In this document: positions 1-64,000 of the stretch, one piece after another
Layout of the letters: each line of letters starts with the position of its first letter
How positions within the stretch are numbered: position 1 is the first letter of the stretch
NCBI RefSeq assembly: GCF_036365525.1
Contig: NC_090397.1
Coordinates: 31,176,352 to 31,240,351, forward strand
Source of the DNA: Heterodontus francisci
Taxonomy: Eukaryota
DNA: 64,000 bases
Reading direction: 5' to 3'
Position numbers and translations under genes: made by a program
Notes under the pieces: generated by a model
What the model was told of the DNA's origin: nothing
What the model saw: only the letters and a program-made list of their open reading frames with translations
Database searches by the model: none

Positions 1-118
1 AAGAGATGAAGACTGAGTTAGAGTACCAGCTGAAACTGAGATCCAAACTACCATTTCCCAATGCGGTAACACTGGAGGAGATTTTCACATATGGAAGTCC
101 TTTATTGGCATGTGTACA

Positions 119-1383
119 GGGAGGCAGTGGCATAATGGTATTGTCACTGGACTAGTAACCCAGAGACCCAGGGTATTGCTCGGGGGACATGGCTTCAAAT
201 CCCACCACGGCAGAAGATGGAATTTAAATTCAATTAATAAATCTGGAATTTAAAAAAAACCCAAAAAGCTAGTCTAATGAGGGACATGAAACCAATGTCG
301 ATTGTTATAAAAATCCATATGGTTCACTAATGTCCTTTAGGGAAGGAAATCTGCTTTCCTTACCTGGTCTGGCCTACATGTGATTCCAGACTGACAGCAT
401 AGAGTCATAGAGTTATACAGCACAGAAACAGGCCCTTTGGCCCACCATGTCCGCACCGGCCATCAAGCCTATCTGTTCTAATCCCATTTTCCAGCACTTG
501 GCCCGTAGCCTTGTATGCTATGGCGTTTCAAGTGCTCATCTAAATACTTCTTAAATGTTGTGAGGCTTCCTGCCTCTAATACCAGATTCCAACCATCCTC
601 CAGGTCAAAACATTTTTCCTCAAATCCCCTCTAAACCTCCTGCCCCTTACCTAAATCTATGCCCCCTGGTTACTGACACCTCCGCTGAAATGGCCTAGCA
701 AGCCACTCAGTTGTATCTAACTGCTACGAAGCCAATAAGGAATTAAACCGGATGGACGACCCAGCATCAACCTCGGCACCGGAAACGACAACGGCAAACC
801 CAGCCCTGTTGACCCTGCAAAGTCCTCCTTACTAACATCTGGGGGCTTGTGCCAAAGTTAACAGAGCTGTCCCACAGACTAGTCAAACAACAGCCTGAGA
901 TAGTCATACACACGGAATCATACCTTACAGACAATGTCCCAGACACTGCCATCACCATCTCTGGGCATATCCTGACCCACCAGCAGGACAGACTCAACAG
1001 AGGTGGCGGAAAAATGGTTTATAGTCGGGAGGGAGTTACTCTGGGAGTCCTCAACATCAACTCCAGACCCCATGAAGTCTCATGGCGTCAGGTCAAACAT
1101 GGGCAAGGTAACCTCCTGCTGTTACCACCCACCGCCCTCCCTCAGCTGATGAATCAGTACTCCTCCATGTTGAACAACACTTGGAGGAAGCACTGAGGGT
1201 GGCAAGGGCACAGAATGTACTGTGGGTGGGGGACTTCAATGTCCATCACCAAGAGTGGCTCGGTAGCACCACTACAGACCGAGCTGGCTGAGTCCTAAAG
1301 GACATAGCTGCTAGATTGGGTCTGCGTCCGGTAGTGAGGGAACCAACAAGAGGGAAAAACATACTCTATGTCATCCTCACCAG
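119..1383 (+). mobile_element. 5' part of a CR1/L2-group LINE with a tRNA-derived head and APE endonuclease (interrupted by a CR1 tail at 398-685)
   Basis: A-box TGGCATAATGG (~128-138), anticodon-like arm CTGGA-CTAGTAA-CCCAG, B-box-like GGCTTCAAATCC (~191-202). From 816 the frame reads CKVLLTNIWGLVPKLTELSHRLVKQQPEIVIHTESYL...DRLNRGGG, with VGDFNVHH at ~1226; these are APE motifs. Confidence 0.8.
398..685 (-). mobile_element. CR1 (HER1-like) LINE 3' end fragment
   Basis: Starts with the reverse-complement CR1 tail CATAGAGTCATAGAG..ACAGCACAGAAACAGGCCCTTTGGCCCACC, the same tail as other CR1 copies and the SINEs in this window. Confidence 0.8.
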
Positions 1384-1945
1384 GAGTTTGATCCAGTGAC
1401 AATGAAGGAATAGAGATATATTTCCAAGTCAGGATGGTGTGTGACTTGGAGGGGAACGCACAGGTGGTAGTGTTCCCATGGGCCTGCTGCCCTTGTTTTT
1501 CTAGACAGTAGAGGTCAATGATTGGGAGGTGTTGTCAAAGAAACCTTGATGAGATGCTGCACTTGTAGATGGTACACACCGCAGCCAAGATGTGCAGGTG
1601 GTGGAGGGGGTGAATATTTAAGGTGTTGGGAGGGTGCCCATCAAGCACTGGATGGTGTCTAGCTTCTTGAGTGTTGTTGGAGCTGCATCCATCCAGGCAA
1701 GTAGAGAGTATTCCATCACACTCCTGACTTGTGCCTTGTAGATGGTGAAAAGGGTTTGGGGAGTGGGGAGGTGAGTTACTCTCCACAGAATACTCAACCT
1801 CTGAACTATTCTTGTAATCACAGTATTCATGTGGTTGGATCAGTTAAGTTTCTGGTCACTGGTGACTCCCACAGGATGTTGATAGTGGGGAATTCAGTGA
1901 TGGTGATGCCATTGAATGTCAAGGGGAGATGGTTAAACTCTCTCT
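1384..1945 (-). mobile_element. 3' (post-RT) fragment of the same LINE family as 49378-51000, in opposite orientation to 119-1383
   Basis: ORF 1618-1830 (TIYKAQVRSVMEYSLLAWMDAAPTTLKKLDTIQ) matches the C-terminus of ORF 49746-50492, and the nucleotide sequences are collinear. Confidence 0.85.
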
Positions 1946-2154
1946 GCCAATTCAGAGACTAATAGGAAACAAAAATTATATAATAAATATACTATGATAT
2001 ATAGCCATTAAAATTAATTTTTATTTATTTTTATTTAAAAAAAATTAATTTTAATGGATATATATCAGTATATTTATTATATAATTTTTGTTTCCTATTA
2101 GTCTCTGAATTGGCAGAGAGAGTTTAACCATCTCCCCTTGACATTCAATGGCAT
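1906..2154. repeat. Long near-perfect inverted repeat (foldback), arms ~115 bp with a short AT-rich spacer
   Basis: Left arm ATGCCATTGAATGTCAAGGGGAGATGGTTAAACTCTCTCTGCCAATTCAGAGACTAATAGGAAACAAAAATTATATAATAAATATACT... is the reverse complement of ...AGTATATTTATTATATAATTTTTGTTTCCTATTAGTCTCTGAATTGGCAGAGAGAGTTTAACCATCTCCCCTTGACATTCAATGGCAT. Confidence 0.95.
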
Positions 2155-4530
2155 AATATTCTGACTAATAAAGATAGCTGCTGAGTTTCTTACCATTATG
2201 GGTATTTTCAGCGACCAACTTGAATTTTCACCCACTCCTCAATATACCCTTAAAAATTACATTCATAACATAACAAACATATGAAAAGTAAAGAGTTCTG
2301 GTGTAAAAGTCACAGAACTGCCCAACGTATTATTAGAGATTCTAGTGTGTACTGTGTGCAATTTAAAATGGTTGAAAATATTGCACAATGTGGGTTAGAA
2401 TTTTCAATACGTATTCTCAGTGGTAGTTCTCAAAAGGGAGTGTTGAGTCCGAAAATTACTCAGTTGTGCTCGTAGCCATGTATCTTGGTTAAGGGGGTTA
2501 GTCTCATATTTCCCAATGTTCAAAAGCCTTGGTTCTGTAAATCATGTTCTGCATTTGAGTTTCTGCCAAAAAAGGGCAGAGCCCTAGGTGATAACAATTG
2601 TCTGAGAAAGAATTGGTCGGACATGGGATATATGAGTGAACCTTTATTACTAGTGCAATGGAATCTTTTCACCTCAATACTCAACCTTGAAGTGAGTGTA
2701 GTAGCTGCTCCTTCTGTATTCTTGTCATAAATGTGGAGCTTTGATTTTAACACTGGCAACTCCTGTGGTGCCACACCAATCATAGCCACTGAAATAACTG
2801 ATAGCTGGTTTGCAGCTCTGCTGGTGGAGGGGTAGTCCGCAGCATTAGTGTTCAGTCCGCTGGTCTACATGGCTTTGGACAGCCCTGAGTCCAAGAGAAA
2901 GAAGTATATTTCTGTCGTAGCTTCCTAAACCTTATCATGACTAAGCTTTTAAAGGATTGCAGAAAACATTTCAGGAAAACATGGACCCAGAAATAGCTCT
3001 CCCTCATGCCTGAGGAACATTCCTTTCCCAAGTTCCATGAAGAGGAAAATGGGGTGCAGACCCATTACATCGGGTCTCGCCACCTTTTATGTGCCCTGGA
3101 TTTCCTGTACTTTTTCATCAAGGTGATCCTGAGTCTGCACCTAAAACGGGTGCAAGGACAGGACAGCCGTAGAAATGAGGCAGGAGGAGGTGTCCCTCAC
3201 TCTCCTGTCTCTGTTTTCTGAGTCTGCATCTGAAGGGTTCTCATTTCCAGTGGCAATACAAGAAGCTGGCGGCAGACCTTGCACCTGGGATCTTCCTCAG
3301 ATTGGAGAGTTTGGGAGGGCCAAGCAACAAGGTAAAGGAGGAAGAAAAGGTAATTTTCACCTTCCTTTTGCAGTCTATCATCAAATCTTTGGTCCTGGAG
3401 GCTTCATGTTCTCCAAGTTGCCAGGAGTCCCAAGGCAACTGGCTGATCCTGCAGCTACAGGCCTTTTAGACCTGCACCTCCTGTTCTATTCCGATCCTCA
3501 TTTCCCAACACAAGGTCCAGGTGAGAGCAAACCAGTGCTAGGTGCATGACAGGGTGACAGAACCATACTAATGACCCAGTCTACCAAGCTCAGACACTCT
3601 GAGGCCTGGGCAGGCTGAGGGCAGTGAGTATGTACCCCTGTGGACAAGAAGGGAAGGAATGGTGGCTCATGGTCATTCAACTGTTCTATCACTTCCATAA
3701 AGAAGTGGCAGATATCTCTAACCTTATCAAAAGTTTGGATAATGGGTGTTGGGCTCATTGATGGAAATACATTAGTTCTCATAGCCAACAGGGAATCTCA
3801 CAATTTGGAGTTGAACTTAGATTTACACTAAGGGCAAGTCCTCATCCGAGCCTTTTCATGTTGGCATTTAGCTTGGAGGTAACCTGTCGATAAGCAGATT
3901 GCTAAATCACTTCTGGCTTTTGCCCAATGTTCTAGAAATTCCTTTATTAAACTAATCTGAATCATAGTGCATTACAGTTTTAGTGAGTTTCTACCACACA
4001 TGATATGATCTCTTTCACATGAAAGTAAGTATTTGATTCCAATCCAAATCAGCAATTTCCTGCTTGAGATTATTCCAATTGCTCCAGGCATATGACAAGG
4101 CCCAAGTTTGTCATTCAAGATGCTAAGGAAAGATCATTAGTGTGGTTTGACCATGCAGTGGTCAAACATGTCATGTGATACTTAATTGAATGTTTCTATG
4201 TGATATGGGGAGATGTCTAATTCTAATGTATTGTAATTATGCTGAATGATATTCTTAAATGTTGGTGATCCTTGTAAGTGCGACTGAAAAATGGAAATCA
4301 TAAAATAAATACAAATGGAGAAGGCCATTCGCCCCATATTAGCTCATCCATCCAAAAAACCCCTCAAATTGCCCCCTCCCCAAATCAGGCCATCTAATAG
4401 ATCATTGTTCTTCTTGACATTAGTCCTAAATTTGTCCTTCACAAATTTAAACCATGTCCCCCTATCCAGATTTGCTTTACTTTGAAATGATGTCCTGAAT
4501 ATATAAATTCTATACAGTTTAACAAGTTAT

Positions 4531-4872
4531 ACACAGTGGCGCAGTGGTTAGCACCGCAGCCTCACAGCTCCGGCGACCCGGGTTCAATTCTGGGTACTGC
4601 CTGTGTGGAGTTTGCAAGTTCTCCCTGTGTCTGCGTGGGTTTCCTCCGGGTGCTCCGGTTTCCTCCCACATGCCAAAGACTTGTAGGTTGATAGGTAAAT
4701 TGGCCATTATAAATTGCCCCTAGTATAGGTAGGTGGTAGGGAAATATAGGGACAGGTGGGGATGTGGTAGGAATATGGGATTAACGTAGGATTAGTATAA
4801 GTGGGTGGTTAATGGTCGGCACAGACTCGGTGGGCCGAAGGGCCTGTTTCAGTGCTGTATCTCTAAAAAAAA
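4531..4872 (+). mobile_element. HE1/V-SINE-type tRNA-derived SINE, full length
   Basis: A-box TGGCGCAGTGG, B-box GGTTCAATTCT, V-SINE core GTCTGCGTGGGTTTCCTCCGGGTGCTCCGGTTTCCTCCCAC, CR1-type tail GGGCCGAAGGGCCTGTTTCAGTGCTGTATCTCTAAA. Confidence 0.9.
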
Positions 4873-5074
4873 ACACTCTGTAAGGTCTCCCTGGAGTTAT
4901 CTTTTAAAGCAAACAGCCTGTTTCTCCAATCCTGATTCTTTTAAGTCAGTTTCATTTATCCATTTCCAGGGTTTACCTTATATTCCCACTGCTCAGTTTT
5001 GTAGTAGTCTTTCATGAAAAACTTTGTCAAATACTTTTTGGAAGTCCAAATACATCACACTGGGCAAGCGTAGT

Positions 5075-5220
5075 AAGGTCACGGGAAGACCGTCATTTGC
5101 AAGTTCACCTCCAAGTCATACACCATTCTGACTTGGACATTTATCACCATTCTTTCATTGATGCTGTGTTAAAATCTGAGAATTCTCTACCTATCACCTC
5201 TGTGGGAGCACCATCAACCA
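5075..5220 (+). mobile_element. Old 3' fragment of the tRNA-headed LINE family
   Basis: CAAGTCATACACCATTCTGACTTGGA... is the reverse complement of the motif at ~1423-1450 and ~49577-49605. Confidence 0.55.
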
Positions 5221-5289
5221 CAAGCAAGTAACTACTCAGATGTCGAATGTGTGTACATGTGTTTTTCTCCTTCCCCCTTCTCCTTCGTT

Positions 5290-5425
5290 CTGTTCCATTT
5301 TAAATGCTGTTTATCTGGAATATCTTCCAGTTCTGATGAAGGGTCCACACCTGAACTATCAACTCTTCGAATCACTGTGACTGCTTGACTGATCGAGTGA
5401 GTGTTTGCAGCATTTTATTTTTGTG
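5290..5425 (+). mobile_element. Decayed Penelope-like terminal repeat fragment
   Basis: TTCTGATGAAGGGTC..ACCTGAAC..AACTC..CTGCTTGACTG..TGCAGCATTTTATTTTTG; a related fragment lies at ~34460-34530. Confidence 0.45.
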
Positions 5426-5464
5426 TCAAGTAAAATAGTGTGGTAACAGTGACCTCTGCAGGCA

Positions 5465-6166
5465 TGAGGTGGTTTTGCAGAGCTCACCGATGGGAAAGCA
5501 TCATTATGGAAAATGTATATCAGAGGGTTTCTCAACACCGTTCCACCACTGGCCATTTTTGGTGAGGCGGGTTCGGGGTTGGCAGGGCTACCCACTCCCA
5601 CAAGGCAGGTAGCCAATTAGGCTTGTTAAGAGCCTTGTGAACTTCAGTTGGCCTCCAGTTTCCCAAACCAATGGGGAGCAGTTTAACCATCTGGAGGTGG
5701 GCACTTGGCAGCAGGCCAGTGCTTTAGGCAGGCCTAGAGGCCCTCCTTGCCTGTCTGGGTGCGGGTGCAGCCACAAGCCACCCTGTTGAAGGATTTCACC
5801 CACCCGCTCCCCCCACAGCAACCTGGCCCCCACCCCCACTTCCTTAAAGCAGTGGCCTGGATGCTATATCTTTTTTTTAAGATTGAAAAAGTTGTTGAGA
5901 GGGCGCCTCCAATTTGAAGAACTCTCTCCATTACTTATCATCCATTGCAGGCTGCTGCTCCTCTCAAATCCGAAGGTCTCTGATTGGCCCTCCAGCTTTG
6001 AGAGCCCACCGCCACCCTTAATTTGATAGGGAATCTGTCTCCATGCCAATTCAGGGGGTGCCTCCATGAAAATCCCAATAAACAACTGTTTCCCTCTGGG
6101 GGCAGTTTCATTACCTGGAAGTAGTCCCAACTCCTGTTTCCCGCACCCAGAGGGAAAATCCAGCCC
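5465..6166. mobile_element. Non-autonomous Harbinger-like MITE (left end uncertain)
   Basis: Ends in GAAAATCCAGCCC, the same TIR as the MITE at 30492-31145; GC-rich interior. Confidence 0.45.
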
Positions 6167-6425
6167 ATAGATTCATAGAAATTTACAGCACAGATGGAGT
6201 CTCTACAACCCTTTTGGGCAGTGAGTTCAAGACCCTCACCATCCTCTGAATGAAAACTTTCTCCCCAATTGCCCTCTAATCCTCCTATCAATAATTTTAA
6301 ATCTATGCCCCCTGGTTATTGATCTCTCTGTTAACTGAAATAGGTCCTTCCTATTCATTGTATCTAGTCCCTTCATAATTTTATACACCTCAATTACAGA
6401 CCCCTTCAGCTTCCTCAGTTCTAAG
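6167..6425 (-). mobile_element. CR1 3' fragment; it resumes at 9753-9790 after the nested CR1
   Basis: CATAGATTCATAGAAATTTACAGCACAG tail; the sequence continues as AAGGAAACAACCCCAGCCTATCCAATC after 9752. Confidence 0.7.
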
Positions 6426-6969
6426 CTTCCTTCAGGGAGTGGAGAAGAACTGGACCTGTGTGGGTGTACCTAAAAGTGGGAGCAGATAAATACAGAGCGA
6501 GGCTCAGGGCCTGCACCTACCTTCAGGGAGCAGAGGAACTGGACCTACGAGGGAGCACCTAACAGCGGGAGAGGAGCTGCAGGAGTTGGTGCACGCTGAC
6601 TGAGTTTGAAAAAAGGAATCAAAAAGTGACATCACAGGAAAGCTGTAAGGTGATTGGTTGGTGACTAACTGATGTGAGGGATTATCTGTAAATAGCTAGG
6701 TTTGTACACTGCTGTTCGGGTTTGTGAGTTTATAGCTGGAAATTAGAAAAATGTCATCTAAAAATTTTAAAATTTTAAGTAGCCACCTTATAATTAATTA
6801 AGATATGCAAGCAGAAGGGAAGAAGCTAGTGAATCTATTTTTATTTTTAAGCAGTAAGGTTTATTATATTACTCAGGTTTAAATTAGTACAGTAAGTGCA
6901 GGTGAGGAGAGGCAGTAATTAAAAATTAATGAAGAAAATAATTAATTAGTTAATTAAAACACAATAAAG

Positions 6970-7795
6970 ATGGCAGGGCAGGTGATGTGTTGCAGCTGCA
7001 GTATGTGGGAGCTCGTGGACACCAATGTGATCCACGGCAACCACGTCTGCGGTAAGTGTCTGCGGCTCAAAGAGCTTCGGCTCAGAGTCAGTGAGCTGGA
7101 GGCTGAGCTACAGACACTGCGATGCATCAGGGAGGGGGAAAGCTACCTGGACACTTTGTTCCAGAAGGCAGTCACACCCCATAGGATAGCATCTTCTGAT
7201 TTGGTCAGGGGTCAGGGACAGGGGTATGCGACTGTGAGTGAGGCAGGTAAGGGGATTGAGAAGGCTAAAGTGAAGGAGCCTCAGCCCTTGCAATTGTCCA
7301 ACAGGTTTGAGGTTTATTCAGCTTGTATGGATGAGAGCAAAGGTTGCAAGGTGGATGAGCAAACTGACCATGGCACTGTGGTACAGGATGCCATTCAAGT
7401 GGGGGGAGTAAATAGGAATGCAGTGTCAGTAGGTAACAGTATAGTCAGGGGAATACACGCCGTTCTGTGCAGCTAAGAGTGAGAGTCCAGCAGGCTGTGT
7501 TACCTGCCCAGTGCTAGGTTTCAGACATCTGCTCTGGGCTGGAGAGGAACTTGCAGTGGGAGGGGGAGAATCCAATTGTCATGATCCACTTGGGTACCAA
7601 CGACATAGATAGGACTAGGAAAGAGGTTCTGCATAGAGAGTATGAGCAGCTAGGGGCTAAAAAGCAGAACCTCAAAGGTAATAATCTCTGGATTATTACC
7701 TGAGCCACGAGCAAATTAGAGTAGGGTAAATAAGACTATAGAAATAACTGCCTGGCTCAAAGATTGGTGTGGAAGAAAAGGATTTTGATTCGTGG
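6970..7795 (+). pseudogene. CR1 ORF1: zinc finger (CxxC...CxxC), coiled coil, SGNH/GDSL esterase-like domain; disrupted
   Basis: MAGQVMCCSCSMWE..VCGKCLRLKELRLRVSELEAELQTL..VGNSIVRG; downstream HLGTND motif; stops and frameshifts present. Confidence 0.85.
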
Positions 7796-7799
7796 AGAA

Positions 7800-9658
7800 T
7801 CAAGGGACAAGCGAGAATGATGAAATAAAAGAAATTAGAATTAGTAAAAAAAGTAGTACTGGAGAAATTAATGAGACTGAAATTTGATAAATCCCCTGGA
7901 CCTGATGATCTACTTCCCAGAGTGTTGAAAGAGATGGCTGTAGTGATAGTGGATGCATTAGTGATCATCTTCCAAAATTCTGTAGATTCTGGAACGGTTC
8001 CTGCAGATTGGAAGGTAGTAAATGTAATCCCACTATTTAGGAAAGGAGGGGGAGGGAAAACGGGGAACTACAGACCTGTTAGCCTGACATCAGTAGTAGA
8101 GAAAATGCTAGAATCTATTATAAAGGATGTGATAACTGGACACTTAGAAAATAATGGTAGGATTGGGCAGAGTCAACATAGATTTATAAAAGGGAACTCA
8201 TGTTTGATAAGCCTGTTGGAGTTTTTTGAGAATGTAATTAGCAGTTTAGATAAGGGGGAACCAGTGGATATGGTGTATTTGGATTTTCAGAAGGCGTTTG
8301 ATAAGGTCCCAAACAGGTTAGTTAACAAAATTAGAGCACATGGGATTGTGGGTAATATACTGGCATGGATTGAGAATTGGTTAAAGGACATAAAACAGAG
8401 AGTAGGAATAAACGGGTCATTCTCAGTTTGGCAGGCTGTGGCTAGCAGGATACCACAAGGATCAGTGCTTGGGCCCCAGCTATTCACAATCTATATCAAT
8501 GATTTGGATGTGGGGACCAAATGAAATGTTTCCAAGTTTGCTGATGACACAAAACTAGGTGGGAATGTGAGATGTGAGGAGGATGCAAAGAGGTTTCAAG
8601 GGGATTTAGACAGGCTAAATGAGTAGGCAAGAACATGGCATGTGGAATATAATGTGGCAAAATGTGAAGTTATCCACTTTAGTAGGAAAAACTACTAAAA
8701 GCCTGTGTGGAGTTTGCAGGTTCTCCCTGTGTCTGCGTGGGTTTCCTCCGGGTGCTCCGGTTTCCTCCCACATGCCAAAAGACTTGCAGGTTGATATGTA
8801 AAATTGGCCATTATAAATTGCCCCTAGTATAGGTAGGTGGTAGGGAAATATAGGGACAGGTGAGGATGTGGTAGGAATATGGAATTAGTGTAGGATTAGT
8901 ATAAATGGGTGGTTGATGGTCGGCACAGACTCGGTGGGCCGAAGGGCCTGTTTCAGTGCTGTATCTCTAAACTAAACAGAAATGCAGAGTATTTCTTACG
9001 TAGTGAGAGATTGGAAGTGTTGATGTGCAAAGAGACCTGGGTGTACTTGTTCATAAGTCACTGAAAGCCAACATGCAGGTGCAGCAAACAATTAAGAAGG
9101 CAAATGGTATGTTGGCCTTTATTGCAAGAGGAATGGAGTACAGGAGTAAAGAAGTCTTGCTGCAGTTGTATTGAGTCTTGGTGAGACGCATCTGAAGTAT
9201 TGTGTACAGTTTTTTGGTCTCCTTACCGAAGGAAGGACATACTTGCCATTGAGGGAGTGCAATGGAGGTTCAGCAGACTGATCCTTGGGATGGCAGGATT
9301 GACCTATGAGGAGCGATTGAGTAGACTGGGCCTCTTATTCTTTAGAGTTTAGAAGAATGAGAGGTGATCTCATTGAAGCATACAAAATTCTTACAGGGCT
9401 TGTCAGGGTGAATACAGGAGGGATGTTTCCCCTGGCTGGGGGTTGTCTAGAACCAGGGGACAAAGTCTCAGAATAAGAGGTAGGCCATTTAGGACTGAGA
9501 TGAGGATGAATTTCTTCATACAGAGGGTTGTGAATCTTTGGAATTCTGTACCCCAGAGGGCTCTGGAGGCTCAGTCATTGAGTATGTTCAAGACAGAAAT
9601 TGATAGATTTCTCGATATTAAAGATATCAAGGGATATGGGGATAGTACGGGAAAATGA
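7800..9658 (+). pseudogene. CR1 ORF2 reverse transcriptase, disrupted
   Basis: ORFs 7871-8524 and 9443-9658 carry the CR1 RT and the C-terminal RTRG..FF.QRVVNLWN motif. Confidence 0.9.
8701..8976 (+). mobile_element. 5'-truncated HE1/V-SINE nested in CR1 ORF2
   Basis: Near-identical to 4599-4866 and ends in CTCTAAACTAAAC; it splits the CR1 sequence GTAGGAAAAAC|AGAAATGCAGAG. Confidence 0.9.
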
Positions 9659-9884
9659 CATTGAGGTAGAAAATCAGCCATGATCTAGTTGAATGGCGGA
9701 GTAGGCTCGAGGGGCCGAATGGCCTACTTCTGCTCCTATTTCCTATGTTCCTAAAGGAAACAACCCCAGCCTATCCAATCTTTCCTCATTCTTGAAGAAT
9801 AAAGGCTCAATTTTGCGTTTGCTACTTGCCATCATTGTTAGTATTTAAGTAAACTTTGTTAAAAATTATGTTAATTACACTGAC

Positions 9885-10328
9885 TATGGTGTAGTGGTTA
9901 CTTATTGGACTAGTAATCCAGAGGTCCGGGGTCTAACAAGACAAGGAACATGAGTTCAAATGCAATCTTGGCAGTTGAGAATTTGAATTCAGTTTTAAAA
10001 ATCTGAAATTAAAATGCAGTTTTTAGTAAAAGTGACAGTGAATCTGTTGTGCTGTAAAACTACCCCAACTGTTCTTTAGGGAAGTAAACCTGCTCTCCTG
10101 AGCTGCTTTGGTATGCATGCGACTCGAGTTCCACACCTACATGGTTGGCTCCTAACTGCCCTTGGAAGTAGCCTAGCAAGACACTTGTTATATCAAATTG
10201 TATCAAACTGATACAAAGGACCACAGCCAATCAAGAAGGCCCATTACTTCCTTCTCAGTGAAACTAGGAATGGGCAATAAATGCCAGCCTTGTCAGTGAT
10301 GCCCACATCCTTGGAATGAGTAAACAAA
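9885..10328 (+). mobile_element. tRNA-headed SINE: head and tail of the LINE family at 119-1383 / 49378-51000
   Basis: TGGTGTAGTGG..TGGACTAGTAATCCAGAG..GAGTTCAAAT..CTTTAGGGAAGTAAACCTGC..GCCTAGCAAGACAC matches 119-715. The tail GGGCAATAAATGCCAGCCTTGTCAGTGATGCCCACATCC matches the reverse complement of 49385-49435. Confidence 0.8.
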
Positions 10329-10677
10329 CATAACCACTATTGAATCTCCCAGCAAATTGCTGATGGGAATTTGGGAGAAATAGGGAAAATGAAAGGGTGA
10401 GATGAACTGAACTCACTTATAAGAGGAACAGAATTGTGCATTTATTTAAGTGAGGATGCTAGGCAAGGGTGATGGTGAATTAATAATTTAATATTTAGTG
10501 ACATTCCCTTCATTATGGAGTATGAGTGATATCATGGAGTAGATGAATTAATGTGGAAGATTGTATAAATAAATTAAAAATAAAGGTAAGATTATTTAAT
10601 TTTGAACAATAAATAGAAGAAATCGAAGCTAATAAAAGGGATTTAGAATTGTAAAGGAGGCAGATTCCTTAAATGAT

Positions 10678-13600
10678 TGTGACCATTGTCATCAGGCCCA
10701 GGCCAAGACCCCCGGCCAGGTAGATCCCACTTCTACCAGCTGTGAGGCTGTTTATGTCCCCTTTTACCCAAAGTACCAGCCACCTGAAGGATCACAGTCT
10801 GGGCCAAAGGAAACTCCTTACCTGGGAATTCCTTCTCCTGGCCACACTGCTCCCTCCTACAATCCCACAGTGCAGGGAACTATGGCTGCAGTGGATAGAA
10901 ATTCTGGCCGAAAAAAGACCTCACCATTGTTCACAGCACAGGTTTGAATCATCGTAGCTGGGTTCTGGCTTAACGTACGGGTCTTCTGCCACAATCCTGT
11001 CTGACAAACGGTGGAAGTGTCTTGGAAGGCTTGTAGCTTTCTGGGTCCAATGTACTTGTTTTTTTAATACAAGTGCAGTACTGTCATCCAACACCATTCA
11101 GGGACCTGCTGTGGCTCTGGTGCCTGTTGTTACTGCAGTTGGTGGTGTCCTTATGGATTGTGGTTTTGTTTTCTTTGGCACAGTGGACTAGAGTGGGTTG
11201 TAATGGTGACAGTGTAAGGAGACACAGTACTGGCTGTGTCATGGTAAAGGCATCGGTAGGCATTTCAGAGTGTCGAAAGAACAGGCCCAGCTGTGAAGGA
11301 GCCAGGTCGAGACCCTTAACCAGAACCTGTTGAAGAAAACAAGACAGAATTGTGATTTTTTCTGACAGTGACTGGAAAGGAGCAGCAGATCTCAGTCAAG
11401 CCTGAGGAGAGAATTTGGGTGTGGAGTGTTGAGAAGTTTAGTTCGAGTGGGGTTCCAGAGCAAAGGGTAAGAAATGAAAGAAAATTATTTCAAATTCATA
11501 GAAACAGAGAAAGTAGGAGCAGGAGTAGGCCATTCGGCCCTTCTGGCCAGCTCCACCATTCAAAAAAGGTCATGGCTGATTGTCTAATTCAGTACCCTGT
11601 TCCCACTTCTTTCCCCCTATCCCTTGAACCCTTTGGCATGAAGAAATATATCTATCTCCTTCTTGAATATATTTAATGATTTGGCTTCCACTACCTTCTG
11701 CATTAGAGAATTCCACAGGTTCACCACCCTCTGAGTGAAGAAATTTCTCCTCATCTCGGTTCTAAATGGCATACCCCGTATCCTGAGACTGTGACCCCTG
11801 GTTCTGGACTCCCCAGACATCGGGAACATCGTCCCTGCATCTAGCCTGTCTAGTCCTGTTAGAATTTTATAGGTTTCTATGAGATCCTCTCTCATTCTTC
11901 TAAACTCTAGTGAATATCGGTCTAGTCGACCCAATCTCTCCTCATACGTCAATTCTGCCATCTCAGGAATCAGCCTAGTAAATCTTCTTTGCACTCCCTC
12001 CATGGCAAGAACATCCTTCCTCAGATAAGGAGACCAAACCTGCACACAATACTCCAGATGTGATCTCACCAAGGCCCTGTATAACTGCAATAAGACATCC
12101 TTGCTCCTGTACTCAAATCCTCTTGCAATGAAGGCCAACATACCATTTGCCTTCTGAACTGCTTGTTGCACCTGAATGCTTGCTTTCAGCGACTGTTGTA
12201 TACAAGGATACCCAGGTCCCGTTGCAACTCCCCCTTTCCCAATCTATCACCATTCAGATAATAATCTGCCTTTCTGTTTTTACAACCAAAGTGGATAACC
12301 TCACATTTACCCACGTTATACTGCATCTGCCATGCATTTGTCCACTCACCCAACTTGTCCAAATCACATTGCAGCCTCTTTGCATCCTCGTCACAGCTCA
12401 CCTTCTCTCCCAGCTTTGTGTCATCTGCAAACTTGGAAATGTTACATTTAGTACCCTCACCCAAGTCATTAATATATATTGTGAATAGCTAGGGCCCAAG
12501 CACTGATCCCTGTGATTCCCCACTAGTCACTGCCTGCCAGCCGGAAAAGACCAGTTTATTCCTACTCTCTGTTTCCTGACTGTCAACCAATTCTCAATCC
12601 ATGCCAGTATATTACCCCCAATCCCATGTGCTTTGATTTTGCACACTAACCTCTTATGTGGGACCTCATCAAAAGCTTTCTGAAAATCCAAATACACCTC
12701 ATCCACTGGTTCTCCCTTATCTATTCTACTAGTTACATTCTCAAAAAACTCCAATAGATTTGTTAAGCATGATTTCCTTTTCGTAAACCCATGTTGACTT
12801 TGTCCAATCTTGTTTATGCATTCCAAGTGTTCTGCTATCACATCCTTTATAATAAACTCTAGCATTTTCCCCATTACTGATGTAAGGCTAACTGGTCTGT
12901 GGTTCCCTGTTTTTTCTCTCCCTCCTTTTTTAAATAGTAGGGTTACATTTGCCACCCTCTATTCTGTAGGAACTGTTCCAGAGTCTATAGAATTTTGGAA
13001 GATGACCATCAATGCATCCATTATTTCCAGGGCCACTTCCTTTAGTACTCTGGGATGTAGATTATCAGGCCCTGGGGGATTTGTCAGCCTTTAACTTCAT
13101 TAATTTCTCTTTTTTATTTTTTTATTTTTTTACTATTACTGATTTCCTTCAGTTCCTCCCTCTCATTAGACCCTTGGTACCCTAACGTTTCTGGGAAATT
13201 ATTTGTGTCCTCCTTTGTGGAGACAGAACCAAAGTATGTGTTTAATTGTTCTGCCATTCCTTTGTTCCCCATTATAATTTCCCCCGTTTCTGACTGTAAG
13301 GGACCTACATTTGTCTTCACTAATCTTTTTCTCTTCACATATTTATAGAAGCTTTTACAGTTAGTTTTTATGTTCCCCGCAAGTGTACTCTCATACTCTA
13401 TTTTCCCCTGCTGAATCAACCTCTTTGTCCTCCTTTGCTGAATTCTAAACTGCTTCCAATCCTCAGAAATACAAATGTGATGGATTTTGACCTTAAAAGG
13501 TAGCCTTCCGGAGAGAGAGGGGAGATCACACATCATCACAGAAAGCAGATCAGCAAGAGGCTGTGGAAAGAGATTCAGCCAAAACAAGGAAGAAGCCCTA

Positions 13601-14044
13601 CTGCTAATTCTACTCTTCAGCTTGCTGCAGCAGTGACCTTAAAGTGACCACCACCTTCAGTCTGAAGCCTTAACCACCAGAAGTCTACAATACATCAACA
13701 AGCTCAAGATTACAAACACCCAGACCTGCACCTTTAAAACAGACTGTCCTCTTGAGAAGATTTACCAGGTTAACTGTGAACCACGAACCCCTACCTCCTT
13801 TTTCCTCTCTATCTAACCGATCGTATGTATGCATGTGTGAGTGAATGTGTGCATAAGTGAGGTTGTGACCATTTCAGAAATTGTGTAAAAATAAATATTA
13901 TCTTTTGTTTAACCTGTGAGGAAACCTATCATTTGTCTGTTTATTTGACCCTAAAAAACACTCAGGGGCTAACTCATCATTTTAAATAAAACACGATTGC
14001 AGTTGGGAGATGAACAGTGGGAACTACCACAACCCCTTACCACA
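10678..14044 (+). mobile_element. Probable solo LTR split by a CR1 insertion (11497-13466)
   Basis: Ends ...ACCCCTTACCACA, with an AATAAA/GT-rich R-U5-like segment at 13820-14000 like the other LTRs here; 5' end and TSD not confirmed. Confidence 0.4.
11497..13466 (-). mobile_element. 5'-truncated CR1 LINE (RT to 3' tail), disrupted
   Basis: ORFs 13114-13587, 12527-12955, 12186-12464 (KFADDTKLG) and 11617-12171 (HLEYCVQ..RRNFFTQRVVNLWN); tail at 11497. Confidence 0.92.
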
Positions 14045-14097
14045 ATTTGGATATGATACATGTGGTTAAAAATAAAACATATCCAATGTTCATTATA

Positions 14098-14200
14098 TTA
14101 CAACAGCGGCTACACTTCAAAAAGTACTTAATTAACTGTAAAGCGCTTTCAATCTGTGATTGTGAAAGGCGCTATATAAATGCAACTTATTTCTTTGTTC
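14098..14200 (+). mobile_element. L2-type SINE 3' tail (DeuSINE/SacSINE-like)
   Basis: CTACACTTCAAAAAGTACTT..CTGTAAAGCGCTTT..GTGAAAGGCGCTATATAAATGCAA; the same tail occurs at ~32500-32595, ~53920-54015, ~56065-56170 and reversed at ~32030-32130. Confidence 0.65.
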
Positions 14201-14539
14201 TTTCTTATACTCTTTTATCTACATTCCATAATGTTATATAGGCAAAATGGAGTTGTGTTTTTTTTTAAACTTCACCTAGTGCCAAATCATAAGTTCATGA
14301 ATTATTGCAGAGAATTGTAAAAAATTTACAGCATAGAAACGGACCATTCATTAATGTTTATGCTCCACATTAACATCCTCCCACTTTATTTACTTCATCT
14401 CACCGTATCAATAAATCATACTTCTATATCTTTACAGGTGATTTGCCTAAAATTGAAATTATGTGCTTCCAATGTGCCTTAAATGCACAAATTCCTGATC
14501 CCAAAAATAAGTCTCAATTCGGCACTGGACATATTTGTA

Positions 14540-15540
14540 ATTTGGAGTGCCGCAAGGATCAGTGCTGGGGCCTCAGCTATTTACAGTCTATATTAATGAC
14601 TTAGTCAAAGATACTGAGAGTAATATATCTACGTTTGCTGACAATACAAAGCTAGGTGGGAATGTAAGCTGTGAGGAGGAGATAAAGAGGATGCAAAGAG
14701 ATATAGACAGGTTAAGTGAGTGGGCAACAAGGCAGCAGATGGAGTATAATGCAGGGAAGTGTGAGGTTATGCACTTTGAATGTAAGAATAGAAAAGCAGA
14801 ATATTTTTTAAAAGGTGTGAAACTTGTAAATATTGATCGGTGGGACTTGGGTGCACTTGTACAAGGAAGACAGAAAGTTAGCATGCAGGTACAGCAAGCA
14901 ATTAGGAAGGCAAATGCCATGTTGGCTTTTATTGCAAGGGGATTGGAGTACAAGAATAAAGCGGTCGTGCTACAATTGTACGGGGCTTTGGTGAGACCGC
15001 ACCTGGAGTATTTTGTGTAGTTTTGGCCTCCATATTTAAAGAAGGATATATTTGCATTGGAGCCGATACAGTGTAGGCTCACTAGTTGCGTTCCTGGGAT
15101 GAGAGGGATAGGTTATGATGAGAGGCTGAGTAAATTCGGTTTATATTCTCTGGAGTTTAGAAGAGTGAGAGGTGATCTCGTTGAAGGGGCTTGACAGGGG
15201 AGACACACAGGTTGTTTCCCTTGGCTGGGGAATCCAGAACACAGGGACACCATCTCAGAATAAGGGGCTGATCATTTAGAACTGAGATGAGGAGAAACTT
15301 CTTCACTCATAGGGTTGTGAATCTTTTGAATTCTCTACCCCAGAGGGTGGTTGATGCTCCATCGTTGAGTATATTTAAGGCTGTGATAGACAGATTTTTG
15401 GTCTCTCAAGGAATCGAGGGATATGGGGAATGGGTGGGAAAATGGAGTTGAAGCCGAAGATCAGCCATGATCGTATTGAATGGTGGAGCAGGCTCGACAG
15501 GCTGTATCGTCTACTCCTGCTCCTATTTCTTATGTTCTTT
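14540..15540 (+). mobile_element. 5'-truncated CR1 LINE
   Basis: ORF 14547-15020 PQGSVLGP..TFADNTKLGG..RPHLEY; tail CCTGCTCCTATTTCTTATGTTC. Confidence 0.9.
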
Positions 15541-15794
15541 TCTTATCAGTCAGAACCAACATGGTTTAGAAGAGAATTTCTTTAATTGAGCACTAGGTGA
15601 CACTATTAAACAGTAACAAGTGATCACACAAAGTGAGGCTACGTTCACAAAGACTCCCTTACTACTTGAAGGAACAGAAATTTTAAGGAGCAAACTCCTC
15701 CAGTTAGTTTTATGTCCCCATATCTCCCCACATCTCTTGAAGCTGGTGATTTTATAGGCACTAACTGGTTTCTAGTATCGTAAAACAAAACGGT

Positions 15795-16115
15795 CACCAC
15801 CCCTTTAGTAAACCCCAGCCCTTGGAAAACCAAAGCCCTTGAAAAACCCAGCCCCTTTGGTGACCCAAACTCATGGTTAAGTCAAGAGCAGAACACCCAC
15901 CCCTTTGGAAAACCCATGCACTCACAAAACCCATGCTCTCGGAAAACCCACATGCTCGGAAAACACATGCCTTTGGAAAACACATGCTCTCAGAAAACCT
16001 GCGCTTTTGGGAAAGCTGCCTTTGGAAATGCTAAGTTCTTGCAACAGCCTAATCTGGAAAAAGTGCAAGCCTTGGAAAATCAAACCATTGGAAAACCAAT
16101 ATCCTCAGAAAACTA
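15795..16115. repeat. Degenerate ~18-bp minisatellite (CCTTGGAAAACCCATG-like)
   Basis: Repeated units such as CTTTGGAAAACCCATGCA, CTCGGAAAACCCACATG and CTTTGGAAAACACATG. Confidence 0.75.
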
Positions 16116-16832
16116 CAAAAAATACTCTGGTTCTCATTTTACATTCCACTTAATTTTACTTTCTATTGACTTCAATCACAATCAGGCGAGACGTAAAATG
16201 GGTGCCTGATCTGATACTGTCAGTTTCCTGCTGGGCAGGTTAGGGTAAAATTCCCCTGTTGTAATTTAGGAACAGTAGTGGTCCCAACCTGGAAAGTCTC
16301 ACTTAGTGCTTCCCACACCCCAACATTATTCCACTAATGACAACTTATTGTTTCATAGCCTTCAGCCAATTTCTTATAAAGTCCCAAGGTTTATGCTGAA
16401 TTCCCACGGCTTTGAGTTTAACTTATAGCCTTTTACGTGGAATATTGTCAAATGCTATTTGGAAGCTTTGTCACAACAGGGCTGATTTTAACCTGCTGTG
16501 ATCAGTGCTAACAGGATGGCAAACAGGTCTCAAAACGGGATCAGTAGATTAACTGCCTCTTTAACACCAATGTTCCAGTTGCCAACATTTTTAAAGGGGC
16601 CTTCTCATGGGCAGCCACGGCCTGCCTGTTTTAGGCAGTGCTGCTTTACTGCCTAAATTGGGGTCCTATGATGCTGTCAAGAAAATGTGCTATGCCAAAT
16701 GAATATTTTTAATCTATCGGTTGGAAACTTGGATTAAACTTTTAAAAACAAGAGACAGAAAGAAATTGATAAAAGTCACTGCTAAAAAGCTAAAAATAGC
16801 CACCACCATTTGCATCTGAATACCTTACACAT

Positions 16833-17957
16833 GTGTCTTTGGGGATCCTGCCATCTTCCATGCGGCTCACATGGCCAAGCCATCTCAAGCGCCGCTGACT
16901 CAGTAGTGTGTATAAGCTGGGGATGTTGGCCGCTTCAAGGACTTCTGTGTTGGAGATATAGTCCTGCCACCTGATGCCAAGTATTCTCCGAAGGCAGCGA
17001 AGATGGAATGAATTGAGACGTCGCTCTTGGCTGGCATACGTTGTCCAGGCCTCGCTGCCGTAGAGCAAGGTACTGAGGACACAGGCCTGATACACTCGGA
17101 CTTTTGTGTTCCGTGTCAGTGCGCCATTTTCCCACACTCTCTTGGCCAGTCTGAACATAGCAGTGGAAGCCTTACCCATGCGCTTGTTGATTTCTGCATC
17201 TAGAGACAGGTTACTGGTGATAGTTGAGCCTAGGTAGGTGAACTCTTGAACCACTTCCAGAGCGTGGTCGCCAATATTGATGGATGGAGCATTTCTGACA
17301 TCCTGCCCCATGATGTTCGTTTTCTTGAGGCTGATGGTTAGGCCAAATTCATTGCAGGCAGACGCAAACCTGTCGATGAGACTCTGCAGGCATTCTTCAG
17401 TGTGAGATGTTAAAGCAGCATCGTCAGCAAAGAGGAGTTCTCTGATGAGGACTTTCCGTACTTTGGACTTCGCTCTTAGACGGGCAAGGTTGAACAACCT
17501 GCCCCCTGATCTTGTGTGGAGGAAAATTCCTTCTTCAGAGGATTTGAACGCATGTGAAAGCAGCAGGGAGAAGAAAATCCCAAAAAGTGTGGGTGCGAGA
17601 ACACAGCCCTGTTTCACACCACTCAGGATAGGAAAGGGCTCTGATGAGGAGCCACCATGTTGAATTGTGCCTTTCATATTGTCATGGAATGAGGTGATGA
17701 TACTTAGTAGCTTTGGTGGACATCCGATCTTTTCTAGTAGTCTGAAGAGACCACGTCTGCTGACGAGGTCAAAGGCTTTGGTGAGATCAATGAAAGCAAT
17801 GTAGAGGGGCATCTGTTGTTCACGGCATTTCTCCTGTATCTGACGAAGGGAGAACAGCATGTCAATAGTCGATCTCTCTGCACGAAAGCCACACTGTGCC
17901 TCAGGGTAGACGCGCTCGGCCAGCTTCTGGAGCCTGTTCAGAGCGACTCGAGCAAAG
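16833..17957 (-). pseudogene. RTE reverse transcriptase fragment, uninterrupted frame
   Basis: ORF 16790-17974: PEAQCGFR, FIDLTKAFD, GVKQGCVLAP, LLFADD, FTYLGS, RLRWLGHVSRM. Confidence 0.92.
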
Positions 17958-18327
17958 ACCCACCGGCCGTCCATGTCTCCGTTATAAAGACGTCTGCAAA
18001 CGCGACATGAAATCGTGTGACATTGATCACAAGTCGTGGGAGTCAGTTGCCAGCATTCGCCAGAGCTGGCGGGCAGCCATAAAGACAGGGCTAAATTGTG
18101 GCGAGTCGAAGAGACTTAGTAGTTGGCAGGAAAAAAGACAGAGGCGCAAGGGGAGAGCCAACTGTGCAACAGCCCCAACAAACAAATTTCTCTGCAGCAC
18201 CTGTGGAAGAGCCTGTCACTCCAGAATTGGCCTTTATAGCCACTCCAGGCGCTGCTTCACAAACCACTGACCACCTCCAGGCGCGTATCCATTGTCTCTC
18301 GAGATAAGGAGGCCCAAAAGAAAGAAG
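16833..18327. mobile_element. RTE-clade LINE with 5' inversion (minus 16833-~17957, plus ~17958-18327)
   Basis: 11-bp TSD ACCTTACACAT (16822-16832, 18328-18338), with the empty site present in the 3' LTR. The plus part encodes PTGRPCLRYKDVCKRD..CSTCGRACHSRIGLYSH and the tail. Confidence 0.93.
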
Positions 18328-19245
18328 ACCTTACACATCAAGGTATCAAAGGAGAGATGGATGACTGAGCTAGCCACCACTAGAACAATGCCTCATGAAT
18401 TTGAAATCAGCTAACAGCTTCACTTCTAATGGCAAAACATTGAAAGCCATCTTGGAACAATAATAGTGGAAGATAAACCTCTCCAGGGCAAATATTGAAA
18501 CAATGAGACCCCAGAGAGATTAGGAATTGCTAGACTTGAATCTAATTAAATAAATCAGGACACTGGACAACCATGTGACTGTCTCCCCATCTGTGAAAAA
18601 CTAGCAGTCTTTTGCTAAAAAGGGACAAGCTCCTGAGACTTTGACATGTGGAGAATCCATGGGGGATGGGGTGGGTGGGGGGGAGGGTCTCTCTCTCTCT
18701 CTCCCCCTCTGTCCAGGTGACCTTAGGGCGTTCAAAGCTTGCCTGCTGGCTGCAAAAGATCCAAGTCCAAGACAAAGACGCCCAGGAAAAAGGTCACGTG
18801 CTCTACTGTCTCCAAGAACTTCTACCAACCAAGAACTTCAGGATTCCAGATTCAGCCAGAACACAACTGAATTTACAGATGCCACAGATTGTATATTCTT
18901 TTTATTCAATCCAAACTCTATTCCAACCACTATTCCTCTCCACTGTTAATCTATTTGTGTTTGTGATTCTCGTGTGTGTATGCGTGAAAGTGTAATGTAG
19001 TTTATTATTTTTACTGAGATGAGGTTTTTGGTTAAGTACAATAAACTCATCTCTATCTTGTTTCAACTCAAGAAAACCTGTCTGATTGATTCTTTTATGA
19101 TTACAAGAAAGGTAAAAGGTTAAAGACTCACTGAAGTGGTAAGCACATCCACTGTTTAAAAAGGAATAAACCCTGTTGCGGTCAAACAAGGCGAAGGACA
19201 AGAGGGGAGCCTTGTGACCCCTCCTCTCCTGATTGTAGCAGAAAT

Positions 19246-19264
19246 TTGGGGGCTTGAGTCCATG
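19246..19264 (+). promoter_or_regulatory. Degenerate tRNA-Pro primer-binding site
   Basis: TTGGGGGCTTGAGTCC just after the 5' LTR resembles the tRNA-Pro PBS TGGGGGCTCGTCCGGG. Confidence 0.65.
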
Positions 19265-19379
19265 GTAGTTTCCCAAAGACAAATGAGAAATTGGACGTGA
19301 GAAACCCAATTGATCCCTGGAAAAAATTTAAAAACTTCAATACAGGTTTTATTGTGGTTTTCACTGCTAGAATACTAAA

Positions 19380-20545
19380 ATGTCCACATTTGAGGCCAGT
19401 ACTCTCTTAGAACAGAGTGAAGTAACTTGGGACAGGTTAAAAGCCCTATCAATTGAAGAGTTGATGTAGCTAGGCAGTTAGGGATTGCTATCTGTCCAAA
19501 GGCTAGGAAACCCAAAATCCTAAAGCATATGGCCAACCATTTTGCACTTGAACCTGAAGACTCTGAAACAGGTTTAGGGTCAGAAACAGACAGGTAGCAT
19601 TAGCTAAGATACAGCTAGAACAGAGGAGACTGGAATTAGAATTGCAAGAAAAAGAAAGAGCTTTCCAGAGAAAGAGGAGAGCGAGTATCAGGAAAGCGAA
19701 ACAGAAAGAGCTTTCCAAAGGGAGTTAAGGCAGCTCGAATTAACGAGAGGAAGTCTTAATGCAGCCAGTGAAGGCACTGCTAGTGAGGAAACTACCCCTA
19801 GCTCAGGGCCAAGTGCTGAGCTTTTAAAGTTCTCTTAGTTGATTCCAAAGTTCAATGAGCGGGATGTGGAAGCATTTTTCGTCTATTTTGAAAAGCTTGC
19901 AAAGCAGCTGAAATGGCCAGCAGACAGCTGGACTCTGTTATTGCAAAGCAAATTAACTGAAAAAGCCCGTGAGTTTATTCACTTGCCTGATGAGAGTTCA
20001 TCAGACTATGAGATGATTAAAAATGCTATCCTGAGCATACGAGCTAGTACTGGAGGTGTACTGCCAAAAATTCCGAACCCTCCGAAAGCAACCTGAACAA
20101 ACTTACCTCGAGTTTGAAAGAGTTAAGCAGCTTGTTTTTGCCCAGTGGATATGAGCACTTAAGATACAGCCCACATATAAAAATCTTAGAGAGATGATCC
20201 TTCTTGAGGAGTTCAAAAAACTCACTGCCCCTTTGCATTAGAACCCACGTGGAGGAACAAAATGTTCCAAGAGCCAGGGAGGCAGTCATCTTGGCTGATG
20301 AATTTACAATTGTCAACAAGCCCTTACCGCAAAGGAAACCCTTCCCCAGTCACCTCCAAAAACTAGAAAAGGATAGAATGTGGGAGGGTGATAGGAGCCT
20401 GAACAGCCATGGGTAAGAAGGGAAAACTGGACAAACGGGGCCATCTTCAGGCCAAAAGGATGGTGCTGAGAGTAGGAGCTGCTGAAAACCTGTGTGTTTC
20501 CATTGTAACAAGGTAGGTCACCTTTGAGCTGACTGCTGGAAGTTA
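19380..20545 (+). pseudogene. Gypsy gag (coiled coil, SCAN-like capsid, CCHC knuckle), disrupted
   Basis: IPKFNERDVEAFFVYFEKLA..W..LLQSKL; ILLEEFK..LPLCIRTHVEEQ..A..LADEF; CFHCNKVGHL..DC at ~20492-20537. Confidence 0.85.
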
Positions 20546-20689
20546 CAGGGAAAACCTGTAGGATTAATCAGGGCACACCAGACCAATGCAGGAAAAGGGG
20601 CCCTAATGGAAAGTACAGCAGACCAGACTGTGGCTCTACTTGCGGCAGTAAGATCCAGTAAACCTGCCGCTGTGAGTGCGGGAAAACTT

Positions 20690-22460
20690 AACAAAATCCC
20701 TGAGAGTTACTAGGATTTTGTATCCCAAGGAAAAGTGATCCCATACCCCTTGAGAGAGGCAAGCAAACCCATAGTCATATTTAGGGATGCAGAGGCCACC
20801 CAATTCCTTCTGCTGGGAAAAGGCATGACCTTTCCCAGAGAGTGCATTGAATGCTAGAGTGCTAGTAAATGGTATTGGAGGAAAGTATATGCCCATGCCT
20901 TTATACCAGGTGCACCTGAAGTGCAAGCTTGTTTCGGGACCAGTAAGTGTGGGGATTGTCCCTAGTTTACCTGTGGACAGGGTTGACCTGCTCCTGGGTA
21001 ATGATCTGGCAGGGGAAAAGATGATAGCTTGCCCAGTGGTTTTAGAGAGACCAGAAGAGGTCAGGGAGACAGAGCAGTTGCAGAAGAAGGTCCCCAGCAT
21101 GTTCTCTGACTGTGTGGTGACAGTCCATGGCCGAACAAACTCCATCAGAGGAGGCTGAACTGGCACTGTAGTCAGATGACCCTACTGTCTGGTTACCTGA
21201 AACCTTTTTCGGGAAGTTAGAGGACCCAGAGGATGGGTTAAACAGGTCTTTCATGGTTGTGGCTCAGAAAGCCGACCCAGGGTTAAAAAAGTTAGCACAA
21301 GACTTCCCAAACTGAAGCTGAAGCAGAGGGAGTTCCAGAGTGGAGAGCTCCTCACAGACCTGCGGATGAAGAGTGAACAGTGGTTCACCAGATAGTAGTG
21401 CTGCCGAGGTACAGTAAGGAAATACTAAGAAGAGTCCATGACCTTCCAATGGCTGGACATGTCGGTGTATGAAAAACCCAAGCCCACCTAAGACAGCATT
21501 TTGACTGGCCAAAACTCCACAAAGATATGGTGGAATTCTGTAAAACTTGCCACACGTGCCAGGTTGTGGGGAAGCCCCAACTGCAATAAAACCTGCACCC
21601 CTAATTCCCATACTGGCTTTTGGGGAACCCTTCAGCAGAGTGCTGGTGGATTGTGTGGGGCCCCTGCCGAAAACAAAAGGGGGCTACCAGTATCTTCTCA
21701 CCATTATGAATGTGGCTACCTGATTCCCAGAGGCTATGCCTCTAAGAACTATCTCTGTCAAGGCAGTGGTGGAGGGGTTAACCCAGTTCTTTACCCGATA
21801 TGGGCTGCCTGCCGAGATCCAGTCAGACCAGGGCACGAATTTCATGTCTGGGATTTTTCAAAAAGTCTTGTGTCATCTGGGCATAACCCAGCTAAAGTCA
21901 TCAGCCTACCACCCATAATCACAAGGGGCTTTGTAATGGTACCACCAGACCCTAAAGACAATGATCAGGACATACTGCTACGAGTATCCCCATGACTGGG
22001 ACAAAGGGCTGGAATTTCTCTTGTTTGCCACCAGGGACTCACCCTATTTAGCCCACTGGCTTTAGTCCCTTTGAATTAGTTTATGGAAATGAGCTGAGAG
22101 GACCTCTTAAACTAATCAAGAAGAGGTTTTTTGGACAGAGGGATGAGCCTTCCATGTTGTACTACATTTCCATGTTCCGGGAACAGCTCACAAGAGCTGT
22201 GCAGTGGCTCAGGAACACCTAAAAACCTCCCAGACAGTTATGAAAAGGCCTTTAAACATGCTAAGGCCGGAACATTTCGGTCTGCAGACCATGTATTAGA
22301 ATTACTCCCAATTCAGGGTCAGCCCCTGAAAGCCCGGTTCAGTGGCCCATACCGAGTAGTGAAAAGGATTAGCCAGGTAAATTATTTAGTTCACACCCCA
22401 GACCAAAGGAAAAAGCAAAGGCTGTGCCACATTAACTTGTTAAAGGAGTATTACAGCCGG
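20690..22460 (+). pseudogene. Gypsy protease followed directly by integrase, disrupted
   Basis: Decayed protease RD(T)G motif at ~20783 and DLLLGNDLAG. Integrase: H..P.AGH/CKTCHTC, PFSRVLVDCVGPLPKT, IQSDQGTNF, SSAYHP, RFSGPYRV..CHINLLKEY. Confidence 0.88.
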
Positions 22461-23494
22461 GAAGGAGACAGACAAGCACAGGTCTGTCAGTCAGTCAGGA
22501 AGGAGGAGGACGAGTTAGGGGAAGGCCTGGAGGATTCCCAAATCAAACCCCATACTGTCCTGTTAGCCGACACCCAAGTGTTGGGTAAATTAGATACCGC
22601 ACTCTCCTCTTTAAATGCAGATCAAAGTGGAGCCCGAACAAGGCTGCTCACAGCATTTACAGAAATCTGCAGGAACAAGGAAAGTTCCCAAAAGGGCAAG
22701 CCAAAAATGGGGGAAGGTGCCTCACTTAGTTGAGGTGCCACAGGGGAGTGCAGTGAAAGCTAGACAGAAACATGCGAGCAGTAATGTTCCAGAGGACATA
22801 GGGCACATTAGAAAAAAGACCCTCCCCAAAGTAATGGGAAGAGGGAAGGAAAAATGCACTAAAGTAAACAGCATTTATGTCAATCGCCAGAAAACTAAAA
22901 GTGAGGTCAGTAAGGTTCTACCTGCTGAGGAATCCTGTGATCAGGTCCCAAATCCAAAGAAAATCAAACCCAACAATTTAGATTCAGAACTCAGCAAGAA
23001 CAAGGGCACGGAGGGAATCTCAGACAGCTCAAGGGGCTGAAACACAATTTATCACCCACTATCACGATAGAGATAAGAATTATCAATGTGCCGGAACCTG
23101 CATGGTTAAAGCCATGCGTTGTGGAAACAGCAGTTAAGAGGTTAAAGCTTGTACATACAAGAGAACTTGCCACCAGCAGTAGCAGAAATTTGCATACTAC
23201 TAGCTGCACCAATAATCACATGTTTATTGAGATGAACATTCCCAGAGTATTACAGATTGATGCTGGAGAAACACTAACCCCATTTGACAACACGTAACCC
23301 AAAAGAAATGCATTTTTTAATGGTACCTCATCCAAAGGAAGGATGATGATAAAACTCTAAAAATGTAAACCAGAGCGTAGCTATGGCAGTGTGAGTTTGA
23401 GAAATGAGTGTTTGAGAATGAATGTGTGTTTTCTTTCCCCAAAACCTTGTAATGAAATGCTCCTGTCATCATTTCATTCCGCATGGTGTGGGGG

Positions 23495-23973
23495 TGTTAA
23501 GAAAATGTGCTGTGCCAAATGAGGATTTTTAATCTATCAGTTGGAAACTTGGATTATTCTTTTAAACACAAGAGACAGAAAGAAACTGATAAAAGTCACT
23601 GCTAAACAGCTAAAAATGGCATCTGAATACCTTATACATCAAGGTATCAAAGGAGAGACAGATGACTGAGCTAGCCACCACTAGAACAATGCCTCATGAA
23701 TTTGGAATCAACTAACAGCTTCACTTCTAATGGCAAAACATTCAAAGCCATCTTGGAACATTAATAGTGGAAGATAAACCCCTCCAGGGCAAATATTGAA
23801 ACAATGAGACCCGAGAGAGATTGGGAATTCCTAGACTTGAATCTAATTAAATTACAAATGAGGACATTGGACAGCCATGTGACTGCCTCCCCATCTGTGA
23901 AAAAACTAGCAGTCTTTTGCTACAAAGAGACAAGCTCCTGAGACTTTGACATATGCAGAACCCATAAGGGATG

Positions 23974-24019
<46 letters not shown>

Positions 24020-24526
24020 GGTGACCTTGGGGTGTTCAAAGCTTGCCTGCTGGCTGCAAAAGATCCAAGTCCAAGACAAAGACCCCTGGGAAGAAGAACA
24101 CCTGCTCCACTGTCTCCAAGAACCTCAGGATTCGAGATTCAGCCGGAAGACAACTGAATTACAGACACCACAGAATATATATTCTTTTTATTTGATCCAA
24201 ACTCTATTCCAACCACTATTCCTCTCCACTGTGTAATCTATTTGTGTTTGTGATTCTCATGTGTGTGTGAGTGAAAGTGTTATGTCGTTTATTATTTTTA
24301 CTGAGATCGGATTTTTGGTTAAGTACAATAAACTCATCTCTTCTTGTTTGGTCTCAAGAAAACCTGTCCGATTGGTTCTTTTATGATCACAAGAAAGGTA
24401 AAAGATTAAATGGTCATTGAAGTGATAAGCACGTCCATTGTTTAAAAAGGAATAAACCCTGTTGTGGTCAAACAAGGTGAAGGACAAGAGGGGACCTTTG
24501 TGACCCCTCCTCACCTGATCGTAACA
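23495..24526 (+). repeat. 3' LTR, preceded by a G-rich PPT-like tract
   Basis: GGTGTGGGGG|TGTTAAGAAAATGTGC...CTCACCTGATCGTAACA; contains a (TC)n microsatellite at ~23974-24016. Confidence 0.92.
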
Positions 24527-24597
24527 ATGCACTTGGGATCCTGATTGCAATTTTAACGGACACATGGATGAAGTGTGTCTGCTATGCAGAATCTGTC

Positions 24598-24770
24598 CAT
24601 AGAATTATAGAATCATAGAATGGTTACAGCACAGAAGGAGACCATTTTGCCCATTGTGTCTGTGTTGGCTCTCTGCAAGAGCAACTCACCTAGTCCCACT
24701 CCCCTGCCTTTTCCCCGTAGCCTTGCAAATTGTTTCTCTTCAGATAATTATCCAGTTCTCTTTTGACGGC
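24598..24770 (-). mobile_element. CR1 3' tail
   Basis: CATAGAATTATAGAATCATAGAATGGTTACAGCACAGAAGGAG. Confidence 0.75.
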
Positions 24771-25118
24771 CTTGATCGTCCTGATGTTGTGTGGAATAAA
24801 TGGGACCTCTAATGGTCACTTCAACCATAGCCCCAAAACACTTTCTTTGTTATATTTTTGTGAATCCAGGAGGAACAGGAGTGCTCTTTCTGGGTGTACA
24901 AAAATACTGCAAACTGGTGCCAGCCTGTGTTCTTCCCCTTCTGATATGCCAGGACCTACCTGAAGGCTGCACAACATCTAACCGATGTATTATATAAGTT
25001 TAACGTAACTTCTCTGCTTTAGAACTCTACTCATCTAGAAATGACTGGCTTGCTCTACAGAGAGCTGGCATGGGCTTGATGGGCCAAGTGGCCTCCTTCT
25101 GTGCAATAATTACTCTAT

Positions 25119-26139
25119 GGATGGAATTTTGTGCTGGTGGCGGGGATCTCGACGTCGGGGAAAACCGATGCTGAGAGCCCTGCATCGGCTCTTGTACGGA
25201 AGGTCAGCCGAATTTAGTGCCAATCAGGCACTTAACTGGGCAACAGCAGGCCTTCTGTACAATTTAGGACCCCACCGCCCAATGCCCCGATCTTGTAGAA
25301 CTTCTGGCCAATCAGAGGTCGGCAGCTACAGCGCTACCGCAGAGGGCTGCTGCTGCAGCTGCAGCCACCAAACACCGAGCAGCGGCACTGGAACCAGGCT
25401 CAAGGTAGGTCAGGGTGGGAGGGGTCTCATGGGGAAGGGGGGGGGTCAGCAGCAAGGGCAGGGGGTTGGCCCTCAATGTAAGGCTGGCTACCCGACCTGA
25501 ACCCAACCAAACCAGACGACATGTGTCGGGATTGGGTCCAGTTGGTTCTATGTTTGGTGTCCAACATTCGGGCTCGGCTCGGCTCGGCTCGGGTCGGGTT
25601 CGGGTTGGATGCGTGTTTGTTTTGTATTGTTTTCTGTTTGATCTACGTTTTGACGCGATTTTATTTTTCTGTATTGCTAACATGTTTGATATTTTCGGGT
25701 CCGGTTGGGCATGAAAAAGAATTGAAGGACACGGGCCCGGGTCAGGTGCGGGATGGCTGTGATCGGGTCAGGCCCGGGTCGGGTTTTAATTTTATACCTG
25801 AGCCAGGCTTTATCTGAGTGGGCTCCCCCCCCACCACCTTCCAAAGCCGGGAAGCAGCCCACACGGCTTTGCGTGCCATGCTTCCCATACAGGGGCAGGG
25901 TCGCCCGCCACACGGGTAATTGCGGCTGCAGCGGGAAGAGGTCCTTAATTAGGGGTTAATTACCCAGTTAAGGGCCTCAATTGGCGGTGGGGAGGGAAGG
26001 ACGTTCACAGGCCTTCCCGCTCTGGACTAAATTTCGGCGCAGGCAGGATGGTGGCGAGGTCCTTCCCGCCACCATCCCACCCAATTTTATGATCTCCCTG
26101 CCTCCAACCCGCCGTGGGGGAGAGCATAAAATTCCACCC
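25119..26139. mobile_element. Harbinger-like MITE
   Basis: TIRs GGATGGAATTTT / AAAATTCCACCC and 3-bp TSD TAT; inserted in a CR1 microsatellite tail. Confidence 0.7.
25479..25812. mobile_element. Nested hAT-like MITE
   Basis: Ends TAAGGCTGGC / GCCAGGCTTTA, subterminal ACCCGA and TCGGGT repeats in inverted orientation, degenerate 8-bp TSD (CCTCAATG / TCTGAGTG). Confidence 0.55.
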
Positions 26140-26149
26140 TATGACTCCA

Positions 26150-26430
26150 TGAACCCCAGTACTTTGTTTGCATATTTTATGGCTCTGTTAACCTGCATTG
26201 CTACATTTAATGATTTGTGAATCTGTATCCTGAATCCTTTGCTCCTCTAACCCATTTAGGCACTTCCTAGATATCAACTACATCTCCCAATTTGGTATTG
26301 TCTGTAAATTTTGATATTGCACTTCTGTTTCCCAAGTCCAAGTTATTTATATAAATGGTGAACAGCAGAGGTCGCAGTACTAATCCCTGTTGAACATCAT
26401 TTCCTACCTTCTGGCAGTTTGAGTAACTGA
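26150..26430 (-). mobile_element. Old CR1 RT fragment
   Basis: ORF 26267-26461 VQQGLVLRPLLFTIYINNLD..KFTDNTKLG. Confidence 0.7.
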
Positions 26431-28089
26431 AGTTACTATTTATTGCAAATAATGTGAACACAATTTTAAATTAAATTAAAAGATAATCGCCATCTGCTTA
26501 TCCTGATGTTTTGTCTGGCATTGCCCTCTAATCTTTCTTGAAAGATGAGATAATACTTCAAGCCATTCTTTATGTAGCAATTTTTAAAGCATTAACAAAG
26601 GTATCTTGATACTTAATGTTTAAAGGTCGCCCCAGCAATCATTTTGTTTGAGATAATATCATGATATATTGCCAAACTGTTCTCAATTTTGCACTGAAAC
26701 CATTTCACGTGCCCCCTCGTAAAAAAGAGCCTTGGAGTTTCTCGAATCGAGTTTGTAAACAAATTGAGGAGCAGTTGAAGTGTCTGACTGAGCTGCTACT
26801 GAATTTACACTGGATTATTAGAGAAGAAATATGCACTGCAATAATACTTACACCTGCAACAAATTGCATGAAAACTGATATGATTATTTCATTATCATGG
26901 ACACTGCTGTTACTCTAACTGTGAATTGTGTAATTATTCATGTAAATAGATCCTAATTAAATTTTGGCGCACTAAAAAATTCTTCTGCTTCTGGACTGAA
27001 TATGGTTCACTCTGGTTAAGTGTTTAACATTTTAAGTAGGCCATTGTGTGTAATTCGGGAAAGATCATCTACAAACATTTGAATTTGTTAACTAAATCCA
27101 GGAATGAAAAGGATATGACGTGTACTTTCACATCTATTTCCCTGGATTCTATTACTCTGAAGTGGTCCCATTCCATTGTTACAACATCCTGTGTCTACAT
27201 TAAACCAAATCGCAGTAAATATATATTTAGGGTTGTTTCCCAAAAAGCATAGCTGGTTAACTCTGGACAAGTTGATGGTTAATCTAGTCAGTCACAAAGC
27301 CGAGTACAATACTAATAATGCATTGTATGCGATTAACATAAAATACCTGTAAGCATTGGCAAAGCATTCAGGAATCAGATGTAGAGAAAGAAAATGCACA
27401 GGATGGTCTGTGTTTCATAACACTGTATCTGGCCTCCAGCAGTGTCCTTGATTAAAATGTCAAGGTTTCTAATTTGACTCTATTTAGTTACTGGCATAGA
27501 ATAGAGTAGATACTTTCGGCCCAAGGTAATGAAACATTTAAAAAAACTCTGATTTCAGTTAGGAAGAGTTTTGTTTCCAATCAGCAAATGATCCAAGTGT
27601 ATTACTGAAGGCCTGCCCGTACAAATTAGACTGACCTCTTGGCCCACTTCTGATTCGCTGCTATCCTCCCTGTGCTACATTCAAATTAGTTTTCCAAGAA
27701 ATTTTATAAATGGCTCACAATGGGAAGTTTGACGTAATTCATGGCGTACATTGCTGTTTGTGCTGTTCCAGGAAATTCCAGGCCAATAGTTTAAATTACT
27801 ATGTCAACATTTCCCATTCAATTTTTCTGTGTCAACTGTCACACAGCAGCAGCAGCAGCCCAGTGGCAGATTTGCCCAGATCTGATCGGCATTTTAATTT
27901 TTTTCCCTGTTTCTGAGTAAAACAACATGAAATTTTGTTCTCCTTTTAACTTTTGGCTGTTTCTACTAGATTTTTCCTGTTTCTGAAGTGTGACAGGTAT
28001 ATTTTATTTTTGCTTTCATGCAACTTATTTTTTACTTTCATGAAACATCTTCATACGTTTACCTGTTAGCTGTAATTGTGAGATGTGAG

Positions 28090-28820
28090 ATTATTAATAT
28101 ATTATAGACACAGATATTTACACTTTAAATGAAATTTTGCACTACATTTAATGATATATATCTAAAATTTATACTGTAGATATTTGTACTATAAATATCT
28201 ACAGTAAAATTTACTGCATATATAAAATATTTACAGTATATTTTCATTATAGATATGTCCTGTATATTTATGTACAAATATTCACAGTATATATTGACAT
28301 AGAATTTTATAGCACAGAAACAGGCCATTTGGCCCTATAAGTATATGCCAATGTTTATGCTCCATACACTCCTCCTCTCATCTTACTTCATCTAACTCTA
28401 TCAGCATAACCAGCTATTCCATTCTCCCTCATGTACTTATCAGCTTCACCTTAAATGCATCTATGCTATTCACCTCAATCACTCCATGTGGTAGTGAGTT
28501 CCACATTCTCTGAGTGGAGATATTTATGTCATTTTTGTACTACTATATAAAAACATCTGCACTATATTAACAATTGCACGCTTATATGTCAACAATTATA
28601 CAATATTTATATATGACTAAATGCACTAAATATATCAATATTTACATCATATATTTATATATGAATATTTGCACTATATTAATATTTTATCATAACCATA
28701 CATAAAATAATAACTATACTATATAGCATTAATTACACTGTTTATATATCAAGATTTGAAATGTACATATTTATTTATCAAAATAGAAATATTATGTGTA
28801 TTACATTTAATATTTTGCAA
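28090..28820. repeat. AT-rich low-complexity/degenerate tandem region, interrupted by a minus-strand CR1 tail (~28298-28512)
   Basis: Recurrent ATATTTACAGTATAT / ATATTTGCACTATAT units. Confidence 0.6.
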
Positions 28821-28865
28821 GACCTGAGTTTCCATAATGGGAGAAATCTTAAACAATTGTTTTCC

Positions 28866-29135
28866 ACAAGTTCTGCCTGTGTCTGCGTGGGTTTCCTCCA
28901 GGTGCTCCGGTTTCCTCCCACATGCCAAAGACTTGCTGGTTGATTGGCCTTTATAAATTGTCCCTATTATAGGTAGGTGGTAGGGAAATATAGGGACAGA
29001 TGGGGATGTGGTAGTAATGTGGAATTAGTGTAGGATTAGTATAAAATGGGTGGTTGATGGTCGGCACAGACTCGGTGGGCCGAAGGGCCTGTTTCAGTGC
29101 TGTATCTCTAAACTAAACTAAACTAAACTAAGCTA
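28866..29135 (+). mobile_element. 5'-truncated HE1/V-SINE
   Basis: V-core and tail as in 4531-4872; (CTAAA)n 3' repeat. Confidence 0.9.
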
Positions 29136-30000
29136 AACTGGGTATTGCTTGAGCATAGATGTATGCTGAGCTGATTTCCAACACTCAGAAGATTACTGCC
29201 AGCAGTTAATGTGGAAACATTTGGAGCTGCTATCAAAGTGGAATGGAAAATATTCAGGATTTTACATGTCATCATGTAAATGATCTGCACTCTTTTGTTT
29301 TGGTTGCTGCTTCAAAGGATGTGAACATAGAATATGGTTAATTTGATGAGGAGAGTAAAGAGGATTAGTTCTGTATGTCTGAAGGAGACAGATTGGTTTC
29401 ACAGAATGAGAGGACAACAACTGGGAAGAGTGATATGAGCTGAAGTTTGCTTTAAGCTTCCTAAACTGTGCTGTATGGGAGGTAGACAGACAGCAGGCAT
29501 ATAAATGTGATTGGATTAGACATGCCTGTAACTCTGAAGTGGCTGCACAAGTCTCTGTTGAGCTGTTGCTGGATCTGTTGTGAACCTGCTGAGGTGCTGC
29601 TCCACACATTTCTTCTTCCCAGCATGCCATCTAGATGTTTCGCTATCACTGAACAGAAAACTCCTACTTGCTGGTCCCTGTCTTCTTAAGCAGCAGACCT
29701 TTAACCCATTCCCTCTGAAAGCTGGGATCTTTCGCGACCATCTGTTTGCATGACACACAGAACAGGAAATGTGTGTGTGTAAACTGAGCAACAGTAGAAA
29801 CTATTTTGCCCTAAGGAGACTCTGATGGTTACTAGTGGTCTGTTTAATATAAAGTGTCTTTTTGATACATTTTTAATTGTTTCTTTTCCAGATACATTTT
29901 ATCACTACTAAAAATGTTCATTAGCAGGGAGTCTATTATTAGCAGAGTATCAAAGCTTATAAGATGTGAATTAAGCAAAATGAGAGCAAATAATTTTTTG

Positions 30001-30307
30001 GCGGCACAGTGGTTAGCACCGCAGCCTCACAGCTCCAGGGACCCGGGTTCGATTCTGGGTACTGACTGTGCGGAGTTTGCAAGTTCTCCCTGTGACCGCG
30101 TGGGTTTTTGCCGGGTGCTGCGGTTTCCTCCCACCGCCAAAGACTTGCAGGTGATAGGTAAATTGACCATTGTAAATTGCTCCTAGTGTAGGTGGGTGGT
30201 CGGGAATATGGGATTACTGTAGGGTTAGTATAAATGGGTGGTTGTTGGTCGGCGCAGACTCGGTGGGCCGAAGGGCCTGTTTCAGTGCTGTATCTCTAAA
30301 AAAAAAG
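30001..30307 (+). mobile_element. HE1/V-SINE, shorter subfamily
   Basis: GCGGCACAGTGGTTAGCACC..GGTTCGATTCT..V-core..GGGCCTGTTTCAGTGCTGTATCTCTAAAA; lacks ~30 bp of the internal G-rich segment. Confidence 0.9.
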
Positions 30308-30491
30308 AAATCCGTGTGCAGAATTCCCATTGTAACTCCATAGTTTCTCTTAAAAATATCTCTATGGGGTCAGAATACCAAATGCTGAAATTTTGCAGGT
30401 AGACCTATATACGCACCATATCTGTTAACCTGTAAGAATGTTGATTAGAATGTAATGTTGTTGGATGTAAAAGCACAGAAACAGACTCTCT

Positions 30492-31145
30492 GGGTTGGAT
30501 TTTTCCATGGGCTTCGGGACCAAATGTGCGTCCTGAGCTGGCTGCAAGACCGGCAGTACGGTCTTCCGTGAGGCAGCCTCCTAATTGGCTGCCTCCACTC
30601 TCACCATCCTATTAAGGATGATGGGCGGGCTCCCGATGATGCAGGCCCAATCAGAGGGCTGGCAGACTTACTGGGAGAGGTGGGCATTGCTGAGGCAGAT
30701 TGGCGACTGTAAGGGCGTCTCAACATGGACCTCACTGGCCAACACAGAATACAGAAAATTAAGACTCCCGAAGGCAGTAGGGACAACAGGATAGAGAGAA
30801 AATCCCTTTGTTGGATTAGGCTCGGCCACCCTTGCAGCCTTTCATCCAAGTGGCCACCTCCAACGAGCTGGCGGGGGTCACCGCATGCGGTGGCAGGATG
30901 GGGGAGGGCCGCTGTGCTGGTGGAATAGTTACAGCGATGCTGCAAAATCGCCCCTAATTGGAGCCTAACCATCCTAATTAGCTGCCTGATGCTGTGGAGT
31001 GGGCAGCCGATCCGATTCCCAGCCTGCCTTAGGAAACTTTCACGGTAACGGGAATGCATCAGGGAGCTGTCCTGGCGCGGCTATTTTCCTAGCTCCACAC
31101 CCCCTCCACCAAGCCTACCACCTTGGGGCTGGGAAAATCCAGCCT
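30492..31145. mobile_element. Harbinger-like MITE
   Basis: TIRs GGGTTGGATTTT / AAAATCCAGCC. Confidence 0.6.
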
Positions 31146-34100
31146 TTTATGTTCCTGGATTTTTTTAGTAAGTGAATTTCCTAAATTTTTCTCCGCTCTG
31201 CCATCGTATCTTTGCTGCAAGTCCGTCAGATCCCCTTTAATTGCGTAAATAGGGTTTCCACTGCACAGACAATGAAGTTCTGATGGTGGAGAGAGTAAAG
31301 CTCCAAGAAAATTTGCCCTCTTTCCTTTTTTTTTACGCTTGACATCTAGACTGTTTTTGTCTTACCTGCTCATCTCCCAGCGTGCTGCTGAAGACTGGAG
31401 GCTGAACAGAAATTCCCTGAAATTCAGCTGCCTACATCCGTTTTGCATGTGTTTCACACCAATGTGTGTACAAATGAGCTTATCCAGGTAACTTGCATGT
31501 AACCCCTTTTGCTGGTCACCAATTTGGAAGGCACAATGATTCACTTCATGGGGCAATAGTGGATTAAATCACGTTGCGGAAGCTCAAGGCCTTTAGCGAA
31601 CTATATTTGTTGTTGTAGTTCTAAACTAGGCAGCAACCACTCATTCACCACCTCACCTAGACTCTAGCAAGGAACCTAGGATGGTGTAAAGAGAGCAATG
31701 ATGCATGTTTTCCATTTGCAGGCATGGTGTTTTTTTTCAAAAAGGGATAAGTAGAATGCAACCTAAAGTTATCCAAAATGGATAAAAGTTAGGTATTTGT
31801 AAAATAACCCAAAACTATCTAGTTTGGATCATTTAGAGTTTTCAATTTGGATGGTTTGAACCCTAAATTATTTCCTTTAAGTATAATCTATTTAAGTGCA
31901 TGTTTCAATTTTAAACAATGTAAAAAATCAATTTAAAAATAAACATCTTTTTTGAATTGATTGGTATTTTATTTAGATTATTGCTGGAATTTGTTTTTCA
32001 CTTCTTCCTGAAAAACACTGAAGAACAACTAGCACTTACAGAACAGTTTCAATGTCCTCAGGACGTTTTGAAGTGCTTCGCAGTCAGTGAATTACTTCTG
32101 AAGTGTAGTCCCTTGATTTGTAAGTAAGCGAGATGGCCAATTTGGGTACAGCAATGGTAAACAAAGAAGTGTAAAGATTCTAGTGGCACCATTGCTACCC
32201 ATCGCTTTGGCCCTTCCTTGACTTTATCCTGAATCCTGGGCATGGGGTCATTACCAATAATAGAGGCTGAGGTCCCACATCAGTAGAACTGCAGCAGGGG
32301 TGTCCACCCAGCATACAACACAGTGTCTCAGAGCAGCTGAACCACAGACAGGTAGGCTAAAGAATTTATACTTCTTTACTCACTCTGTATTAGGCCCAGA
32401 ATCAAATGGCATTTGATCACTCTTTCCTGGTGGAGTCCACTTGCAGCCCTGCTTTCTACAGCCATCAATACCGTTGGGCCTAATGACACCATATCTAATA
32501 GTCACTACACTTCAGAAGTACTTCATTGGCTGTAAAGCGCTGTGGGACACCATGAGATTGTGAAAGGCGCTATATAAATGCAAGTCTTTTTCTTTCATAT
32601 CTGGTGGGATTCCTGGAGTATCCCAGGGCTGCCTCCACACACTTCTTTAAACTGAGGTAGCAACACGGGATGGAGGGAGGGTCAGGGGGCCCAATTCTGC
32701 CTGGTTGGGAATTTCTGTCATTGTCTATGAGGAGGAACCTGGAACTTCCACCAAATCTAAAGCCTGAATTCCACCTCAAGGAGGAGCTGAATTTTTCTGC
32801 TACGAAACCTAGACTACACATCCCTCCATTAGCTGAGCTGAATCTAAACCACTTTCTCTTTACATTTGGAACCAAAACAGGAATTTAATACCACTGAAAA
32901 ATACTTAACACAGGCATTTTGTATGCCACCTTAATATTAATTTGCTCACATCATAGCACATTTTAATTCCAGGTTTAATTTCAAATCTATTCCAAAAGAA
33001 TTTGGAGCAATTTCAATTTTAGTGATAATAAAACTTCAACTTATTATGCAGAAAGGAGAGCAGCTGACGATTGGTATTACAAAACAAGTCACATTCCGGC
33101 TTGCTACTCTGAACAGAGTATTTGTACTGTCTCCAGCCTAGAAATAGTGTGTCCTTGTTGCTTCATAAACTGCCTGGTTCCTGATAAGCCTAATTCCTGA
33201 GATAGCTACTGTGCTTTTAAGCTTGCTTCAAAATATGCGGCTTCCTTTTATGTGACTTGCCCGGCCAAGGACAGACTGACCATTCAGTTGACTGGCTAAT
33301 CAGTAATGGGTAACAGTGCTGGATCTGACCGTGCTCTACAGCAGCTGAACTCTTTTCCACATATTTGCAAAACTGTGCACAGAATAAGTGACAGAAACTG
33401 AAAGCATAATTGTTCCCCTGTGCACTGGATATGTCACATCAGCTACCATCATTATAACTGATTTTATATGACGGCAAATCTCATGCTCATCACTGCTATC
33501 TTATGTCAGAACTCAGTAATTATAAATCAGACATCAATTTTTTGTAAATTATATAATTTAAAAAACATTCCTCAATAACGTAAATGAAAAATCTGTGAAA
33601 ACTGTTGTGTTTAGAAACGGCATGTTGGTTGTTTGTGATTGTGGTGTGCCATCCTACTACTAAGGATTGATTTTCTTGGCCTGTCCTTTGCTCCAGTGCT
33701 GCAATGGGGTAATAAACCTCAAATACGCTGCACCTATCCAGGCCCAGGGGCATTGGGAGTTTCTGTTTTGGGCTGTTAACATGGCTTGTGAATACCACAA
33801 CTGTAGACCTATATTCCAGAAAACAGGAGTGCAATTGTAGCAGCCTGCAGCTATGCTTCAGGCCAGCAACATCTAGGCCTTCTGGCAGCTGCCAAGGCCC
33901 AAAGATCATCCTAAAGGGTGGCAATAAAGGTTTCATTGACCTTCCTGCTTCCTCTTCAGCCTGAACTCAGGACCTCTCCCCACAGGCCCTCTGCTTCACA
34001 CGGGTCCCCAGCACCAGGCACAATGTCTACTTTTTTAAGCGTGCAACCAATAGGAGAAGAATCAGTAGGTGGGAATGTGCCCTCCCACCTTATTCCAATA

Positions 34101-36184
34101 GGGTTATCCGGTCTTCCTCTACTGCAGGCTTTGATCCAGGTTCCACCTCCGGGAAGCCCTGGAAATCCTGAACTTATGTAAAATGCACAGAGGCCTGGCA
34201 AAACCTGTCTCTTCCCATTTTCATTGACCTTTTCACCTGGGGAATTGGAATAACTGGGAGCAAAGGTCAAGTGAATTGACTCTTATATCTTCCACGAAAA
34301 CCCCTATTCATTAAACTAATGAAAGGTACACAACAACCTATAATAATATAGCACCTTTAACATAATAAAACATCTCAAGGCACTTCACAGAAGCATTATA
34401 AAACAAAATGCAACACCGAGCCTTACACCCCTAAAATGTCATAACCCAACTTCTACCTTAACAGATGCTAACTGACCTGCTCTATATTTCCAACATTTTC
34501 TGTTTTTATTTCATATTTCCAGAATCTGCTCTTTTCCTTTTTACTTTCCTATTCATTAATCATTTGTTTGTCTGATAGCCATTGCTTTGTTCCTGCATCT
34601 GAGTAAATAGCTGCTCTCCTGTTGGTGATTTTCAAATTTGCTTTCAAAAACACAAGGCTCGTGCTGGAACACACAAATATGTTCACATGGGAGCTGCTGA
34701 TTTATGAGGCACCAAAAAGCACTGGGACCAATTCATCTAGATAAGAGCGTTCTCTATCAGAATATAATTGGTGTTGATTTTAAAGAGGAGAGTTAAAAAG
34801 TAAAGGGTAAATATTTCTGTGACCTATCTTACATCACTGTCCTATATTGAAATCATCGTATGGAATTTTGCTCAATGCTCATGGCTTTAAAATTTCCAGG
34901 CTCTTTTGTATAGTCTGCTGCTCCAGAGTTTCCACAAACTACTCAACACAGTAGTTTGCAGTGTTTCCACTATAAGGACATCAAAGTAGGACTTCAATCC
35001 AGGCCACAATTCTGGCCTGAATCTCTAGGTGGGCCCCACTTCAACTCTTCAATGGTTAAGTACATCTCTCACTAGCTGTATCTCCTCCGATCAGATCCCT
35101 CTAAGTCCCAAGAAAATGAGAATGTCCAGCTGCTATGTGCATCCCACCAGAAGGGCTGTGAATTTTTCAGGCCATTATGTATTACCTTCTGATGGGACAA
35201 GAATCACAGGTCAATTGTGACTTGTAACAACTACTTTTGTTTTGATACTTAAACTATCTATAACTATTCCTGACTTTTTACCTTCAGGCAGAATCAATAC
35301 ACTTCAAAATGCTGGAAAATGCACCAAAAAATGGCAAAAAAACAACATTTTTGTGAGGCCATGCTAAGTTTGGATAGAATAAAGGCACTCCCACAATCAG
35401 TCAGAAGCAAAGTTTTCATAATTGGAAGATTGCATGAAGGCTCCAGTCAAATGCAATCACCTAGCAACACTAAATGTCTCGTATATACCATCTTAGCAAT
35501 GTGTGGTTCAAATGCAGAAATGACAGGAATCATGTGGTTAACATCACAGCAACATTTAAGCATTATTACATTGCACAGTATTTCAGCAGGTCCTACTGGC
35601 CACTGAGCTCAATCCCAAAGGAGAATGAATGTTAGGGGTAGAGATTTGATGGAATCCCTCCTCCAGCCTTCTGAAACTACCATTTCTTTGGAGGTTAACA
35701 GTGTGCTGGAAGGCTCATTGACTGGTAGGTGACCTGAAATCCTTCAATCACTCTTTCACCATTTGGCTGGACTTTTGGCAGTCTAAAGCTGCTATCAGAC
35801 TGAGAACAGAGTTCCTCATGCCAGTACTATTTGTTCAGTGAACATGATCAAGGCATAGGCGTCGCTTTCATGTGCGACAGCTTTAGGGAGACGCCAGGTA
35901 ATCAATAATAGAAAACATGGTTTGTGTTTTCAGTCAGAGTTATCCAGACTTTCAAGGATATTCCAGTTGTACAGTATATTACTTTTAATATCATTTTCTG
36001 TGGATTTTTTTTTTGTCTTTGTCTGCTCAAGCAATTGATGTAAAATATATTTGTATGTAGAATTGTCAGTTATTTATGTGACATGTGTGGTAATAGAGGT
36101 TTCAGTATTTGCATGTTAGCATCAATGTTACTTAGTTACCAGTTTCCTTATTTTTGTATCGGTCTTCTTGTGTGGCACATCATG

Positions 36185-36335
36185 ATCATTCTGTACCCTT
36201 GGGCCCATGCATCTGTGTGCCCATGTATCTATGTACTCTTGGGCCCATGCATCTGGGTACCGTTGGACCCATGTGTCTGTGTGTTCATGTATCTGTATAC
36301 CCTTGGGTCCATGTGCCTGTGTACCCATGTATATA
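36185..36335. repeat. Degenerate minisatellite (CCTTGGGCCCATGCATCTGTGTAC-like)
   Basis: Repeated CCCATG(C/T)ATCTGTGTAC units. Confidence 0.75.
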
Positions 36336-36633
36336 TATGCCTCACTTCATTAAAATAAGATTTCCTACAATTGTTTTACTTAAGACAAACAAATTGAGAG
36401 GGTCATCCTGCGTAACTGTACAATCATTAGTAAATACCATCTGATAGGCTACATTTTTAGCGTTTGTATGCTAATTGTCAAATAACTTTTTATCAAACAG
36501 AATATTTTTTTCTGCTGGGTTATAGGTTCATATGGGAACAGCCCAAAATGAAAACAGACATTCCCTGGTTAATCTTCCAGGGACACACTGGGGAGAATTT
36601 TAAGAGGCAAGAACGGGTGGGTTGGGGTCAGGT

Positions 36634-37568
36634 TATTATGGTATGACTGCTCAACACAAAGCCCCCAGTCAATATATATATAATTCTGACTGCGGTGGGA
36701 GCAACGCACTGTCAATTCAGTCCCCACATTCCACAGGTCGCATCATACATAACTTTAAGCTTTCCAAATCAAAGAAAGCAGCAGCCAAATTGAACCAATC
36801 TAGAACCCTGGAATGAGGCGAACCAAACCAGGTACATTTAGATATCAACAAATCAACTGTTCATTAAAACAAATTAAAATCCTTAACACTACTAAGATAA
36901 ACCAAAATCTAAAGACCTTATAATTTATTTAAAGAATCTAACTTCTGCATTCACATACGTATACTCAAACTATCGGTTGTTTGGTGTTTAATTAGCTGCC
37001 CGAAACATAGAAATGTTGATTTACGTTCCTTATGAAATGGAATCTTCAATGTAGACACAGTCCAAGGTTGTTTGAAGTCGCAGTTGTCCAATGGGATCCG
37101 AAGATAGGAGTTCAGTAGTTCAGTTCAGCATTTTAAGCATCAAACACTTCTTCTTTCCTGCGATGAACACAGCAATTACAGTTCTATAGTTGAAGTATTA
37201 AATTCTTTTTCCAGTGGGAATTCAGCAGTTCAATAATTGGTTATTTTCTTTTAAGAAATTAATCTGGCTTGAAACTTCTTTAAAATTTTGAGAGAGTATA
37301 ATAAAACAGGTTTAATTAGACTGAGCGCTCTCCTATTTCCTTCAGTACATGCTGGCACAGCGAGTCTGTCTGAACAAACCAGTTAGCCAGTTTTTCAAAA
37401 GGCAATCGGCAACATTGTATCTCATCTCTTCTCGATTTGTATGGTTGTTGCTGGGCAACTAGAATGCACTTTCACTCAGTCTCTGAAGCTGGCTGCCTTA
37501 AAGAAGTATTGATCTCTTACAGCCTTAAAGGCACACCGCATATTTCCTGAAAAAACAGGATCGTGACA
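36634..37568 (-). mobile_element. Solo LTR inserted in the Harbinger element
   Basis: Ends T(A)TTATGG...GATCGTGACA with 4-bp TSD AGGT (36630-36633, 37569-37572); orientation tentative. Confidence 0.65.
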
Positions 37569-38024
37569 AGGTGCATGCTTAAAACTGAAGAAAAATGAAG
37601 CATGACCGCAACACGGTTTCAATGCCTCTGAGTTTAACTGAGGCGCGTTTGACTGTGTGTGAATAACCTGCTCACGGGAGCCGGCCCGATTATTAATGCA
37701 GATATGTGGCCAACGAAGACATCAGTTAACCTCAAAATTACAAGCAAAATGCTTTTGAAATGAATGCAACTTTCCTTTGGATTTAATGCCGCCAGCATTG
37801 GTTTCCCAGGACTCGTGAAACTCGCCAATTTAAAGGAGACGAGTTTCAGGTGCAGTTCATGGGGCCCTTTAAACTTCAGATTGCCCAATCTCAATAAAGG
37901 CTCAGTGCTTACAGCTGCTTTGTCAGTTCCCTCTGGCAAATGTTCAGCAGAGAGCTCCTGTCAACATAGAGGCTTTGGCGAAGTTTGGAGGTGGTCAAAG
38001 AGCCAACAACAGGATGGGAAGCAC

Positions 38025-39140
38025 CATGGATGTTTATGACACTACATTAGAAGAGGGAGAGAATCGCTATCCTTGGCAGTAACGATGTACATTGTTGAGA
38101 TCAGTGGGTGCAAAGGAGAGACATGCACAGCAGAGACATGCACAGGAGACCGGAGACAAATAGAGGGGCCGAGGTCTCAGGAGCCACGAATAGGTTGTAT
38201 AGACAGAGGCTCAGTTTCCTTGACCTCTCAGAAGAGAAGTTCTTCCTCAGGCTGATATTGTCACGTCAGGCAGTCGCAGACATCTGCAGCCTCCTAGAAG
38301 AAGACTGCCACCTGTTGGGCCTAGCAGCCACACATTACCAGTGGCTATCAAAGTCAATTTATTTGCCACTGGTTCCTTCCGACATAATAAGAGTCTTGCT
38401 GTACATATATGCATAAGGCAGGTGACAGCAGATTGTTTGCCAGTGTGATGACAATAGCCAGAATGAGCAGGCACTTGCATTCACCTCTTTGGCTGGCTTC
38501 CTGCACTCATAGGGCTCTATCGATTACCCACATATGGCACCCGAGCACCACTACAGCAACTAAGAGATTTTATTAACCACAAGGGATATTTGTTCATCAA
38601 TGCGCACCTGGTGTGCAGCCACAAGAAGAGGTTCATGCAGATGCACCAGATTCCATAGGAGCTGTCATACTGCATACTTTCATACTGCAGCAGTCCAACA
38701 TTTCAGACCTATTCATTCCAGGAAGCAGATTTAATGGTTGGCTCAAAGGAGACAAAGGATCCCACTTCAAACTTTGCTCATGAGACCTGAGGAACCCCAC
38801 CAATGAGGCACAGGTGAATAACAACAAGACCCACATGGCCACCAGGTGCGTCATGTAGCAAGCTATTGGAATGTAGAAGATGCACTTCAGGTGCCTGGAT
38901 AGGTCTGGAGGCATCCTTCAATACTCACCAGTGAGGGTGTCCAGAATAATAGTGGTGTGCTGCGTCTTGTGCAGCAGAGAGGATTCCAGGTGGAGGAGGT
39001 GAAGGTGCTCAATAGGCATCTTCGGATGAGAACATTGAAGAGGAGGAGGAATATAAAGATGGGGCATCCGTCGTCAGACCAGCCATACACATTACTGTCC
39101 TGGATGCCAGGGATGCCCTCATAGCTAGAAGGTTCAGTTA
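38025..39140 (+). pseudogene. Harbinger (HARBI1-like) DDE transposase relic
   Basis: YRQRLSFLDLSEE..RL.LSRQAVADIC, FATGSF, GSIDYPH (cf. GAIDCTH), FINHKG..INAHLVC, GWLKGDKG, ATRCV..F.CLDRSGGILQYSP.RVSRIIVVCCVL. Confidence 0.85.
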
Positions 39141-40950
39141 ATTATTGCAACTGCAACTAATATCAAATGAAAGCTACCACCTGCACCAACTCCCCAGCCG
39201 CATCCCCCACCTCCCATCCCCACTTGCACCAAACAGTCCTTCAACCATGGATACACTATTGGGTTCCGTTATGTATTGACATTCGTCATGAAACAACTGA
39301 AAGGGCGTTAACATTCAGGACGCAATAATGGGAAAGAAGTTGAAGTGGAAATTTTATGTAGTATTATAAAAGAAGGAAAATTAACAACCTAATATATTGT
39401 CAAACATCTATGTGTCTACCCTCGGTGAATTACAGTTACTTTAACTTGCACTTGCTATTGCTTATCCGTGGTCCATCCTGTGCAGTTTCAACAGAGGTAC
39501 AGGCAGGTGGCTCAGACTCTTGCCCTGACCGCTGAGATGCTTTTGGCCTATGCTCTCTGGGCTTTGCAGCCTCTCAGGGCCCCTCCAAGACAGCTCCATC
39601 TACACCTGTGCAAGGGCTGACTTGTTCATCGGGAAATGAGGCAGCACAGGTGAGCATTTTGAATGGAGTTTCCACTTCCATGTCCCCTTTCACCATCATC
39701 CCTCTCCTGGGCCAGTGCCACATCACTCCTACCGCTCTGCTGCAGATCAGCTTGGCGGAGATCAGTGACGGGTTAAAGGCCATGGATAAGGTACCTATCA
39801 TCCTGGTCAAGGTGGCAGATATGTTGGCATCCAAAGTCTGCATGGCCTTGGGCATGGCCTGCATGGACTCAATTGAAATCCATGTTTGAAGCAGCATGGA
39901 GGCAGCCACCCTCTCCATGGCATTCTTGCAGTTACCTGATCCACCAATCCAGTTGGACTCCTCCATCCTCTCTGCTGTTGTGGAGACTGTGCGTGGTACA
40001 TCAGTCAGTACCTCATAAAGTTGCTGATTCACCTCCAGCATTCTATTTCCCAATGACAGCTCCGGGGATCAGCATCTGTGTACGGTAGAGCCGAGCTTGG
40101 AGAGGATTGCATCCCTCCCCCGCCCCCGTCCCCAACACGGGCACTCTAAAGCTGTCCCTGCCACCAGCATCTACTTGTGAATTACCAGGTGAAAACCCAA
40201 ATAACTCTCTAACTGAATTCAACAAAGTGCATGAATCTGCAGTGGTGCATGGCTGCACATGGCAGTGAATCCCCAAAAGGAATGAGGTCCTGTGAGGAAT
40301 CACCCTCATACACTCCAGTGACATTTGCTGGTTGCATGAAGGCCCTGAATGACCATATTCAGTCTTCTCATAGTTCAGTCATTAATGAAATAATCAGCAT
40401 GTGTTTCAAATCTATTTAATTTTGTCACCAGCCATCTGCGAGTTCCCTATCTCTCTGATTAAGAGGTATGCAGATGTGTTCTTACTTCCATGGAATCCTT
40501 CTCTGCATCTGTGAGCTGCACAATTAGTCCTGTCCCTCTCCCTTGTATTTTTCACTCTCATTTCCTACAAGGGGTGAAATAACAGACCATTGAGTGAAGA
40601 AAGTCATATATTCACCTGATGGATACAATGTGCTTGGTAAGGGTGACTATGAGACCGATGCATCACGTTGCATAAAGGTTGGGGTGAGTGGCAGTGGTGG
40701 ATGGATACATAAGTATCTCCCATGTAGATACATGAAAAATGCATAGAAAGGGGAGGATGGCTGCTGCTGAAGCTTAAGGGAGGAGTGATGTGATGGAATA
40801 CATTTGTCAAGATAGAGTGAAATGCAGCAGAGGCGATGGTGGGGTGGTTACACCACAGGATGTAGATGAATCAGCAAAAGTACTCACTTTTTATGATTGG
40901 TTACAGCAAGAACAACAATTGCATCTTGTATTTATATAGAATTTATATAG

Positions 40951-41740
40951 TGTCAAGAAAACTTGTTACGTCAAAGGAGGATTTTTTAATTTAGCGATTG
41001 GAAATCTATACTTAACTTTTATTGAAACAGAAAGAGCAGGGATTCTGCAGTTAACTTTTTAAAAAAGCTGGCAGCCAAGATGACCACCGCAATTTGAAAT
41101 TGAACACCTTGCATGATCCAAGGCCTCAAAGAGGAGACACATGTCCAATGAGCCTGTACCCAAAACAATGGCTTGCTCGATTGAATGAACCACAGGACAT
41201 TGCTTTCATTAGCAGGACATTCAAAGCCATCCTGGCACATTAACCTTGAAAGGGCCAACCCTTCCAGGTGTAAACGTTAACATCCTGAGGCCTGAGGGAC
41301 TGAAATTCCTACACTTGAAACTCATTAGAAGGCTCCAGACAATACATTGAGGCAGTCTGTCTATCTCCGTGAAAGCTGGGAGTTTTCCCAAAACAGTCAA
41401 GCCAGTGACTCATTCTGGTGCAGAAGCCAGAAGGATGGTCTCTCTCTCTCTCTCTCTCTCGCTCTCTGTCTCTCTCCAGAAGACCTCGTGCAGGGTGTGT
41501 GAAGCCTAGCTGATGGTTGCTGGATTCAAGACAAAGACACCAGGGGAAGAACACCGCCTACAATTCTGCCGACAAGAAAAGCCTGAACCGGGTGGGCTAG
41601 CCACAAACTGCACATTTACCAGCCAAAGACTTCAAGAACACAACTTCAGACAGAAGACAATGGAATCATCCAACCCCACAGACAGTGTATCAATTTTTAT
41701 TTGTTCTGGACTCTAATCCAACCACAAATCTACCCCTCAG
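40951..41740 (+). mobile_element. LTR related to the 16675-24526 LTRs, 3'-truncated by a CR1
   Basis: TGTCAAGAAAA..GGATTTTTTAAT..TTGGAAA; (TC)n tract; CAAGACAAAGAC..GGAAGAACAC motif shared. Confidence 0.7.
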
Positions 41741-43680
41741 CACGGAATGTACTTTTGTTGAACCCTTTGAATTGTTTCTTTAAATGTTTCCCACGTTCAT
41801 TTACCGCCATACCTTCCAATTTATTTACACAATTAACCTTAGCCAGCTCTCCCCTCATACCTTCATAATTGGCTTTGTTTAAGTTTAAGATTCTTGTTTT
41901 TGATTGAAATGTGTCACTTTCAAACTTAACATAAAATTCAATGGTATTTTGATCACTATTTCCCAGTTTATCTTTTACTATGACATTGCCTATTAACCCT
42001 GTTTCATTACACAGCACGAGATCTAAGATAGCTTTATCCCTAGCCGGTTCTACAACATATTGCCCCAAGAAACTGTCACGAAAACCTTCTGCAAACTCAT
42101 CTTCTAGATCACTGTTGCCAATTTGATTGTCCCAGTCTATATGCAGTTTAAAGTCCTCCACAATTAATACATTACTTTTTTTACATGCTCCAATAATTTC
42201 CCATTTAATGTTCTGTCCAATAATATAACTACTGTTAGAGGGCCTGTAAATTACTCCCACCAGAGTTTTCTGACTCCTGCTATTCCTAATTTCCACCCAA
42301 ACTGATCCTACTTCATGATCTTCTGAGGCCAGATCCCTTCTTATTAATGTCCTTATGTCATCCTTTACTATCAGGGCTACCCCTCCTCCTTTGCCATTCT
42401 GTCTGTCTCTCCGAAATATTGTCTACCCTGGAAAATTCATTTCTGAACCTCAATCTCCTTGTAACCATATCTTGGTAATGGCAATTAGATCTGGATCATT
42501 TACCTCTATTCGTGTCACTAGTTCATCTATCTTATTACAGATGCTTCGTACATTCAGATAAAGGAACTTGAATTTCATTTTTTTACCTCTATTCCCTGCA
42601 ATGACCTTATTTGCTGATGTACAATTTTTGTTAAACTCTCTGTCCCTTCCTGTCCCATTCTGTTGGCATTTACCCACATCACTATCCTGCTCCGATGCCC
42701 TGACCCCTGTCTTTGGATTTCTAAATTTCCCTTTACTCAAGCCCTACCCACCCCCCACACCCCCCACCCCCCCCCCCCCCCCCCACCCCCGTTAGTTCAA
42801 AGCCCTGTCCACAGCCCTAGTTATGTGATTGGCCAGGATCCTTATCCCAGCCCGGTTCAAGTGAAGCCCATCCCAATGGAATAGCTCCCTCTTCCTTGAG
42901 TACTGATGCCAGTGCCACAAGAATTGAAATCCCTTCTTCTCACACTGCTCTTTGAGCCATGCGTTTAGTTCTCTAATCTGCTTGACCCTGTGCCAATTTA
43001 GTTTGGGTCCTAACTCCTCAAATTCTCTAAGCAGAACATCATTTCTGTTTCTACCTCTGTCACATGGACCATGACAACTGGATCAACCCCCTCCAGGTTC
43101 CTCTCCAGCCATGAGGAGATGTCGTTAACCCTGACACTGGGCAGGCAACACAGCCATCAGAGCTCACGGTCGCGGCTACAGAGAACAGTATCTATCGCCC
43201 TGACTATACTGTCTCCTATCACTACCACATTCCTCTTCACTTCCCCCCACTGGAATGGCATCTTTCACCATGGTGCCATGGTCAGTCAGCTCATCCACCT
43301 TGCAGTCCTTCTGTTCATCCACAGAGGTAGCAAGGACCTGTTGGACAAGATCAGCGGCTGAGGCTGCTCCATCACTATATGCTGATTCCCCCTACCTGCC
43401 TCACTCGCAGTCACACCCTCCTGTCCCTGACCATTTGCCATCTCTAATGTTTTCCCTACTCTCAGGGGTGCGACTGCCTCCTGGAACAAAGTGTCCAGGT
43501 AACTCTTCCCCTCTCTGATGCTCCGCAATGTCTGCAACTCAGTCTCCAGCTCAGCAATTCTGAGCTGAAGTCGTGCAAGCTGCGGACACTTGCTGCAAAC
43601 ACTTACTGCAGACATGGTTGTCCGGGATTGCAGTGCATTCCCACATGCTGCAGTTGCAGCACACCACCGGCCCTGCCATC
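41741..43680 (-). mobile_element. CR1 LINE 5' half (ORF1 and endonuclease), disrupted
   Basis: ORF1 CSKCPQLARLQLRIAELETELQTL; endonuclease YLNVRSICNKIDEL..DLIAIT, GVIYRP, EDFKLHIDW, ILDLVLCN, LGNSDQN. Confidence 0.88.
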
Positions 43681-43789
43681 TCTGTACAACCTTATTTTTT
43701 AATTAGTCAATTAGTTAATAATTCACACAGCTGAAGTCATGGAAATATGATATCAAAGTTGCGAACAGTCTGGTTCAGCCTCAGACAGT

Positions 43790-44095
43790 TACCAGGGAGA
43801 GGGTTGGCTTTGGTGGCTAGGGAATGGAGTTTGTGGAGGGGATTGAAGACAATGGCTTTGGTCTTCCCAATATTTAGTTGGAGTACTGGACGTCAAATAA
43901 GCAGTCTGACAATTTAAACAGTGGAGGGGTCAAGAGAGATAGTGGTGCGGTCGAGCTGGGTGTCGTCAATGTACAATGGAAACTGACATTGTATTTTCAG
44001 ATGATGTTGCTGAAGGGCTGAAAGTAGATGAGAAATAGGAGGGGGCCAAGGATATATCCTTGGGGGACACCAGAGGTATTGATGTGGAAGGAGGG
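43790..44095 (-). mobile_element. L2-like LINE RT fragment
   Basis: SGVPQGYILGPLLFLIY..YIDDTQL on the minus strand; a similar fragment lies at ~58050-58270. Confidence 0.7.
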
Positions 44096-44367
44096 AATGG
44101 TTATGCAAAGCCCAGAAGTAATGTCAGAGGGTCAGATTCTGTGATTCAGGCAATAAATTTTGACTTCTGGGTTTTGCGTCCCCAAGCTGCTCAGTGGGTA
44201 TGATTCGCACCCACATGATGTGATCTGAAGTCCATTATCTAATGGAGCAATGCAAAAATGGAATTTGGAGAAGCGAAGAGCTGTTTAGGATGGATATACA
44301 AAGAGCCAGGGCAACACCCAGATTTAGTGACACTTCCCTCTAATTGCTGATAGATGAGGTCAGGCTG

Positions 44368-44685
44368 TACATTGACCACAAGTCGTGGGAGTCAGTTGCC
44401 AGTGATCGCCAGAGCTGGCGGACAGCCATAAAGGCGGGGCTAAAGAGTGGTGAGTCGAAGAGACTTAGCAGCTGGCTGGAAAAAAGACAGAAGTGCAAGG
44501 AGAGAACCAACTGTGTAACAGTCCCGACAACCAATTTTATCTGCAGCGCCTGTGGAAGAGTCTGTCACTCTAGAATTGACCTTTATAGCCACTCCAGGCA
44601 CTGCTTCACAAACCACTGACCACCTCTAGGCGCTTACCCATTGTCTCTCGAGACAAGGAGGCCAAAGAAGAAGAAGGAAAAAAGA
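44368..44685 (+). mobile_element. RTE LINE 3' end, same family as 17958-18327
   Basis: IDHKSWESVASDRQSWR..CSACGRVCHSRIDLYSH; tail CCATTGTCTCTCGAGACAAGGAGGCCAAAGAAGAAG. Confidence 0.9.
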
Positions 44686-44719
44686 AACCGACTGCTGTCA
44701 TCAAGATTGGTGTGGGTTA

Positions 44720-44822
44720 TTTTTATTCATTCATGGGATATAGGTGTCACTGACTAGGCCAGCATTATCACCCATGAGAAGGTGGTGGTGAGTCATCTTC
44801 TTGAACTGTTGCAGTCCATGTG
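44720..44822 (-). mobile_element. 3' tail of the tRNA-headed LINE family
   Basis: TTCATGGGATATAGGTGTCACTG..GAGAAGGTGGTGGTGAG, as at 49381-49470. Confidence 0.7.
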
Positions 44823-45104
44823 AAAGTCTCCTCTGCCCCCACCTCCACTTCTCTCATACGTTCTCCTCGATCCATACTGTTTCTGCTCCTTTAACATGTT
44901 ATCATCATTCACTTCCTCTGTTCCTCTAACACCAGACTTCTCTTCATGCCCCTCTCTCCATGCTGCTAAAACCAATGCCTCATTCCTCATTTACTGCATT
45001 CTTTTAACACCTTTGCCTTGTCTCTTGCTCTCTCCATTCGCCTAGCACCAGAGTTCTCCTTGCCCTTCACTCCCTTTGCTCATCTTATTGAGATTTAACA
45101 TTTT

Positions 45105-45485
45105 GTTACAGAATTTTTCAAAATCATGAGGGGTCTGGACAGAGTGGATAGGGAAAAACTGTTCCCATTGGCCGAAGGATACAGAAACAGAGGATACTGA
45201 ATTAAGGTGATTGGCAAAAGAAGCAACAGCGACATGAGGAAAAACTTTTTTATGCAGCGAGTGCTTAGGATCTGGAATACACTGCCTGAGAGAGTGGTGG
45301 AGACAGATTCAATTGGAGCCTTCAAAAGAGGACTGGATAATTATCTCAGGAGAAAAAATTTGCGGGGCTACGGGAAAAAGGCAGGGGAGTGAGACCAGGT
45401 GAGTTGCTTTTGCAGAGAGCTGGCACAGACTTGACAGGCTGAATGGCCTCCTTCTGTTCTGTAACCATTCTCCATGATTCTATGT
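45105..45485 (+). mobile_element. CR1 3' end
   Basis: RKNFFMQRVLRIWNTLP; ATTCTATG tail. Confidence 0.85.
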
Positions 45486-45610
45486 CATAGAGTCACAGAG
45501 TCATTTACAGTACAGAAGGAGGCTGACTGATATCTCCACGGTGAGCTGGCATGAACTCAATGGGCTAAATGGCTTCCTTCTGTCCTGTAACCATTCTCTA
45601 CGATTCTATG

Positions 45611-47765
45611 TCATAGAGTCATATACACCACAGAAGGAGGCCATTTGGCCCTTTGAGTCCATGCCAGCTCTCAATGGAGCTATCCAGTCAGTCCCACTCC
45701 CCCACCCGATCCCTGTAGCCCTGCAAGTTTATTTCCTTCAAGTGGTCCTCCTATTTCCTTTTGAAATCATTGATTGTCTCAATTTTGACTACTCTTGTGG
45801 ACAGCAAGTTCCAGGTCATCACCACCTGCTGTGTAAAAAAGTTCTTCCTCATATTCCCCCTGCATCTCTTGCCCAAAACCTTCAATCTGTGTCCCCTAGT
45901 CCTTGTACCATTAGTTAATGGGAACAGTTTTTCCTTGTCTAACTTATCTAAGCTTGTCATGATCTTGTACACCTCTATTAAATCTCCCCTCAATCTCCTT
46001 TGCTCTAAGGGGAACAGCCCAGCTTTTCCAACCTAACCTTGTAACTAAAATCCCCCATCCCTGGAACCATTCTGGTAAATCTCCTCTGCACCATCTCAAG
46101 AACCGTCACATCCTTCCTAAAGTATGGTGACCAGAACTGGATGCAGTACTCTAGTTGGGGCCTAACCGGAGCTTTATAATCGTTCAGCATAACTTCCCTG
46201 CTTTTGTACTCAATGCCTCTATTTATGAAGCCCAAGATCCCATATGCTTTACTAAACACACTCTCAATATGTCCTGCCACCTTCAAAGATTGATGCACAT
46301 GCACCCCCAGGTCCCTCTGTTCCTGGACACTCTTTCGAACTGTGCCATTAAGTCTATATTGCCTTTCCCTATTCCTTCTGCCAACATGTATCACCTCTCA
46401 CTTGTCAGTATTAAATTCCATCTGCCACCTGCCTTCCCATTCTGTTAGCCTATCTATGTCCTGTTGCAGGTGGTTCATATCATCATCACCGTTTGCCACA
46501 CCTCCAAGTTTGGTGTCACAGAATCACAGAATCATTACAGTGCAGAAGGAGGTCATTTGGCCCAGCCCTCCAAATGAGCAATTCACCTATTGCCATTCCC
46601 CACCTTCTCTTCGTAATCCTGCACATTCTTCCTTTTCACATAACAATCTAATCCCCTTTTGAATGCCTCGATGGAACCTGCCTCCACCATACTCGCAGGC
46701 AGTGCATTCCAGATCCTAACTGCTCGCTGCGTGAAGTTTTTCCTCATGTTGCTTTTGCCTCTTTTGCCAATCACTTTCAACCTGTGCCCTCTCGTTCTCA
46801 ATCCTTTTGGCAAATTTTGAGATTCTACTCTGTATTTCAAGAGTCATTTATATATATTGCAAAAAAAGCAGTGGTCCTAGCACTGACACTTGGGGAACAC
46901 CACTGTCTACCATTCTCCAGTTTGAAAAACAACCATTTACTATGACTTACTATTTTCTGTCCTTAAGTCAATTTTTTATCCAATTGGACACTGACCCTCC
47001 TATTCCATGGTCCTTAATTTTGTTAACCAGCCTTTTATGTGGTATCTTATCAAACGCTTTCTTAAAATCCACATAAACAACATCCACCACATTCCCTTCA
47101 TCATCCTTTTCTGTTACTTCATCAAAAAATTCAATTAGATTAGTAGAGCATTATCGGCCTTTTGCAAGTCTGTGCTGGATATCCTTAATTAACTCGAACC
47201 TCTTTAAGTGTCCATTGATATTTTCCCTCATTATAGTTTCTAAAACCTTACCCACCACTGATGTTAAACTAACTGGCCGGTAGTTGCTCGGACTGTCCTT
47301 ACACTCTTTTTTTAGAATAAGGGTGTCATATTTTCCACTCTCCAATCCTCTGGCACCACCCCCGTATCCAGGGAAGATTGGAAGATCATGGTAAGCCCTT
47401 CCGGTATCTCCATCCCCACTTTCTTTAGCAACCTGGGACGCAAGTCATCCAAACTAGGTGACTTATCTACCCTAAGCATAGCCAGCCTTTTCAGTACCTC
47501 CACCCTCTCAATTTTTACCCTATCCATTGCCTTTGCTCTCTCCGCTTCTACCAATATTTTGTCAGATTCCACTTCCTCAGTGAACACTGATACAAAGTCA
47601 TCATTAAGTATATTAGCCTTGCCCTACGCCTCTACGCATATATGGCCCTCTTTGTCCCTAATAAGCTCCACTCCACCTCTTACTAACCGCTTACTATTTA
47701 CATGCCGGTAGAAGATTTTTGGGTTCTCTTTATGTTGACTGCCATTCAATTCTCATATTCTTCTG
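45611..47765 (-). mobile_element. 5'-truncated CR1 with a nested CR1 tail (~46518-46808)
   Basis: RT fragments NYRPVSLTS, RPQLEYCIQFWSP, RKNFFTQ; a second CACAGAATCACAGAATC tail at 46517. Confidence 0.88.
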
Positions 47766-49377
47766 TCCTTCTCCAATGGAACAACAGCATTTATTTTCAT
47801 ATTTTCATTGGTGGTGAAGGGATAGCCTTCATCTTCTCTGTGTTTAACTTGTATATCCATTTTTGTTTTGTTACAGTAGTTTTTTTCTGTTATTAATGTT
47901 ACTTTTCTAATTCTCTGCTGTTTTCCTGGTTGCACGTTGTGGTGTGTTAGTTGGATGTTTGCTTGCTGCTATGGTAGCAGTTGGAGGAAGCGCTCTGTGT
48001 GGCACACTGGGTTTTAATGCTTTGTGTAGACTGTGTGTCTGCCAAGTGGGCTTAATGTCTCTTGTTGCAGTGGTTCCCAAATATGGTATCAAGTAGTGCC
48101 AGGAAAACAATCATATTTAACATTTATTGTCCAGTAGGCCCAGTTCCACGCTGTAAAGAGCATTTTCATCCCACCTGTCAAAAGCAGATTTGATGCCAAA
48201 TCCAGTCTCTAAAAATAAAAGGTTCTACTTGTACTGAGGGATCCAGTGTTGTAACTCAGAATGTAATTATTTCATGTAATTTCTGTATAATAGCAAAAAT
48301 AAAACCAATATCTGTAAAATACTATTTAGTGATTTATTTGTGATTCAGTTATAGATTTTTGCTATTCATCTGCTGAATGTTTCACTTGCAGGTTATCTTT
48401 TAAACGCAGTGTTCTTAAATGGAATAATTACTAATTTCAATTCATAATTAAATAATTTACTAGTTAACTTAATGAAATAACATTTAGATTATTATTTATG
48501 ATGCTGGACTCAAATGTTTTATAAGATTAACAGATTTTAAAAATTAACTGGATATCAAAAGTGCATATACTCCATGTATATCACCACAGAAGCAGGAATC
48601 TAATATCTTCTGTTATTCAGCAGCATGAGTCACTAAAGACAATGAATCATATTTACATGAATGCACTTTTTTCAATTTTTATCTTCAAGTTTGATTTTTA
48701 ACCCGCAGACCTTTGGTGGATCCATGGAAATTGGAGCCTCCCTGCACTGACTATAACTTCCCTTTTTCAGCTCATGGACTTAACACTGAATAAAACACTC
48801 ATATTCCAGTAAAACACAATGACATCAAGGGCCATGCATTTCTAAGGGGAAAACAGAAATAACAATGTCAACTTCTAGGCAACCACAGTAAAGTTAGGCC
48901 AACAATAGCAAGACAGGAGGTCAGCTTCGCACAACCAGAATCAGATTCAGTCACTGAACACCACAGCATGAAGCTGCTGGAGGACCTTTAAGTCCTGCAA
49001 TAGTACCTAAGCCTCTTCCTCTAAATGGGCATGTGCCCAATCACAAGCGCAATATGTGCCCAGTGCATGCTCACATCCATATCTTACCAAATAGCCTGGA
49101 TGAAAAATTCGGATCGGTAGCGCTGCTGGAGGTGGTGCTACTGAAGCTGAACGTCCTCCAGGGGGTGTGCACTCCACCGCCAGCTGCTTCTGGCATGGCC
49201 CGCATGGCGCACAATCTTGGGAAAGGTGCTCATGTGGATGTACCCTGCAACTGAATGCATCCTATCATGACATCACAAAGCCCAACTGGCAGATGCGATG
49301 CTCATTTACCAAATTTGGACCAGGCAGGTCCATTCAACAAATTCACATATTGTTCAAAGAAGTTTTTTTTAAAAATT

Positions 49378-51000
49378 TGTTTCATGGGATGTGGGCATCA
49401 CTGGCAAGGTCAGCATTTCAGCATTTATTGCCCATCCCTAATTGCCCTTGAGAAGGTGGTGGTGAGCTGTCTTCTTGAAACTCTGCAGTCCATGTGGTGT
49501 TGATACACCCACATTGCTGTGAGGAAGGGAGTTCCAGGATTTTCATCCAGCGACAGTGAAGGAACAGCGATATATTTCCAAGTCAGGATGGTGTGTGGCT
49601 TGGAGGGGAACTGGTGTTCCCTCACATCTGCTGCTCTTGTCTTTCTAGGTAGAAGAGGTGGCGGGTTTGGAAGGTGCTGTCAAAGGAGGTGTGGTGAGTT
49701 GCTGCAGTGCATCTTGTAGATGGTACACACTGCTGCCATTGTGCGTCAATGGTAGAGGGAGTGAATGTTGAAGGTGGTGGATGGGGTGCCAATAAAGGGG
49801 GCTGCTTTGTCCTGGATTGTGTCAAGCTTCTTGAGTGTTGTTGGAGCTGCACCCATCCAGGCAAGTGGAGAATATTCTATCACATTCCTGACTAGTGCCT
49901 TGTACATGGTGGACAGGCTTTGGGGAGTCAGGAGGTGAGTTACTTGCTGCCTGTGACCTGCTCTTGTAGCCACAGTATTTATGTGGCTTCTCCAGTTCAG
50001 TTTCTGGCCAATGGTAACCCCCAGGCTGTTGATAGTGGGGAATTTAGTGATGGTAATGCTGTTCAACGTCAAGGGGGAATGGTTAGACTCTCGCGTGTTT
50101 GAGATGGTCACTGCCTGGCACTTGTGTGTTGTGAATGTTGCTTGCCACTTATCAGCCCAAGCCTGGATATTGTCCAAGTCTTGCTGCATATGGACATGGA
50201 CTGCTTCAGTACCTGTGGAGTTGTGAATCATGCTGAACATCATGCAATCATCAATGAACATCCCCACTTCTGAGTTTATGGTGGAGGGAACGTCATTGAT
50301 GAAACAGCTGAAGATGGTTGGGCCTAGGACACTACTCTGAGGAACACCTGCAGCAATGTCCTGGGGCTGAGATGATTGGCCTCCAACAACCACAACCATC
50401 TTTCTTTGTGCTAGGTATGACTCCAACCAGTGGAGAGTTTTCCCCCTGATTCCCATTGACTTAAATTTTGCTAGGACTCCTCGATGCCACACTCGGTCAA
50501 ATGCTACCTTGATATCAAGGCAATCACTCTCACCACACCACTGTACTTCAGCTCTTTTGTTTTTGTTTGGACCAAGGCTGTAATGTGGTCAGGAGTTGAG
50601 TAGCCCTGGCGGAACCCAAAATGAGCACCAGTGAGTAGCTAGTTGTTGTTTAAGTGGTGTTTGATAGCACTGTCGACGACCCCTTCCATCCCTTTGCTAA
50701 TGATCGAGAACAGACTGATGGGGCTGTGATTGGCTGGATTGGATTTGTTCTACTTTTTGTGGACAGGCCATAACTGGGCAATTTTCCACATTGCCGGGTA
50801 GATGCCAGTGTTGTAGTTGTACTGGAACAGGGACATGGCTAGTTCTGCAGCACAGGTCTTCAGTGCTACAGCCGGCATATTGTCAAGACCTATAGCCTTT
50901 GCAGTATCCAGTGCCTTCAGCCATTTCTTGATATCACGTGGAGTGAATCGACTTGACTGAAGACTGGCATCTGTGATGCTGGGGACCTCAGGAGGAGGCT
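49378..51000 (-). mobile_element. 5'-truncated CR1/L2-group LINE (RT and 3' tail), inferred to be the same family as the tRNA-headed element
   Basis: ORF 49746-50492 GVPQSSVLGP..MFIDD..LQQDLDNIQAWADKW-like, with upstream LDIKVAFDRVWH and YRPISL-like motifs; tail GATGCCCACATCCCATGAA. Confidence 0.9.
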
Positions 51001-51179
51001 GATCAAGCGTTCAACAGCAAGAGGGGTCCTGCACTAGCATTACTTAAAAGGCCAGGCACCCAACTTGCAGATAAGGTGATTTTGAAGAACTTCTACTATT
51101 GCTAAGTGCCTGGAAGTACTCTGAAATGTTTTTAGAGGTGTTGTAGTGAGTTCCTGGATTTAGCAGGATGTGTTGCTGC

Positions 51180-52579
51180 ATCCTCACAGGGTGGGCAGAG
51201 GAGTAGGTGACCTGTTCATACCAAGTCGGCAACTGTTATGTAGGCAGCAGTGGCAGTGTCTCTGGGTCTGCATTATGACAAGGAGGTGGAGCAGATGCTG
51301 TGGAAAGGGAAAGCTCTGTGCGATGCCCTTTGCTAACTTGGAGCTGGACTCTTCCATACTCATTGACAGTGACAGGAGACTGTCAAACAGCCCAGCCAAT
51401 GCAGCCAGCATCTCAGTGTGTATGCCTATAAGTGCTCTCCTGTATGCCTCCCCATCATGGTCCTTATCTGACTTTTCAGTAGCAGAATGCATCTACAACC
51501 TCAATCTCCAGTGAGCTGGCACATGAACCATCCATCACCCCTGGCATGGCTCCAGCCCATTTGTATCTGGTGACTCACCACATGCTGATCTCAACTCTAT
51601 GCTAGCTATTAAGATACGTGCAGTGCCAGTATCTGAGCTTATGGCTGCGAATATCAGATCAAGTGACGAGGCCTCTTCACCACTGCTGTGCTGTGCTCTC
51701 TCCTGCTGAGTTGCTGTTACAGGGCAGGCAGCAGCTCTTGGGTGTCTGACAGCAGAAACTCAGAAGGAGAAGGTTGGGGTGATTGGTGGGATTGAAGTGC
51801 TGGAAAGCAAAAGGTTCATGGTGACACCATCTGCAACTTTCTCATCATGCCAGATAGCAGACTGAGAGTGAGCTGGGAGTTGAGAAGGGGCATAAGGCAG
51901 GCACGTACCATCAACCTTGATGTTCTCAATGATGCCAGATGCCAGGGGCTCTGTCACAGCCGGCCCCATGATGTGGAGAACCATCTCCTTCACAGGGCTC
52001 AGGAGATGCAGGCATCCTTGTTGCCTGTCAGCTCTGCTCTGCTCCCTTCTATTGCGTGCTAGCTTATCCTGCAAGGGAGAGGGCAGAATGTCAATGGTTG
52101 TATTTCACTGTGGTTGGATGATGTGGCTGCCATAGCTGAATAGCTGGAGGTATTTGGAAGCAGCAAGAGGTGGATGTGAGGCTGGCAGCACTGAGAGGCA
52201 TATGAGGGTGAGGTAGAATATGTGACTGTTAGGTCTGAGTCCTGAGGGCCAGGCCTGCTGCTGGGTGAGTGATTGAGTTGTCGGGCATCGAGCACCGTGA
52301 GAGGTTGGTGGAGCAGTGGGTAGGAGATGCCTTCATTGACCTTAACCGCCTGTTTGCAGTCATTAGACTTCTTGTGGCTTTGCTGCCAGGTCCTTGGGTC
52401 CAGACACCAGGAACTGACCTCCTTGGCCACTTGCTCCCAATCCCTTCTGAGGGTTGGTCTTGAGGGCCTCCTGGCCCCCTGCAGAACCATTGCTTCTCTC
52501 CTCCTGTCCACCTTCACTATTAAGGCCTTCAGTACCATATTCATAGCCTTGGAGCCCCCTCTCTGCCCTGGTGTTCCAT
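51180..52579 (-). pseudogene. Harbinger Myb/SANT-like DNA-binding protein gene relic (about 3 exons)
   Basis: LKALIVKVDRRREAM..W EQVAKEVS..RTWQQSHKKSND. Putative exons 52579-52341, 52068-51909 and from 51745, with GT/AG boundaries. Confidence 0.7.
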
Positions 52580-53417
52580 TTTTCTTGTTTAGAATTGCAG
52601 CAATAATATTCAGCAGCAGCTTCCTGTCATACAGTGCAGCTTCCCTTTAGGAGTGACAGACTGCCTTTTAGAACAGAGGGCTGGCTGCACCACCTGCTAT
52701 CAGCCAGTGCTGGTTGGCTCCATGCTGAGTGAAGAGACAGCCCGCAGTTCAGCAGACCCTTGGCCCTATCCTACGATCGGTTAAATGAGGTGGCAGCATC
52801 AAATTTGTGTGCTGCCTGCCTCCACCAGAACCGGCGTGTGCCAGTGGCAAATCGTGACCCCTGTGCCCGAATAATGATGCAAGCCAATTTTTAGCCCCTG
52901 TGTCTATGGGAATTTTCTTTCTGCAAGATTTTATTTCTGTTGTCATGCCTTTTCGTCAGTTTTTTCATTGACACCTGCCTATTATCTACATCTAAAATGG
53001 ACATGCCCAACATCAACTGATTCCTGTCACTATGGAATTACAGTCTCTGGCCATTACGTGTAATAGTGACAGGAGACAGTTGATGGAGGATTTTTCCATA
53101 TTCCGTGTGGACATAGGAATTTAGAATGGGAGAAGTTTCTTAAATGATTCCAGCCTTGTGGATATTCCCTGCATGAATATCTCATGTTTCTTGGTGACCA
53201 GAACTGGATGAAGCATTCAAGATGTGAGCCTTTGGCTTAATGGTAGCATTCCTGCCTCTGAGTCAGAGGTAATAATGATCAAACTGTATCAATGCTTTGG
53301 ATGATAGTTTTAGTGATGGTGTCTTTCTTTGGCCTAATTTTGGTTCATTTATATATTTTAGTTTTGCAGGGTGATTTACAGTCTGACAGGCCATGGCGAT
53401 CTTTCCATCCCAGTAAC

Positions 53418-53675
53418 TGTTGTATTATCTGGAGCTTTAGACTAATATAAACACAGTCGAAAGGCTGGCATAGAGATTGAATACAGAGCTTTATTTGGAG
53501 GCTTCTTCTTGCTCATGCTTACACATTTTACTGACTGAGCAATACGGCTGCAACATGTGATATTACATCACTTCCTGTGATGACATATATATTTGCATAA
53601 ACATATATTCAAATGTTTATACTTATTCTATCAAACATAGTATCTTAACATACTAACTAATGCACTATCACAGCA
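53418..53675 (-). mobile_element. Small solo LTR (258 bp)
   Basis: TGTTGTATTA...TATCACAGCA with a perfect 5-bp TSD GTAAC (53413-53417, 53676-53680); TTTATT (AATAAA on minus) at ~53490. Confidence 0.7.
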
Positions 53676-56600
53676 GTAACCATCTTCATATTAGCTGATA
53701 GAGTGGTTATTGCTATTGGCCGGAGGATTTAATGGGCTCCCACAACCCATATGTTAAATAGGGACACCCAAACCCTCCGGATGCAAATATCCCATTGGAT
53801 GTCAACACAGAATTCGGAGCTGAAGCTCCAGTTTCCAGCAGAATGGGATAGGAACACTGCACCTACTGACGCAGAAATGGGAATGCTACCACTAAGCCAA
53901 AGATTCATGGTGTTCCAGCACTGGCTACACTTCAAAAGTACTTCTTTGGCTGTGAAAAACTTCGGAATGTCCCGAGGATGTGAAAGGTGTTAATTAAATG
54001 CAAGTTCTTTCTACTTTCTTCAATGATTTAGAATACAAAGGAGGTGCTCCTTAGAAAGTGATAAAAACTCAATGGTTATTGCTGAAACGGATTATAATTT
54101 TGTATCTTAAGACAGTACCCCTGAATGTAAATAACCGCTGGGATACTGATCCAATTTAAGGCATTATGGTAGGACTTTAGCAACTTGAATAGGAAGAAAA
54201 TGAAACAAACTACTCATGGTTAAATAGCTTCTCTCATTCACAAAAAAATTGCAGGCTCACTGTCAGAGCGACTTTGCACAGATTGTTGAGGCAGAACACT
54301 TTTTCTGTTGAGCTAAAATGAGAAGTCATGACTCCTTTTTTAACTGTGCATTACATATATTTTCCTTTTACTTTTTCCACACATTGTGTTATGATGCTAG
54401 ATTACAAAAAAGTAGAATGCATTTTTATGAAGTGGATAAAGTACTTATTTGCACATGTTTAAATACTTCCCCTTGTCACATAGCTTTTCATGATGGAAAA
54501 CGTTCCCTTTTTAAACTTCATGGTACAGAAGAAAAGAGCTGCCTAATTCCAACAGTCGGTAGGATCTTCGAGATAACGTTTAATTTATCCATAATCAGTT
54601 GCTGAATAAAGGAAACATCTGTTCTTGTGTTCTCTGATTGAGAGCCTGAAAGGAAAAAAAGCTTCTCATGTGTAAATGAATAACTGCAGCCGTGAACTAC
54701 CAGCTGCTCCTGGAATCTGTCTTCTGGGCTCTCTAAAACTGGCTGTGGTTATATATTGCTTAATTTTACTGCAACATTGAAACACAAAGGGGCAGCCTCA
54801 GCATTTTAAACTACTGTGGATCAATTTAAGTGATACTTAGGCTGGTCTATAGCTGACCCATCCAGGGAAAATGATTTGCCATCTAACTTACATTGCAAGC
54901 ATTAGCATCGATAGAGCTCCACTGTGGAGTTTCAAAGGCATTCTATGGGTATCTGTTCATAGTTAGTGAGCACTGATGAATGGCAGTGCATTCACAACAC
55001 AACCATATGTGAGCCCTACACATGTACAGGTAGTTTCCTCTGGGTAAGAGCTAAATTTGCAAAAACTGATTAACAGGTCCCCAGTGTAGCACTTGGGCAT
55101 GCTGTGATGAATACCAATTTAATACTGTGCAGAGTTGTAGTTTCTCATTTCCTTCCTATATGTATTTAAAGTCTCTTTTATAATGGCTACATTCCTTAAC
55201 ACTATGGCAGTTTTACTATCCATACATTTACAGGCAGCTTATTTATGTTAGCAGTTGAATTGATTTTAGTGTTCCTTGCTTTGTTCTATGTTCTTCTTTT
55301 CTGTAATACTAATGTCTGCTGATTGTAAGAGCTGCTTTGAAAACTAATCACATCTGAATATTTATTACATCATATTTACCGTGTGTTGCTTTTCGTAGCA
55401 GTGCAAGACATATTTCTGCAAGTGTTAAAAAATTTAATTATGAAACTCTTTAAGTTTAAGTGTTTGTTTATTCATTCCCTTCGGTTAGGGAGAGGGAGGG
55501 TGGGTTATGGTAAAGCTTAGACTTTTGGTCAACCGCAGGACAAAATCAAGTAAGTAACCAAATACTACTAAGTAGTATTGATGTTTGTCAGCAGTGCTTC
55601 TCTGTGCATTTTTGCAATTGGAGTTCATTGATATTAAATTCCTGCGGCCTGGTTTTACACTTAGATTGTACAGTGCACTTTCCCCACCACTGCAGTCGTG
55701 TGTGTGGTCTCCAGTTCAACTCACAAGAAAACACAAAGGACACAGCATACTGGGACACAGAAAGATTGTTTTGTAGCTCATGAATGTACTTGAAGTAACG
55801 TAGTTTAACACTTGTCTTTGCAGAACATCCTTCTGCATCATTGCTTTTAATGTGTGGGGGAGGAAAAGTCCTATTGATGAAATGGTAACTAAATAAAAGT
55901 GATTCTGCTTTCTGAGATGCATATATCTTTTGTCAGAAATTGAAATTACTTTTCTTGGGTGATGGTCAGAATTAGAAGAAAAATTTAATAGAGCAGAACT
56001 TTGCAAAGTGGACCAGAGCAGTGTCACAATCTGTACTTCATATGGTTGATCACATTTCCCGAAATTACAACAGTGACTACATTTCAAAAGAACTTTGTTA
56101 GCTGTAAAGTGCTTTGGGGCATCATGATGTCATGGAAGATGCCATATAAATGCAAGTGTCCCTTTTCTTTTAAATATGTCTTCATTAATCTGTGTGTCTA
56201 CAATATAAAATATGCCACTGAGTTGGTAACTCACTTTCTGAATCTCCTTTACAGCTAAAATATGTCTGATCAACTGCACTACAATATTGTAAATAATGAA
56301 GCAAGAGTCTGTACCACTAATTTGTAATTGTATGGGTACTAAAACTGTCATGGGGTTAAAGAAAGTAATCATATTAAAATAAACTTTAAAGACTGTAAAA
56401 AAAGAAAATGAGAAAGTTCGACTCTGGTTCAGGAGAATGTCCCTTCACAGGTGTTCTATTTTCTGTTGCAGAATTCCAATGCAATTATTAACTCAAATCT
56501 CAACAAAAAAATAAATAAATTCAATGAAGAGATGTTTTTGGTGATCTCCTCATGCATATTTTCCAACTTGTGTAATTAATCAGGTTAGACTAATCTTTTC

Positions 56601-56769
56601 ACATCTGTTCCCTCACTTCTAGCCCAGCTCCTTCAATACCATCAGCTGACTGCTGATCCCTCACATCTAAACTCTTTGTTGTCATCCTCAGATTGATGAG
56701 CCTTTTTATCCAGCTGTGGCTCTGCACTACTGTCCTCAACTCTGACAACCTGTGCCATAAATATAAGGC

Positions 56770-57750
56770 AGTCACTAATAAAGCCAATGAGGAATTCATC
56801 CTTTACTTAGAGACTGGTGAGAATGTGGAACTTGCTACCACATGGTATGGTTGAGGCAAACAGCATTGATGCATTTAAAGAGCTAAGTACATGAGGCAGA
56901 TGAAATAGAAGGCTATGCTGATAGGGTAGGATGAAGTAAGGTGGGAAGAAGCTCGTGTCGAACATAAAGACCAGCAAAGGCCTATTGGTCTGAATAGCCT
57001 GTTTCTGTGTAGTAAAATTCTAAGTAAGTCTATGACACCCTCCCTGAGACAAGTGATATTCTTCCTTGGGCCATAGCAATCACATTGTTATTTTCTTCTA
57101 TTAAAAATGCTTTTAGAAAGTTTCCCGAAATGCATTTTGTGGTTTTATAAATAGGAACATAAAAATACTAGAGTAAAGAAGTAATATTGAATTTGTACAA
57201 AACATTGGTTAGGCTACAGTTAAAGTACTGTGTGCATTTTTGGGCATCTCATTATAGAAAGAACATTAAAGCCATCGAGAGTGCTGAGCATAGATTTATC
57301 AGGATGATGCCATGGTTGAAAAACTATAGTTATGAGGAGATACTTAAGATTCTTGTACCATTTCCATGAGAGCAGCAAATTCTAAGAGGGGATTTAATAA
57401 AGATTTTTAGATTTATGAAGGGCTTTGATAGAGTGAATAGAAAAAGACAATTTCCTCTGTTTGAGGGTTGGATGTTGAGAAGTTGGGGAGGGGGGTGCGG
57501 GCGATGGTGTGGAAATCAATTAAAAAATATCACTAAAAGAGTGGGAAAGAGGTTGCGAGAAATTTCTTTACACAGAGTTGTTGGAATACGGAATGCCTTG
57601 CTCAAACAAATGATTGAATCAAAGACTATTGCTTCTTAACATAGAAAATTAGATCAATATTTGAAGCAAAGTAAAATACAAGGGTTGTTGTGGAAAAGAG
57701 CTGACACAAACAATAGACTTAATGCTTTTCTTTGCACTGTAAACATCTAT
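56770..57750 (+). mobile_element. Two old CR1 3' fragments
   Basis: 56770-57035 3' end and tail; 57130-57750 LYKTLVRLQLKYCVHFW..KGFDRV. Confidence 0.7.
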
Positions 57751-60700
57751 GGTTCACGTACACATCGAATAATTAAGAAACCTGAAAATTTTGAATTTGA
57801 AGATCCCAGGAGTACTCCTGTTTTAAATTCTAAATACCAATTGTGGTAACAAGGATAATCAAACCAAAATGATTATTCACTTGGAGTTATTTTCAAACCT
57901 TTCCAGGTTCCGTACGACCCCCAGCTCCCCCAAAACTGCACCCGTACGAACTCCATGACCTCGACCAATATTGTTCTGTAACTCTCTTCACTTTACAGAA
58001 ACGAAAGGTCTGTGATTAAGAATTTCGGTGACACTAGAAGTAAGATTTGGGTCAGAGGTGGACAATGTCAGGTGGGTGATGGATAGAACCTTGAGTTCAG
58101 CTCTGGGTTGAATAGAATAGCAAGGTTGTGTTCAGCCTGGTTCAGTTCGAGTAAGCAGGGAGGCAGATGGGGTTGATGGCAAAAGTGCTGACTTTTTGGT
58201 GGAGCCTTAAAACAATCACTTTGGTCTTCCTGATATTCAGTTTTAGGAAATTCTAGCTGGTCCACAACTTATGACCACTGGTGTGGGCAAAAGGGGATCC
58301 CCGGCTACGACAGCACGGGTGGAAGGAGTCCCAGGCTATGGCCATACGAATGAGTTGGATCCCAGGATCTGGCAGAATTGGAACGGAGACATATGGGTTG
58401 GCAGTATGGGGAAAGAGGCATCACTGGACCTGGGGCACTGGGAAAATTCTGGGATATATCAGTACTAGGGGAAGTGACCGCTAGGACCAACAGAGCTTGG
58501 AAGGGGTATGACAGACTTAAAATCAGTATGCACCACCGACTTGTAGACCCACCACTGAACCATTGCAGCTATTTTTCTTCTCCAATCTATCCTCTGTTTT
58601 GCAGGGCCGGTTGCTGGCTTAAAGCTAATTTCCAGTGCTAGATATGTTTATGCTTTGCTAACAGGAACAGGTTAGAGGTGGGAATACAGGTCAGGGGATG
58701 ACGGGGTGGGTGAAGAACCCACTGGGGTTACGGCGAGCCAGGACAGCTCAATGTGGGTTGGGAATGGAGCGCTGTGGCCTGGGTATAGTGCTTGATAATT
58801 TGGGCTAGGCCACAAACTGTGTTCTGGGACCATGACAAAGGTTAGGCCTCAAGGGATGAAACTTAATTGACGCATTTCCAAGGGAAGTCAGGTGCTTTTA
58901 AATAAAAGTTAACTTTTCTTTGCACATTAATCATGTTATAAATTGTAGAGTCAAAAGTTTTTAGAATCCGAGTATTCCCACACTAATTCCACAACCTGAG
59001 CCTAGGATGAGGTCAGCATATCTACACCAGTCAGTAAGCCCAGTTGGGAAAGACTTTCAAAATTCAATTTATTTGTTATTTTTATTTGGAAAAGGAAAAA
59101 GAAAACTCCAATTATTTGACATAAGGAACAACACTTTTTCTTTTTTCTGAGCTTAGCATTGTCTCTGAAGTAAAAGTTAAGATTTAGTATAAATCTGAAA
59201 TGTTGCCTGAAGATTCTGAGCTTGTTTCTGTCACACTGTGTATGGCTAGTCTTGCTGACGATCATGAACATTTCCAAAAGCTTCCTCAGTTAAACATCAT
59301 TTACCTAGAATAAAAAAGCCTAAAGTTAATGGTTTCTTGGTGTTATCAAACTTTTATGCAAACAAATCAATGAGAACTTGTTTCCCCCTATAACGCATTT
59401 GGCCCCTGAAAATCTCTGGGGTGCCACTTCCCAGTGTAAATGCCAAAATGCATCACGGCTTTAGTCCCACTCTTCCACCTCAGTTGCCTTGTAAGGGGCA
59501 AATGGAGGGTGACGCAGCCAGAATTTGTGGGGGAAGTGGGAGGGGACCAGGAGAGGCAGTGGTGTGGTGGCACATATCTGCAGGTGGGCCAGGAGAAGCA
59601 GGTTTTCAGTTTTGAGGGGGGGGGCCACATATCTGTAGCACCCTTCTCCTGCCTTCCAAAGAAACTGGAAATACTAGAAATAGCTGGACAGCCCACGGGA
59701 GGGAGTGTCGCCCTCCCTCTCCCCCCCCACTGCCAATAAAACAATCTTGGTGTTCCCGTGTCCCCCCTGTCTTGTGGTCTATGCTGATTGAATGTTGGAT
59801 CCTGACTAAAGACCCAGGAGCAAAAGCTCCTGACTTAGGAGCACCCCACCACCCAGCAGCCCTGCCCCCTTATGTTGATGGGTTCGTGGGAGTGGATGGA
59901 AGTTCCGCTCTAAAAAGACCATCCTGGAAAGATGGCTGCGAGGCTGGGACCTGGCCAAATTTGTGGCCATTTTAGTTTGACTTCTGCTAGATTTACAGCA
60001 GAAGTCTACTAGAACCATTGCAGATTTTCAGGGCCTTGATCTCCTGAGACTCATTTTACAAATCTGAATGCAGCTACCTGATTTTCCACATTAACATCTG
60101 CTACATCCATTGTTGTATTTGACCAATTAATCTATAGATGATCAGCACCTAGATTTCCATCTTTGAGAAAATGTACACCGTTTAAAGGATCAAACTTATA
60201 TCCCAGATTAATAAAACCCCTGTGATTAGATAGATTAGCACCATTCAGTCGCTTTTTCCTTCATTGCTTTGCATGGGCAGTTTTAATCTGCATGGAAAAA
60301 GTGTCTATTGTGGCACTGTGGAGTTTCATTCACCTGCACCCTATGAATGGACTGTGTGGGGTAGACACGTGACTTGGTGTCGGATATCTTAGTTTGAGAT
60401 TCCATTCAGTGCCACATCTTCATGCTCTGCCTTCTCCTGCCACTCCATGCACAGCGCTTGTGAAAACATGCTAATTGTATTTTCTTCAAGGTTTTACAGC
60501 ATTACCATAAATATTAGTGGCATGCTTTTAATGTTGAGTTTATTTTCCAGTACCTGGCAGTGAATTTCTTGTGTTAATTTGTTCTTTCCATTGAACTGTC
60601 AGTTAGCAATCAATTATTCTTCCCTGTCATTCACACAGCAGCTGTCTGCAGGAAGCCAGTGCCTCGCTGGGCTTCAGCCATCAGCTTATTCCAGCTGTCC

Positions 60701-61261
60701 TGCGCTTTTTTTAAAATCATAATATGCCTGGCACTGTACAAGTTCCCCTTAGTGCTTAATGGGGTCTTGTTAGATTTTCTTTCCCTCTTTCATTGTTATA
60801 GCTCATGCCACTGTGTGCTTACATGAACCAATCCAGAAACTTCTAATGTCTGCAGCTATTGCATTCTCAATCAGCGAGTTTGCTGCCCAAGAATGTTGTG
60901 TGAGGAAGTATTCATTTAATAAGATGTCTGCTGGTTGCAAAATTTTCTCACGGGTCAAAGTTCAATCACAAAATGAGTTGAAATACATGGATCTGCATCC
61001 ATTATACTACCTCTAAGCCACTGGGGAGAAGGTTGGTACTAGTTACGCTCCAAATGGCTATCAATCCAATGCTGCTGCAAACAATTCCATGCATTTCCTC
61101 CTTAAAAGTAATGGATTATAGTGACCACAACACATGCTCACTGTTCAGACTTCAATTTGCATATCAACATTTTCGATTTGTAAAATAGGGTCAAACGCTC
61201 CATTTTCTCCATTTTGCATTGATTGAGAGCATTTATTTTAATAAGCAGGCATAGCAGGGGA

Positions 61262-63410
61262 AAGAGATAGACCAAGTAATTACAGGCCAGTCAGCCAAAC
61301 CACGGTAGTGCAGGAAAATTATTGGAAAGATTCTGAGGGATAAATCTTCATTTATAAAGACACGGACTAATCAAAGACAGTTAGCATGGATTTGTTAAGG
61401 GAAGGTCATGTCTGACTAACATGATTGAATTTTTTGAGGAGGTAACAAGGAGGGTCAATGAAGGTGGTTAGTTTGATGTAGTCTATATGGATTTTAGCAT
61501 GGCAGACTGGTCACAAAAGTAAAAAATCCATGGGATCCAAGGCAAAATGGCAAGTTGGATCCAAAATTGGCTCAGATGCAGGAAGCAAAGGGTAATAGTT
61601 GATGGGTGTTTTTGTGACTGGAAGGCTGTTTCCAGTGGAGTTCCGCAGGCCTCAATACTAGGTCCCTTGCTTTTTGTGGTTATATAGCAACGATTTGGAC
61701 TTGAATGTAGGGGGTATGATTAAGAAGCTTGCAGACGATACAAAAAATTGGCTGTGTGGTTGATAATGAAGAAAGCTATAGATTGCGGGAAGATATCAAT
61801 GAACTCGTCAGGTGGGCAGAACAGTGGCAAATGGAGTTTAGTCTGATGAAGTATGAGGTAATGCATTTGGGGAAGGCTAACAAGGCAAGGGAATACACAA
61901 TAAATGGTCGGATACTGAGAAATTTAGGAGGAACAGAGGGACCTTGGAGTGCATGTCCACAGATCCCTGAAGGTGGCTGGACAGGCAGATAAGGTGGTCA
62001 ACAAGGCATACGGGATGCTTGCCTTTATTAGCCAAGGTATAGAACATAAAAGCTGGGAGGTCATGCTGTATCTGTGTAAAACATTAGTTCAACCACAGTT
62101 GGAGTACTGCGTGCAGTTCTGGTCACCGCATTATAGGAACGATATGATTGCACTAGTGAAGGTACTGAGGAAATTTACGAGGATGTTGCCTAGACTGGAG
62201 AATTTTAGTTTTGAGCAAAGATTGGATATGCCAGGGTTGTTTTCTTTGGAACAGAAGAGGCTGAGAGGAGACCTTATTGAAGTGTATAAAATTATGAGGG
62301 GTCTATATGGATTGGATAGGAAGGTCCTATTCCCTTTTGTCACGAAAATGTGCTATGTCCAAAGATGATTTTATTTAATCCACCGGCTGGAAATCTGAAT
62401 ATTAAACTGATGGAGACAAAACACTCAAAACTTGCAAGCTTCAAACTCTGCCTGCTGATCGTGACTGCTGAGGCATGTCCCCTGCTACGGTCCCCTAATG
62501 TTCCGTAGTTTAATTGATCTGTGTTTGATTGTGTTAGTCTGTCCACCAATTGATGCTCACTGTGCTTAATTACTTAAGCCTGAGGATGGAACTAGGGAGT
62601 TTTGAGAAGGTTCCGGAAAGAACAGACAGAGACCCCCTTGAAGGAAATCAGCTGCATTGCTGTCTCACAGAGAACCACCGAATCAGTCATCCACATCTTC
62701 AAATCGGAAGCCTCAGGACCACCAAAGGAAAGTCACACAACCACCGAATTTAGCCTAAAGCCAGCCAAGTCACCAATCTCCACAGATTTTATACCCCTTT
62801 TATTTCCCTGGACCAATCTATCCTTTTCCATTCTGTAACCTATTCGTGTGTGTGTTTGTGTGAAAGTTGGAGCATATTTTATTATTTTCCTTAGATTGGT
62901 TTAAGCACAGTAAAGCTAACCTCTTTCTTTATTAAAATCAAGAAAACCAGTCCGATTGTTTTTTTTTATGATCACTGCGTATAAACACTCACTGAATTGG
63001 CAAGTATATCCACTTCAAAAAGAAATAAACCTGTTGTGGTCAAACAAGGAGAGGGAAAAGGGGAGAGCCCTTCGACCCTTCCTCACCTGATCATAACACC
63101 TTGGTTGAGGGGTTCATAACTAGGGGGAATAGATTTAGGATAAGAGGTTTAGAGGGGATTCAAGGGGAAATCTCTTCACCCAGAGGGTGGTGGGGATCAG
63201 GAACTCACTGCCTGAAATGGTAGTGGAGGCAGAAACCTTCATAACATTTAAAAAATAGTTGGACATGCACTTAAAGTGCCGTAACCTACATGGTTAAGGA
63301 TCTAGAGGTAGAAAGTGGGATTAGACTGGATGGTTGCATGTCAGTTGGCGCAGACATAATGGGCTAAATGGTCTCCTACTGTGCTGTAAATTTCTATGAT
63401 TCCATGATTC
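61262..63410 (+). mobile_element. 5'-truncated CR1 interrupted by a solo LTR
   Basis: RT fragments (QHGF.KGRSCLTN, KLADDTK, PQLEYCVQFWSP); resumes at 63099; TTCTATGATTCCATGATT tail. Confidence 0.88.
62338..63098 (+). mobile_element. Solo LTR related to the Gmr1-like LTRs
   Basis: TGTCACGAAAATGTGCTATG...CCTCACCTGATCATAACA; near-TSD CCTT(T)/CCTT; 3' ~250 bp homologous to 24280-24526. Confidence 0.85.
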
Positions 63411-63439
63411 AGTTTAATCTGTAACTGTAATTAAGCATT

Positions 63440-63560
63440 TACTACAGAACACTGTTTGACCTGAGTACACAGCACATCCTCTACATTCATATACAGCACT
63501 ACCTTCACATTTTTACACAGCAACATTATTACACTAGTGCAAAACAGCATCTCTACAATG
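63440..63560. repeat. Short degenerate tandem repeat (ACACAGCA..TACA units)
   Basis: Recurrent ACAGCA...TACA units of ~24 bp. Confidence 0.45.
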
Positions 63561-63584
63561 GTACATAAAAACGTCGAAAACCAA

Positions 63585-64000
63585 TGTTACAACACGGTGA
63601 GGAAGGTGTCTAGAGTTCCCTCTCAGCCTTCACCTGGTCTTACCGTAACAGGGTTTAATTTTAAACACACCGTATTTTTAGCTCCCCCTTAGTTCACCGC
63701 CTTTCAATTAAAAGGTAAAGAAACCAGCACAAACAGGCTTTCTTAGGTTTAAAGAAGAAAAGTTGAAACTTATTAAACTTAAACTCGAATTCAGTTGACG
63801 CCTACGGATACATGACGCACCCACGCTACCGTGCATACGCAATACACACATGCAAATAGAGACAGAAATGAGCAGAAGAAAAATAAAGTGGAGCAGTTTG
63901 AGGCAATATCTGAAGAGTTGTTGTTACAGTTCTTCGAGCTCACTGTAGAGTCCTTGATTGCAGGTAGATCCTGCTTTTTGATGGGGCCCAGTATACTTCT
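63585..64000 (-). mobile_element. LTR in reverse orientation, running off the window
   Basis: TGTTACAAC..GGTGAGGAAGG..ACAGGGTTTAATTTTAAAC is the reverse-complement analogue of the LTR 3' ends (..AAACCCTGTT..CCTCACC..GTAACA). Confidence 0.7.

Follow-up and report, generated by a model that had tools for sequence, protein, structure and literature searches.

The window analysed here, a 64,000-nucleotide stretch of Heterodontus francisci DNA, contains an element that is, judged by its sequence, an old and rearranged copy of the LINE known as elasmobranch Zenon, which belongs to the CR1 group. Zenon is here ~3.3 kb long, has a single ORF encoding an endonuclease (EN) and a reverse transcriptase (RT), and has as its family-wide 5' end a tRNA-derived head of the type known from SINEs. 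The Zenon family is already described; its SINE-type head is undescribed in the literature searched. On balance, and with some reserve, we favour the view that this head acts as an internal Pol III promoter of the LINE, and that the uncapped RNA would be translated from an unconventional start.

Identity of the element

Zenon elements have been described in sharks, rays, the coelacanth and hagfish, and in the accessible parts of the paper all of them lack ORF1 and all carry a poly-A tail (Stuart et al. 2026, PMC13343379). Supplementary Table 2 of that paper, as far as it is visible, holds 10 Zenon consensuses, seven of them from elasmobranchs, two from hagfish and one from coelacanth. The elasmobranch consensuses (CarCar, HypSab, RhiTyp, ScyCan and SquAca-1/2/3), which are 2886-3314 characters long, derive from five species, namely white shark, stingray, whale shark, catshark and dogfish (three). 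Zenon is stated there to make up 0.7-6.8% of the genome in five elasmobranchs and 0.02% in chimaera (PMC13343379). When the first 400 letters of each consensus were compared with the window by eye, the head and leader of the window element (119-397 and 686-815) were found to be matched by all seven elasmobranch consensuses, every one of which starts within a few bases of the head start; in two of the seven the start of the EN is also reached within these 400 nt (PMC13343379). The visible 5' ends of the two hagfish consensuses and the coelacanth consensus, which may not be true ends, have no tRNA-like head, and this suggests a gain of the head within the elasmobranch lineage. The head appears to have gone unremarked: 'tRNA' and 'polymerase' are absent from the accessible text of PMC13343379, and 'tRNA' is absent from the accessible supplement text.

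The traits of Zenon can be followed in the window. The EN and the RT lie on separate window pieces, which are joined in gene models P0003 and P0004; both models contain the window EN and the window RT region. An A-rich end is found on the sister copy at 49361-51010 and on a fragment near 44715. With the nested CR1 removed, ~410 nt separate the head start from the EN, and this interval holds no ORF of at least 120 aa; the original prediction, that the ~400 nt before the APE endonuclease leave no room for an ORF1, is thereby borne out. The RT half is tied to the head and EN in four ways: by the gene models, by a SINE that shares both ends with the LINE, by the A-rich tail and by the sum of the lengths. 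Indeed the parts, when the missing linker is sized from the relative P0022, add up to ~3.23-3.28 kb, as compared with 3.24-3.31 kb in five of the seven consensuses. In a quick tree, built with no named references, the window RT stands away from the CR1s of the window and groups with nine unnamed proteins at an SH-aLRT of 89; the seven longest of these nine neighbours are 858-963 aa in length.

Structure of the locus and its relatives

The most plausible view of the locus at 119-1945 is that a full-length element has undergone inversion and loss in its interior. Its leader is interrupted at 398-685 by a later insertion on the minus strand, a 3' fragment that we take to be of CR1 type, which matches other repeats in the window and is skipped in other copies. 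Among contig joints (4,387 in all, 15 of them listed), 11 of the 15 listed pass from 364-399 to 685-713 and hence bypass this repeat, as its description as a nested element would predict. About 20 nt of the leader are missing at the insertion, and the missing letters are carried by the loose contig ends at 399 and 685. Beyond the EN, the RT/C-terminal coding end and the start of the 3' UTR are found at 1384-1945 (76% identical to 49534-50092). This piece had been put forward as a copy of the family adjacent to the EN: it is a family copy, and it lies on the minus strand, inverted against the head and EN. It is without the last ~155 nt of the tail, and in one run other copies run on into the tail at 1380. 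A near-perfect inverted repeat at 1906-2154 (97-nt arms, 97% complementary, with an AT-rich centre) begins inside the inverted RT piece, and is either a fold-back rearrangement or an assembly artefact.

A 5'-truncated sister copy lies at 49361-51010 on the minus strand, where its ORF and its PF00078 relatives mark out the pre-RT region, RT, C-terminal region, 3' UTR and A-rich tail. It retains a 280-aa open stretch at 49749-50588, and its pre-RT region is 62% identical to P0004, which also contains the window EN. Two smaller relatives are a short 3' UTR fragment at 5102-5222 on the plus strand (74% to 49612-49493) and a tail-only fragment with an A-rich end on the minus strand, with approximate limits of 44715-44825 (85% to 49445-49496). 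The window also holds direct repeats at 18324-19240 and 23625-24526 (87% identical) around broken integrase-like frames, so that 18324-24526 is presumably a decayed LTR retrotransposon; open stretches at 52059-52646 and 39574-40068, both on the minus strand, seem to resemble the accessory gene, of Myb/SANT type, that Harbinger-like DNA transposons carry.

The 5' edge of the family

Contigs from four of the 24 listed runs, three of them DNA and one presumably RNA, were placed on 40-1900, with 200,000-264,000 contigs placed per DNA run; such contigs carry no start, strand or cap information. Across the four runs contig depth is 0-21 at 40-102 as against 2.5e4-1.5e6 at 103-165, and the loose ends before 119 (1129 and 946 in the two runs in which this site is among the six listed) show an agreement of 0.34, the mark of many unrelated flanks. 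The family has a sharp 5' edge at 119, at the start of the tRNA head, in many insertions. The leader is bridged to the EN by five of the 32 contig pieces listed, and none of the pieces listed runs from head to EN in one. As contigs mix heads borne by SINEs with those borne by LINEs, which cannot be told apart in them, and as none spans head to EN, the published consensuses carry the main weight. With these, two ways in which the original prediction might have failed were checked. A head-EN junction unique to this locus is not what is seen, the link being family-wide in the visible ends of the seven consensuses and in the contigs of four runs; and the full-length elasmobranch consensuses, in the part visible, have neither an upstream Pol II 5' UTR nor an ORF1 (PMC13343379).

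The tRNA-like head

The head, which forms the family 5' end, occupies 119-212 on the plus strand and is delimited by its A and B boxes, by the step in contig depth and by the same start, as judged by eye from the visible ends, in all seven consensuses. The A-box-like TGGCATAATGG at 128-138 and the B-box-like GCTTCAAATCC at 192-202 each differ by two changes from the consensus motif used. The A box begins 9 nt past the 5' edge at 119; an A box ~9 nt after the start is the geometry of a tRNA-type promoter. Between the boxes are an anticodon-type arm with the loop CTAGTAA at 147-163 (plus strand, four of five stem pairs) and an insert of ~21 nt at 168-188 (plus strand), which forms a second arm, at 168-184, likewise with four of five stem pairs. 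This arrangement of box motifs around an arm with that loop and a ~20-nt insert is as first described. The insert is likely to be a tandem duplicate of the anticodon arm and variable loop that is old and not essential: it is identical to 147-167 at 10 of 21 positions in the window copy and, by eye, at 17 of 21 in a dogfish consensus, and it has been lost by deletion from the stingray consensus (visible 5' ends, PMC13343379). In the first 400 nt of the elasmobranch consensuses the A box is present, by eye, in seven of seven and the full B box in six of seven, with a spacer that varies in both length and letters. Pairing in the window head is reduced to 1/7 in the acceptor stem, 1/4 in the D stem and 3/5 in the T stem. 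The promoter boxes have thus been kept and the cloverleaf has not, a pattern that speaks for a promoter rather than for an RNase P substrate; both arms, by eye, still pair with differing letters across the visible ends of the consensuses.

A relationship to tRNA(Thr) had also been proposed. The head is of tRNA type, and the Thr identity is no more than a possibility, in that the label rests on three loop letters and the arm frame is common to many isotypes. At its default threshold ARAGORN found no tRNA within the 64-kb window, and Rfam gave no tRNA match up to E=10 in 1-2200 and no ribozyme family there either; the window head is too decayed for either program. At a loose threshold ARAGORN called 124-212 as tRNA-Thr(AGT), one of 193 calls in the window, and no weight is placed on it. 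The arm frame had 119 matches in viral contigs, of which 113 were tRNA calls of many isotypes, mostly phage-type; the anticodons among the 119 included GAA (45), TAA (20), CAT (17) and TTG (8), with none for Thr. The stem and flanks of the head are, we assume, at least as close to vertebrate tRNA-Gln. Single-strand folds of the head and leader were no better than those of shuffles (z -0.75 to +0.55).

Leader, endonuclease and start of translation

The leader totals ~400 nt. Its first part, at 213-397 on the plus strand, aligns with the SINE at 9885 and is present in the visible ends of all seven consensuses; its second part, at 686-815 on the plus strand, was mapped from translations and the list of ATGs, and contains ATG-GCC-TAG at 690-698, an A-rich stretch and an Arg-rich frame. 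The APE endonuclease follows at 816-1381 on the plus strand. A stop and a change of frame near 1128 interrupt it, so that it is read from 816 to 1127 and then, in the new frame, from 1130 to 1381. The latter piece matches PF14529 (E=1.1e-7), the first piece on its own gave no Pfam family, and the EN is 65-70% identical to gene models P0001-P0004.

The Arg-rich frame (~741-815) is continuous with the endonuclease and has no open in-frame ATG. There are 11 ATGs in the leader of the window copy, and the sole near in-frame one, at 690, is closed by TAG after one codon. Since this copy offers no open in-frame AUG ahead of the EN, an unconventional start of translation seems to be needed whichever polymerase makes the Zenon RNA, and the AUG-GCC-UAG together with the Arg-rich frame is a candidate for a read-through or non-AUG start. 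Within the visible 5' ends, AUG-GCC-UAG occurs in six of seven consensuses and is in the EN frame in three of five traced by eye, and a second AUG ~75 nt before the EN motif, also in six of seven, is out of frame in the one traced to the EN (PMC13343379). Gene model P0003, which contains EN and RT, begins at this second AUG. P0136 and P0138, which come from copies that lack the stop and so are a biased sample, begin at the first AUG. Among the nearest unnamed single-ORF relatives a Met is found 2-30 residues before the EN motif in all six that have the motif; P0052 is without it.

T4 runs on the sense strand

Runs of four Ts (T4) on the sense strand had been counted as two in ~3 kb, and exactly two are present in the 3150 nt of the four family pieces, at ~1748 and at 50618-50621. 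The run at ~1748 had been noted as missing from the sister copy, which is so, and it is also missing in 91, 86, 86 and 99% of the depth in the four runs. Where the 50618 copy reads His, gene models P0003 and P0004 have Gln, which suggests that the second run may likewise be copy-specific. If both runs are private, none is left in 2588 non-redundant nt (P=0.012-0.05). Only 40 of 199 family differences are visible, so that T4 runs may also have been lost from the window copies.

When the count was set against expected rates, the shortfall proved to be real and borderline, with P=0.05 to 0.23 depending on the null. Base content predicts 5.9 runs (P=0.051) and dinucleotide shuffles predict 3.8 (P=0.23); synonymous-codon shuffles predict 1.8 where none is observed (P=0.10), in 1662 coding nt that exclude the run at 50618. 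The CR1 pieces have 23 T4 in 7906 nt, where 24 are expected at 25% T. The sense strands of CR1 are therefore richer in T4, as had been asserted, and the contrast is mostly one of base content, Zenon having 22% T. As a control a little-decayed LINE at 16675-18327 on the minus strand, which has a 441-aa open stretch and which we take to be of RTE type, was counted and found to contain 10 T4 in 1653 nt. As a wider background, 60 of 80 distant LINE loci were used (22-34% identity), each with at least 1 kb matched, the other 20 being dropped; none of them is a Zenon sister. Here 42 LINE coding stretches with 19-25% T contain 92 T4 in 53.8 kb, or 1.7/kb as against 0.63/kb in the window Zenon, and eight of these 42 T-matched ordinary stretches are as poor in T4 as the window Zenon. 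By eye, no T4 occurs in the visible 5' ends (first 400 nt) of the seven elasmobranch consensuses. The SINE at 9885-10330 contains two sense T-runs, which counts against the Pol III reading. Taken as a sign of Pol III, the scarcity of T4 is suggestive.

Partner SINE and origin of the head

The non-coding SINE at 9885-10330 on the plus strand joins the head and leader to the 3' tail of the LINE, and aligns with the head and leader pieces at 119-397 and 686-740 as well as with the LINE tail, 49378-49500. It had been presented as a SINE with the head and tail of the LINE, and the alignments with the head, with both halves of the leader and with the LINE tail confirm this. Its insert between the arm and the B box differs from that of the LINE, and no named SINE was matched. 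Measured by the traits of SINE2 elements, the LINE has the head with A and B boxes, and only 9885-10330 is short and non-coding as well. The motif TGTATCAA is present at the end of the leader and again just before the LINE tail, next to the join of the two SINE halves.

The most likely account is that the LINE captured the 5' part of the SINE: a Zenon LINE would have taken over the 5' part of its partner by template switching at the short shared TGTATCAA, and the captured head would have replaced the ancestral promoter before sharks and rays split. The opposite direction, in which the SINE arose by deletion from an already headed LINE, is possible.

How Zenon may be transcribed

In the mechanism we propose, TFIIIC and Pol III would start transcription at the first bases of the head, and Pol III would continue across the body, poor in T4 as it is, and the A tail until it meets a T-run in the flanking DNA, where it would stop. 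The Pol III transcripts of SINEs end in this manner, at a flanking T-run. Translation would then begin independently of a cap, with ribosomes starting at a non-AUG codon close to the A-rich stretch or else reading through AUG-GCC-UAG. What counts for Pol III, besides the borderline scarcity of T4, is that the A box (7/7) and B box (6/7) are kept around a variable spacer and that the family edge is sharp at 119. The missing ORF1 had been offered as a further pointer to Pol III, and this argument has to be given up: the lack of ORF1 is common to all Zenons in the accessible account, including the hagfish and coelacanth ones, which have no head in their visible 5' ends, and being ancestral it is no evidence for Pol III. 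It has been reported, in the part of the study accessible, that ORF1p is dispensable for the retrotransposition of Pol III transcripts (Kroutter et al. 2009, PMC2666806), and the uncapped RNAs of R2 and L1Tc are proposed to be translated via IRES-like 5' ends, according to the portion of PMC6765202 available.

The main competitor is that Zenon RNA is a Pol II product whose internal promoter lies within or close to the captured SINE 5' end, the boxes being kept for open chromatin or for a SINE that exchanges 5' ends with the LINE; we regard this as possible and as the less probable reading. LINEs generally use Pol II, according to the accessible parts of two papers (Kojima 2018, PMC5786205; Kojima 2024, PMC10886601), and the same sources give Pol III processivity as the limit that holds SINEs to 100-700 bp, which counts against Pol III transcription of a LINE. 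The RNA must moreover yield protein, the T4 shortfall is borderline, and the head and leader are common with the SINE, so that contigs mix the heads of the two. Against Pol II stands the 5' edge, which lies exactly at the start of the tRNA head in many insertions and in the visible ends of all seven consensuses; moreover a capped mRNA that is scanned would meet 11 upstream ATGs in this copy, none of them open and in frame.

The exact 5' edge could equally follow if the head acted as RNA, its tRNA-like fold being cut by RNase P or a similar nuclease so that the element is freed from host transcripts, much as the HDV-like ribozymes of R2 and L1Tc do. This is unlikely. Both arms do keep their pairing with different letters (by eye, visible ends), and there is precedent for a processed, uncapped LINE RNA in the accessible part of PMC6765202; however, the acceptor stem is unpaired in the tRNA register (1/7), and by eye is not paired in the visible consensus ends either, the stingray consensus has lost the second arm, and no fold is better than shuffles. 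Last, a SINE might by chance have inserted beside a 5'-truncated LINE at the window locus only. The rearranged state of the locus, with its inversion at 1383/1384 and inverted repeat at 1906-2154, and the lack of a listed contig that spans head to EN in one piece would suit such an event, which we consider highly improbable: seven independent consensuses have the head and leader in their visible ends, two of them reaching the EN start, P0003 starts in the leader and contains EN and RT, and the summed parts match the length of five of the seven consensuses. A chance insertion is refuted by these consensuses and by the contigs that run from leader into EN.

If the Pol III reading is followed through, a protein-coding LINE has swapped its Pol II promoter for that of its parasite SINE, is transcribed over 3.3 kb by Pol III, makes EN-RT from an uncapped RNA that offers no open in-frame AUG, and makes up several percent of shark genomes; this fuller picture is put forward tentatively. 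The divide between LINEs and SINEs is usually stated as one of Pol II and coding versus Pol III and non-coding (accessible parts of PMC5786205, PMC10886601 and PMC2666806). A LINE that carries a SINE promoter and accounts for as much as 6.8% of a shark genome either breaks that rule or represents a LINE that takes over its parasite's 5' end. If Pol III were confirmed, Zenon would provide a natural 3.3-kb Pol III mRNA with a new cap-independent leader, as well as a natural test of whether it is the polymerase that determines if ORF1p is needed.

Comparison with known systems

The published elasmobranch Zenon belongs to the same family as the window element, which it resembles in its 5' 400 nt, the lack of ORF1, the APE-RT ORF, the A tail and the length of ~3.3 kb, and no sequence difference is visible in the accessible material (PMC13343379). 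In the open-licence PMC and bioRxiv literature no title or abstract pointed to an autonomous LINE that has a tRNA head or is driven by a Pol III promoter, and the leader motifs gave no exact match in metagenome, prokaryote-genome or viral contigs and no papers. None of the 60 distant LINE loci has a strict pair of A and B boxes upstream, in a set where many lack the 5' region and by a standard that the decayed window head fails too.

Among tRNA-headed SINEs with a conserved body, SacSINE1 and other Deu-SINEs and the MetaSINEs come to mind, since MetaSINE heads are closest to tRNA(Thr) and SacSINE1 is found in sharks, according to the parts of the papers available (PMC5499810, PMC4824008). SacSINE1 has an L2-type tail, whereas the tail of the SINE at 9885 is that of Zenon. 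The leader is, by eye, unlike the bivalve Meta and Meta-Deu bodies, SacSINE1 being compared by its description. Identity with MetaSINEs was not supported, as the 66-bp Meta domain was not seen right after the head in a comparison by eye with bivalve members in the accessible part of the supplement (PMC4824008).

R2 and L1Tc, with their HDV-like ribozyme 5' ends, are alike in the proposed translation of an uncapped RNA via a structured 5' end; they are, however, freed by self-cleavage from Pol I or polycistronic transcripts (PMC6765202, accessible part), and 1-2200 of the window has no ribozyme match in Rfam. Bipartite SINEs, in which a tRNA head is joined to 5' and 3' parts of RTE or Vingi elements, resemble the SINE at 9885 in sharing a 5' part and a tail with a LINE (Kojima 2018, PMC5786205, accessible part). 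There, it is a non-coding deletion derivative that has gained the head, the LINE being headless, whereas here it is the coding Zenon LINE itself that is headed. The TRIMp3 elements Cassandra, Helenus and Ajax are, like the headed Zenon, retrotransposons other than SINEs that have a Pol III promoter derived from a small RNA; they differ in being short, non-coding and of LTR type, and their autonomous partners must, in the accessible account, use Pol II (PMC10886601).
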